Origin: Octopus sinensis
Lineage: Eukaryota
DNA length: 64,000 nt
Assembly (NCBI RefSeq): GCF_006345805.1
Contig: NC_043008.1
Span: 70,494,001 to 70,558,000 of the forward strand
Reading direction: 5' to 3'
The translations under genes were made by a program, and so were the position numbers. This document shows, in pieces, positions 1-64,000 of this stretch. Position 1 is the first letter of the stretch, and each line of letters opens with the position of its first letter. Under the pieces are notes generated by a model that saw nothing but the letters and a program-made list of their open reading frames with translations, made no database searches and was not told the origin of the DNA.

Positions 1-39
1 CAACTCACTCACTTCTTGTGTGCATATGTATGTGTCTAT

Positions 40-50
40 AAATATACATG

Positions 51-122
<72 letters not shown>

Positions 123-152
123 TATACATATAGATAGAGAGAAATTGATAGG

Positions 153-194
<42 letters not shown>

Positions 195-319
195 CACACA
201 CACACATATATACAAACACACATATATAAGCATATATGTGCATAAATGTGTATATACATATAACACATACATACATACATATATATATGTATATATATGC
301 ATATACATATAAAGATGTA

Positions 320-374
<55 letters not shown>

Positions 375-395
375 ATAAAGTGTGTGTGTAAATAC

Positions 396-445
<50 letters not shown>

Positions 446-600
446 AATTACAGAAAGTGAGTGAGACAGAAACATAGACTGAGAGAGTGAAAGAGAGTAA
501 AAGAGAGAGAAGGAGAGAAAGAAGTAGAGAAAGAGGGAGCTAGAAGGTGAGAGTGAGAAAGGTAGAGAGAGAAATATACATATAAGCGTATGCATTTATT
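40..600. repeat. Compound microsatellite (TA)n/(CA)n/(TG)n/(GA)-rich
   Basis: Direct reading; produces the spurious YI/CV/SL ORFs. Confidence 0.95.
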
Positions 601-1121
601 TCCAACATAAGTCTTTATTAATTATCTCACTTTATTCTTCGTTGTTCAATAGTCAGCCTCAAAAGTTGAATAACGTTTTCCCTGAAGCACAAAGAATCGC
701 TAATTTCACTTTATTATCTCCTTATTTAATCAGCTTAATGTACTTTCTCTCGTTTGTGTTTCACACGTATCTCCTTCAGATAATCGAGTAACAGACATTT
801 CATTCGCTAAATGCATATATTAAGATAACTTACTTTAGTTTCTACAGAATATGCTACTCTATGCACTTTGTTACTTCATGCATGTATTTCTATACATACC
901 TATTTACATAGTCTCCCATTTTTGAACACCTTACAATTTAACATTGTTATTTGTCCTATGTCCTAATCCTTCTCTCACCTATATGATTCCGTTTGTTACA
1001 AATCAAATTTTAAACGAAAATGTGTTTCCTTATTATACGTTATTATGTGGGTTCCTTTATAATAACTATCTTTTTATCAGTTTCCTTTCTTGGATAAATT
1101 TGCTAAAACGAATCCTCGAGT

Positions 1122-1275
1122 GCTGGCATAGATGTGTGGTAAGAAGTTGGTCTCACAACTGTGTGGTTTCACGTTTAGTTCGAGTGCCATATTGAACAAA
1201 ATGTCTTCCACCACAGATTCAGAGTGATCAACGTCTTGTGAGTGAATTTGGTAAAATGTAAACTCTGTGGAACCA
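1122..1275 (+). mobile_element. SINE family A, degenerate 5' half
   Basis: Similar to better copies at 20165 and 38551 (gtgtggtaag...ttgtgagtgaatttggta). Confidence 0.65.
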
Positions 1276-1324
1276 ACACACATGCACGCACACTCACTCA
1301 CTCACACACACACACGCACACACA

Positions 1325-1485
1325 TATGAGGGTTGTTGAAAAGTTCTTGGCTTTAAGAGTGTCGTGAAAGGCCTCCTTGGAGTCCCAACTTTCCGAGTTC
1401 TTTTGCAGGGCTTTGGATAACCGAAAGACCACTGCAATAAGTGTGTGAATCTGAAGAGAGAATATTTCGAATAAAATCATAACTG
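1325..1485 (+). mobile_element. Mariner deletion derivative (TIR-like start plus transposase C-terminus)
   Basis: Starts TA-TGAGGGTTGTTGAAAAGTT; ends HCNKCVNLKREYFE*, resembling the mariner C-terminus RWxKCVxxxGxYxE. Confidence 0.65.
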
Positions 1486-1492
1486 ATAATAG

Positions 1493-1532
1493 GCGCAGGA
1501 GTGGCTGTGTGGTAAGTAAGTAGCTTGCTTAC
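1493..1532 (+). mobile_element. SINE family A head only (40 bp)
   Basis: ggcgcaggagtggctgtgtggtaagtaagtagcttgcttacca, then an abrupt switch of sequence. Confidence 0.8.
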
Positions 1533-2500
1533 CACGCAAGCGTGAGTTTGTCAGTCACTTACGAGAGTGAACACCGTCAAGACGTGCTTAGGAACCGTCT
1601 TGAATTAAAGAACCGTTGAAGGCGCGACTGCAAGGTAGGCATCTGTCTTTTTAAGGATTCGGTGGGGAATATTTATTTTTTTAGATTGTTTTTTTTTCTC
1701 GAATAAGAAATCCTCACTGGTTCCTAGACATTTGTCTGCTACGGTCGTGTGAGAATTGTTGTTTTGGTGGGTGTGTCTCGATACCAAAATTTGGAAAATT
1801 TATGAATTCATGAAGGAAGTTTTGTGTCCTGCGACGATGAACTGGAGTACCTGTATTCTTGTGGATTTCCTGAGTGGCGGTATTGTGTTGCCGTGAATTG
1901 AACTGTCTTCCTTCGTTCTTTTTCTCTGCTCTGTCTTTCTATTCTTTTTTGTGTTTTTATTGGACTTTATATTTGGATTTTGTGTTGAACAATTTTCTTT
2001 ATGTTTTTCTTTTGCAAGCATGGCAAAAAGAAAAACAAAACACTGTATTGGAGTGGCAAATTGTGACCCCCTAGCAGTGAGACAAAACTTTAATGAAAGA
2101 ACGGTGGTGTTGAGGACATATTGTAAGTCCCTCGACACTATCACTGTGTTCTCTCAGGCGGATATTGAAAAGGTGTTGGCAAAATATCTGCCAACTATTA
2201 AGTTTATTACAAGGGGTGTCAAATATGCAACGGTGTGGTTGCTGTTTGACACCTCTGGGGAGGCTCGAGATTTTGCGAGCCAACCCTTTGAAGGGGAGAA
2301 AATTCTGTTTCTCCCCACATATAGTGAGAGGAAATTGACAAGAGCTTGGGTGTGTGGGGTGCCACACGGAATAGAGCCCGAATGGATAGAAGACACTATC
2401 CGTCGGGGTCTGAGCGGCAGCAGAGCCAAGCTCTTAAATGTCAAAATTCTACCTGCGGCTGATTGGGTTGGGTCGAATGATTCTATGATTTCCAGCGCCG
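1533..2500 (+). mobile_element. Tx1/L1-group LINE 5' end: 5'UTR plus N-terminal ORF1, 3'-truncated
   Basis: About 490 bp leader, then an uninterrupted non-repetitive frame from ATG 2020 resembling Tx1-type ORF1; cut off before a SINE at 2525. Confidence 0.6.
2020..2480 (+). pseudogene. Tx1-like ORF1 (gag-like/RNA-binding) N-terminal fragment
   Basis: MAKRKTKH...RTVVLRTY...LPTYSERKLTRAWVCGVPHGIEPEW; the last codons of the track ORF run into the SINE. Confidence 0.55.
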
Positions 2501-2524
2501 AAATCGTAATGACAAAAATATTCT

Positions 2525-2921
2525 TTTCTACTCTAGGCACAAGACCCGAAATTTCTAGGGAGGATGGGGAATTCGATTAGATCGATCCCAGTACGCAACT
2601 GGTACTTAATTTATCGACCCCGAAAAGATGAAAAGCAAAGTCGACCTCGGTGGGATTTGAACATAGAGCGTAAAGACAGACGAAATACCTATTTCTTTAT
2701 TACCCACAAGGGGCTAAACACAGAGGCAACAAACAAGGACAGACATAGGTATTAAGTCGATTACATCGACCCCAGTTCGTAACTGGTACTTAATTTATCG
2801 ACCCCGAAAGGATGAAAGGCAAAGTCGACCTCGGCGGAATTTGAACTCACAACGTAACGCAGACGAAATACCGCTAAGCATTTCGCCTGGCGTGCTAATG
2901 ATTCTGCAAGCTCACCGCCTT
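2525..2921 (-). mobile_element. SINE family D, dimeric form with internal tandem duplication
   Basis: tRNA-like head aaggcggtgagcttgcagaatc at 2921; body gtcgactttgcctttcatcctttcggggtcgat present twice; two different tail modules. Confidence 0.9.
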
Positions 2922-3048
2922 AATGATAAGAATATTCCTGACGAAATAGGTTTATTCATGTCTATTTATTGCCCTTTAACTTAATTACTACACATGCTTT
3001 GCCCTGTTTACTAAATACAGGAACACACACGTGCATGTATGTATGTAC

Positions 3049-3109
<61 letters not shown>

Positions 3110-3129
3110 CATATATGTATGTATGTATG

Positions 3130-3260
3130 ATGGAAGACAGGTGTATGAACAACAAACAAGTGTATCAGTTTGACGTTCGGGAAAATGAAAAAGTCTTATA
3201 CCTTTCAGCCTTCGCTCTTCAACAGAAAAGAATAAGAGAAAATAAACAAAGAATGAAAAA
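3130..3260 (-). mobile_element. Penelope-like terminal fragment with degenerate hammerhead-like motif
   Basis: Minus strand ctgttga-agagc-gaag-gct-gaaaggta at about 3196-3229; same family as 58139-58220. Confidence 0.45.
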
Positions 3261-3316
3261 TACTTGTAGATTTCAATGGTCCATCCATGTATGCATGTAC
3301 GTGCGTACGTACGTGC

Positions 3317-3347
<31 letters not shown>

Positions 3348-3548
3348 TGTATGCATGTAGTACATATACGTATATGTATTGTGTATTTATATATGTGTGT
3401 ATGTTTGTATGTATGAGAATGTTCGTATGTATCTCTTATACCCAACTCCCTACACGAGTACATTTCTATACATGCAGACAGCCCCTTAAAAATTATTTTC
3501 TTCTTCTCTTCATTGGACTGTATTCTTTCCACCACCTTACCTCCTACT

Positions 3549-3584
3549 TTTTGTGATGAAGTGCAGGAGTCCGAAACGTTAAAA
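3549..3584 (+). ncRNA. Degenerate hammerhead-like motif
   Basis: tttt-GTGATGA-a...gtcc-GAAAC-GTT-aaaa; C3 mutated, stem II broken, stem I tttt/aaaa. Confidence 0.4.
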
Positions 3585-3726
3585 ACCCTTTTCTTTTCCT
3601 TTCAAGCTTTATAGCACCCTTGTTAAAAATTGTTTCCTTGTGGTGGTCTTTCTTGATTTTGTTTATTCATCACATACATAAATACACATACATATACATA
3701 TATATACGTTTGTATATCTGTGCGGG

Positions 3727-3771
<45 letters not shown>

Positions 3772-4129
3772 GCATATACACTCACATGCACACACACACG
3801 TGCACAAACATACACACATACATATGTGTTTATGTGTATAAATATGCATAGATACAAATGCACGCACACACATACCTATTAGTAGGGTAGTAGATGGTAA
3901 ATCGTTTTTTTTTTGCAACATCGCAGAATTGTGACAACTGCAAACAAATGTAAACAAGTGCGCTTCTTTTTTTCTTTTGGAGAGAAAGAAAATGTCATTT
4001 GTTTACAATTATCGCAAAACAGTGATAGCTCCAATGCGCTAAGGAAAAAAACATTGTATCTTGCTCCGTACGACAGAAATAATAGAAAATGAAGGTTGTT
4101 TAGCACATAGTAATATACATGCGCACACA

Positions 4130-4201
4130 TACACACACGCTCGCACGCATGCACACACACGCACGCACGCACACACACCACAGAGATAGATACATAAGTA
4201 A

Positions 4202-4286
<85 letters not shown>

Positions 4287-4585
4287 TATATATATTATAT
4301 AGATGATATTGATAAATTTATAAATATAGATATACACGCATATATAAGTGTATGTATTTGTATATATATATTATGTATATAGATATACATATATATACAT
4401 ATGCACATATATGCATATATATGTATATATGTATAAACATATATACAAATACACACACATACACACACATATATTTATGTGTGTTTGTGGATATTTGCTC
4501 TCACAGGCATATACGTACTCACGTGCACACATCGACGTATATGCCGATATGTGCCTATACACATACATATAAACCTATACTCGTG

Positions 4586-4642
<57 letters not shown>

Positions 4643-4650
4643 ATGTGTGT
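4130..4650. repeat. Compound (CA)n/(TA)n/(TG)n microsatellite
   Basis: Direct reading. Confidence 0.95.
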
Positions 4651-5102
4651 ATAAATATGTATGCGACCCTTATTGTACAAAGTACAAAGCGTTCAGTTTT
4701 TTCTTGAATATGAAGAAAAATTGTAATGAAAAACTCCTTGCATTTCGAGCAATGAAAAGGTGAAGTAAAACTAGTAAAAGAAAGCGAAACTAATATTAAT
4801 ACAAAGGCAGATAAAAAAAATATGAAAAAGAAAGATCAATACACACACACACACACACACATGCACATTCACACACATGCACAATCACACACACAAACAC
4901 AAAGCACACACATACATACAACACACACACGCACTTATGTGTGCACACCTAAACACGCATACGCGCGTAGATAGATTCTGGCAATCAAACATAAATAAGT
5001 AACCACATAAATAAATGGCTATAACTGTATGGATCAAAAGCTATCAAGCTTTTGATATACACCCCCCACTCACGTACAACTTTATGTATACACGTATGCA
5101 TT

Positions 5103-5209
<107 letters not shown>

Positions 5210-5282
5210 AAGATAGATAAACAGATAGATATGTATATGAAAGAATAACCTCGTGATATTCATTCATTCACACACACACACA

Positions 5283-5326
<44 letters not shown>

Positions 5327-5399
5327 ACACACACACACACACATATATATATATGCACATACATATACCATGATATATATGGTGAATATCTCAGGAAGC

Positions 5400-6790
5400 A
5401 AAAAATAATGATATAAAATACATTAAAATAGAGCAGTATACGATTAACGGCAGAAATTGCCTGAATTGAAACTAAATGGAATGGCTAAAGTTAGAAAGGG
5501 TGATGTTGAAATAGATAAATTAGCTGTTATAGTAGCTGTGATGAGTTTAATCCTCCTCCGGTTTTAACTTTCATACTTGCAGTAGAAGGATTTCGAGTTA
5601 GTATTTATTTGATAGGCACCCAGGCAATCTATTCCAGTGTACAGAATGTCCTTAAAGTGTTGTTTGCCTTTATAAACAATATCGGGCCTAGCATTGATAT
5701 AGTTATCAAATTAGGTTAAACTCATTAAAACAATACAGTTTTAGAATGAGATAACCTGAAAGTTTTTGTAACATTAATCCACGGATTATATCTTTCATGA
5801 GTTTTCCAGGGAATATCAAATATAATTCCTCGATCTTTCAGTTTCCAAACATATTTCGATAGAAGGTTAGGTTTCTCTTCTTATGTTTTTGTAGGTCGAT
5901 TAATAAGTGAAAGCGTTGAAATAGCAACATTCAAATTTATCCTCCATCATGCACTCGTTACACACACACACACACACACACACACCACACAGACACACAC
6001 ACACACACACACGAAGATGATCTTGCCTCACAGGCAATTGTTTCAGCATTGCTGGCTGATAGAAAATGTATAACTTTTTGTGTTGGTTCAGTTGTGTGAC
6101 TTGCAGTTATCTTTATGTTTTGTGTAAAAATATAACTTTGTTTCAAATTATATGTTGACCTAATCACTGTAACTGTGTTTAATGACTGAGTCTAAAAGAT
6201 ACGCCACATTACATTTATCTTTCAACGAAGACAGAGGACTGAACCAGATGACATTCCATTTTTTTTTTCAGTTGATGAATAGTAGAATGATAGAGGTATA
6301 TATAATTTTATCTTCATGACCGCAAACTGTTAATACGTTGCTGAAATAAGGTGGAGCTTTATCAAAGATCTCTTTTCCTTTCGATAAGGTAAACATACTT
6401 TTGCCAATATTTCTTATTGAATTTATTAAAATTTTGGATGGGTGACCGGAATTTATATTGACATACACGAGTTTCATCTCCTGGTTGATTATGATACGTA
6501 AGAAATTAATTGCGCGCTCGTCTGTGGACATTATTTTAAGACTTAGGTACTGACAATATTTTCCCCTAATTTTGTTGAGTTCGAGGATGTTGCCAGGCTG
6601 AAGTAGGACCTGCCTATTGTCTCTGAATAGACCTATATCTATGGTCAAGAATTTATTCTTAAGAGTATCCAGAATATGCAGGCTGACAAGATGATACTCC
6701 TGCGCAGTAGAACGATCTGATTTGGATATCGAACAAATTTTCTGAGTCCTATACAACTAGACAAAATTTTTGTTGTAAAGTAAAGTTTCT
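5400..6790 (-). mobile_element. Penelope-like retroelement remnant (RT C-terminus/thumb, linker, GIY-YIG C-terminus), interrupted by (CA)n
   Basis: ORF 6268-6756 has IGLFRDN...INFL...YVNINSGHPSKIL...IFDKAPPYF (PLE GLYRDD/NFLD/YVxxxSxHP); IWKLKDRGI near 5830-5860 matches PLE endonuclease C-terminus. Confidence 0.8.
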
Positions 6791-6843
6791 TCTTATGCTT
6801 AATAATTATGGTGTTACACACACACACGTACACTCATATACAA

Positions 6844-6996
6844 TGAGCTTCTTTCAATTTCCATCCACCAAATCCATTCACAATTCTTTGATTGGTCAGA
6901 GGCTATAGTAGAAGAAACTTGCTCAAGGAGCCAAACAGTGGGACTGAACCTGGAAACATGCGATTGAGAAGCAAACTTCCACACAGCTACGCCCTG
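6844..6996 (-). mobile_element. SINE family A 5' half
   Basis: gaggctatagtagaagaaacttgc...gtgggactgaacctggaaacatg. Confidence 0.8.
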
Positions 6997-7399
6997 ATAA
7001 GTCAATTTAATCTCTTTGATCTTCCCTTGGGATGTGTATATATATATTTTCATCCAACATGGAAACGAACACCATTCATTCAAGTGATCAGCTTGAACAA
7101 TTGTTTAAGATATCATGACATTTTCTAACATGAAACCAATGGTAGCCTTAATACACAAATAAAAAAAAATTTACCCACCAATGCGATGTTGAGCACTCAT
7201 TCTTGTCGTTCGCCATTTACGTGTGTGTGTGTGTGTGTGTGTGTGTTGTGTGTGTGTATGTGTGTGTGTGTGTGTATGTGTGTGTGTGTGTGCGTGTGTG
7301 TGTGTGTGTGTATAAATTTCTAGAATGCTAGTGGGTAACTACATCTAGGAACCGATGAACTCGACAATGTCAAATTGAGAGATCTTCAATCACATTTAT

Positions 7400-7900
7400 A
7401 GTTGATATAGTTAAAACAGCCAATCCGTGTGATATCTTAATTTCAATGATAGAAATTCGTTGCTTTTCTCATCCTGTAATGAATATTCTTTATGAATGAA
7501 ACTGATTTCACTCTTATCGGGGTGAAATAATTTGGATTATGGATTAGATGAGAAATTTTCCAAATGGTCTTTGACAGTGATATATGGTTTTGCGTTTAAC
7601 TAAGCGTTCATATCTATTATGAAGTTTAAGTGAACGCGCTATAGTTTTTGTGTCTTTGTTTCTGCTGTCATGAATTTGTTAGTAAAGTTTTTATGCTTGG
7701 GTGTAAAGAAATTGAATAAAAGTTAATTGCATACGTCAGATCTAAACTTGATTACAAATATATTTTTTTAAGAACTAAAGCAAGTCTTTGGAAGAACGTA
7801 AAATGTGTGTGGATAGGTTTTATATATTTAGTGACTGTTAGTTACATAGGCTTATCAGAAAATACGGATATTGGAAATCAGTTTGATTCCAATAAAAGTT
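7400..7900 (+). mobile_element. Very decayed LINE ORF2 C-terminal remnant (I/Jockey-like)
   Basis: VK*FGLW.DEK and AYVRSKLDY motifs in broken frames. Confidence 0.4.
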
Positions 7901-8129
7901 TGGCAAAGAAATAAAAGAAATGCTAACGATTTCCAACTTCAATAATGAACTTTTAAGAGTTATTCAAAAGGAAATGAATATTAGACGATTACAAAGCAAA
8001 GAAAATTATTATGTGAAAGTTTATGGAAGAAGAAAACCGACAAGACGCGTTAGACAGTTGTAAAACTAAGTAGGACGTTTCTTGTAGTGGGAATGAAGGC
8101 TATACGTATTTTATGCGGTTGGGGGAGCA

Positions 8130-9300
8130 CTAGAAGTGTATTTGATGCTAAAAATTTGTTCGTTAAAAACGCATCGAGAAAGAGCTTTCATTATAGTAGG
8201 GACTGAATCTTGTAAGGGTTTGCTTATTAACTGGGAGTTTATACAATTCAAGAAAGATATTTTTGACCGCATTATTAAAAATGGTTCCTGCGTTTATATA
8301 GTTCACTGTTTTTATTTGGTATCCGTGAAAAGTAATATAGTGAGCGACGTCGAATATTCTCCAACCACATTACCTCAAAATAAAAACTGAAATAGAGAAA
8401 GAAAGACTGGTTCTACTGCAAAATATTTTCCATATTATTTAACTTTCAGTTTTCCCGTAGCTCATGCATTATCTAATTTTTAATAAGAACACAATGAAAA
8501 TTTACAACTATTTATGCCGGAGCCGTGTCTGGTTTTATCAGCCAGATCCATGTACCAAGCCTTTTATCAATTATCATTTCATGAATCCGAATGCATAGCC
8601 ACTAAAATCTAATTACATTGCAAGTAATATGGCTTACCAAGGCACTGGACAAACTATCAATTCTTTTCACATACACACCTGTCTCATCTCTAGTAGTTTT
8701 AAATTATTCTTCAATAATCATATTCATACATTTAACAAATCTTAGCGTATATCATGAAACCGCTTTATCTTGTTTAATTTGGGAATTGAAAAACAATAAT
8801 TAACCGTAATTTCTAAAATGAAGCATTTTGTCTTTAGTTAAGTGGTATTCCAGAAACAACGGAGCTTGTAATATCTACTTATGAATTTATCAACAGCAAT
8901 ACCGAAGGGATATATTTTTGCAACTAAAGAAGCTTTAAGATGTATATCGATTATAAATCAAATTCTTATCCCCATAAATAAATGGCTGTATGTATACTTA
9001 TCAATGTTCTTTTAGTATTTTTAATCATATTGCCTTACCTGCAACGGTTTTGATGTTAATGTACCCTACTTAATTTACCTCAAATTATTAATTTACACTA
9101 TAACAATAATTATTTAATACTCACTTTACATCAGACTACCCTGATCTACCTTTAACATCCAATTTTATCTATACTATTTTTTTCCCCAACTTAGTAACCT
9201 TACTTGTTCAACTCCTAAATATCAATTATGGCTCCGTTCCTGAAATATATTAACTATGTAAATTCATTAGTTCAACAAAAGGACTTTCTTCAGCTACATC
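8130..9300 (-). mobile_element. Very decayed LINE remnant
   Basis: RT-like traces (SVVSGIP); 8160-8300 is homologous in inverted orientation to 13190-13330. Confidence 0.35.
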
Positions 9301-9308
9301 ATGTTTGT

Positions 9309-9690
9309 TGGCACTCCGTCGCTTACGACAACGAGGGTTCCAGTTGATCCGATCAACGGAACAGCCTGCTCGTGAAATTAACGTGCAAGTGGCTGAGCAC
9401 TCCACAGACACGTGTACCCTTAACATAGTTCTCGGGGATATTTAGCGTGACAAGGCTAAATATTTGAATTACAAAGGCTGGCCCTTTGAATTACAAGCAC
9501 AAGAGAAACAGGAAGTAAGAGTGAGAGAAAGTTACGGTGAAAGAGTACAGCAGGGTTCGCCACCATCCCCTGCCGGAGTCTCGTGGAGCTTTAGGTGTTT
9601 TCGGTCAATAAACACTCACAACGCACAGTCTGGGAATCGAAATGACGATCTTCCGACCGTTGCCCTAACCACTGGGCCATTGCGCCTCCA
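9309..9690 (-). mobile_element. SINE family B, near full length
   Basis: tRNA-like head ggaggcgcaatggcccagtggttaggg...; colinear with 37577-37967. Confidence 0.9.
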
Positions 9691-10461
9691 TACAAAATTA
9701 ACAGATGAAATTATTTGTAAAGACAAGAAGGAATCGACCTTACTTTTGTAGAATAACTACTCTAAAACTAGTTGAGTGGTTTAAATTAATCCAGAATAAG
9801 TAGACCACTAAATTTCTTAAGTTGGACATTTATGAATATTACTAATCCGTCTCTCAATCGTTATTAATGAAGGCACTCACTTCAACAAAATCGATCACTA
9901 ACATTACACTCTGAAGTAGATATAAGATATTTTCCATTTATTTATTTAATTCCTATAACCTGTTAATGATGTAACCTACAGCTTCTCCATCAACAATACG
10001 GCTTCAGCTTTCACACCTTCTTAGTTTTGCCTCCTAATTGTTCTTCTGCACTCTCCTCTCCTTAAACTTCGATTCATGCATTATTTAATTTTGTAATGTT
10101 CTGTGATCTCTTAAATTCTGAAAACTTTATGGTACTTGCCCAGCGATATTTATTTCCCTTTAAATAACTCTTAAAAATTCTCTACAGAAATTAGAAATCA
10201 TTAGCACTTTTTCTCTTTTATTTCTTAGACTCTGAATCTAATATCTACGTTAAAATCAACAGATCGTTTTAACAAACCTTTATTGGACTCAAACTAATTT
10301 TCAGTCAGTTTATATTTTAATAACCCAGCCTAACTAACATTAACAATATACATAAAACTACTCATTTATTTTTCACAGAAACTTCCTCTTTTCGTTCTTA
10401 TTTAAATCAATCCTAGGTGGCAGCATCATTACAGAAGTATACGCACGCGCACCGCAGTCTC

Positions 10462-10497
<36 letters not shown>

Positions 10498-10843
10498 ATT
10501 TCATTAGAATATTTCCTTCCGAAACATTAACTCATTAGCCCAATAATTGATTTTTCTTTACTTTTTCTTATGTTTTTTTCCGTACCCCCAATTCCCCCAG
10601 TTTTCTTTTCTATATTATTTATTTTACTGCTCCAATAACTAGATTATGTCTTGTGAGAGTGATTCAAAGTTTATTTTTTCTGAAAGTGCATTGCAGTTAC
10701 TTTTTCTTAGCAAGTAAATACTTCTCCGTCTACCATTTGCTTGTTTCAGTCATTAGACTGCAGCCATGCTGAGGCACTGTCTTCTTGAAGAGTTTGTAGA
10801 GTTGACCTCAGAACTTACTATATATATATATATATATAGATGA

Positions 10844-11165
10844 GTGAAGGTGCAGCGTCGAGCTTACGATCGTGAAGTTGTGAGTTCGATTACGGATCGG
10901 GCTGCGTGTTGTGTTCTTGAGCAAGACACTTTATTTCACGTTGCTCCAGTTCACTCAGCAGTAGAAATGAGTTGCGACATCACTGGTGCCAAGCTGTATC
11001 GGCCTTTGCCTTTCCCTTTGATATAACATCGATGGCGTGGAGAGGGGAGGCTGGTATGCGTGGACGATTGCAGGCCTTCCATAAAAAGCAACCTTGTCCA
11101 GACTTGTGACACGGAGGGAAACTTTCTAGGTGCAATCCCATGGTCATTCATGACCGAAGAGGGTC
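10844..11165 (+). mobile_element. SINE family C
   Basis: Colinear with the inverted copy at 21796-22131; head partly deleted. Confidence 0.9.
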
Positions 11166-11277
11166 TCCTCCTCATATATAGATATATATAAATTATTCTT
11201 TCAGTTCCATAAATATAAACCTGTACATACTTATGCGTGTATATATATGTGCATATTCATCTCTCCATCTCTTTCTT

Positions 11278-11510
<233 letters not shown>

Positions 11511-12182
11511 AGTAAACATATGTGCCTAATCTGTTTATTTATATATTTACATTTACTTTTGACTTCACTTTGATTTATCGTTTTGAATCTTTGTTGCTCC
11601 GAGGCAGCAAATTCGAGGATATTTATGTTCTCTCCATGTTGTAGCAAATGGCTGACAACACCCATTGTGACTCTCTTTGTTTCCATCTCACGGTTCCAAA
11701 TGAACAAACCCCTCATTAACATCACAAATTTTTAAATTTTAAATTATATATTTTATATTTAACAATAGGGGCAATCTATTTCTAGCACCACCACAACCAG
11801 GCAAGTCCTAAATCTCCCCTCACTTCCACTATTATGAGGCTCCCTTTAACTTAACACCTTTATCTTTTACAACTGCTTTATTACTTTATTACCATCACTA
11901 CTCCACTCCCTCCCATTTTTGTTAATCCTGGCCAACCTTGGTGGTCATTTGACATCTGCTGTTCTTCATCTCCTTGTCTATCCATCTCTATATATGCATC
12001 CAAATCTCTCTCGACTAGCATACACGCATTATACTGATTAGTATATATATATATATATATATTGTTATATTTCGGAATGGTCATTTTGCCAGTTTAGCCA
12101 ATAAAAACACACGCACTATATATTTGGTGTTACTTTGCTTCAGTGTTATTTAGTTTTTACTTTAATCTTAATCTTATTTCGG

Positions 12183-12218
12183 CCAAAGTTCTTTCGTCAC
12201 ACTCCTGTGACCGCATCA
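12183..12218 (-). ncRNA. Truncated hammerhead-like motif
   Basis: Minus strand (a)TGATGC-g-gtcac-aggagt-gtgac-GAAA-g-aa-ctt; perfect 5-bp stem II but altered core. Confidence 0.4.
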
Positions 12219-12529
12219 TATATCTACTCTACCAATCCGCCTGTCTTTCCTCTTGACTAGAATATAATATTCCTATCCTACCCTCGTTCCTTCTCTATTC
12301 AAACTGGAACTGCTAACTTTCACTATTCCTCGCCATGAATTACCATCCAGCATTCTCATTTGAAGCTGCTATTGGATATTACCTATAACCATATTCTTTA
12401 TTTGACCATAGACCTACCTAATGCATTCCTATTTTACTCGGACTCTTCCCTCATTGTCAACAAAATGGAATACACTATTATACTCGATTGTGAACTTTCC
12501 CTCGCTTTTACATCTCTTCGACTTTTCTG

Positions 12530-12619
12530 TCTCTCTGATGACGGTGTATTCAGCCTATGGAATCCTTTCTCAACATGATGATCCACGCACTCGACTATTC
12601 TAGAAACAGTTATAAGAGA
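12530..12619 (+). ncRNA. Degenerate type I hammerhead with long stem II
   Basis: tctct-CTGATGA...GAAAC-agtt-ATA-agaga; 5-bp stem I tctct/agaga, G16.2 changed to A. Confidence 0.5.
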
Positions 12620-12731
12620 ATCCGTGTATCTATATTCTATAAGTTAAATATCTTTTCAAGTCATGCCAAAAAGTTTGCCTTTTCATTTTTACTTTAATCT
12701 CTCCCTCTTTCTCTAGATATATATATCCGTG

Positions 12732-12774
<43 letters not shown>

Positions 12775-13189
12775 TGTGTGCATGCATGTAGATAAATCAG
12801 AATGTAGATTCCAGTAATTACATGGTCACGATAATTTGAATTTTTATGCAATTAAGCAGAGTGTGCAGTTCGCTGAATTCACAGAGTGGGCGACATAATT
12901 CGAGATTTCAATATTTTGTTAGAAAATTAAGGCATGTTCAGGCATGTTCAGGATAACAATTTTCCTTCCACTGCTACGAATCTCGTACTTTCTGATTGGT
13001 ACAATAATTCAACAGTTGTTAAACAACGTGGTTTGTTGTTAAAAGCTTGAAGTGCGTTAGTAACTGAAGGAGAGGTCTAAATTTACAGTGTCACGGCAAA
13101 GTTTATATCAGTGGTTATGGAAATGTACGTATATTTATCTATGTTTTACCAAGCGGTTCAGTTTTAGAGCAAGTGTTCACATAATTGGA

Positions 13190-13330
13190 GTAGTGAAAAA
13201 AAATTTGGTCAAAGATATATTTCTTGAATTGTATAAACTCCCAGTTAATAAGCAAACCCTTATAAGATTCAGTCCCTACTATAATGAAAGTGTTTCGATT
13301 AAAATTTATCACATGTTCAGAAAAGTCGAA
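13190..13330 (+). mobile_element. Dispersed repeat, inverted homolog of 8160-8300
   Basis: Shared translation FIIVGTES[C/Y]KGLLINWEFIQFKK[D/Y]IFD in the ORF track. Confidence 0.8.
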
Positions 13331-14312
13331 TAGGTGGAAGTTCAATGCTTTAGAAAACATTTTGTGCAAATCTGAGTTAACTACCCATTTGGGTGTCAAA
13401 CTTGTGGAAGCTTATAATAGTGAGAAATAAAATACAGATTGCCAACATAATAGTGGGCTTAGCAATCAGTTAAAGAATTCGCATCCAGTCTACTGACGTG
13501 GCCTGTGATTCGAGACAGCTGAAAAGAAAACTGACGTTCTTTGTTGTTGCATCAACGAGGTCCATGAAAAGAGAATCAAAATTGCTAATGGACGACTTGC
13601 ACTTGATTGAGTGAAATATAACACGTGACAGAAAAAGAAAAAATAGCTTCACCATTCCATTTCTTTTTACATTAGCAACCGTTTCAGCTTAACAATGATA
13701 CTTTGTTGCGTGCATAAAATCGTAACTCCATTTATGTATAATGTTTTCAGTCAGAAATATATTTGTGAAACTGCCGTATGTGGGGTTTAGTACACTTTTA
13801 ATAAATGCTAAACCGTTGTACTGCACTTTGACAATTTTCATCAGAAGCAGCTGGAGATAAGATAGTTTGACCAAAAGAACCGGCTATTGCAAGCAAAATT
13901 AAATATTGAAAAAAAGGGCCAAATTTGGACATACGACAATATAACATGCATTGTGCATGTGCATATATAGATATGTGTGTGAACCTTTTTTGTGCGTGTG
14001 TGTTGTGTGCAAGTGTGTATGCTGGTAAGTGTATATATTTTTGGTGAATGTGTGGGTGAGTATGTGTGTGTTTCAAGTGAGGGTGGATGAGTATATACAT
14101 ATAGGCGCATGTACGTGAGTGTGCGGGCGCGCATGTGTATGTACGAGCATGTGCGCTTACGCGATTACTATGAACATTTTTACTCCCTTAACTTTAGTCC
14201 CTCCCCTTACTTAACGGTCATTCTAATAGCTCTTTTGTCTTAATAACGGTCAATCACACAGTAATTCCCCTTTGTTTTAACGGTCATTTTCATAGCATCT
14301 TTTCGATGGCCC

Positions 14313-14373
14313 GATAACTGAAGAGATACAGGCGTGGGTTTCCGCCCCGCCATCCGAAACTCGGAGTTTTATC
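14313..14373 (+). ncRNA. Type I hammerhead ribozyme motif, intact core, in a PLE-type repeat
   Basis: gataa-CTGAAGA-[gat..ggcg..cgcc.atc]-c-GAAAC-tcgg-aGTT-ttatc; predicted cleavage after 14368; second copy at 34876-34936. Confidence 0.75.
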
Positions 14374-14533
14374 ATGGCTACCGAATAATTGTCATATTAT
14401 ATTTATAGATAAATTCCTCTATTTACATAATATCGCAGATTATTAGTCTCACAATGCCTAAGCGATGTCGAGAATAAAGGAATTTTGTTAAATCGTAGTT
14501 CGACTCCATTCTTTCATTTATCTCTCTCTCTCT

Positions 14534-14573
<40 letters not shown>

Positions 14574-14620
14574 ATATATAATAATATATAATGTATTTGT
14601 ATTTATGTATATATATGTAT

Positions 14621-14671
<51 letters not shown>

Positions 14672-16238
14672 TATGTATATATATGAATGTGTGTGTATGT
14701 GTGTGTATGAATGTATATTTGGAATATATAACAAAGTATGAATAAGGTTTCTTTTTACTGAGGTGTACTTTTGTGTACATACAATTTACATTTTACTCAG
14801 TTCAAATTTGTTTTTATTTGATGTGTATTAACATTCCAATAGATTGACTTATCTCCTTTGATATTTTAAAATTTTGTTTCATATTCTTCAATTACTCATG
14901 CTTAACCAGATTCACATATTTTGACAGTAACTTTCAAATACTTTGAATTAACCAATCGAAACAACTAGAACCATGTAAAAACAGAAAAATCTTTAACTGG
15001 GTTAACCACAGACTTACGTAGTTGACAAGGATAAGAAAAAGAACAATATAACACCCATTCACTTCTTGATAGAAGAGTATACTTTTAGAAATTTTATCTG
15101 CAACAAAGATTTGTTTATTGAATACATTTATTATACAATTAAAAGTAAAATAAAAATGCACTTGAATCGGAACTTCAATAGACTTTAATTCATTGAAATG
15201 TTAAGAATAATATGAAAGCATTTGCAAACATGAAGAACTGACGAATGTCATGTTAACTCATCAGAAAATGGAATCTTCCAGACTCACGTTATTCATATGA
15301 AAACGAATAATACTTAAATTTGATGCTGAATTTCACCATTTTCCTCCCTTGGAATCAGAAAATACATTCCATGCAATTAAACGGAGCATTTAACCCGAGC
15401 CGGTTTTACGTAACGGAAGATAACTAAACACAAGATAACTTGTCCACCGATCTACAGATTCTGCCCAATCTGAACATAAAACATCGAAACTTTATTGCAT
15501 GCCAAAGCTATTTTGGCTCCGGCCCAACCAATTTCACCCACCACATCATTTATTATCATCTCAATATTTATCCCTTGTTTTGTTTTTATATTTTTCCACA
15601 AGGGAAATGGATGAGAGAACATTACAAGGGCGAAATACAGAAACAGTGGTGAGTAGATAGAATCGAGAAAGCAGGAAGTGTGATAATGGCTGTTGAGCTG
15701 GGTACAAAGCTAAAACTATTGATTGAATAGGAAAGTTGATATTAAAGTTGATATGGACACTAATATATGACTAGTATTTATAGAAGAAAACCTATGCGTA
15801 GTCATTCAAGCCTTTTAAAATGGCAGCCAAATTTCACGGAAGTTATTAAAAAATAGTTCCCGCTGGGTAATGTAGTCCTCGATGCACTGAATCTGTAAAA
15901 ACACTGACTGGTCATGGTTAGAACCATTTTTATCATAGATTCCTGGAACAAACCTGACCTTGGTAGTAAACAATGATGGGACGTCAAGATACAATAACTA
16001 ACAGCAACCCACCAAGAATTACATTTGTCATAACACCACTGATCGAAGTCTCAGAAATAGTGGATAAGATCACTTCGTCTTCAGTACCAGAAGCTGATAA
16101 CCAAAACTACCCACTTCACCGGCCACAACTTGCAGTACCATCAAGACACTAACAGTAACATTTCATCGAAATGTCAAAGGTGAGGATGCTAATTTGGGGC
16201 GTCATGAGTAAGAGTCAGTATATGTTTTGAACTTTGAA

Positions 16239-16272
<34 letters not shown>

Positions 16273-16439
16273 CGATCGTAATATCAATTTAAAATTCGCT
16301 TTCTCCATTGTATCAATAAAAGAAATTATTATTATTAGAGATGGCAAAATCGTTACCGTGCCAGACGACAAAATTTTTAGCAACATTCATTCCTATTATA
16401 GGCCATTCTATTATAGGCCTTGTGCCTATAATAGAAAGG

Positions 16440-16474
<35 letters not shown>

Positions 16475-16475
16475 G

Positions 16476-16650
16476 AAGGCGGCGAGCTGGTAGAATCGTC
16501 AGCACGCCGCGAAAAACGCTTAGCGATATTTCGTCTCTCTCTACGTTCTGTGTTTAAACTCTGCCGGGATACTGGGATTGATGTAATCGACTACCCCCCT
16601 CCCTCAAAAAATCGTGACTCTGTGTCAAAATTTGAGCCTATTATCATTGT
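16476..16650 (+). mobile_element. SINE family D monomer directly after (TAT)n
   Basis: aaggcggcgagctggtagaatcgtcagcacgcc head. Confidence 0.85.
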
Positions 16651-16734
16651 TGTTATTCTTACTTATTTATCCGGGGTTGACTTCGACTTTCATCCAATAT
16701 GAACATTTCTGAATGTTTGGGTGTCAATCTGAGG

Positions 16735-17362
16735 ACATGTGCTAAGAGTGATAAAAATCAAATATCCAGTCAACATCATGATATATGAAGTGATCACTAC
16801 TGATAGCGACGTTATGCTTACATTCATCTTCCCACACAGCCTTACACTCAGCATGGAGGCCTACAACAAGTGCCTGGAGGACATAATGCTGCTTGGTCAA
16901 GAGGGTGGCTGCTGGAAGACCCTATGTCTGTCACCAGGACTCTGCACCATGCCACACAAACAGGAGAGTCCAGTCATGGCTGTCAGACAATTTCTGCAAC
17001 TACATCACCCCTAACATCTGGCCGCCTACCTTCCCAGATTGCAACTCCCTTTATTTATTATGTGTGGGGGCACAGTTGAGTGAGATCCAACAAAACTCCT
17101 TGAAACACCAAATATGATCTGAAGGCAAGGATTATGGTAGCATTCATCAACTTAAACAAGAAAACAATCCAGAAGAATAGCAGAAGTCCTGAAGTCGTCT
17201 GGAGGCCGTGATTGAAGCCAATGGCGATTTTATTAAATGAATTTACTCTTTACCATTTCAAGATATTTCTATGTAATTTTGGCAAATATATTTGTTAAAT
17301 TGAGATGTCAGTGTTATTTTCATTTTTGCGTAATTTAGACGACAGTTTATTCACTGCACCCT

Positions 17363-17365
<3 letters not shown>
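16735..17365 (+). mobile_element. Tc1/mariner (maT/DD37D-like) 3' remnant with right TIR
   Basis: HQDSAPCHT...WLSDNF...IWPPTFPDCNSL; ends tcactgcaccctgTA. Confidence 0.8.
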
Positions 17366-17453
<88 letters not shown>

Positions 17454-17629
17454 AACACACACATGCACACATATACACGCATACACTTACATACATATAT
17501 ATATAATGCATACATACATGCGTACATATAAATATAAATGTACGTGTGCATGTATAATATTATATATATGTATATACGTGTATATATATATATATGCATA
17601 CATACGTACATACATACACACATATGCAC

Positions 17630-17660
<31 letters not shown>

Positions 17661-18050
17661 CATACTCACGTACAAAAATACATACACACATACATGCATA
17701 TATATATATAATATATATATAATTATATATATATATGTTCATTTACGCAAAGTTTGGAACTCGTACAACTCATTGAAAAAATATATATGAATATTGAAAC
17801 ATTGAAAGCGAACTAAAACATACATATACACAAATGCACTGTGACATACACACACTATTAAAAACATACATTACATACATATATATATATTTATATGTAT
17901 ATGTGTATATATATGTATGCATATAAGTATATATATGTGTACATATACGTATATATATACATATATATATATATATGTGTGTGTAAACATATACGTATAT
18001 GTATGTATGTATATACATACATGCATACATTCATACTTACGTACATACAC
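17366..18050. repeat. Compound (CA)n/(TA)n/(CATA)n microsatellite
   Basis: Direct reading. Confidence 0.9.
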
Positions 18051-18919
18051 ATGCAGGATTGGTTACGTATAAACAGGAAATGTGAAGGAAATAAATGGAA
18101 AGATTTCTGAACAGAAGAGTAAAAAAGCAAGAATACGAAAAGAATTAGAGAAAGAAAAAAATGTATATTTGGTTGAGTGGAAACAATTCTGTTGTTTGAG
18201 AAAAGCGACATTAAAAGTGTTTAAAGTATATTTTCACTTTTGTAGGAATAATGGCAGATGTTGTAGTTGAGAAAGGAAGATAATGTTGTTTTATCTAGCT
18301 TTATAAACTGATATTTACTATTCCATCGTATGAAAGATGTAATTTTTTTGCGTTCTGTGAATGATTATGCATAGAACTGTACAACACAATACAACTACAA
18401 TGCACACACATGTGCACATGACCACACACACACACACACATGTTTATATATATATGTGTGTGTGTGCGTATACAGAGAGCGAGAGAGAGAGAGAGAGACA
18501 GACAGACACTGAGGGAGAGAGCAATATATATGCATATACAGCATATATATGTGTACACACACGCATACATACATATGATATAAACAGTTACATATTTATA
18601 TATATATATATATATATACACACGAGTGTGCACATATGCGCGTGCATGTGCGTGTGTGTACGAAGCGGCAACACACGTATTGTCCTCATGTGTCATACTC
18701 AGTCGGGTCCTTGGCGCCCATTTCTATCTATTGCGATAAAATGGGTGTGGTTCTGTTGGAAGTAATCCTTACTGTAAGTGGGACCCCACGTTCCCTCGTC
18801 CTAAGAGAGAATGTGAAAAATCAACCCCAGTATTCGACTGGTACATTATGTTTTGTTTGCCCGGTAGGATGATAGTGGAACTTCGGTGTGATTTGATCTC
18901 AGAATTCTTTGACTCTTTT

Positions 18920-19143
18920 ATTCTTTTACTTTTTACAGTTATTTGACTGCGGCCATGCTGGAGAACCGCTTTTAGCCGAGCAAAACGACCCCAGGACTTA
19001 TTTATTGTAAACCTACTACTTATTCTATCGGTCTCTAGTTACGGGGACATAAACACACCAGCATCGGTTGTCAAGCAATGTTAGGTGGACAAACACAGAC
19101 ACACAAACATATACATACATACATACATACATACATACATACA

Positions 19144-19179
<36 letters not shown>

Positions 19180-19350
19180 TATACATACACATATATACGA
19201 CGAGCTTCTTTCAGTTTCCGTCTACCTGATCCACTCACAAGGTTTTGGTCGGCCCGAGGCTATAGTAGAAGACACTTGCCCAAGGTGTCACGCTGTCGGA
19301 CTGTACCCAGAACCATGTAGTTGGTAAACAAGCTACTTACCACACAGCCA
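18920..19350 (-). mobile_element. SINE family A, full length, internal (CATA)n
   Basis: Both halves present; colinear with 20165-20567. Confidence 0.9.
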
Positions 19351-19414
19351 CTATATGAATGGAAAATTACTTTAAAGCATTTAAACAATTGTGTAAGTTC
19401 TGTGTCTTTCTTTT

Positions 19415-19458
<44 letters not shown>

Positions 19459-20164
19459 TTCTTTCTTTCTTTCTTTCTCATATGCACACATACATATCCA
19501 CATACATATACGCATTCTTATGCCTGCGCATACACACGTTTATGCATATATGCACACACTTATATACATATATAAATGTACACACATTTTTGCCTCACTA
19601 CAGTACATAATGCATTCATTAGCAAATAACCTTACACACACGCACTTAAAACACACACAGGTTTTATATCACTAGAATACAACGCATGTACACGAACACG
19701 CACACACGTACACGCACACACGTACACGTGCATACACATACACACACACATAATTCACATACAAACACATTTTTAAAGTCACGCATAGGTTTCATATCAC
19801 TATGGCGAATATACGCCCACGCTCACGTAGACAATCACACACGATAAACATTCACTATGCAGATGGTTTGTCTCTTTTATAATCCAACCATATTGGAGAA
19901 AGTTAAAGTCCCTGCCACGGTCGATTGCTTTGTCGTGAAAGTTACCTCTAGAAACAAACGTAGTTCTAAATTATTCATTATTCCTTACAATCATTCGCCG
20001 TGCCTCTTTAGGTTTTTGCATTTCGAATAAGACAAGATACATTTCGTTGAGTTAAAGTGAATTTTATTGCAATATTGCTAAAGTCTTTCAGAATTTAATT
20101 CGAGCACTCAAATGCCTGGATAGTCAATAGTTAACCCGGGTGAAAAAAAAAAAAAAAAAATATA

Positions 20165-20326
20165 GTTGCAGGCGTTGTAGTGTGGTAAGACGCTTGCTTC
20201 CCAACCACATGGTTTCGGGTTCAGTCCCACTGTGTAGCATCTTGAACAAGTGTCTTCTATTATAGCCTCGGGCCGACTAAAGCCTTGTGAGTGGATTTGG
20301 CAAACAGAAACTGCAAGAAGTCCGTC

Positions 20327-20364
<38 letters not shown>

Positions 20365-20567
20365 GTTTATGTGTCTGTGTTTATCCGCCCACCATCGCTT
20401 GACAACCAATGTTGGTGTGTTTATGTCCCCGTAATTTAGAGGCTTAGCAAAAGAAGACTGATAGAATAAGTACTAGACTTACAAAGAATAAGACCTGGTG
20501 TCGATTTGTTCGACTAAAGGCGGTGTTCCAGCATGGCCGCAGTCAAATGACTGAAACAAGTAAAAGA
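20165..20567 (+). mobile_element. SINE family A, full length, internal (TA)n
   Basis: Head gtgtggtaagacgcttgc...gggttcagtccc; tail ggccgcagtcaaatgactgaaacaagtaaaaga. Confidence 0.92.
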
Positions 20568-20599
20568 AAAAATGAAAGAAAAAACAAAAAAACAAACGA

Positions 20600-21440
20600 A
20601 AATTAAATCATTCGATTGATAAAAAAATCTAATTGATTTGACTAATGCAAAACTGATTTGATTGATGCAAAACTAACAGATTAGATTAGCACAAAGCTAA
20701 ATGATTCGAACGAAATAAAACAAAAAAGATTCAATTGATACAAAACTGAATGATTTGAATGATACAAAAATTATGATTCGAGTGATACAAAGCAAATTGA
20801 TACGATTGATGTAAAACTAACTGAATCGTTCGATACAAAACTAAATGTTTCAATTGATACAAAACTGAATGATTCGATTGATACAATAACTAAATGACTT
20901 GATTGTTGCAAAACTGACTGATTCGATTAATACTAAACTGAATGATTTGATTGACACAAAACTGAATGATTTGATTGGTACAAAAGTAAATGCTTCAACT
21001 GATACAAAACTGAATGATTCGATTGATAGAAACCTGATTCGTTTGATCGAAAACTGATTCGATTCATACGAAACTAAATGATTAGATTGATACAAAACTG
21101 AATGACCTGATTAATACAAAGTAAATTGATTCACTTTACACAAAGCTAAATGATTCGATTGATTAAATCATTTGATTGATAGAAAACTAAATGGTTAGAT
21201 TGAAACAAAAAGAAAATTGATTCAAGTGACACAAAATTGACTGAATAACCTCATAAAAAATTAATTGATTCGATTGATATAGAAAATTGATTTCAATTTA
21301 TGCAAAACTAAATGACTCAGATGACACGAAACTGACTGATTCGATTGATAGAAAACTAACTGATTCGACTGATAAAAAAATATTCGATTAATACAAAACT
21401 AAATGGTTCGATTGGGATAAAACTATCTGAACTAACTGAT
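20600..21440. repeat. Degenerate minisatellite, unit about 20-24 bp (ttgatacaaaactgaatgattcga)
   Basis: Recurrent gatacaaaactgaatgattcgatt; 8-residue periodicity (IKSFSFVS) in ORF 20850-21095. Confidence 0.85.
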
Positions 21441-21527
21441 TCCACTGTCGCAGTCAATTATGTATCGATTTCCTCGTGGCCAACAGCTGCATATCTATCG
21501 GTCATTGGGAATTTTGTCTCTTCGATT

Positions 21528-21568
21528 CGTCTGATGAAGTGAATAAAACTGAAGCATATATTTAACGT
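21528..21568 (+). ncRNA. Weak hammerhead-like motif
   Basis: CTGATGA-agt-gaataaa-act-GAAGC-atat; GAAA altered, poor stem I. Confidence 0.3.
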
Positions 21569-21795
21569 AGGAGCCAAACACAAGGTTGTTAGGTAATATC
21601 AAGCATTTTTTCATCTAATAAATAAATATATCTACAACTAAATTAATTTCAGTTCTTTAACTACTTAAATAATTAATTCAAATGAGTAAAAGATTGAAGC
21701 AATGAGTAGATGGAAAGTATGAAAATATAAAAATATGTTTTCTTAAGAGAATGCATGGTTCGAACGAAAATAGCCAGGAATATGGATAATATTCT

Positions 21796-22131
21796 GAGAC
21801 CCCCTTCTGTCACGACACTGACTATGGGATTGCACCTAGAAAGTTACCCTCCGAGGCACAAGTCCGGGCAAGGTTGTTTATGGAAGACCAGCAGTCACCC
21901 ATGCATACCGGCCTCCCCTCTCCACGCCACCAGTGTTATCCAAGGGAAAGGCAAAGACCGATACAGCTTAGCACCAGTGACATCGCAACTCATTTCTACA
22001 GCTGAGTGATCTGGAGCAACGTGAAATAAAGTGTCTTCCTCAAGAACACAACACGCAACCCGGTCCGGGATTCGAGCTCACAACCTCACGATAGTAAGCT
22101 CGACGCTCTAACCACAGAGCCATGCGCCTTA
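21796..22131 (-). mobile_element. SINE family C, full length
   Basis: Head aaggcgcatggctctgtggttagagcgtcgagc...gagctcgaatccc. Confidence 0.92.
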
Positions 22132-22540
22132 CGTGGATAATATAATAAATAAATAAATGAATAAGCAAACGACAGAATAGGCAGGAGCAAGAAATCGTAA
22201 ATTCATGCGGGAAGAACACGTGTGTTGGATGTTGACGGGTAAATACTTTGAAACGTAAATGAATAAAAGTGAATAGAAAGTTTTGTTGTAAAATCCTAAA
22301 TTTATAAAAAAGAAAAAGTAATAAATAAGAAAAAAGAAGGAAAATCATAATAACAAGTTTTTTAGTTGCATTCTTATTGAATAACGGTGATGGGATATAA
22401 ATGGCGGATATAAAGTTTCGTGAAGGTACGATAGTACACAAGGGCAAAACTCGGTTTGGATAGAAAGTGATAGTTGTATTTGAGTTAGTAAAATGCTATG
22501 AGTAGGTAAATAATGATGAATATGATGATGATGATGATAA

Positions 22541-22731
22541 TGGTTTCAAAAATTGGTACAAGGTCAGCAATTTGGTACATCGATCCCAGTGTTCAACTGG
22601 CACTCGTTTTATCGACTCCGAAAGGATGAAAGGTAAAGTCGACTCCGGCGGAATTTGAACTCAGAACGTGAAGATGAACGAGATGCCTTTGGACATTTCG
22701 TTTGACGTGCTAACGATTCTGCCAGCTCACC
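22541..22731 (-). mobile_element. SINE family D monomer between (GAT)n and (AAT)n
   Basis: ggtgagctggcagaatcgttagcacg head; gactttacctttcatcctttcgg body. Confidence 0.85.
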
Positions 22732-22761
22732 GAATAATAATAATGATAATAATAATAATAA

Positions 22762-22796
<35 letters not shown>

Positions 22797-22810
22797 TAAT
22801 GATGATGATG

Positions 22811-23880
22811 CTAAATCTGAATCCGGATATAAGTACCTGGGAATTCTCGAGGCAGATTGAATTAAGCATGATGATACAAAAGAAAATACAAAGAAAGAAT
22901 ATCTGTGACAGCTGAGAAAGATATTGGAATCAAAGTTGAAACCGGAAACATAGCTTCGGCAATAAACTTACGTGCAGTTGCAGTGGTTCGTTATCGAGCT
23001 GGAATTCTGACATGATCAGATGACGAGTTAAAGGCGTTGGACAGGAAGACAAAAAAGCTCCTGGCCATGAATGGAGCCCATCATCAACATGCAGACATTG
23101 ATCATCAATACATGAAGAGAGCAATTAAAGGAAGGGGACTGATAAGTGTGGAATACTGCGTGCTTATTGAACATGAGAACTTGCTGAGATATCTAACCCA
23201 AAGCGAGGAAAGCTTGTTTGTTGTAGTTAAAGATGAGGGAATACTGAAAGCAGGACAAAAAACAGAACAAAATAAGAAGTACAAAAACGACACGAAGAAG
23301 CATTATGCAACAAAGACTACACAACCAATTCAATGTAGCCACAACTGAAATTGCTGGAGAACATAGAAGGCATTGACTAGAAAAAGGAACACTTATAAAG
23401 AAGACTGAGAGCACTATCCTTGCAGCACAAGACCAAGTTTTGGCCACAAATTGGCGGGTCAACCTTAGAAATAAGCAAGTGTTTCTATTGTGTCGAATGG
23501 ATTTGGTGTCGAATGGATTTGATGTCGAATGGATTTGATGAAATATTGTTCATATTGTGAATGAATCTACTTGACACCCAAAACTACTATAGGCTGTGGC
23601 GATATGATGAGGTAGCAAAAGTTCTGCATTAGAAATTGTGTTAAAAGTGTGGGTTAGAGAACGGTAAAGCATGGTATGACTGCAAACAACAGAGAGTGAT
23701 TGGGTCGGATACTCGCAGAATTCTCCATGATTTCCCAATTCAAACGGACCAGGCACTTGAACTCAACAACCCCGACCTAGTTGTAGTGGACAAAGTAAAA
23801 TGCCTGTACTCGATAATTGATGTTGCATATCCATTTGATTCATGGATAGTTACGAACGAAGGCGAGAAAGTAGACGACGA
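22811..23880 (+). mobile_element. R4/Dong-type non-LTR retrotransposon remnant (RT C-terminus, Zn-finger region, restriction-like endonuclease)
   Basis: YKYLGILEAD...LDRKTKKLLAMNGAHH...GRGLISVE; TESTILAAQDQVL; ILHDFPIQTD...NNPDLVVVDK...IIDVAYPFD (PD-D/ExK type). Confidence 0.85.
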
Positions 23881-23895
23881 CAATCCTCCTCTCTA

Positions 23896-24720
23896 AAACC
23901 AACTTAATTTTTTCATATTTTTCCTTTGGAGTTGTTGAGTGGCTAAGTGGGACAGAGCCATAAAAATTTCCGTTGTGCAAAAATACACATTTTAGACTAC
24001 GCTTAGAGGTGTCTATGAAAAGACGCCATTCCTCTGGTTTGTATTCCTCAATGCCAGACTTATTAAGAAGCCCAATAACATCTTTGCGGTAAACCAGCTC
24101 TTCCTCTTTTGTGAAGAAAGAAAGGAACTCTTCATGTCGAATTCGATAAAATGTTATACGGAGAACAGTTCTCTAGAAGATTCTCCACTTTCAGTCGGGA
24201 AGCCAACTGTTCTGCAGAATTTTGGGGGATGTTTCTAACTGGGAGAATAACTGGGGCAAAGTCTCAACTGAAAAGTCTTGATCTCTAATGTCATTTTCAG
24301 GGGATGAATCTTCTTTGGTTGAGGGTAAAGTTGTCTGAGGCAAGACATTGAAGACAGGAACAAGAAGCTCTTTACTGTGTGGGACCGGTCTAATAGTAGA
24401 AGCAAGATTAGGATAGAAGAGCGTTTGTCAATTTTTTTGGTTAATACTCTTCAAAGTTAGGTTACAAAAATAGCAGTCATCCACATGATTATAGAGCTCC
24501 CGCCATACCATTGGCATAGCAAACCTCATACTTTTCCTTCTCCCTTTAGTCCATTGTCGCAAATGTTTTGTACATTGTTTGCAGACACTATCACTCAGCT
24601 TGATCCCAAAATACGCCATATATACTCTTTCAACAAAATCAGTGGTGTTATTTACGATTTTCATATAATCTGTATTTTCCACGAACGTAACGAAACACAT
24701 TTGGAGAATTAATGCAACAC
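23896..24720 (-). mobile_element. DNA transposon remnant, Cys-rich N-terminus plus WRLFID..K.SLK..LHNGN block; superfamily not assigned
   Basis: AYFGIKL..VCKQC..LRQW..G...MPMVWRE..NHVDDCYFC (ORF 24428-24700) and EWRLFIDTSKRSLKCVFLHNGNFYGSVPLSHS near 23930-24030. Confidence 0.75.
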
Positions 24721-25899
24721 TTTCTTGAAGGAGACATCTTGCTCATTTTCTAAAAAAAACCTTAGAATTAGAATATGATGCACACATACGTAATGACTAT
24801 AGAATAAGGTACACATGTCACGCACATATGGTTGTGATGCACGTGTCTGGTGAAACTTTATCAGACAGGTAGTCATGACGAGTATTTTGGGCTTTGTATA
24901 TTTGTATCCCAGTATCACATTGATGGCATGTGCTGCTCTCTCACTCACTCAATAATAATAATAATAATAATGACGATGATGATGATAAAACGACAGATAA
25001 AGATAAACGAGATAAACAGAGAGAAGAGCTTGATGTGTTTGTATTTCAGATTTTATTTCTCAAATGTCTAGCTAATGGAGGAAGAGTCGGTTTCTAACCT
25101 AATAACATGGCTTTCTCTCTCTCTCTCTCATTGGAAGTTAAACATCAAGTATTAGTTATGTCTGTCTGTCTCTCTGTATGAATGTTAGTTTATTTAATTT
25201 CACTTTTCATACATTGCTAGTCATATGTGGATCTTTATCTTTTATCTTTTATTTATTTCAGTCATTTGTCTGCGGTCATGCTGGAGCACCGCCTAGTAAA
25301 ATCTGCCCTGGGTGAGGATCTGTGTGTAATTGTTTTGCATGCTCACACATACATGCATTTGCATGTTTAAACGTGTGCCTAAGAGCTTATCACATACTAA
25401 ACTTGTAATTCGCATGCACACACACAAACAAATACACACACACGCACACAAAGCCACGAAAAATTGCATATATTTGTGTTGTGAACTACGAAAAGTTCTT
25501 TTGTACAGGGCAAAAATAATTTCTTTAGGATTCTAGCTGATATCGTGGATAGTTTTATTCTTGCGTAGATGTAGCGTAGATGTATATTTTATTTAATTTG
25601 GTTTCTGTTATGTCTGCCGATTGAATACTGGTAAACAGATATATAGTGTCAACTTCGTTGGTATATTTGGTGATTTTAAAGAACTTCTCAGATGACAGTA
25701 AAATGAATTGTTGTGCCTTTGTATATTTGTTTGCAGTATTATGGATGGAGGACGAATTGTTTTGTTTGTGTATTTAATTCTTCCGTAGATTTGTGCTTGG
25801 GTTGATTCTCTTTGAATCCAAGACAAAAAACAAACAAAAACCCCCCAAAAACCCCATTAGTGCGTTGAACGCTGTAATTAGTTTATTTAATTTCACTTT

Positions 25900-26595
25900 T
25901 CTTTGAATGATATAATCCTTCTAAAAATGTGATTGTCACTGATTAGATTTATCATTAATTTTAGTAATATATTCGTCTTTCTCCAAGAATATGAATATAG
26001 GATTTTGGTCACTCTTACAAATATTGATTTTGTTAGTTTTTAAACCATGCACGTTGAATATTTGTTTATGAACTGAGTGGATATCTATTTATATTATGTC
26101 CACCTTAGAGGAAGTCATGACGTTTATTGTCTAGGTTTATAAGAAAGTTATGAGAAATTAACGTAGGCTTTATAAAAACTCTTTAGTTAACTTCAACTCT
26201 CGGAACAACACAATTCCACCAGTAATAAAATGACATCATTTCCAGACATAAACATTCGCTAGAAAATAACGGATGTGTCATGTCTATTTACGCCAAAGAC
26301 ACAAATAAATGCTTTGAATTCGTTATTGAATTTGATCTTATGTATGCGTCGCCGTCGCATGCCAGAAAATAGTTTTTACACAGTTTATATATAATCATAG
26401 ACTGGCAATTCGATTCGTCCCTGGATCCATTCAGGTGATGTAGATAAGCTACAAAAAATGAGGAAATGTTGGTATTCATCACTCCTGGATTTGATTGGAG
26501 GCGAGTTGCCTCGCCTGTCTATGACTTCCAGGTGTTTTGATACCCAGCATTATGAAGCAGTCGTCGCATATATATACATACACGTACACACACAC

Positions 26596-26628
<33 letters not shown>

Positions 26629-26651
26629 CATAATAATCCATGGATGCATTA

Positions 26652-26732
<81 letters not shown>

Positions 26733-27450
26733 CATATATATAGCAAAGAAGGGCTGAGGTTCCCTACAACTGTTTCAGACGTGTTTTTCTTATTTATTTA
26801 CATTATTTACATTTGACGGATATTTTCCTCATCTTGTTTGTTGTTAACACACTGTTTCGGCTGATATACCTTCCAGCCTTCATGAGGTGTTTTGGGGAAA
26901 TTTCGAACCTGGGAAATTTCAAACTCCTGGGAAATTTCGAACTTGGGGAAATTCCTCATCTCTTAAATTCCTCATCTCTTAAATATAGAACTGTGTTTTT
27001 TATTGATGAACAAATCAATTACATCATGTAAAAAAAAAAAAAACTTTCTTCAGGTGAATGAAAATAAAAAAGAATTTTACATTTAGGATTTTTATACAGA
27101 TAATATAGGATGCATATAAACTATCTTATCTCGGTGTCGGTATCTCTCATCTGCATGCCGGAGTATACTCTTCTGTGATTTTACGTATACGTTGGATATA
27201 TTTGGTCGATACTCGTGCAGGTTATCGTAACTTAAAGGACAAATCTGTATTTACTTTAGTAAGTACATGAGTGTCCGCATACGCTGCTGAAATACAGGTA
27301 TGCTGTCCTCAACTCAGTTTTGGTGTCTTTGTTATTAAAATACATCGATCCTATTGCATCCTTAAAATAATAATTATAAAAAGTTTAAATAATGGTTTGA
27401 GTTGATTGTCTAGAGAACTGTATTCTGATATTTAGGTTGAGTAGACGATT
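25900..27450 (-). mobile_element. Decayed LINE RT remnant, interrupted by microsatellite and PLE pieces (26460-26990)
   Basis: AYADT near 27280 and AYIRSNSI near 26340, similar to the 7740 motif. Confidence 0.35.
26846..26891 (-). ncRNA. Degenerate type I hammerhead in a PLE-type repeat
   Basis: aacac-CTCATGA-a-ggctg-gaaggtatat-cagcc-GAAAC-agt-gtgtt; perfect 5-bp stems I and II, core G5 changed to C. Confidence 0.6.
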
Positions 27451-28179
27451 ACATTTTAAACTTAATGAAATAAATAAGGACAACTGGAAATAGTTGTTAA
27501 TATGTAAGAACATTCGTTCTTTCAAATCCCACCGGGGTCGACTTAGTCTTTCATCTTTGCAGAGCCAATAAAATAAGTACTTACTCCAAAATTACTGCCC
27601 TTGTGCCAAAATTTGAAAGCAATATGTAGGAACATTCTTAAATTAATAACTATTAAAGGATTAAATCAAGAACAATTCTTAGGTTCACATAGAATAATGG
27701 TGTAAGTTCTGTGAATATAGTTCTAATGAATATGTGAAGAATGATGAAAGCCTTTTATCAATTATAAGGTAGATAATGAATGACGAAAAATTATCTCGAA
27801 AATAATCTTTAGTCAATATATAAGAACAAACTCAAGTTTTAATTATTAATATTTAAGATCAGGGAAAATTCTTAAGTCCACACCTAATAAACGAAGAAAG
27901 AAGTCTTAGGGGTATATCACATAGGTATATGTGTATGTTTGTTTGTGTGTGTGTGTGTGTGTGTGTGCGCGTGCGCACGTACGTTTGCGTATGTGTTTGC
28001 GCATGCACACATACAAATATCTGTTCAAACGACATGTGCAGAACATGTAACATACATTTATCTGCATGCAAAAATGTGTGGTGTTTATATGTTTTCATTG
28101 TCATATGTATAAAACCCAACTCAGCAAAGAAGGCAGCTATTGTTAATGGAGTTTTAGTTTCGATGAACAAATAATCCTG

Positions 28180-28340
28180 AAAATCTTAGTTAATAACATT
28201 AGTAAGCATATAACCAGCTTATCCTCTGACGAGAAATCCTTTAGCCGTGCGGCTCATCGTTATAATGGCGCATTAAATGATAATGGCATCAAAAATAGAA
28301 TGCGTTACATACAGAACAACGCTAATATTCATAAACGCAG
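28180..28340 (+). mobile_element. Penelope-like RT-thumb fragment
   Basis: LSSDEKSFSRAAHRYNGALNDNGIKNRMRY resembles the end of ORF 6268-6756. Confidence 0.45.
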
Positions 28341-28934
28341 GAATATTAAAGAACAATACAAAAACCTTGCAAAACAAACGTTGAGATAAACCTCACAAAA
28401 GACTGAATGCTTGCTCTTATGTTGCTAGGATTTTACAAGACTCTCTATATTAGAATTTCTCTGTGCGTCATAAATATTACAAGGTCTTTAATAGAAATAG
28501 TGCTTAGGTGAGCTACAGTTGCACTAAAAACTTACCTGCTGCTGAGTCTCTTTTGAACATATTTGAAACGCCCATATTCATCCATAATATTCAACTAGCT
28601 TCTCCACTCTCAGGTTTCGCTCCTTGTCTCAACTTATAACAATTTTTTGTCTTTTATATCGAGCTAGAAATTACTTATTGAACTGGACCATGTAAAATCC
28701 TTTACTTCATTGACAGGAAATTCTTTCAGTCGGACACATTTAAGATAAACAGCAAACCAACAAAATAAAATGGTCAATAAAATGGCAGTTACTTATTTCT
28801 CAGTGGAGCATAAATAAATAGAGTATAAAATATGAATTTAAGAAAAGAAAATTATTTTCCATAGTAATATGAGTGCAGTGAAAGGAAGAGAAGGGAAGTT
28901 GCTTTTGTATATAGAAGAAACCACAAGTTCAGAC

Positions 28935-28991
<57 letters not shown>

Positions 28992-28992
<1 letters not shown>

Positions 28993-29289
28993 CCACTGTG
29001 ATCGACCAGGCTATCAGATGTTGCTACACATCGCTGGTTACAATGCGCTTCGCATTGTTTTAGCCTTCGAATGACGCCACCCCGCCGGCTAAGCGAGCAG
29101 GCCATCAGAAGAAAGAGTGAGAGAAAGTTATGGCGAAAGAGTACAGCAGGGATCGCCCACCCCCCTGCCGGAACCTCGTGGAGCTTTAGGTGTTTTCGCT
29201 CAATAAACACTCACAACGCCCCTCAAGGAATCGAAACCGCGATCCTACGACCGATAGTCCGCTGTCCTAACCACTGGGCCATTACGCCT

Positions 29290-29292
<3 letters not shown>
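28992..29292 (-). mobile_element. SINE with family B head and a different 3' module
   Basis: 29100-29292 matches the family B head; 28992-29100 does not match the family B tail. Confidence 0.85.
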
Positions 29293-29336
<44 letters not shown>

Positions 29337-29371
29337 CATATATATATATATTTATAATTTATCTTTTATCC

Positions 29372-29655
29372 TTTGATTGTTTCAGCCATTAGTCTGTGGC
29401 CATGCTGGGGCACTGCCTTGACGAATTTTAATCAAACTAATCGACCCCAGTACATTTTAAGCCTGATACTTAGTCTAGCGGACTCTTTTTGCCGAGCCAC
29501 TAAGTCAAAAACACCAACACTGGTTGTCAAGAGGTCCACGCGCAAGGCTTTGGTTGGCGCGCGGCTATGGTAGAAGACCTTGTCCAAGGCGCCACGCAGT
29601 GATAGTGGGCCTGGAACCATGTGGTTGGGAGGCGAAAGTCTTACCATACAGCCGC
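29372..29655 (-). mobile_element. SINE family A, internally deleted
   Basis: Tail (gtttcagccattagtctgtggccatgctgggg) joined to head (ggctatggtagaagaccttgtccaagg). Confidence 0.8.
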
Positions 29656-29716
<61 letters not shown>

Positions 29717-29737
29717 CATATCACGAGCAAAGACGCT

Positions 29738-30258
29738 AGTTCTGAAATCTCTAAACAAGATATAAGTAGTAACAATACTCGACGGATTTCGTTTTTTTGC
29801 CACTACAATATGGCTGTTCTACAAAGAACTGTGTTACTACAGTTTAACCTCAAGAAAGTATCTTTTCCAGCTGGTTAACGACATACAAACTGTGTCCGAT
29901 ATATTGTGAGTAAGGGGGCGAATCACTCCCCTCCAGCTTGTCAAGACCATAGTTTTTGAATCTTTACCTTTCTTCGGTACTGGATGCCTGCCTGTTAGAG
30001 ATGGCAGCCAATCGTCCCTACTCACGATATATAAACAGAGGAGCGGCAGACAGCCGCTAATCTCGTAACCCGCGAACTTGCTAGTTCTAAACATCTCTAA
30101 ACGAGATATAAGTAGAAACAATACCAGACGATAACGTCTTTTTTTCTTTTTGCCACTATAACATGGCTGTTCTATAAAGAACAATGTTTCTACAGCTAGG
30201 GTTAAAATGTAGTAACATAGTTCTTTATTGAACAGCCATGTTGTAGTGGCAAAAAACG
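29738..30258. mobile_element. Foldback/MITE-like element: direct repeat plus 47-bp inverted repeat
   Basis: 29738-29850 repeated at 30081-30200; arms 30148-30194 and 30208-30254 match at 43/47. Confidence 0.75.
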
Positions 30259-30269
30259 TTAATACATAT

Positions 30270-30300
<31 letters not shown>

Positions 30301-30341
30301 GATATATACATACATGTACGTGCGTGCGTCCATGCGTGCGT

Positions 30342-30386
<45 letters not shown>

Positions 30387-30924
30387 CGTTCTCGGTAACA
30401 AGGTTGTGAAGGAAAGAATCTTCTTATAACCATCATTCCTTAAATCTTAACAAGGTCTTGCAGATTTTTATAGTCCCATATATGAATTAAGGATTTGCTT
30501 TATCTCCCCCAAGATACCAAGTTTAGCTATACTTTGCTGTTTCCGTTGGCGTTTCTGGGGCGATTTTTCATCTCACTCTGATATTTATTGTTTTTTTTAC
30601 AAAGAACGTCCATAAGAGATGTTATTTCAGGACAAATCAGACATCCCTAGCCTATAAACGGTGTACATACATTAAGTATGATACATAGAAGGATATTTTA
30701 ACTTAATACTACCTCAATTACCAATACGGCATTTTATTCCGTCGGGCAGCTATTTGTAACATCAAGGAATACTTTATTCAGTGTTTTCTATACTTGAAAC
30801 GATGATTTCTCATACAAGCATGCGACTGGCTGCGAGTAAACGTCGTTCTTCCTGGTCGCTCGTGGGGTGATTTCTTTAGTCTCCCTTTGATATTTATTCT
30901 GTTTAAACACAGCAGGTCTATATA

Positions 30925-30956
<32 letters not shown>

Positions 30957-30957
30957 G

Positions 30958-31977
30958 ACTGCAAGAACTCAAAAACACCCTAATTGACAGACATTACCCA
31001 GCTCAACTCATAGAGGATGGGATCAGACGTGCAACAGAAATCAACATAGAAACTTTAAGAAAAGTTCAACACAACAACACACCTTCCCCGAAAATACTAC
31101 ATACAACCTCAGAAACAAAGAAGCCTTCACCATCATCACCCAGAATTTACCAATACTTCATAAGGACCCCAAATTAAAGGAAATTCTAAACATACACCAA
31201 ATCATTAAAAGCTACAAACAACCTAAATCACTTAAAAAGTTTCTCACAAAGGCAAAATTGTTTTCTGAAATTACGGATGCAAAAGTAAAAAAATGTGGTA
31301 GACCGAACTGTGCAACATGTCCAAACCTGCTAGAAGGATCAGAATTCCTCTTCAAAGAGGGACAGAAATTCAAGACCAAATCTAATTTTACTTGTGCCTC
31401 TGAAAACATAATTTATGTCATAAAATGCTCGGGCTGCCACCAAGACTACGTGGGGTCCACGGGACTATTACTCAGACGTAGATGCACACTGCATCGACAA
31501 CAGATTGCATTCCCAGAATACAGAATGATACCCTTTAGTGAGCACATTGAGAAATGCGCAAAGCAACTACTACCACCATTTTTAATCTTTCCATTTTACC
31601 AATGTGCTATCGGAACACCAACACAAATTAGACTAAACAAGGAAACATTCTTCATTGAAAAATGCAAGCCCAAACTTAACCATTCCAACATACTTTTACA
31701 GAGAAATTCACTCCAAAAGAAAGGTAAAAAAAATTTAAGCGATTATCTCCCTTACACCGGAAGAAATCACTTATTACCTCCCCTTATCTGGAACTCTTCT
31801 CAACATAAACATAACGATGTAAGAAATTTGAAAAGCTGAACGCGAAACCGGTCATTTCTTCTAAACTATGTCATTGTAAGAAAAAAATTTATAACATTCT
31901 TCAGACATATTGACTCAAATATATATTTTTTAACCTTTTAAAACAAGCCTTCTGTAGTTTTTTCACTTTTTACTATT

Positions 31978-31980
<3 letters not shown>
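30958..31980 (+). mobile_element. Penelope-like (Neptune-type) 3' fragment with GIY-YIG endonuclease, flanked by (TA)n
   Basis: Thumb/linker in broken frames, then the endonuclease ORF; (TA)n at 30918-30957 and 31980-32019. Confidence 0.85.
31258..31839 (+). pseudogene. GIY-YIG endonuclease domain of a PLE ORF
   Basis: KCGRPNCATC...FTCASENIIYVIKCSGCHQDYVGSTGLLLRRRCTLHRQQI...EHIEKC...E.FFI..KPKLN. Confidence 0.85.
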
Positions 31981-32022
<42 letters not shown>

Positions 32023-33135
32023 AATCATAAGAATAGGGATTCAAAGAATCAAACAGTGCTCGGAGTACACCTCTCCACCTGGTTAGTATATATTTATCGA
32101 GAAAGCTTGTGGTTAAGGCTAGGGTGACGCTCAGAAAATCCAGGAATCGCAATGAGGGAGAGTAAGTGCAAAAATTGACAAGATAAGAGAATTGATGTTT
32201 ATGCCATTAGTTCACAATTGTTTCGTAATTTGTGTTAGTTATGTAATTGACACTACACTGTCCGCCACACATATATAAATGAATATACTTATGTATGTAT
32301 GTTTAATACACCCACAAATATAATGGTGCTGTAACATAACGAACAAACTACACTTTAGAATATTTCATGCTATAAATAGCAAATAATTTCATCATATAGT
32401 TACAGACAATAAATATATTCTACAGAGTTCATTCTTTACAAATACTAGAATTACCATTTATGAAGTGCATTAATGAAGCGATAACAATAGATAAATACGA
32501 ATTCAGAAAAAGAATTCAACAAAATAAAGTAAATACAATAAAATAGAAACACTAAAATATAAAATAAGAAAGATTAAGTTTATCGTAAAGATTTGCTTCT
32601 AAAGATTTGGCTGACCATCCCGTAGTATTTATACGCAACCCCCTCCCGCCCCTATAATGAAAAATAGAGAATAAGATAAATAAATAAAAATAAAGGAATG
32701 AAATGTATGGAGAAAATGAAGGAAAACAAGTAGCGGTTTAAATTTCGTGATAGGAGGACAGGTTTGTGAAAGACAATGTGTTTGTTTTAGTAGAGGTATT
32801 TAGGTGCACTGCAAAGCAGCTTAAACTTTTGGAATTTCACACACGGCTGATTGAGAAGGACAGAAATGTCACTCCAAGACAATTGGTAACGACACCAGCA
32901 TACGCTCACATACACATCATATGCTTATTTTCAGGCACATTCATATACATGGCGTCATATACACACGCTCTCACGTACACCATTTCTAGCACACAAATGT
33001 TTATTTAAAATAGTAATTTCATCAATCTATACCATTATTTTCGAACATATACACACATACAAATTTTACGTATTTATAAGCATACATATACAGACGAAAG
33101 GTACTACGCACACACACACTCACACACACACACAC

Positions 33136-33560
33136 ATTAGAATGAAAGATGCGGGAGCAGAGGGCTAGAATATTCTTAAGTATTGAACCTGACCTGGAAA
33201 ATTACAAGACAAGTAGTAATTTAGTCTGGAATAGTACAGGGAAGGAGAAGAAAAAAATATTACTACTGAAATTAGAATTTGCTAAGAAAATTTCTGAAAT
33301 TGCACATCGTTTGTGTGTGTGTCTGCGTTGTGTCTACATTGCCTGAAAAAAGTGGACTAGAATGAAAAATGTGGGTCAGAGAGCTAGAATATTCTGAAGT
33401 ACTTGACCTGGGAAAGTACAGGAGATGCAGTACTTAAACCCGAAAAAGTACAGGACAAGAAGTCAAAGAACTTATATAAAAAATATTACCTTAAAATTTT
33501 AAAAACTTTGCAATAAGAAGCAAATATTTAAAAAAACCCGAAAAAGTGCACGCACAGTTT
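33136..33560 (+). repeat. Two diverged direct repeats, about 220 bp period
   Basis: tagaatgaaagatgcgggagcagagggctagaatattcttaagta vs tagaatgaaaaatgtgggtcagagagctagaatattctgaagta. Confidence 0.7.
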
Positions 33561-34726
33561 GATGAACAATTTCAGAAATAATTTTTGATCTAAATTTTAC
33601 CAAACATCTTCAGCTTCATTTTCCTCTGCTTTTGTTTGGTTACTAGGTACATATCTGGTTAATATCGTACTGTTTTTTTTTTTTTTTTACAGTGTACTGA
33701 CAGACAACATATTAAAAGCAGTAAAGGAAATCATTGATAAATTCCTCAGATGATTGTCTTTGAAGTTGATAGAGCTTTTTAACATCTTTTCGTTTCATCT
33801 TGATTTGACACTTTCTGGACCAGTGAAGATATTGAACCTTCCTTCAGCCTTAGGAAAAATGGACATTTTTTTGACCACATGTTTTTCTTATTCATAAATT
33901 CTCCAGAGAGTTTTGCTGCATAGATGCATTTGAAAACGACTGAACAAATTGTAAAGAGTGGGGTTGGATATTGAGCATGACAGTCTGCAAGTAACATATT
34001 GCTCTGTAAATTTTTGAATTTTTTCCTGGAGTGTATGAACATAACTAAAATAAGTTTAAACCCAGGGATTAATAATATTAATAAAATTAATTGAAGAATA
34101 TATATTAATTTATGGACATTTAATTAATTTTATATTTTTACATATAATGTAGTTTTAAATTGTTGAGAATTTAGAATTTTCCCCGTAAATGGTATATTAC
34201 GTCACGTTTATTTGATTATTTTTAGTTTATCGTTAAATGCATATATCGATTTATTCATTTATTGTATATTTATTGTTTAAGTCACGTTTAACGAGATAGG
34301 TTCTTTTACAACGCTAGATTGTAAGTTTAAACTTTCAAATTTCTTTTAGCTGGTTTTCATCAATAAAATAAGTTATGTTTTTGCTTTACATTAATATTGT
34401 TAAGCTTTATTGAATTATTTACTGCTAATATGCATGTATTTATATATTTATTGTTTTATTATAATATCTTTATTTATGTAATTTTTTGGACCAGAAGAGT
34501 GGCTATTTATTCTTAAATTGAATTATTATTAACGTTAATAATATTAACTTTTAATATTATGAAACGCGCGTAGTCAATTTAATGTTTGATTTGTTATGAA
34601 ATTTTTAGAATAATAATTATAAGATATTTAATCAATTTCTATGTGATTATTATAGATATCTTTTCACTATTGCTGGAATAACTAAATAGCTGTTTGTCTC
34701 TCAATTCTAAATATGCATATATATAT

Positions 34727-34778
<52 letters not shown>

Positions 34779-34875
34779 TAAAAACGCTAAGATAACAAAA
34801 GAAAGAGACCTCAATATTATGTAAATAGAGGAAATTTATCTGTAAATTATTATGTGACTATTATACAATAGCCAA

Positions 34876-34936
34876 GATAAAACTCTGAGTTTCGGATGCC
34901 GAAGTGGAAATCCACAACGCCATCTCTTCGGTTATC
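34876..34936 (-). ncRNA. Type I hammerhead motif, U4-to-C variant, in a PLE-type repeat (about 34775-34960)
   Basis: gataa-CCGAAGA-gatg.cg..gtgga-tt-tccac..cg.catc-c-GAAAC-tcag-aGTT-ttatc; flanks homologous to 14313-14440. Confidence 0.65.
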
Positions 34937-35629
34937 TGGCCATCTGAAAAACGCTATGAAAAAATACCGTTATATAAAGGGAAATTACAGTGTTATAATT
35001 CCGCTACTTATATAAATTAAGATTAAAAGTTCATAGTAAACACGTAAGCATGGCCACTCATACGCTCACATGTGCGCTCGCGCACCCACGTGCGTACTTA
35101 TACGTCACTATGAAAACGTACACATCTTCACTCGCATTTTCGCCAAATGTATACGCATATATATACAAACTCATACACACACACGCGTACCATAAAAGTT
35201 CATATATACGTTCAAGAAAGACATGGTTAAAGGTAAATGTAACAATACAGAAAAAAACAATACAGAAAAAAACAAGGAAGTATACAAAGCGTAAAAACCA
35301 CGTTCATATACGGACATGCCCTTATGCACGAATTACACACACACGGTCATATATGTACATACCCGCACATGTTTATATACGCATACACAAAAAAGGATTA
35401 TACATACGCCCCCCCCCCCCCCCCCAAAAAAAAACCCCGAAAAAATTGTAAACATACTAAGTAAAAACGTCTATATATGTATTCTTATGCCCGCACACAT
35501 CTATATACATACACATCCGCCCACTCATACATATTCACACACGTGTACAAATGAATCTAAATACACGTCTATATAGGCACAGGAAAAAATGCAGGATGGA
35601 AGAGTACATCAGCCTGGCTAAAAGGGCGC

Positions 35630-35679
35630 ATTTATTATTATTATTATTATCATTCTTCTTTCTTCTTCTTCTTCTTCTT

Positions 35680-35756
<77 letters not shown>
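35630..35756. repeat. (TTA)n(TTC)n(TTA)n trinucleotide compound repeat
   Basis: Direct reading. Confidence 0.95.
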
Positions 35757-35758
<2 letters not shown>

Positions 35759-35779
35759 TTAATATTTATTATTTTTGAA

Positions 35780-36058
35780 ACCTGGTACTTATTCTATTGC
35801 ATTCTTTTTGCCGAACCGCTAAGTTACAGGGACGTAAACAACCCCAACAACAGTTATCAAGTGGTGATCACACACACACACACCACACACACACACATGG
35901 TAGGCTTCTTTCATTTTCCGTCAACAAAATCAACTCGCAAAGCTGTGGTAAATCCGAGGCTATAGTAGAAGACACTTATCCAAGGTGTCAGGCTGTGGGA
36001 CTGAACCTGGAACCATGTGCTTGGAAAGCAAACTTCTTACCACACATCCACGCCTGTG
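35780..36058 (-). mobile_element. SINE family A
   Basis: gccgaaccgctaagttac...gaggctatagtagaagacac...gggactgaacctggaacc. Confidence 0.85.
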
Positions 36059-36164
36059 GTAACAGCACACAAACAAATAAAATATGCCAAAACTTTGTAG
36101 AATCAAATACTTGTGTAACACCACCTAACAAAAAGTTAAACAATTAAGATGAAATAAAATTATC

Positions 36165-36360
36165 CTTTCTACCAATAGGCACATGACCTGAAATTTTGAA
36201 GAAGGCGCCTGTCGCTTGAATTGATCCAAGTACTCAAAAGGTACTTTATCGATCTTGAAAGGATGAAAAGCAAAGTTGACCTTGGCGTTGAACTGGAGTT
36301 GAACTGAGAACGTAAAGAGACAAAGGAAATGTCGCTAAGAATTTCGTCCGACTCACTCAG
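36165..36360 (-). mobile_element. SINE family D monomer, degenerate
   Basis: gaaaggatgaaaagcaaagttgacc body; tttctaccaataggcac tail. Confidence 0.7.
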
Positions 36361-36417
36361 CTAACCACTAGACCACGCTAACTATCCTAACCACTAGACC
36401 ACGCTTCTCGATAACTT

Positions 36418-36620
36418 GGTTCCGAGTTCAGTCCCACTGCATGGACCGAAGAGAGTTACGTGCTCGACAAGGAGCGATAGTTTTATTTTGAGGACGTAAC
36501 TCTCCTCAGGCCGGAGCTATGGTAGCAGACACCTGTCCCATGTGCCATGCAGTGGGACTGAACCTGAAACCATGAGATTGGGAAGCAAACGTCTTACTAA
36601 ACAGTTTATATTGTTTAGCT
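36418..36620. mobile_element. Inverted SINE A fragments forming a foldback
   Basis: 36418-36444 vs 36545-36571 inverted (24/27); inner 11-bp perfect inverted repeat. Confidence 0.8.
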
Positions 36621-36699
36621 AAGACGAACAGAACTTAATATGAGTGTGCGTTTGTGTGTGTGTGTGTGTGTGTGTGTGAGTATGTATATATATAGAGAG

Positions 36700-36900
36700 A
36701 ATTCTTTTATTTGTTTCAGTCGTTTGACTGCGGTCACGCTGGAGCACCGTCTTTAGTCGAACATATCGATCTCAGGACTTATTTCTAGTAAGCTTAGTAC
36801 TTATTCTATCAGTCACTTTTGCCGAACCGCTAAGTTACGGGGGTGTAAACACACCAACATCGGTTGTCAAGTGATGATGGGGAGACAAACACACACACAC
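36700..36900 (-). mobile_element. SINE family A 3' half
   Basis: ttgtttcagtcgtttgactgcggtcacgctggagcaccg. Confidence 0.85.
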
Positions 36901-37576
36901 ATACAGGGTGGCTCAAAAGTAGGTTTACAGTTATTACGTAGGCACTTAAAATTTCTTTTAAAACGTTTTATTAAATTAAAAGTTTTATGTTACAATTATA
37001 TGGTTATGCACATCTGAAACAGACAGGGTTTAATCTCTCAGATGCTTAAAATGTCCTCCTTCAACATCGTAACGTTATTCAAACCTCTTCAAAACTCTCT
37101 GACACTCAGTGCAGCACAAATTCCGATTTCTGTCAATTTCAATGAAAGCGTCAGAAATGTAATCTTTTAATCTTTTTACTGTTTTGGGATTCTTCTCATA
37201 AACCTTATTCATTACAACACCCTCAAAAAAGAAATCCATTGGTGTCAGGTCAGGTGAACGTGGTGGCCATTCGATGCTGCCCCGTCTTCCAAACCAACGC
37301 TGTAGAAAGGTAGTCTCTTACTGTCAACGCATAATGGGGAGGTGCTTCATTTTGCTGAAAGAAAAGTTCATCAAAGTTAGCTTTGGTTCTGAGTTGTGGT
37401 ACTACCATGTCACGAAGCATTTTCAAGTAGTTCTCTCCATTTACAACTCTATCAAAGAAAACGGATCCGATAACACCTTCGCTTGAGAGTGCACCCCTGA
37501 CTGTAACGCTAGGCTGGTTCAGTTGAGACCCTATAGTCAAATGGGGATTTTCATCAGCCCAGTACGTGTAGTTATG

Positions 37577-37967
37577 GGTGGAAGCACTCCGTCGGTTACG
37601 ACGACGAGGGTTCCGGTTGATCCGATCAACGGAACAGCCTGCTCGTGAAATTAACGTGTAAGTGGCTGAGCATTCCACAGACACGTGTACCCTTAACGTA
37701 GTTCTCGGGGATATTCAGCGTGACACAGAGAGTGACAAAGCCGGCCCTTTGAAATACAGGTACAACAGAAACAGGAAGTAAGAGCGAGAGAAAGTTGAAG
37801 TTGTAGTGAAAGAGTACAGCAGGGATCACCACCATCTCTGCCGGAGCCTCATGGAGCTTTAGGTGTTTTCGCTCAATAAACACTCACAACGCCCGGTCTG
37901 GGAATCGAAACCGCGATCCTACGACCGCGAGTCCGCTGCCCTAACCACTGGGCCATTGCGCCTCCAC
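37577..37967 (-). mobile_element. SINE family B, full length, 11-bp TSD
   Basis: gtgtagttatg (37566-37576) and gtgcagttatg (37970-37980); splits the transposase at HNC/YT. Confidence 0.93.
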
Positions 37968-38550
37968 TTGTGCAGTTATGACTGCTTACATGACTGGATA
38001 ATTTGAAGCAAGCCTCATCTGACCAGATGATCTTATCCAAATAGTATGGTTGCTCATTAGCAATTTGGTCACACATCCCGCAGAATTGCAGCCGGGGATC
38101 TGGGTCGTCCTCTAAAAGACCATGTACCAGTCGTGGACAGAAAGGTTTTTATTTTCAGTTTATGCATTAGGCATGCAATGATGTTCTTGGTATGGATAAT
38201 TCCAGAGAAGCATGTCGTGTGGACCTCTTTAGACTGTTCACAAATGTCATAGCCAGTAACATTTCATTTTTTTCAATCCCAGAAGTCTTAGGGCGTCCAG
38301 ATTTTGGTGCCTTATTCAATGAACCTGTGGTATCAAATTTATTTCTCATCCGATAAATTGTCTGGCGTGAAGTTGGAGCGAGTGTGAAAGGCTTTTTGCC
38401 ATGTTGTGCTTTAGTATCCACTTTCTTTACTCTTGATTTAAATTGTTTGCCATGGCTCACACTTTACAATACCTGTAAAAAAAAACCCAAAACCAAAAAA
38501 ACAAACAAACCCAAAACAAAACAAAAAAACAGACAAACAAGCACATTATA

Positions 38551-38889
38551 GGTGCAGGAGTGGCACTGTGGTAAGTAGCTTGCTTACCAACCATATGGTT
38601 CTACTATAGCCTCGGTCCGACCAAAGCCTTGTGAGCGGATTTGGTAGACAGAAACTGAAAGAAGCCTGTCGTATATATGTATATATGTGTGTGTGTTTGT
38701 ACGTCTGTGTTTGTCCGCCCAACATCGCTTGACAACCGATGCTGGTGTGTTTACGTCCCCGTAACTTAGCGGTTCGACAAAAGTGACCGATAGTACCAGG
38801 CTTACAAAGAATAAGTCCTGGGGTCGACTTGCTCGACTAAAGGCGGTGCTCCAGCATAGCCGCAGTTAAATGACAGAAACAAGTAAAAG
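38551..38889 (+). mobile_element. SINE family A with a deletion in the head
   Basis: ggtgcaggagtggcactgtggtaagtagc...gcagttaaatgacagaaacaagtaaaag. Confidence 0.9.
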
Positions 38890-39100
38890 TAAAAAACAAC
38901 AAAAAACAAAAAAATCAAAAACAAAAGAAAAAAAACAAAACAATTACAAACTGAAAAGGGAGCTTTACAAAATTATCTGAATTAGCATAGGATAATGGTT
39001 TCATATTTTTTTATAATTCAGATCCAAAACTGTTGATATATGAATGCGAAAGAGATTGTTGACCTGCTTTGGGTCACCCTGTATATGTATGTGTGCGTGC

Positions 39101-39133
<33 letters not shown>

Positions 39134-39134
39134 T

Positions 39135-39170
<36 letters not shown>

Positions 39171-39335
39171 GCATGTATCTATGTATGCATTTATGTATGA
39201 ATATGTGCATTGAAAAAAGCCTTGCGAATCCGTATTTCTTACTAACGTCGTAAAACTTATGGGAGATAACTCGTTAATACTGTTCAAAAGTTATCTCGCT
39301 TTATTGAATTTTGCGTTATAGTTTAACTGTAGATT

Positions 39336-39369
<34 letters not shown>

Positions 39370-39522
39370 TCTTCGTGTCTGCGCGCCTATTCGCGCGCCC
39401 GTGTGTGTGTGTGTATCGCTTTTTGCTTATTCCTCCTCTCATGATGGCTTACATCCGTTTGTGGCTGCTGAGGACTGAAAAATTAGATGTCACTTGTGTG
39501 GTGAGCATTCTGCACACACACG

Positions 39523-39591
<69 letters not shown>

Positions 39592-39599
39592 GAAATTAT

Positions 39600-42540
39600 C
39601 AGACTCCAAAGCAACAGCAATAAAAGAGATCGAAAGAACCACCACACTATCACCAATGATAACTAAAAGAAAGCCTCCAAACAACAACAACAAAGCAGAA
39701 AGACAATGAACCTCGAGACATGCCCATTCCGGATCGGAACCACTCGGACATGTCGCGTGGGGAAGGTGACGGCGAAGATTAGCAACAAGTAACGAACAAA
39801 AAAGAAAAAAAGAAGAGAAAAACACAGCAACAAAAAAGCAGGGAGGTTCGAACGGAAAAAATCCCCCGCTAACACCAACACTACCAACACGATCATCACC
39901 CTCACCAACCGTCACATCTACCCTCGTTATAAACACAAGCGGCAGAGCAAACCCCATCAAGCTAACAAACCAAAAACAACAACAGCAAAGAAATGTCACA
40001 AACTTCAAAGCTACATGCACAAACCACAAAGCCCTAATGGAAGGCATACGCAACCACTCAAACATCACTCAGAGAGATTTCATCGCACCATCAAACAACA
40101 CATTAACACTCATAAAAATCATACAAACACAAAACAGTTACAACGCCATAGGATAAAATACACCGATGGAGTCAGAGATTTCAGAAAGAACATCACCAAA
40201 AGACCATAAAGAATTGATTAGGGAGAGAACGGCATCTAACCAGAGAGACATAACATATGTACTCCCCAAAATTACTCACCACAAAATTAATGCAAGCAGT
40301 TCATCGTTTCCTTCTTTTTCACTGTCTAAAATATCCTAAATCAAAGTAGGTAGTATAAATGCACGTGGTCCAGGGTCGCCTTGGAAGTAGGGCCACATAC
40401 TAACCAACCTCAGGTAACTAGATATAGATGTTGGCTATCAGAAAGGACAGAGTTTTCAATATACAAGCTTTCATGCCCAGTTTCAGTGGATACGTGATTT
40501 ACTCAATGGGAATGGGAGGTAGGGCTGCGATATCATTTTGAAAAGGTCTGGGACTCAAGATATAGGTCATCTTCTTGGAACCAGAAGATAAGTTAGTGGT
40601 CCTGGATGTGATAGCAGCGAAGGAGGTGCTTTCAGACTATGTGTTTTCTTTAGTTCTAGTGAGTGAGTGGAACACCATCTTGGGTGCGCTCTTGGAGTGT
40701 ATGGGACTAAGAGAGAGAGAAAGTACAAAAACCTCTGAAACCTATTCAGACGTTTCCAGTTGTGTGAGAGGCACCGACTAGATTTCTAAAATGTGCCAGT
40801 TTGGACATGGACGAACCGTAGGATCGTATCTAGATAGAATATGCTGCAGATAAGAAGATGAAGATAGCATAAATTGTCCATGTTTTAAGAGCAGAAATTT
40901 GTTTGGTTGACCTAAATAGGATTTGTAAGCAGGAACCCAAATACTGTGTCGATCCCGAAGCAGCGAATTAGTTAAGCAGGTGTTGACAGGTTCATTTGTC
41001 AACAACAAACGGTGGTTTGCTCTCCGCCACAAAATGGTGATTAGAAGAAAATGTGTTAGGTTTAAACGTAACACGTTTAGCGATAGAAAGAAAAAGAAAT
41101 AGAGGGCGACTTAGAAACTTATAAGAGGAGGTTAGGAAAGACATTGCAATCAATAGACTCGCAGTGATATTGGCCCTTGACTAATTCTCCATCTAAGCAG
41201 ATCTGTTCACAATAATGCTATCTCTTGCGATACATAATAGGGAGAGAGTAGGTAAAGACAGATATTTTGATTAATTTGGATCAATCAAAAGCTTTTGATA
41301 GAGCCGATCAACAATATTTTGAGTCTGTTCTCAGGGCGTTCGGTTTCGGTCTCTTCTTCTGCGCCTGCATAGCCGCAGAGTACAGTAATACCTGCTCGGG
41401 CGTTCGAATGAATGGTTACAAATCGGAGTAAATCAGAATCATGCGCTCGTCCAGTCAAGAGTGTCACCATTCGGCACTTCGGTTTGTACTGACTCTTGAG
41501 TCACTACTACAGAAAGTGGAGATGTTGCGGGGCATCCCACCTGGACTAGGACGAAGAAGAAATGTGACGGCATACGCAGAAGACGTCAGGGTAATAATGT
41601 TGAACACAAGGTACATAGGCCTGGCTGCTAAGGAATATGATGCGATGACAAGAGCAAAACTCACCCAAGAGAAGCCAGTGGACCTACAGTTTGGCGCTTA
41701 GTAAAGCAGGACTATGCCGTCCAATAGCTTCATAGGATTCTGATGGAGGGAGTGATTTAATTAGTTGGGGTTTGGTTTGTTCCAGATATCCAAGTGGAAA
41801 AGAAACGGGACATGGTGACGGGTAGGTTGGTCAATCTCACCCGGAAATGGGCCGAGAGAATGCTCTCTCTGAAAGGTCGGGCAAAGGTGGCGAACAACAC
41901 ACATCACCTCCATTATATATTACCACCTGACTGTAGTGCGTGCTTTGCTCCAGTTTGTGTCTGACCGGAACAAAGCACCCACTTTTCCGCTTTCTGTGAA
42001 AAGGATGTGTTCCACAGGTCAGGTGTTCCATTTGTTGTTAACATTCGCTGAGTAGAGTACCTGGCATGTCATGGCTGATGTTGCACAATTCCCTTGATTG
42101 TGAGCAGTTGTAGCTACTGTTTTTCAGATTCGCTTTTCCACAGCCCGTCTCTTTGTCTAAGCTGCAGGCCTTGATTAGGTGTAGACCGAGGCTGGGGGAT
42201 TGGAATCCAAAGTGTCGTCAAGTGCTCACAGTTCTTTACCTGTCGGACAATCCGGTTCGGTGGAAGTTCTAAATAGGTTTAGTGGCGGACAGGAATGGTG
42301 ATGTTCTCATGGAGATTCTGGGTGTCAACGCCAATCGGACCGGGGTCTGCGGCTAATTTCCGCAGATCTCTGACTAGGCAGTGTTGTCGGGTGGGAGGGC
42401 ATTGTTTATTCGAGATAAACTCTACAAGCATAGAAGTGCCGTCAGCCGGGCCTGTCCGAGGTGTGCACAGAGCATGCCCCAGCATTGTACGTTTGTGTGC
42501 GGCTGTTGGAGTTTTTGAGGTGAGTCAAAATATATTATGA
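39600..42540 (+). mobile_element. Old, decayed Tx1-group LINE (ORF1 tail, APE endonuclease, partial RT, C-terminus)
   Basis: APE traces (NARG, SYLDRI); 41430-42500 colinear with 50370-51520 (VTAYAEDVRVI vs VSAYADDVTVI). Confidence 0.8.
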
Positions 42541-43009
42541 CGTATAAAAACTGACAGATATTTAATGCACTATACCAGTACTTATACATTCAATGCTGGT
42601 GAAGTGCTGTCCAAACACATACCTCTGTTTTTAAACAATTTTGATGCTATTTTTTATACTTCAAAACTGACGGTTTGGCGTTACAGTTTCAGTGTCTTAT
42701 TCGGTGTGTCATGAATAAAAAAGATTTAAATCGTTGCTGTAGAGGTTTTACCTTCGATGTGTTGTTTTTAATCCGCGCTGCGATCAAGCTGCACACTTAA
42801 AATTACTGACCTTAAAACAGAACCGATTATTATGACTAGTACTATTAAAGGCAATAAATTGATCGAGTCCGTTGAAGGGTCGGAAAAAATGATCTCCTCT
42901 TAAAATTGCTTACCTTGTGCTTAAATTAGAAGAATTATTATAAACGTGATGGAGTAGTAGAGATCATTATGGTGTTGGAAAAAAATACCTTGCAATATTA
43001 GTTTATTTA

Positions 43010-43125
43010 CAAATCTAGCTGACCCCTTCCAGGTTGATAAAATAAAGTACCGTTCACATCCTGGATCGGTGATATCGACGAATCTTCCTACCTCAAAAAT
43101 GCCAGCCTTGTGCCTAAATAACAAA
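43010..43125 (+). mobile_element. SINE family D 3' fragment
   Basis: gttgataaaataaagtacc...gccagccttgtgccta. Confidence 0.6.
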
Positions 43126-43266
43126 TGATCATAAAGACGCTGGAGTAGCTGAACTGTTAAAGCGCTGGAAAAATATTTTGAGGTGTTCCCGATATTTACG
43201 TTTCACATTCATATGCAGCCAAAATCAGCTTTGCCTGTCATCTGTCAGAGTTGATAAAATTTAATA

Positions 43267-43407
43267 TTAGGTTGTCCCAAAAGTTCGTAAACACTTGCGA
43301 AAATTGAATTTTTACTCGCCAAGTACTAACAAAAACAACAAAAATTATTCCTCAAAATAAAGACCATTATTTTCCAAGACTTTCTACGAACTTTTGGGAC
43401 AACCTTA
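43267..43407. mobile_element. Mariner-type MITE, 141 bp, TA-flanked
   Basis: Perfect 21-bp inverted repeat aggttgtcccaaaagttcgta (43269-43289 / 43385-43405). Confidence 0.9.
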
Positions 43408-44410
43408 TACTGCAAGAACGATGGGTTCGATGATATCGACTAACCTTGCCCTAAGTTCAGAGCTTGTGTCTACATTAAGAAAAATTATGATGAACATCAG
43501 AGACGGTAGAGAGTAGGAGAAAAAAACTCCAGAACACTATTCCATTTTCTCTTTTACGTTCCTAATTGAAATCCTACCGCAGATCGATCAACAAGGACAT
43601 TATGTCTGTGGTATCAGTATAATCAATAACTAGTGGGACTTGTGGAAATCTCACAGAACAAAAAAGATTAAGAGAAGCTATTTAAGAAAGAAAGCATGAT
43701 TTGCATTTTTATATTTATTTTGCTAAGTCACTTCCAGTCACAATGATATATTTTACGATTCAAAAATGTTCCTCTACGAAACGCACTTTATATTTCTCTC
43801 TTTCTCTCTACCTCTTCAACATGTAATTCCCTCTTTTAACCATGTAATTCTCGTCTTCGTGTCTTTGACATTTCTCTCTTTCTCTTCACTTCTCACTTTC
43901 ACTAACTCTCTCTCTATCTCTTTCTTAATGTAACTACCTCCTCCACCCATCTCTCTTTATCTGCCTTTCTTTAATATCATCTCCAGAACATTACTCCCTG
44001 CTAAATATTGTATCCTAAACACATCTTTTTCTCTTTACGCTCCCGACCCTACAGCACGTCCTTAACACTTCTCTCTCTCTCTTTCTCTCTCTCTCGTTTC
44101 AGTCATTGCCTTTTTCTTTCGCTCTTCACCTCTCCCTTCAAATAACCACGTGACACATTTGGCCTTATTATACCTCTTTCTCTACTTCTCCCTCATTTCT
44201 TTCTTCTCTACTCACGCTCTACCCTTCACTCTCACACTTTTACTCCACTTCTCTGTCAGTCAAGCTCCACATTTCTAATTATAACGGGCGAACGAACGAG
44301 TAGATTATTATACAGGTAGTAATATATATAAATATATATATATCCCTTTCCAAAATAACTCCCTATACAATGAACTCTACTAATTCCTTCTATTGAAGCT
44401 TTCTTAACGC

Positions 44411-44458
44411 GTTTCTGATGATGGGATACTATTTATTTCCTTGAAACAGCTGTAGGAT
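44411..44458 (+). ncRNA. Type I hammerhead motif, intact core, palindromic stem III
   Basis: CTGATGA-t-ggga-tactatttatt-tcct-t-GAAAC-agct-GTA; ACAGCTGT palindrome; weak stem I. Confidence 0.6.
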
Positions 44459-44555
44459 CACTTTCTCTTTATAAATGTTCTAAAAATATCACATTGCCTT
44501 GGCCTTATCGTATTTTATTTAACACACACACACAAACACACACACAAACACACAC

Positions 44556-44599
<44 letters not shown>

Positions 44600-44613
44600 G
44601 TATGTATGTATGC

Positions 44614-44649
<36 letters not shown>

Positions 44650-44951
44650 ATAGTTAACTTTTGCGTTAAGGTAAGATCAAAAATTATTAAAACAATTATA
44701 AAAAAAATCGAACTTTATCTAATGAGAAGTAAATATTATTCAATGTGCACAATATACAGTTACGAGTTACTAATAATTTCATACATTGGAGATATTATCT
44801 AAGCAGGTTGTAATAACACGCATTGTGTCTCCAAGCAACTTCGGGCTGGGAGAGAAAAGTTGTGTTATCAGAACTTGCCTAGACTACATCTCCAATGCAT
44901 TAAACTAGCTCTTAGCTCTATACTGTGTACATTAAATAGTATATTTATCGT

Positions 44952-45239
44952 TTACTTGTTTCAGTCATTAGACTGCGTACCTGCTGGGGCACCACCTTGA
45001 GGAATTTTTTAGTCGAACGAATCGATTCCACTACATGTCTTTTTTTAAAGCCTGATATTCTATCCGTCTCTTGTACCGAACAGGGTTAGAAGCATGTAAA
45101 CACACCAACTCCGGTCGTCGAGCAGAGGTGGGGAACAAAACAGACAGACAGACAGACAGACAGGCAGGCAGACAGACAGACAGACAGACAGAAAGACAGA
45201 CAGACAGAAAGACAGACACCGACACAGACAGACACACAC

Positions 45240-45329
<90 letters not shown>

Positions 45330-45482
45330 CGGGCTTCTCTCAGTTTCCGTTTACGAAATCGACTCACAATACTTTGATTGTCCCGAGGCTATCGCAGAAG
45401 ACACTGGCCCATAGTGCCGTGCAGAGGTACTGTACCCGGAACCCTGTTGCTGGAAAGCAAGCCTCTTACCCTACAGCCACGC
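44952..45482 (-). mobile_element. SINE family A, internal (GACA)n(CA)n
   Basis: Both halves present around the 45140-45327 microsatellite. Confidence 0.88.
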
Positions 45483-45569
45483 TGTAAGTATATATAAACA
45501 TATATGCATGTGTGTGCGTGTGTATGTGTGCGTGTGTGTGCATGCGTGCGTGTGCGTGCATGTGTGTGT

Positions 45570-45760
45570 GTGTTTATATGTGTGCTTGTCCCCCAAGTTA
45601 GTTTCACACTCAGTATTGGTTTGTTTACGTCTACGTAATCTAGCGGGTCGGCAAAATATTGGCTGATAGAATTAGTACCAGCTTTAACAAATAAGTATTG
45701 GGGTTGATTTACTCGACTAAACCCTTCACGTGTGCGACACAGCATGACTGAAACACGCGA
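45570..45760 (+). mobile_element. SINE family A 3' half
   Basis: tttacgtctacgtaatctagcgggtcggcaaaa...cagcatgactgaaac. Confidence 0.7.
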
Positions 45761-46204
45761 GAGATAAATGATAAACACAAATAATCTGGCAAACGAAACG
45801 TCAATAAAACGATCAAGAGTTGTCTCCCTTACAACGTTAGTTTCTAGAGTTACTCCCCTTGAAAAATTTATTTCCAAAGTTATTCTTCGTATATAAATGT
45901 AGCAATTATTTTGTCTGTTCATGGTAGAATCAGTAGGAAAACCACCCCTGACGCTTTATTGTTATATCCTCCGTGTTCAAATCCCGTCAGAGTTGATGAA
46001 ATTAATTCTGTTCAAGTATTAGCGTCGAATTTGGTTTGTTTACGTCTATAGCCTTGTTAAGCAATTACAAGCAGTAACAAGAGTGTGTCGGTGTCTTATT
46101 TATTTTTGCTTCATTCACCTACAGACTGTGAAAGTGAATACGATCGACTAATCAACGTCTCGGTCTCCTTTCCTACCTAATATATATATGTATATATATA
46201 TATA

Positions 46205-46392
46205 TTGGCTATTTTTTTCCTCTGTCTTCCCTTTTCTGGATCTTTCCTTCTCCTGTGTTTCCGACGAAGAGCTCCGCTCGAAACGTTAAACCCTCCTTCT
46301 TTCCTTCTTTCCTGAGCGTCCAATAATACTATATTTGTTCCACGTCCTCGCATTGTTGTGTTTTTTGTGCTTTCTTGTTTGGATTAACTTTA
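46205..46392 (+). mobile_element. About 190-bp hammerhead-bearing cassette between (TA)n tracts; hammerhead 46257-46291 has U4-to-C
   Basis: gttt-CCGACGA-a-gagc-tcc-gctc-GAAAC-GTT-aaac; colinear with 58661-58850. Confidence 0.85.
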
Positions 46393-46429
46393 TATATATA
46401 TATATGCATATACATGTGTGTGTGTATGT

Positions 46430-46578
46430 ATGTTTGTGTGTCTGTGTTTGTCCCCTCCGCCAACATCGCTTGACAACCGATGTTGGTGTGTTTACGTCCC
46501 CGTAACCTAGCGGTTCGGCAAAAATTGGATACGAACCCGGAACCATGTGGTTGGGAAGCCCACAGCCAAGCCCACGCC
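46430..46578. mobile_element. SINE A chimera: plus-strand tail half joined to minus-strand head
   Basis: ...cggttcggcaaaa joined to gaacccggaaccatgtggttggg. Confidence 0.7.
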
Positions 46579-46826
46579 TATGTATATGTAATATTAATAA
46601 GTAGCTTGTATGTGTGAGTATACGTATATTAACATATATATATGTATACGTAGGATCGTTTGTAAAATCATAAATCCGAAAGATGTAGAGCAAGTATATA
46701 AAAAATGGGGAAGACCGGTTTATGGGATTACCTTAGGTTTCCCGTCCATAAACTGTTTAGCGTTATGGCGTATCGTAAGATCCCAAAATCTTGCTGGTCC
46801 ATGACCGTATAAAAATATGGAGAGGA

Positions 46827-46871
<45 letters not shown>

Positions 46872-46960
46872 TACACACACACACACACAAAGACACACAC
46901 ACACACACACACAACACACACACACACTCACACACACACTCACAACACACACACACACAC

Positions 46961-46996
<36 letters not shown>

Positions 46997-47038
46997 CACG
47001 CACATACACACACACACACACAGACACACACACACACA

Positions 47039-47763
47039 CGAGGGCATATCAAAAGGTTCCCGGATTTGTTATGTTCAATAAAAAATGACTTATTTATCTA
47101 AGTTTTAACATCATCTCCTTCGAAATATTCACCACGCGTAGCACTACACCGGTTCTAGCATTTCTACCATTTTTGGAATCCAATCTGGAAGTTATTTTTT
47201 CGTAAGCGAGTCGAGGATCTGCGGTTCGCTCTGGATCTCGACAACTGTGTTAAAACGCTGACCTTTGAGCTGCATTGTCATCTTGGAGAATGAATGGAAG
47301 TCGGCAGGGGCTAAATCCGGCGAATAGGGTGTGTGTGGAGGTGATACCATGTTTTTGGTGAGAAGCTCACAGGTGACGAGAGCTCGGGGAAGAATCCACT
47401 TTTTCGAGCTCCACCGATGCGGTTGGCTTCCCCGAATGTTCTCCCTTAAACGCTGCAAAACAACGTAGTAGGACTCTCCATTGACGGTCTGGCCCTGGGG
47501 AATGAATTCTCGATGCGCAATACCACATTCCTAAGTGATGACGCTCATGCCAGATTTTCCAGATCGCTCATCGTCTTCCAGACTATAGCATGCATGTGAT
47601 CGCAAAACCAAAAATTTCACAGCTTGCGAAATAAACACAGCGATGTCACCCGACACACTGCCGCATGAAGGTCACTGCTAGCTCTTTTTGCGTACGCAAC
47701 CGTTTGCTGCAATCTGTTGTCACGCTACAGAGCAAGTCCGGAAACTTTTTGTACCATATCGTA
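47039..47763 (-). mobile_element. Internally deleted mariner (DD34D-like)
   Basis: PHTPYSPDLAPADF..F.KM..QLKGQRFNTVVEIQ; degenerate TIRs at both ends. Confidence 0.8.
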
Positions 47764-47780
47764 TGTGTGTGTGTTATTGC

Positions 47781-48050
47781 TAGAAATAAGAGTCAGAACA
47801 ACTCTTAGCCACGGGAAAGCACTTGTCTAATTATTTTCCCTTTTACCATAGCTTCTGAGTCCTTTGGTAATTTCTATAAACTGATAAAACGAGTTAGTTT
47901 TAATCCTCGGCAACCGGGTCAGAGTCACAGGGGAGGATTAATCAAACTCTATTTGACTCTATTTCTCTTGCTATAGAGAGGTTGCCTCCCCTGTTAGTCA
48001 TTAGACTAGCTATTCTGCGTATCTAAGAGTTGTCCCGACTCTTATTTCTA
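47781..48050. mobile_element. MITE, 270 bp, 28-bp TIRs
   Basis: tagaaataagagtcagaacaactcttag vs reverse complement of ctaagagttgtcccgactcttatttcta (26/28). Confidence 0.8.
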
Positions 48051-48241
48051 TTTCTAGTAAAGCTGATGCTGACTAGCACCCTTAATCACCTTAGTGACGT
48101 CTATACTTGTGCCTTTTGGTTGTTAGCTGCGAAAACCCACGTTGATAATATATATGTATACATAAATGCATGCATACATTTGTAAAATACACACACATAT
48201 ACATAACTGCGTATACATATTCGTATATACATATGTACATT

Positions 48242-48242
<1 letters not shown>

Positions 48243-48296
<54 letters not shown>

Positions 48297-48477
48297 GTCT
48301 ATCTGTCTGTCTGTCTGTCTGTCTGCCTGCCTGCCTGTCTGCCTGCCTGCCTGCCTGTCTGTCTGCCTGCCTGCCTGTCTGTCTGCCTGCCTGCCTGCCT
48401 GCCTGTCTGTCTGTCTGTCTGTATGTCTGTCTGTCTGTCTGTCTGTCCACGTAGTTAGCTAGGTAGTTTATATATAT

Positions 48478-48525
<48 letters not shown>
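48243..48525. repeat. (TATC)n grading to (TGTC)/(TGCC)n, then (TA)n
   Basis: Direct reading. Confidence 0.95.
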
Positions 48526-48526
<1 letters not shown>

Positions 48527-48554
48527 TCAAAATACACGTATACGCATACATTAA

Positions 48555-48750
48555 CAGGTCTCTGTCGACTGGCAGAATCGTTAGATCGTCGGTAATGATA
48601 CTTAGTGATATCTTGTTTCATCTCCGTACCTTCTGAGCTCAAATCACTCTGAGGTTAATCTTCTCTCAGAGTCGATAGAATAAGGTACTTGTTTAAATGT
48701 TAACAATTAACTCACCCTGTTTTAAATTCGATGCCTTGTGCCTTTGCTAG
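48555..48750 (+). mobile_element. SINE family D monomer, degenerate
   Basis: gactggcagaatcgttag head; gccttgtgcctttgctagaaaa tail. Confidence 0.65.
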
Positions 48751-49469
48751 AAAAAGAGCACAAAACAACTTTTAATGCGACATTAATTTTATAACAGTGC
48801 TCTGCATTTGTTTTAATTTGTCCTACTTTTATTCATTGTTAATTAAGCTGTTATAACCTTACATATAACTAAAGAAGGTCATTTTATTTTCGTTTCAGAA
48901 AGCTATTATCACTAAATCTGCCAAGCAACATATTGGAAACGTTTTCATTACTATAATATCTCCTGTGATATCTAGACTATGTAATCGGAGAAGAGAAGAG
49001 CGCCATCTACAGTTTATATCGAGAAGATGTTTTGTCATTGATATAGCTTACCATAGCATCGTAAGCGTTTTAATTGCTGTTAATTTATTTCGAGAGAAAT
49101 TTATGGTCTCCAGGCAATCTATAGTGGAAAAAGTTCTCTTGCAGTCGTTCGTTTTATAAAAGTGACCTAGTTTACCGCAACAGTTGACTAGATTCCGTCA
49201 CTGGGATGCGGCCGTTGTGGGGCACCATCTTCGTGATTCAAAGTCGAACATATTGCACCCAGTACTTGTTTTGCTCTGCTACTGATTTTGTAGATTCTAT
49301 TTGTCGAATTGCTAAGTTACAGGTCATAAAGAAAGAACAATATAAACAGTAATGCCAGTTTTCGTACCGGTCTGAAAATAAACAGAAATACGCAAGCATA
49401 TTTACACACTAACCATACGCTTATCAACATACATATACATATCCATTCATGTATACATACATACATACA

Positions 49470-49470
<1 letters not shown>

Positions 49471-49568
<98 letters not shown>

Positions 49569-49630
49569 ATATCTATCTGTCTATCTACCTGTCTGTCTGT
49601 CTAACTATCTGTCTGTCTATCTATCTATCA

Positions 49631-49694
<64 letters not shown>

Positions 49695-49703
49695 GTCTAT
49701 CTG

Positions 49704-49776
<73 letters not shown>

Positions 49777-49829
49777 ATATCTATCAACCTACCTACCTAC
49801 CTACCTACCTACCTACCTACCTACCTACA

Positions 49830-49928
<99 letters not shown>
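49471..49928. repeat. About 460-bp (TATC)n array with CTGT/CTAC variants
   Basis: Direct reading; abuts the LINE 5' junction. Confidence 0.97.
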
Positions 49929-51881
49929 GTGAGTCGAGGAGCCGTAACGCTGCTGAAGAAAGATCCAAACAAGGGGAACATTATAGATAACTTTAGACCA
50001 ATCACTCTGCTCAATGCAGATCTGAAAATTTTGACAAAGGTGTTAGCCAAGAGGTTGGCGCTTGTCATCGAGAAACTGGTCGACAACGCACAAACGTGCG
50101 CCGTGCCGGGCCGGAGCATCCATGACAACCTCCATCTGATGCATTACATCATAGACAGAGTAGTTAAGGAATCTGGCATGGGTGGGGCCCTGATCAACTT
50201 GGATCAATCGAAAGCCTTCGATAGGGTAGACCATCGATACTTGGAGGCAGTCCTGAGAGCAGCTGGTTTCGGTCCCGTCTTCCGCGGCTGGATAGCTGCC
50301 TTGTATAGAGGCATCCGTTCGGTAATTCGTGTAAATGGACATCTATCGAGACCTTTCGACATTGCACGTTCGGTCCGTCAGGGATGCCCCCTCTCCGCGC
50401 TTCTATACGTATTGACTCTTGTGCCACTACTGCGGAAGCTGGCAACCCTGAGGGGCATCCCGCGAGAATTGGGATGCGGGTCGAGCGTGTCTGCATACGC
50501 GGACGACGTCACCGTCATAGTGTCAAGCCACAAGCACATCGAGCTGGTCGGCGAGACACTGAAAGACTACGAAGCGGTAACAGGAGCAAAAATCAACCGG
50601 GAAAAGTCAGTGGGCTTGCGGCTCGGCACCTGGAGAAGCAAGCCCATGCCGTCCACCAGTACCTCCGTCGTGGGACGCTGAACGGACGGTTCGGTTGAGT
50701 TGCTCGGGGTCTGGTTCGGTCCGGACCTCCAAATGGAGAAGAACTGGAACGAGATAACGAGTAGGGTGGTCACTCTCGCCCAGCAATGGGCCGAGAGGAA
50801 ACTGTCCCTAAAAGGTCGGGCGGAGGTGACGAACACGTACATCGCGTCCATCATCTACTACCGCCTGACCGTCGTACCTTGTCCCGACCCTACCATCACC
50901 AAACTAGAACGCATTCTCTTCCGCTTCTTGTGGAAAGGATGCGTCCCGATGGTCAGGCGATCCATTTGCTGTCAACACCCGTTAAAAGGAGGGCTGGGTA
51001 TGCCATGGTTGATGATGCGCAGACACGCGCTGAGACTGCGACATCTCCGACTCTATGTAGACGACGGTGAACAGGTGTGGTCGCCGTTTGTGAGGCACGC
51101 GTTCCCGCAGCTCGTCTTCATGACCGAACTGCAGTCGTGGATCAAAAAGAGGCCGAGCAAGGGCGAATGGCACCGCGAGTGTCGCGTTGCTCTCAAGCAA
51201 CTCTGCCGTCCCGGGTCAACGTTGAGTGACTTCAACACGACCAAAGCATTCTATAGGGGATTAGTGGAGGGTAGGTACGACGACGAACTTGGGGCAAACC
51301 TGGGCGTCGACGAGGAATACCTGACCCGCCTGTTTGAAACGACTTTCGGGCCGGGACCTATGGACAACTTCCAGAGATCCCTGGCCTGGCGGTGCTACCG
51401 AGAAGCGCTACCCGTTCGGGATAAGCTCTATAGGCATGGCTCAAGAAACACGGGGCCGACCTGCCCGAGATGTGGGCAGAGCGACGAAACCGCTCTGCAC
51501 GCAATCGTGCAGTGTCCAACAATCTCCGACCTGTGGGCTTATGTCGAACGACTGCTGTCACGTGTGGGACGTGTCGGTTTATCAGCCGAGTCTATCGTTA
51601 ATATCGTCACGCCTCCTTCCTTCAAACGGGAAGGAAGAGCTATTTTTATCATACTTGTGGCTATGGCGAAAGAATGTATCTGGTGGACGCGCCTGAAAGG
51701 ATTAGAGACAAACACTTTCCTCTCTGGTCAATTTCTCATCAACTTCTTCAAGTATCACTTGAAGAGGAAAGTGAGAGTAGAGAGGCAGGTTTTGTCTAGT
51801 GAATGTTTTAAAAAAAGATGGGTGAATGTAACAAGGATGGCACGTATGAATGACGAAGCCACCTTGACTATGATTCTATGA
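49929..51881 (+). pseudogene. Tx1 ORF2 C-terminal part (RT plus zf-RVT-like CCHC), 5'-truncated, one in-frame TGA at 50679-50681
   Basis: FRPITLLNADLKIL, LDQSKAFDRVDH, SVRQGCPLS, AYADDV, CPRCGQSDETALHAIVQC; the two track ORFs are in the same frame. Confidence 0.93.
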
Positions 51882-52246
51882 ACCGTAAAAATTTATACAG
51901 AGAGTTGCTTATTTGCAAAAAAAAAAGAAATATAACATGTGACTTCATTGACCGAGGTTACCGTGGTCTGTTCCGTAGGCTTTTCTTTCCACGGGTAAAC
52001 CTCACCTGTCCTCCCCTTTACACTTCATATTGACATTTCTGTGATAACGATCCCTATTGATCAAATTTTTTTCACTTCCCCCCACACTTTATTATATTAT
52101 ATCCCCCCTTATTTTGTCCTCTTTCTTTCCATTTACGATCCCTTTTGATCGAAAACCAAACCCCCTTCTTTTTCCCCCAAAAGAAAAGCTCTACCTTGTA
52201 ATTTTGTCCTGTCTGTGTGCAGCCCTGTGTGGCTAATAAAGAAACA
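49929..52246 (+). mobile_element. Young 5'-truncated Tx1-group LINE inside (TATC)n
   Basis: RT and C-terminal CCHC in one frame, about 365-bp 3'UTR ending AATAAAgaaaca, TATC arrays on both sides. Confidence 0.93.

Positions 52247-52324
<78 letters not shown>
52247..52324. repeat. (TATC)n array directly after the LINE 3' end
   Basis: Direct reading. Confidence 0.97.
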
Positions 52325-52325
<1 letters not shown>

Positions 52326-53046
52326 ATACATGCATGCATGTATACATTCATGCATGTATACACACATAAAAATAACACACAAATACACACTTACACACAC
52401 ACACTCACACCCCCACCCCACCCCCACACACAGGACGGGCTTTTGCACAATTTCCGTCAAAGAAATTCATCTCACATGCTACTGAGAATTCAGTAGAATG
52501 CAAAGTACTTTCTCAACTTACAAAAATAATATGTATGTTTATATCAGTAATCATAAGCTGCACCCGGAGATAAAAGCAGTTTATCACAAATCATTAAAGC
52601 AACTCATTTGTCTGTAATCTCTTATATTCACATATTTATGCATTCATGAGTTCAATACAGAGTATTTCATAAGAATATCTTAAATAATATCTTTATGCAT
52701 TTTTCTTAGAAATCTTCTTCAGAAAATCTTATCAGAATATGAGCAGATTATCCGAAATATGCTGATCTATTTATTCTATAGTAACTTTTACAAATGCCTT
52801 TCCTTTTCACATATCGTTGTATTCTCATATATAAAGAGATTAATTACCGCCAAGTTCTTTTCAGCGCGTCGCAAATATATATAATCAATGTATATATAAG
52901 GAAGACTCAGAAATTGATAATGCAAGCCACCTCATGATCCCGATCTCCGAGTAGCGACTCAAGCAAGCGCAAATTTGAATAAACACCTACCACTCTACTT
53001 AATTTTCTCAAGACGTGTTTAATATATCTGTTTAATATTAGTGCGG

Positions 53047-53195
53047 CATTACTCCTGACTAATGTTTCAAGAATCCATCTGTGCAACTTTACTCATGATT
53101 AATTTTCGTATACTTCCTGTGTGCAACTTTACTCATGACTAATCTTTGTAAAATCTACTTGAACAACTTTACGCATGAGTAATACTTCTAGAATC
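53047..53195 (+). repeat. About 40-bp tandem repeat, 3-4 diverged copies
   Basis: gtgcaactttactcatga(t/c)taat recurs. Confidence 0.8.
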
Positions 53196-54616
53196 ATTGC
53201 ATAGGGAAACTTTGTGGAAAACCTTGTGGAAGGCATCCTATGCTATGCTGCAACTCACCCTTCTCCTTCCAACGTATTCTTTTACTTTCTATATTGTTGA
53301 ATCGAACGGATGTCTGCATCAGAGCTCTCTAAAAAAGAAAAAAAGAAAAAGACAACCAGTTTCTCATACAGAAAATAGTCTTTTTTTCTAGTTTTACTGA
53401 CAGAACCTCTTTTCATTGTTTGAAAGTTTACTCTGTTACCGGGAGTAGAAGAAAAACATATCTGTGAATATTTTAATTGTTTATATATTCAACAAATAGC
53501 TATTTGCAATATTTTCATGAGTTGCAAGGTAGCCATTTCAGATGGTACCAGGAAGAGCGCGCCGCTGCGATGGTAGCAGTTGCCACAGTTAAAGTAAAAA
53601 GCATTAATCCTCCCACACAAATTATTAAAAAGAACAACAACAAGAGATATCAATTAAAAATAAACAGACTGCAGAACATTCAAGCAGACAAACGTTGAAG
53701 CTTAAAAACGTAAAACTGCAAAAATTAGTTTTGGAAACATTTATTTGAATGTACAAAAAAAGTACAAACAGAAATAATGACCACCACAACCACCACCACC
53801 ACCACCACCACCACCACCACCACCACCACCACCACCACTAGCACCAGCAACAGCAACAGCAACAACAGCAGCAGTGGTCCAAGAATTTGGATCTGAAGAT
53901 ATCCATTCCCAGCGACCTTGAGGGCCATCGCCCAGTGGTGTCGGGCGTCAACGAAGAGCCCTCGACTACAACAAGACGACCAAAGTTTTTTTTTCCAAGG
54001 TCTGGGGGTCTCCTGCCCCTAAGCCCTAGACCATCATCTAATCACCCTTACCCGTCTTGTTGCTTAACAACAACAGCAACAGCAGCAGCAGAAAAATTCC
54101 ATCCTTCACAAAAACTATGTTAAAGGTAAGTTGAATGGAGACAAGACAAAAAAAAATATAAATGTTATGTCACAAAAATTGTGCTTCTTTGCTTGAGCAG
54201 TAAAGAGCTGCGAGGAAGAAGGCATTTCTCTGTTTACAAAAATAAAAAAAGGGTCAGTGGGAGCGCCGTAAGTCACTGGAAAAATGAGATGGCAGATACT
54301 CTGTGCGATGGACGGATGCCATAGACTGGGGCGCGGTAAATGAAAGTGTGTGGTGATATTTAAGATTGAGAATTGAGAATCCGGCGAGAAGACTGTCGTA
54401 GGGAAAGCATTGTTGTTGCTGCTGTGCTGCACACCTGACCACATGCTCGTGCCAAAGTATATGTGTCGCAGTAACAATCGAAGATCACACGGCTGTCCCG
54501 GAGTTGTGCCACATTGGGGGAGCAGACAGGGAATTAATCAAACCATAGGTGTAGAGATAAAAGCTTACATGAAAACATTCAGCCCAGGAAAAGGTGAAAA
54601 TAGAAAGGGGGAGAGG

Positions 54617-54672
<56 letters not shown>

Positions 54673-55353
54673 GTACCATCGATAGGTGAGCCAGAAAATG
54701 TGAGCCTTGAAGTAACTATCGTTGTTTACAGAGCCCCACCTGTTGCAGTTTCGATATTGCCTGAGCTGAAACTGACAGTACTGCCCCATCCTCAGTACAG
54801 CCAGCATCAGGGTCGACGAACTAAAGCAGTCTAGTGCTTTATTTCTCCCTCACAGAGCCAGCAAAAGTTACAAGAAACAGTACTGCCCTATTGTCTGGCA
54901 TTGATGATAAATAAACAACAACAAAATCAGCAGCAACAGCAACAACAACATTGTTTAATCGACTGAAAATGGACTTTTCAAATATGAAGTAAAACCTGCA
55001 AAGGGAAAACTAAGTGAAACCAAGGGTTTCGCTTTGCTTGTTGATTACTATGAACAAAAGCTTGTAGGCATCAGTCCAGGGTAGCTTTTAATGTGATCGG
55101 AACATCGCGGTGTCTCAACGTCTCTTTGTACTGGTGAATCGAGTGTATTATGAACACACGTTGTCTAAATAGACCGGGTGTTCTCCGATGGCGGAAAAAA
55201 AGGGGCAAGGTGCACACTGCTATGGACACCACATTGGCAACCGAAGCTGCTGTAACAGCATCAACATCAACATCAACAGCAGTCACAACGGCGGTAGCAA
55301 AATCAACAACAAGAGCAGCTGTACCAACAGCGACAGTAACAACAACAGCAGGA

Positions 55354-55520
55354 GTGGAGGCGCAATGGTCCAGTGGTTAGGACAGCGGACTCGCGGTCGT
55401 AAGAACGCGGTTTCGATTCCCAGACCGGGCATTGTGAGTGTTTATTGAGCAAAAACACGGGGAGTGGTGGTGAACCCCACTGTACTCTTTCACCACAATT
55501 TTCTCTCTCTCTTTCTTCCT
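55354..55520 (+). mobile_element. SINE family B head fragment
   Basis: gtggaggcgcaatggtccagtggttaggacagcggactcgcggtcg. Confidence 0.88.
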
Positions 55521-55891
55521 ATTTCTGCCACAGAGCAGAGGAACCATGGTGTAACCCACTATGGTGCGGTAAAACTTTCAGACCCTAGTCTAGATTGCGA
55601 TTCCTCTGTAACCCAGGATAGTTCAGCTCTCCACCCGTTAAAAGCCACGGTTTACGGAATGAGCATAACAACGTAACTTTTGCACCCGTCCAACCGCCAG
55701 TCTATCGCGTGTGGTGGGTGGATCTTCAAGTTGCCGCATGCATTCTTAGTAGCTTAGAGTAGACGCGAATTAGAGATTATTCTTTGTAGTTAATGGCGTG
55801 AGTCCTGATTGAAAGAAGAAGAAAAAGAAGACAAAAGCAGGAGCAACAGTAATCACCAAACAACAACAACAACAACAACAACAACAAAAAC

Positions 55892-55925
<34 letters not shown>

Positions 55926-56599
55926 ACAACAACAGTAATCTCAAAACAACAACAGCAGCAAGACATGCCATCGACGCTACAGTCCAGACGGACAGTTTCG
56001 CAGGTACCAACATCGAAAGAAAGTATTCCATGCGACCGGTGAAATTATTGGAGATCGCACAAATCGGCGAAACATTTTTGTAATCACCAATGAGAAAGCA
56101 TGTCTGATTAGTGGAATTTTGTCGAACAGGTTTTGTATGGGGTTGGACGGATCCAGTTGATGATTGAATCTATTGTGAATATTTCTCGCTCTACTTTTCA
56201 GTGAGACAAGCTTTCCTCTATCAAGTGGTTACGGCGAAAGAAATTCTGTAGTGAGCGCGACTGAAAGGAGAGAAAGCATCTTACTATTCGGCCAAGCTCT
56301 TGACATCTCTTCTCAGATTTTGCATGAAGAATAACATGTGAGTAGAGAGAAAGGTGTGAGATTGGTGAGCATAATCCAAATGAAAGCGTCTATTTCAGCA
56401 TGCACTGTCGGTGGGAAATGATTGCTGAGAAAGGTACTTACCTTTGGTAGTCAGGTTATTATCATATTTGTTTCTTGATGGTCTCCCCAATACAGGGAAT
56501 TTACTCTTAGTTTTTGTTTTCTCTAACTGAAAAAAACCCTGTACGGTGTAAGACCCCTTTCTTGTATTGTCAAACATCTGGGGCTATATTTCAGGTATC

Positions 56600-57650
56600 T
56601 TAATTTTATCGTCTGCTTTCGCAGCGTCGCATTTACCTTGGTTATGTACTGTGTTTTGTTTTGGCTTTGTTATTGTTATTTTATTGAATGTGTTTTGCGT
56701 AAAATGCATGCCTAATGTCTACTAGTATTAGTTTCCGTGTGTGGTGTGTACGTCCAAGTCCTTAACAATTTTGTTATGTATTTGTTTATAAGTTTTCACT
56801 CATTCCCAAAGCTTTATTATTGTGAGAATTCTTCCTTTTTTCATGACCCCATATTCTGGTTATTCCTAGTTTCAGATATTTGTATTTGAACAATTTCTCC
56901 ATTTGGAAAAGGGACAACTGACCTTTTCAGACTAATACTTCGATTAGTATAAACGAATTTTCTTAGTGGTATTCGAGAACAATAACCTGTTGATTAGTCT
57001 TAATCGCCTTGTCTGCATGTTCTGGCGTATTCCAAAACATGCAGCATTTTCTCGAGATTGTTTATATCAACTCTTTTCTGTCAATATTTTACAATATTTG
57101 CATAACTTCCAGTGTACATAAGTCCTAACTCAGTAATGCCTGCAGATGTATTTTTTCTTCTTTATGACTCAATGTGCTTATTTCTTCTAATTTCCTCAAA
57201 GTCAGCTGTCAGTTAATGTAGTCTGCTTTACTACAAGCTTTTCGTGATTTCTGGTGAGGGAGCTTTGATCCTGTCTTGCGATAAAGATTCAATATCTGCG
57301 TTGAGTCTCGCACTTCTCAACTAACGTTGTAAAATTTAAGTTTCATTTTCTTACATGCCAATTTCTTATATGCTATTCTGTAGTACTATAGTTTAGCTTT
57401 TCAACGATTTCTATCGTTGGTTCTGATTCTTTTCTATATTTGCCATTTTAGTTCCTGCTTTATATTTGTTGCTTATTTAAAGAGGAAAAATATTTTTCTT
57501 TCGTTTCTGTTTTGTAGATATTTATATCAGTTTTCCATATCTCTTTACTAGATATTTGTGTAGTTCTACAGTAGCCATTTATTAAGATCTCTGTTGCTGC
57601 TAAAAGCTTTAACCTACAAAAACTGATGATAAATATAATCTTCATATATT
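56600..57650 (-). mobile_element. Second, more decayed R4/Dong-type LINE 3' remnant
   Basis: ARLNADIES...TRNH; VHWKLCKY; ADKAIKTN; EKLFKYK.L...I..IWG in broken frames. Confidence 0.55.
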
Positions 57651-57987
57651 AGGTTTTTGGTTGGAGGTATGTCCTAAACGCAGTCATTATATTCTGGGTG
57701 TATTTAACGTTCATTTAACGTCCAACTAAGAACATAGTTGTAAATTATTGCAGGGACCGCTAGTGTATTAATACTAATTACACTTTTCTTTTTGCATGAA
57801 CGTTAAATTTGAATATTAATGAATATTTCATAAGAATATCTTAAAGATATTTAAATATTTAAGAGTAACTATTTACTTCAATACGTTCTGACTTTAAAAA
57901 CCACAGGGATTCATTTTGCTTTTCAATCTTTCGAAGAGGACAGGCGATTTACCAGTAAACAATTAGAGTAGAATAAACATATTCCCA

Positions 57988-58035
<48 letters not shown>

Positions 58036-58040
<5 letters not shown>

Positions 58041-58046
58041 TCCAAC

Positions 58047-58141
<95 letters not shown>

Positions 58142-58149
58142 GGAATTTA
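58036..58149. repeat. 11-bp perfect inverted arms around (TA)n
   Basis: taaattccaac (58036-58046) and gttggaattta (58139-58149). Confidence 0.9.
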
Positions 58150-58220
58150 CGAAAAAACAAAATACGAAGACAGGTGTATAAGCAACAAACAGGTATATTA
58201 GTTTAACGCTCGGGAATATA
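58139..58220 (-). mobile_element. PLE-type terminal fragment (family of 3130-3260)
   Basis: gaagacaggtgtat..aacaaaca.gt.tat.agttt.acg.tcggga shared. Confidence 0.6.
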
Positions 58221-58261
58221 TTTATGAATATATATAAGAATATATATATATACGTATATAT

Positions 58262-58648
58262 ATTCTTTTATTCTTTTACTTGTTTCAGTTATTCTGACTG
58301 CGGCCATGCTGGAGCACCACCTTTAAATCAAAGAAATTGACCCCCGGACTTATTCTTTGTAAGTTTGGTACTACCTCTATCGGTCTCTTTTTCCAAACCG
58401 CTAAGTTACGGGGACGTAAATACACCAACATCGGTTGTTAAGCGATGATAGGGGGATAAACACAGATACAAAAACACAAATACACAAACACACACTCACA
58501 CAGACACGCACGCGCATGGACACGCACATATACGATGGGCTTCTATCAGTGTCCGTCTACAATATTCACTCACAAGACTTTGGTCAGCCCGAGACTATAG
58601 TAGAAGACACGTGCTCAGGCTGCCAAGCTCCCTACAACACAGCCACGC
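58262..58648 (-). mobile_element. SINE family A, near full length
   Basis: Tail ttgtttcagttattctgactgcggccatgctggagcacc; head gagactatagtagaagacac. Confidence 0.88.
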
Positions 58649-58660
58649 ATATATATATAT

Positions 58661-58860
58661 AGTTAATCCAAACATGAACAAAGAGAAAACACAACAACGT
58701 GAGGACGTGGAACAATTATAGTGTTATTGGACGCTCAGGAACGGAAAGAAAGAATGAGGATTTAACGTTTCGAGCGGAGCTCTTCGTCAGAAATTGAGAA
58801 AAAAGGAAAAGTCTAAGGAAGGGAAGACGGAGAAAGAAAATCGCCAACGATACACACGCG
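58661..58860 (-). mobile_element. Hammerhead-bearing cassette, family of 46205-46392
   Basis: Colinear over about 190 bp; (TA)n at 58648-58661. Confidence 0.85.
58760..58794 (-). ncRNA. Minimal type I hammerhead ribozyme motif, intact core
   Basis: attt-CTGACGA-a-gagc-tcc-gctc-GAAAC-GTT-aaat. Confidence 0.8.
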
Positions 58861-59441
58861 GTCACATATTGAAAATCTGTACATATATGTATCCATATAT
58901 ATGTATACATACATATATATATATGTATAAAACGATGAGCGTCTATTTACTTCCCAGGTCTCCGTGTACGCACACGCACACACACATGCGCGCGCACACA
59001 CACAAGCACACACGCATACAAATCTACGTAGATATACAAGCTTTATTTGTTTCTTTTTAGATTGAAAAGAAAAATCAACAGCTTAATCAATTTTCAGTCC
59101 TTATTGAGGTCTCGTATTTGGCTAATTCCAGATTAGCCATTCTGTTTATATATACACATCATATATAATAGCTTCAGAGAATTGGAGTAAATAATTTGCA
59201 TAGAGCTTGATTTGATATCAGAGGGTTTCAACAAGAAACCCAATCCACACAGTATCGAGGCTGTGACATATATAATATATATGTATAATGTAGGCTATGT
59301 AGTAGATGCATCGAATTTCCCCCTCTTTCTACATACATACATACATAATTTCCTCTCTCTTTCTACACACATACATATGTATATGTATATATATACATAC
59401 ATACATATATATATACATATATAGTGAGAGAGAGAGATGTG

Positions 59442-59491
<50 letters not shown>

Positions 59492-59518
59492 TATATATAG
59501 ATACATATATATGTAGGT

Positions 59519-59562
<44 letters not shown>

Positions 59563-60820
59563 CACACTTATGCTTTTTAACTGAGAAGGATATATTTCAT
59601 TAAGGAGGTCTAATAAGATCTAAATATTTTTATCAGTTGACTTTAGAGACCAGAACTACTGCCATCTGCGTTGATTTCATTGGTAAAATAAATTCATTAA
59701 TGTGAACTTTTTTGTGTTATATTATTATTTAGAGATGTTAGTCAATGAGAGAAAAAAGTTCCGTTTACTGATTGTAAAGATAATTTAATCTGAGATTATA
59801 AACTGCCTACATTACATATAGCAGACTTTACTTTATATTTAGTTTTCTCTCAAGCACCCTTACTAACACACACACATATACACTGACGCATACCCAATGA
59901 CATGCAATCACAGTGACATGAACAAATATATACTCTCTCACACAATTTTTGTTGTCCAAAAATTTGCACTGATGAGATATGAATATCGAAACGTGTCTGC
60001 AGATATGGAATGGCCTATTTAGCACATTTTATGACATTTAATTTCTGTATTAAACATAATATTAAATATTCGTTTTCCTGTAGCTCTAGGTCATCTGTAA
60101 CAAGTACATCTACAGTTGAAGGTGATCATCTGAACGATGAGGTACGACAAACTGATCCGTAGCTCCCGATTTTCTAATTCTCAGATGTAAACCTCTATAT
60201 GATTATGAAATCAACATGAAAATAGAGCCATATATGCCAGAAATTTTACAATGTTTTTCAATAGTTCAGTATTAGTTATCTTTATGCCTGAAATCAGAAA
60301 AATTAGAAAAAATGAAGGAAAAGGGAAGAAAGTCAACTATCGGAAGAAAGACAGAAACGGACTGAAAAACTGATACAATGTTATATTGACTATTATTATT
60401 GTTTCCTATTTGTAATGGCATTTCTCCGCTGATCCCGGGAGATTGCAGCAACAGCAAGAACGGAAACAATAGAAACAGGAACAGTAGCTTCTTTAGCATT
60501 CGTAGCAGTAGTAGCAGTAATAGTATTAGTACTAGTTGTACTTTTTGTTATTGTATATAAGTCCAGATTATTCAGGGAAAGTCGTCACACATTAAGAGAA
60601 GGTAGCAAAAATTAACATACAAAAAGAAAACAAGATGGCTGCAACTCCAATAGATAGACACATTCTACATTTTGGTTGTGCTGTTTATTATTTTTAATCA
60701 CGTTTTTATGATTGATAATATCTTTTATAGAATCACTTCCATTTAATTTTTCTACTTTTATTCTTACGTTCATCATACTTAGATATTTGTTTTACATGCA
60801 TACGTACATTATTATTATTA

Positions 60821-60887
<67 letters not shown>

Positions 60888-61022
60888 TCTGTAACAAATG
60901 CTTATATGCCTTTAAATCTTTTTGTTGTATGATATTTTTCTTTGAGAGAAGACAGAAAAACATTTATATTAGTAGAAGGAAGACAATGTTATCAAATAAA
61001 TCTGAGAGATAATGATAAAATG

Positions 61023-61080
<58 letters not shown>

Positions 61081-62099
61081 AGTGCTAATAATAGTTGATC
61101 ATTAGTTGCAGTCAAACCAAAATTTAAAGCAGAAATGTAAAAAAGAAATAAAAGAATGAATGTTTGACATACGTACGTATATATTTGTATACGCATGTAC
61201 ACACATTCGCACACACACACACACACTCACACACACACAAGTATGTATGTATGTATGTATGTATATATATGCATACATACTCATATACTTATGCGTAAAT
61301 AAGCGTGCACACACGTCAGTAATTTCAGAAAACATACACGCATATATAATGTATAATGCACATGTACATATGCATTTATGTGTGTATACTTGTATAAAGT
61401 GTGTATTTATATATTTATATCTGTATATATATAAATATATATACCTAAGTATGTGGGTATGTATACATTTATTCATATATGTATATATATATTATATACA
61501 TATATATATATATACATATATAAGTATATATGAATGCATATATGTGTATGTATCTGCGTGTATAAATATACGTATATTACAAAAAAAAAATATATATATA
61601 TATATACATAGAACGGGAAATCAAGAAAGGCAACCGTTTTGTGTTAGATATTATTCTTTTTTACTTTGATCTGAAAAAACCACAAGATTTAGAGCATAAT
61701 CATACAACCATCCGTCTGATTTGAGGAAATCAAACCATTTTTCTTTGGGTGGAATTTATCAAAAGAGACACCAGTGATTTATATAAACCAGGTGTAGTAT
61801 TATACATTTCTTTATTGATCTAGTATTTTTTCGGACGCTTTCAGTTCATAACAACGACCATTCCATCGTACATGGAAGCTCGGTACGTGTCTTCGGAACA
61901 TGGTATATTATAATAGAATTGATAAATAACTGAGCATAAAATCTGAAGAAAAACATATATGGTAGCTAGCATTGATAGATAGAATTCAAATGAAAGAGAT
62001 AGATAGAAATAGAGATAGAGTGAGAGAGAGAAAAACGGATTTTTCTAAAACGTTTCTTAATTAATAATCATTATTTTATTATTTATTTAAAATTATTGA

Positions 62100-62667
62100 T
62101 TTTTTTTTAAACAAATGTAGAAAATAACAACAACAAATAAACCATGATGTCATTAATAACCAACTTAATTGTACAATTCTATAATGAATGGGAGGAGTTT
62201 CAGCCCTCCCACATCTTGCAAATAACAGAGATTCTGTACAAGTTGATATCACAGAACATAAAAGAATACACAGAGGGTAGGGCTAGAAGTAATTATTAAT
62301 ATCTTAAAAAAATATAATCGTAACAAGCTTCTAGAGGTTTGCAAAGATCTGTAGATTTACCACAAGTACCTTTTTTTATTTTCTTTTAGTTTTTGTTATT
62401 TTTTTGTTTGTTTATATATTATATTCCTTTTAAATGAAATTTTACCTTCAAGGAAACCAAAAGAAATGAAAAACAAAATCATAACAAAACAGTTTATACG
62501 AATTAAAAATACAAAACACAATTTTCTGTAAAGTATCTATAACCTTGGTCTTCATTTTATTATTATTTTATCATTGTCATTATCATATTCTTCTTCTTCG
62601 TCATCTTGTTGTTGTTGTGCTTCTTCTTTGTTATTATTATCACTATCTATTATTGTTATTATTATTA

Positions 62668-62719
<52 letters not shown>

Positions 62720-62969
62720 GATAGTTAATGAAATGGTATCGAATGGAAGAATTTATACATGTATTTACGTAAATGCTAAAGCAAAATAAAAATAACATAC
62801 ATCTCTCACTTTGTCTTTCTCTCTCTGTCTTTGTATATATATATACACACATACATATTCAGTTACATACATCTACACACACACACACACACACATATAA
62901 ATGCAAACATACAAACATACTAGCATGCATGCATACATACATACATACATACATACATACATACATACA

Positions 62970-63005
<36 letters not shown>

Positions 63006-63016
63006 TACATACTTAC

Positions 63017-63092
<76 letters not shown>

Positions 63093-63503
63093 ATATATAC
63101 ATATATATATCCATAAGACACAAAACCATCTTCGTACGGGCCGTGATTCAATTCCTTTGGATTAAATGCAAGTTTTATGGTTGAATTTTACTGCCAAAAC
63201 CGTCAATGTGGACGTTCATACTTTGAGTTCAGAACACATGTCATGGGTCGGAAGTTTGTATTTGTTGTTGTTGTTGATGATGATGTTGTTTTCTTCATTC
63301 TTCAGGTTTATGAATGGAGTCTTATCGTAAATAATTCATTAAGGCTAATTCATCGATGAGAATAGTATCTAGCTTGTATTAGAATCTAAGAAAACATCAA
63401 AATAACACGCAAAAACTGATGATTTCAGTGGACACTGTTTGCTTTCTAAGCTTTCTCTCTAACAAGGCTCCGCGAAAACGCACCCGGAGTAAATTTACAA
63501 ATA

Positions 63504-63568
<65 letters not shown>

Positions 63569-63820
63569 CAAGATTATCACAGGCTCTAGAGAACTTCATG
63601 ACTGCAAAGTGCAATTGTAAAATGTAAAATGCAGAAGTGAACTCAAAATTCATCGTTTCTTTTTATTTGTACAGACTCTTGGTAAGAAATGGAAAAAAAT
63701 ATCACAAATTCAATATTGAAAGCTTTCAAAGTTTACTTTTGTATTTTTTGATAAGGAAAGTCCTAGTAATATTTGGTTGAAAAGTATTCGCACTTCTTCA
63801 ATGGTACATAAGTGAATATG
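62100..63820 (-). mobile_element. Decayed L1-group ORF2 C-terminal remnant, broken by microsatellites
   Basis: KVNFESFQY*IC...LP and CT.CSHE traces near 63560-63760. Confidence 0.4.
62930..63110. repeat. (CATA)n(TA)n microsatellite
   Basis: Direct reading. Confidence 0.95.
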
Positions 63821-63834
63821 TATGTATGTATTAT

Positions 63835-63837
<3 letters not shown>

Positions 63838-63925
<88 letters not shown>

Positions 63926-63938
63926 CATATATATATAT

Positions 63939-63972
<34 letters not shown>
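63838..63972. repeat. (TA)n microsatellite
   Basis: Direct reading. Confidence 0.95.
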
Positions 63973-64000
63973 TCCTTACAGACACGCACATACATTGACA

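What the first reader, a model, noticed from the sequence alone, without database searches (positions are those of the whole stretch)
2690..2723. SINE internal tail matches the 3' terminus of the Tx1 LINE
Seen: the reverse complement of 2690-2723 (ctgtgtttagccccttgtgggtaataaagaaata) matches the last 34 nt of the LINE at 52213-52246 (ctgtgtgcagccctgtgtggctaataaagaaaca) at 28/34 without gaps. Both include AATAAA and can form a small stem-loop at the same place (agcc/ggct in the LINE, gccc/gggt in the SINE). Established: many SINEs share 3' ends with their partner LINE, which RT recognises. Inference: this SINE module is or was mobilised by a Tx1-group LINE, a less common pairing than L2/CR1/RTE.
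Basis: partly seen in the sequence, partly recalled or inferred. Interest (0 to 1): 0.72.

Follow-up and report, generated by a model that had tools for sequence, protein, structure and literature searches.

The report
Octopod SINE shares LINE 3' hairpin tail
A short mobile element (SINE) in this octopus-like genome carries the same roughly 50-base hairpin-forming end as an L1/Tx1-type LINE in the same window, so it is a real but fairly ordinary SINE-LINE partnership with an unusual partner clade.

Summary
The reverse complement of 2690-2723 matches 52213-52246 at 28/34 without gaps. Simulated sequences gave a mean best match of 20.8 and a maximum of 24.

The match is homologous. With gaps it extends to about 50 nt. 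In a 22-kb Argonauta hians locus, at least five complete SINE 3' ends carry the same tail and run straight into unrelated flank. The Argonauta LINE 3'UTR ends in almost the same sequence.

The shared segment folds into an imperfect hairpin: TTCT-G-TGT...GGCC-cttgt-GGCT-A-ATA-R-AGAA. The stem covaries and the loop is conserved. The AATAAA is the 3' arm of this stem.

The LINE at 49929-52246 is 5'-truncated. It has RT and zf-RVT domains, and a full-length Argonauta relative adds an APE endonuclease and an ORF1. It is closest to L1 ORF2p among solved structures and closer to a fish protein annotated "Transposon TX1" than to a plant L1. Tx1 membership is likely but was not tested by phylogeny.

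The SINE and a 5'-truncated second SINE are bounded together by a 17-bp target-site duplication, so the last mobilisation used the other tail.

This is a new member of a known kind and of moderate interest.

The parts
2690..2723 (-). It is the 3' hairpin of the SINE tail: TCT-G-TGT-tta-GCCC-cttgt-GGGT-a-ATA-a-AGA.
   Evidence: 28/34 to the LINE end. Covariance-model hit at 2687-2728, 33 bits, as a training member. Pair counts.
2692..2738 (-). Full LINE-related tail of the SINE, about 47 nt of gapped similarity to the LINE 3' end.
   Evidence: Local alignment score 43 against a shuffle maximum of 26. It also aligns to the Argonauta LINE 3' end with score 45.
2688..2920 (-). SINE module 1 ('tail C' SINE). 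It has a head with A-box-like and B-box-like motifs, a conserved core (...GGGGTCGATAAATTAAGTACCAG...) and the LINE-type tail.
   Evidence: Read directly. Homologous across body and tail to Argonauta SINE copies. ARAGORN and Rfam do not call a tRNA here, so the tRNA origin is judged by eye only.
2524..2687 (-). SINE module 2. It is 5'-truncated, is 87.5% identical to module 1 over the core, and has a different terminal tail ('tail A': ...GGGTcttgtGCCTagagtagaaaa).
   Evidence: blastn, sequence, hairpin scan.
2921..2937 (-). 5' copy of the target-site duplication of the whole dimer (GAATATTCTTATCATTA).
   Evidence: 15/17 match to 2507-2523. 0 of 2000 shuffles reach the score.
2507..2523 (-). 3' copy of the target-site duplication of the whole dimer (GAATATTTTTGTCATTA).
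49929..51881 (+). 5'-truncated LINE ORF2 remnant in one frame with one in-frame stop at 50679-50681. It carries an RT domain and a C-terminal CX2CX8HX4C zinc-binding domain.
   Evidence: Pfam RVT_1 E = 1e-31 and zf-RVT E = 3e-8. Translation. 64% identical to the Argonauta element. The best solved-structure match is human L1 ORF2p, E = 1e-31.
51882..52246 (+). LINE 3'UTR. Its last roughly 50 nt (52194-52246) are the tail shared with the SINE, and the hairpin is at 52208-52249.
49470..49928 (+). (TATC)n microsatellite abutting the truncated 5' end of the LINE.
   Evidence: TRF reports 114.8 copies. Sequence.
52247..52325 (+). (TATC)n microsatellite directly after the LINE 3' end. The Argonauta SINE and LINE tails end in a single ...ATCTAT.
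   Evidence: TRF reports 19.8 copies at 100% matches..
16403..16442 (+). Example of SINE 'tail A'. It is a perfect 13-bp hairpin with the same architecture and the same CTTGT loop (TTCTATTATAGGC-cttgt-GCCTATAATAGAA), followed by (ATT)n.
   Evidence: Fold energy -21 kcal/mol, z = -3.85. Sequence.

Best explanation
The segment is the LINE-derived 3' tail of an octopod SINE family transcribed by RNA polymerase III. About 50-70 nt at the SINE's 3' end are homologous to the 3' terminus of an L1-group, Tx1-like LINE lineage. That lineage has an ORF1 with a weak CCHC match and an ORF2 made of APE endonuclease, RT and zf-RVT domains.

The shared segment forms an imperfect hairpin. A 4-bp GC-rich tip carries a conserved CUUGU loop. 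It is extended by UGU/AUA and UUCU/AGAA helices, and is followed by a few terminal bases: AUCUAU in one subfamily and (AUU)n in another.

The proposed mechanism, which is inferred, has three steps:
- The LINE ORF2 protein recognises this hairpin in cis on its own RNA and in trans on SINE RNA. This is the 'stringent' type of 3'-end recognition shown experimentally for the eel UnaL2/UnaSINE1 pair.
- The terminal UAU or AUU bases anneal to the nicked target.
- Target-primed reverse transcription then inserts the copy, with 13-17-bp target-site duplications that begin with TAT or an ATT-like sequence.

In this window the tail-C SINE sits upstream of a 5'-truncated tail-A SINE inside one target-site duplication. 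The pair was therefore inserted as a unit, either from a dimeric master copy or by an RT template switch from one SINE RNA to another. The terminal tail A served as the priming end in that event.

Shown: the homology, the terminal position of the tail in monomeric copies and in LINEs, the hairpin covariation, the target-site duplications and the LINE domain content. Inferred: recognition by the LINE RT, the direction of transfer (LINE to SINE), Tx1 clade membership and the microhomology priming.
For: - 28/34 ungapped, far above simulations; gapped local alignment scores 43, against a shuffle maximum of 26.
- Argonauta locus L002 holds at least five complete SINE 3' ends with the same tail followed by unrelated flank, plus a near-full-length LINE whose 3'UTR ends CTGTGTCGGCCCTTGTGGCTAATAAAGAAATCTAT. 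The SINE-LINE local score there is 65-67, against a shuffle maximum of 34.
- The body-to-tail junction is the same in the window SINE and the Argonauta SINEs.
- Hairpin, 4-bp tip on a MAFFT alignment of 15 tails: 93.3% of cells paired, two pairs with double changes (C-G to G-C four times, G-C to C-G once), and 1 of 500 shuffles as high.
- Hairpin, 11-bp structure on a hand-made structural alignment of 12 tails: 93.9% paired, against at most 58% when the partners are slid, and 0 of 500 shuffles.
- A covariance model finds the motif only at SINE and LINE 3' termini in 86 kb, with a score gap from 22 to 15 bits. It also hits the 3' terminus of the L003 LINE, which was not used in training (19 bits, E = 0.02).
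- Target-site duplications: the Argonauta LINE has TATTTTTAAAATTTGTA; Argonauta SINEs have CTATTTCAAGGAA and TATTATCTTT[C/G]TGCC; the window dimer has GAATATTYTTRTCATTA.
- LINE identity: RVT_1 plus zf-RVT in the window copy; Exo_endo_phos plus RVT_1 plus zf-RVT, and an ORF1 with a weak zf-CCHC match, in the Argonauta copy.
- Among solved structures the best match is L1 ORF2p at E = 1e-31, against R2 at 1e-15.
- The RT core is 38% identical to a fish protein annotated 'Transposon TX1' and 25% identical to a plant L1-type protein.
- Published annotations list L1-Tx1, and no L1 proper, among octopus and mollusc LINE clades (PMC13282606, PMC10294476).
Against: - Only one SINE copy with this tail and one LINE copy of this family are in the 64-kb window, and the window's own genome could not be queried. 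All monomeric, terminal copies come from Argonauta, a different octopod.
- The window LINE is dead: 5'-truncated with an in-frame stop. Its tail is only 82% identical to the SINE tail, so co-activity in this genome is not shown.
- Covariation rests on few, related sequences. The 11-bp structure was counted on an alignment fitted by hand to that structure.
- Minimum-free-energy z-scores of single tails are mostly unremarkable (-0.07 to -1.9), except for tail A.
- No RT phylogeny with Repbase reference sequences was possible, so Tx1 rather than another L1-group lineage is not proven.
- ARAGORN and Rfam do not recognise a tRNA in the SINE head.
- For this particular dimer, the tail in question was not the priming end of the last insertion.
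Confidence: 0.72

Rival explanations
1. Chance or low-complexity resemblance. Two AT-rich ends containing AATAAAGAAA happen to look alike.
For: The last 12 nt are A-rich and of low complexity. Random phage and bacterial hits to the 18-21-nt core patterns exist in large collections.
Against: 28/34 against a simulated maximum of 24. 17/22 in the GC-containing part. Gapped extension to about 50 nt. The same tail recurs at SINE and LINE termini in another genus.
Confidence: 0.01
2. The 2690-2740 segment is not part of the SINE. It is a separate, extremely 5'-truncated copy of the LINE that landed between two SINE fragments.
For: LINE insertions are often severely 5'-truncated. The segment sits between two SINE bodies. 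One tail-only copy without a SINE body exists in Argonauta at L002 14231-14270.
Against: The junction between SINE body and tail (…GGTCGATG-N-ATCGACTT…TGTC…CTGTGT…) is colinear with that of at least five Argonauta SINE copies. No target-site duplication surrounds the segment alone, whereas one surrounds the whole dimer.
Confidence: 0.03
3. The tail is shared, but the working partner is or was not a Tx1-clade element. Either the LINE lineage belongs to another L1-group branch, or a different LINE clade carrying a related tail drives the SINEs. LINEs of different clades can exchange tails, and SINEs can exchange tails.
For: The clade was assigned only by proxies. Octopus genomes also hold very active Dong-R4, RTE and CR1 families (PMC13282606). 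Dong-type elements are known, from my own knowledge, to target (TAA)n, which is the repeat that follows tail A.
Against: Four independent LINE copies with this tail all encode the same family of RT plus zf-RVT protein (64-71% identity), with an APE domain in the full-length copy. None has the restriction-like endonuclease of the R4 clade. The L003 member of this same family itself ends in (ATT)n.
Confidence: 0.15
4. The direction of transfer is reversed. The hairpin tail arose in the SINE and was captured by the LINE 3'UTR, for example by template switching, so the LINE is the borrower.
For: SINE copies far outnumber LINE copies. The Argonauta LINE shows a rearranged, internally duplicated 3'UTR, which demonstrates recombination at this end.
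Against: The tail lies at the end of a colinear 3'UTR in LINE copies that differ by about 30-36% at the protein level. That points to an old, intrinsic LINE feature. No SINE body sequence is found in any LINE 3'UTR. Either direction gives the same functional partnership.
Confidence: 0.08

Closest known systems
Stringent-type SINE/LINE pairs with a shared 3' stem-loop: eel UnaSINE1/UnaL2, zebrafish ZfL2 (Kajikawa and Okada 2002; PMC4176376)
   Same: The SINE and the LINE share a 3' tail of a few tens of nucleotides. It contains a hairpin with a conserved loop and a variable but pairing stem, followed by a short terminal repeat. The SINE has a pol III-type head and an unrelated body.
   Different: The partner here is an L1-group (Tx1-like) element, not an L2- or CR1-clade element. 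The loop is CUUGU, and the terminal repeats are CTAT or ATT. No functional assay exists for this pair.
L1-clade stringent pairs: maize/sorghum ZmSINE2 and ZmSINE3 with LINE1-1_ZM, and Chlamydomonas SINEX-3_CR with L1-1_CR (Ohshima 2012, PMC3472496; PMC3747384 Table 1)
   Same: An L1-group LINE with a conserved 3' hairpin, compensatory stem changes and conserved loop bases, shared with tRNA-type SINEs.
   Different: Those pairs are in plants and a green alga, and the elements end in (T)n or poly(A). This pair is in an animal (octopods), in the Tx1-like branch, and ends in CTAT or ATT. None of the 58 pairs in that survey has a Tx1 or a mollusc partner.
SINEU mobilised by Tx1-Mar in crocodilians (Kojima 2015, PMC4494074)
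   Same: A SINE proposed to depend on Tx1-clade LINEs.
   Different: In that paper the link rests on a shared insertion target (a Mariner transposon) and on shared snRNA-derived 5' heads. Here the link is a shared 3' hairpin tail, and the SINE head is of the tRNA type.
Microsatellite-specific Tx1 elements: Kibi (TC)n, Koshi (TTC)n, and crocodilian Tx1 in (TTCC)n or (TTTC)n (Kojima and Fujiwara 2004, cited in PMC4494074)
   Same: The window LINE lies inside a (TATC)n array on both sides. A related LINE (L003) ends in (ATT)n. Target-site duplications begin with the same bases as the element's terminal repeat.
   Different: The specificity is not strict. The near-full-length Argonauta copy has an ordinary 17-bp target-site duplication in AT-rich DNA that is not a microsatellite.

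Membership tests
SINE/LINE pair of the stringent (shared 3' tail) type | The SINE 3' end is homologous to the 3' terminus of a LINE from the same lineage of genomes. | tested here: met
   Window: 28/34 ungapped, and about 50 nt with gaps. Argonauta: 50-70 nt, score 65-67 against a shuffle maximum of 34.
SINE/LINE pair of the stringent (shared 3' tail) type | The shared sequence is the actual 3' terminus of retrotransposed copies, meaning copies end there and are flanked by target-site duplications. | tested here: met
   At least five Argonauta SINE 3' ends and the Argonauta LINE end at ...GAAATC(TAT), with 13-17-bp target-site duplications. In the window copy itself the tail is internal to a dimer bounded by one target-site duplication.
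SINE/LINE pair of the stringent (shared 3' tail) type | A conserved RNA stem-loop in the tail, with compensatory changes. | tested here: met
   93-94% of cells paired against at most 58% in slid controls. Double changes in 2 of 4 tip pairs. 0-1 of 500 shuffles as high. The sample is small and related, and one of the two alignments was fitted by hand.
SINE/LINE pair of the stringent (shared 3' tail) type | The LINE protein mobilises the SINE in trans through the tail. | not testable with these tools
   This needs a retrotransposition assay.
SINE (pol III-transcribed, tRNA-derived) | An internal pol III promoter (A and B boxes) in a tRNA-related head. | tested here: inconclusive
   By eye there is an A-box-like TGGCAGAATCG and a B-box-like GTTCAAATTCC. 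The B box is canonical in Argonauta (GTTCGAATCC). ARAGORN and Rfam find no tRNA.
L1 group of non-LTR retrotransposons | An ORF2 with an N-terminal APE endonuclease, an RT and a C-terminal CCHC-type zinc domain, with a separate ORF1. | tested here: met
   Window copy: RVT_1 plus zf-RVT, with the endonuclease part lost by 5' truncation. Argonauta relative (64% identical): Exo_endo_phos plus RVT_1 plus zf-RVT, and an ORF1 with a weak zf-CCHC match. Best solved-structure match is L1 ORF2p over the RT and thumb, E = 1e-31.
Tx1 clade | The RT domain groups with Tx1 reference elements in a phylogeny (RTclass1 or Repbase references). | tested here: inconclusive
   No reference set was available. Proxies: the RT core is 38% identical to a fish protein annotated 'Transposon TX1' and 25% identical to a plant L1-type protein; the HMMER score to human L1 ORF2p is 113 bits. 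The literature lists L1-Tx1, not L1, in octopus and molluscs (PMC13282606, PMC10294476).
Tx1 clade | Target-sequence preference. This is frequent in the clade but not universal. | tested here: inconclusive
   The window LINE is embedded in (TATC)n on both sides. L003 ends in (ATT)n. Three Argonauta target-site duplications start with TAT. The Argonauta LINE target is not a microsatellite.

The most novel reading that the evidence does not exclude
The SINE families that fill more than 10% of octopus genomes may be driven by a stringent-type Tx1 (L1-group) LINE lineage through a conserved, covarying 3' hairpin with a CUUGU loop. Subfamily-specific terminal repeats (CTAT or ATT) would anneal to the target, so that both partners home to and seed the matching microsatellites. 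If so, this would be the first tail-sharing tRNA-type SINE/Tx1 pair in an animal. It would also show that stringent 3'-end recognition, known in plant and algal L1 elements, persists in the animal L1/Tx1 branch.
Probability: 0.35. Interest if true: 0.65.

Novelty: new member of a known kind. Interest (0 to 1): 0.5.

Why it matters
SINEs make up about 11.6% of the Octopus vulgaris genome. In the most recent curated annotation, 893 of the 900 recently active SINE families are 'unclassified' (PMC13282606), which means they have no assigned LINE partner.

A demonstrated shared hairpin tail gives a concrete candidate driver for at least part of that expansion: the L1-Tx1 families, 13 of which are reported as recently active.

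It also adds an animal case to the very short list of L1-group LINEs with stringent 3'-end recognition. That list previously held only maize/sorghum and Chlamydomonas pairs (PMC3747384). The new case bears on whether relaxed recognition in mammalian L1 is a derived state.

Practically, the hairpin motif is a usable classifier for octopod SINE tails.

Tried and rejected
- I first read a 9-nt repeat (TATTTCGTC at 2948-2940 and 2687-2679) as the target-site duplication of the tail-C SINE alone. That would have made the dimer a nested insertion. It is not significant (33 of 500 shuffles score as high), and the 17-bp duplication around the whole dimer supersedes it.
- I scanned public collections for more octopus copies:
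  - Viral contigs with KTGTGGSTAATAAAGAAA gave 19 unrelated phage hits.
  - The single metagenome-contig scan with CCCTTGTGGSTAATARAGAAA gave one bacterial chance hit.
  - Genome contigs with the contaminant protein P0005 gave nothing.
- Loci of more distant LINE relatives (L027, L028, 38-49% identity) showed no shared tail and no SINE copies.
- The contigs of P0001, P0004 and P0007 end before the LINE tail. P0005 is not on record.
- ARAGORN and Rfam found nothing on the SINE head.
- The covariance model found no further instances in the window beyond its training sites.
- Pfam found nothing in the mariner-looking ORF at 47192-47458.
- A formal clade assignment was not possible because no LINE reference library is at hand. 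Names given to homologues by their sources were used as a proxy.

Full report
**Observation.** The reverse complement of window 2690-2723 and the segment 52213-52246 match at 28 of 34 positions without gaps. No other place on either strand of the window reaches 24/34.
- In 200 first-order Markov simulations of the window, the best match to the LINE 34-mer averaged 20.8 (sd 0.83, maximum 24).
- The anchored binomial probability is about 3e-11.
- The GC-containing first 22 nt match 17/22, so the A-rich end does not carry the result.
- With gaps the similarity runs over about 50 nt (2692-2738 against 52194-52244). It scores 43, against a maximum of 26 in 1000 shuffles.

**What lies at 2500-2940 on the minus strand.** Read 5' to 3', the region contains the following parts.
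- A SINE at 2920-2688. Its head has A-box-like and B-box-like motifs. Its core reads ...CTTTCATCCTTTCGGGGTCGATAAATTAAGTACCAG.... Its tail reads ...CCTTGTTTGTTGCCTCTGTGTTTAGCCCCTTGTGGGTAATAAAGAAATAGG.
- Directly after it, a second SINE that starts at position ~54 of the family (2687-2524). It is 87.5% identical over the core. It ends in a different tail...TTTCGGGTCTTGTGCCTAGAGTAGAAAA.
- The two together are bracketed by a 17-bp target-site duplication: GAATATTCTTATCATTA at 2937-2921 and GAATATTTTTGTCATTA at 2523-2507. The match is 15/17, and 0 of 2000 shuffles score as high.

An alternative 9-nt repeat that I first took for a duplication around the first SINE alone is not significant (33 of 500 shuffles), and I withdraw it. 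The pair was inserted as one unit, from a dimeric master or by an RT template switch between two SINE RNAs, and the priming end of that event was the other, terminal tail. Two successive insertions at one nick would have left a copy of the duplication between the modules, and there is none.

**What lies at 49929-52246 on the plus strand.**
- One reading frame with a single in-frame stop encodes an RT (Pfam RVT_1, E = 1e-31) and a C-terminal zinc-binding domain (zf-RVT, E = 3e-8; CX2CX8HX4C).
- The copy is 5'-truncated inside the RT region.
- It has a 365-nt 3'UTR and is embedded in (TATC)n on both sides, at 49470-49928 and 52247-52325.
- Its closest relatives are octopod: 64% identity to a protein of Argonauta hians, and 70-72% to fragments from an NCBI assembly and from JGI metagenomes.

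**The Argonauta locus.** This locus (L002) is the most informative evidence.
- The LINE there is nearly full length. It has an ORF1 with a weak zf-CCHC match, and an ORF2 with Exo_endo_phos (APE), RVT_1 and zf-RVT.
- It is bounded by a 17-bp target-site duplication, TATTTTTAAAATTTGTA.
- Its 3'UTR ends ...TTCTGTGTCGGCCCTTGTGGCTAATAAAGAAATC(TAT).
- In the same 22 kb, at least five complete SINE 3' ends are homologous to the window SINE in body and tail. Each ends ...TTCTGTGTTCGGCCCTTGTGGCTAATAGAGAAATCTAT and then runs into unrelated sequence.
- Two of them have clear target-site duplications, CTATTTCAAGGAA and TATTATCTTT[C/G]TGCC.
- SINE and LINE tails there share 50-70 nt, with local scores of 65-67 against a shuffle maximum of 34.
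- The body-to-tail junction is colinear between the window SINE and the Argonauta SINEs. The tail therefore belongs to the SINE family and is not a stray LINE fragment.
- A further LINE copy of the same protein family, on a JGI contig (L003), ends ...GGGCCCTTGTGGCCAATAAAAGAAATC followed by (ATT)n.

**Structure.** All these tails can form the same imperfect hairpin: (U)UCU-G-UGU-(1-3 nt)-[4 bp]-CUUGU-[4 bp]-A-AUA-R-AGA(A).
- On a plain MAFFT alignment of 15 tails, the 4-bp tip is paired in 93.3% of cells. Two pairs show changes on both sides (C-G to G-C in four sequences, G-C to C-G in the window SINE). Only 1 of 500 shuffles is as high, and slid controls give at most 45%.
- On a 12-sequence alignment that I fitted by hand to the 11-bp structure, 93.9% of cells pair, against at most 58% when the partners are slid. 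Four pairs change on both sides, and 0 of 500 shuffles reach this. That alignment leans towards the structure by construction.
- A second SINE tail class in the window ('tail A', for example 16403-16442) forms a perfect 13-bp version with the same loop, TTCTATTATAGGC-cttgt-GCCTATAATAGAA. Its fold energy is -21 kcal/mol with z = -3.85, and it is followed by (ATT)n.
- A covariance model built from the 12 tails scores only those sites above 22 bits in 86 kb searched on both strands, and the next hit is at 15 bits.
- The model independently hits the very 3' terminus of the L003 LINE, at 19 bits and E = 0.02.
Its fourth base is unpaired. It is A in the LINE copies and G in most Argonauta SINEs. It may double as a poly(A) signal in the LINE, but it is not a conserved SINE feature.

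**Clade of the LINE.**
- Among solved structures, the best match is human L1 ORF2p across the RT and thumb (E = 1e-31). R2 proteins follow at 1e-15.
- The domain order APE, RT, zf-RVT, with a separate ORF1, is that of the L1 group.
- The RT core is 38% identical to a fish protein that its depositors named 'Transposon TX1 uncharacterized protein'. It is 25% identical to a plant L1-type protein.
- Published annotations list L1-Tx1, and no L1 proper, among the LINE clades of octopus and of molluscs generally (PMC13282606, PMC10294476, PMC8967140).
- Tx1 elements are noted for target preference, including microsatellites (PMC4494074). That fits the (TATC)n embedding of the window copy and the (ATT)n end of L003, but the Argonauta copy sits in ordinary AT-rich DNA.

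I therefore regard 'Tx1-group' as likely, at about 0.75, but not formally tested.

**Mechanism.** The best-supported reading is a stringent-type partnership. The LINE ORF2 protein recognises the 3' hairpin on its own RNA and on SINE RNA. The few terminal bases (UAU of ...AUCUAU, or AUU repeats) pair with the nicked target. All three resolved Argonauta duplications start with TAT or CTAT, and the window dimer's duplication starts GAATATT after a tail that normally ends GGATTATT. Target-primed reverse transcription then follows. These last steps are inference from anatomy and from the experimentally studied UnaL2 and ZfL2 systems (PMC4176376).

**Comparison with what is known.** Tail sharing between SINEs and LINEs is textbook.
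- In Ohshima's survey of 58 such pairs, the partners are mostly CR1/L2 and RTE. Only three pairs have L1-clade partners (maize/sorghum and Chlamydomonas). None is Tx1 and none is from a mollusc (PMC3472496).
- Kojima's 2018 systematic comparison of SINEs and LINEs does not mention Tx1.
- The crocodilian SINEU elements were linked to Tx1 by shared insertion target and shared 5' heads in that paper, which makes no 3'-tail argument.
- In the 2026 curated O. vulgaris annotation, 893 of 900 active SINE families remain unclassified.

I found no paper describing this pair. Repbase entries could not be consulted, so prior knowledge there cannot be excluded.

**Verdict.**
- The shared element is a roughly 50-nt covarying hairpin, not a 34-mer plus a poly(A) signal.
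- The tail is terminal in monomeric copies elsewhere but internal in this dimer bounded by one target-site duplication.
- The window LINE is a dead relic.
- The Tx1 label is probable, not proven.

It is a new member of a known kind of system and of moderate interest. Its main value is as a lead to the LINE that drove the large octopus SINE expansion, and as an animal example of stringent recognition in the L1 group.

Noticed in passing
window 39785-42488 (+): A second, more distant L1/Tx1-like LINE. tblastn finds matches to the ORF1, APE and RT of the Argonauta element (RT about 43% identical). It has several stops, and its 3' part is replaced by SINE debris.
   Followed up: partly
window 2083-2409 (+): A fragment resembling LINE ORF1 (27% identity to the Argonauta ORF1). 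It lies immediately beside the SINE dimer, on the opposite strand.
   Followed up: no
window 43230-43480 (+): A SINE copy split by an insert of about 140 nt with perfect terminal inverted repeats (GGTTGTCCCAAAAGTTCG...CGAACTTTTGGGACAACC, 43270-43410). The insert looks like a MITE.
   Followed up: no
window 42860-43130, 27521-27640, 22576-22732, 36156-36346: Further SINE copies and fragments with other tail variants (...CCAAAATT-NNNN-CTTGT-NNNN-AAAATTTGAAA, and ...CAGCcttgtGCCTaaataacaaa). Most keep a CTTGT-loop hairpin, which suggests that several tail classes derive from one LINE lineage.
   Followed up: partly
window 48242-48447, 49470-49928, 52247-52325: Large tetranucleotide arrays, (TCTG)n and (TATC)n, surround the LINE. 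The TATC unit equals the terminal ...ATCTAT of the SINE and LINE tails, so such arrays may be seeded or targeted by these elements.
   Followed up: partly
L002 12020-12285 and 12420-12652: The Argonauta LINE carries an internal duplication of its 3'UTR, with two hairpin tails about 370 nt apart, inside one insertion bounded by a target-site duplication.
   Followed up: no
L002 14815-15064 / 15065-15312, and L002 1700-1745: Head-to-tail SINE tandems without a spacer also occur in Argonauta, along with a truncated tail fused to a slightly 5'-truncated SINE. Dimer formation therefore seems recurrent in this SINE family.
   Followed up: partly
protein P0005: A protein 61% identical to the octopod LINE ORF2 is deposited as 'MAG: zinc-binding domain-containing protein [Herbaspirillum sp.]'. 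This is most likely host DNA mis-binned into a bacterial MAG.
   Followed up: no
window 47192-47458 (-): An 88-aa ORF containing ...SPDLAPADFHSFSKM..., which by eye is reminiscent of the C-terminus of mariner-type transposases. Pfam gives no hit.
   Followed up: partly
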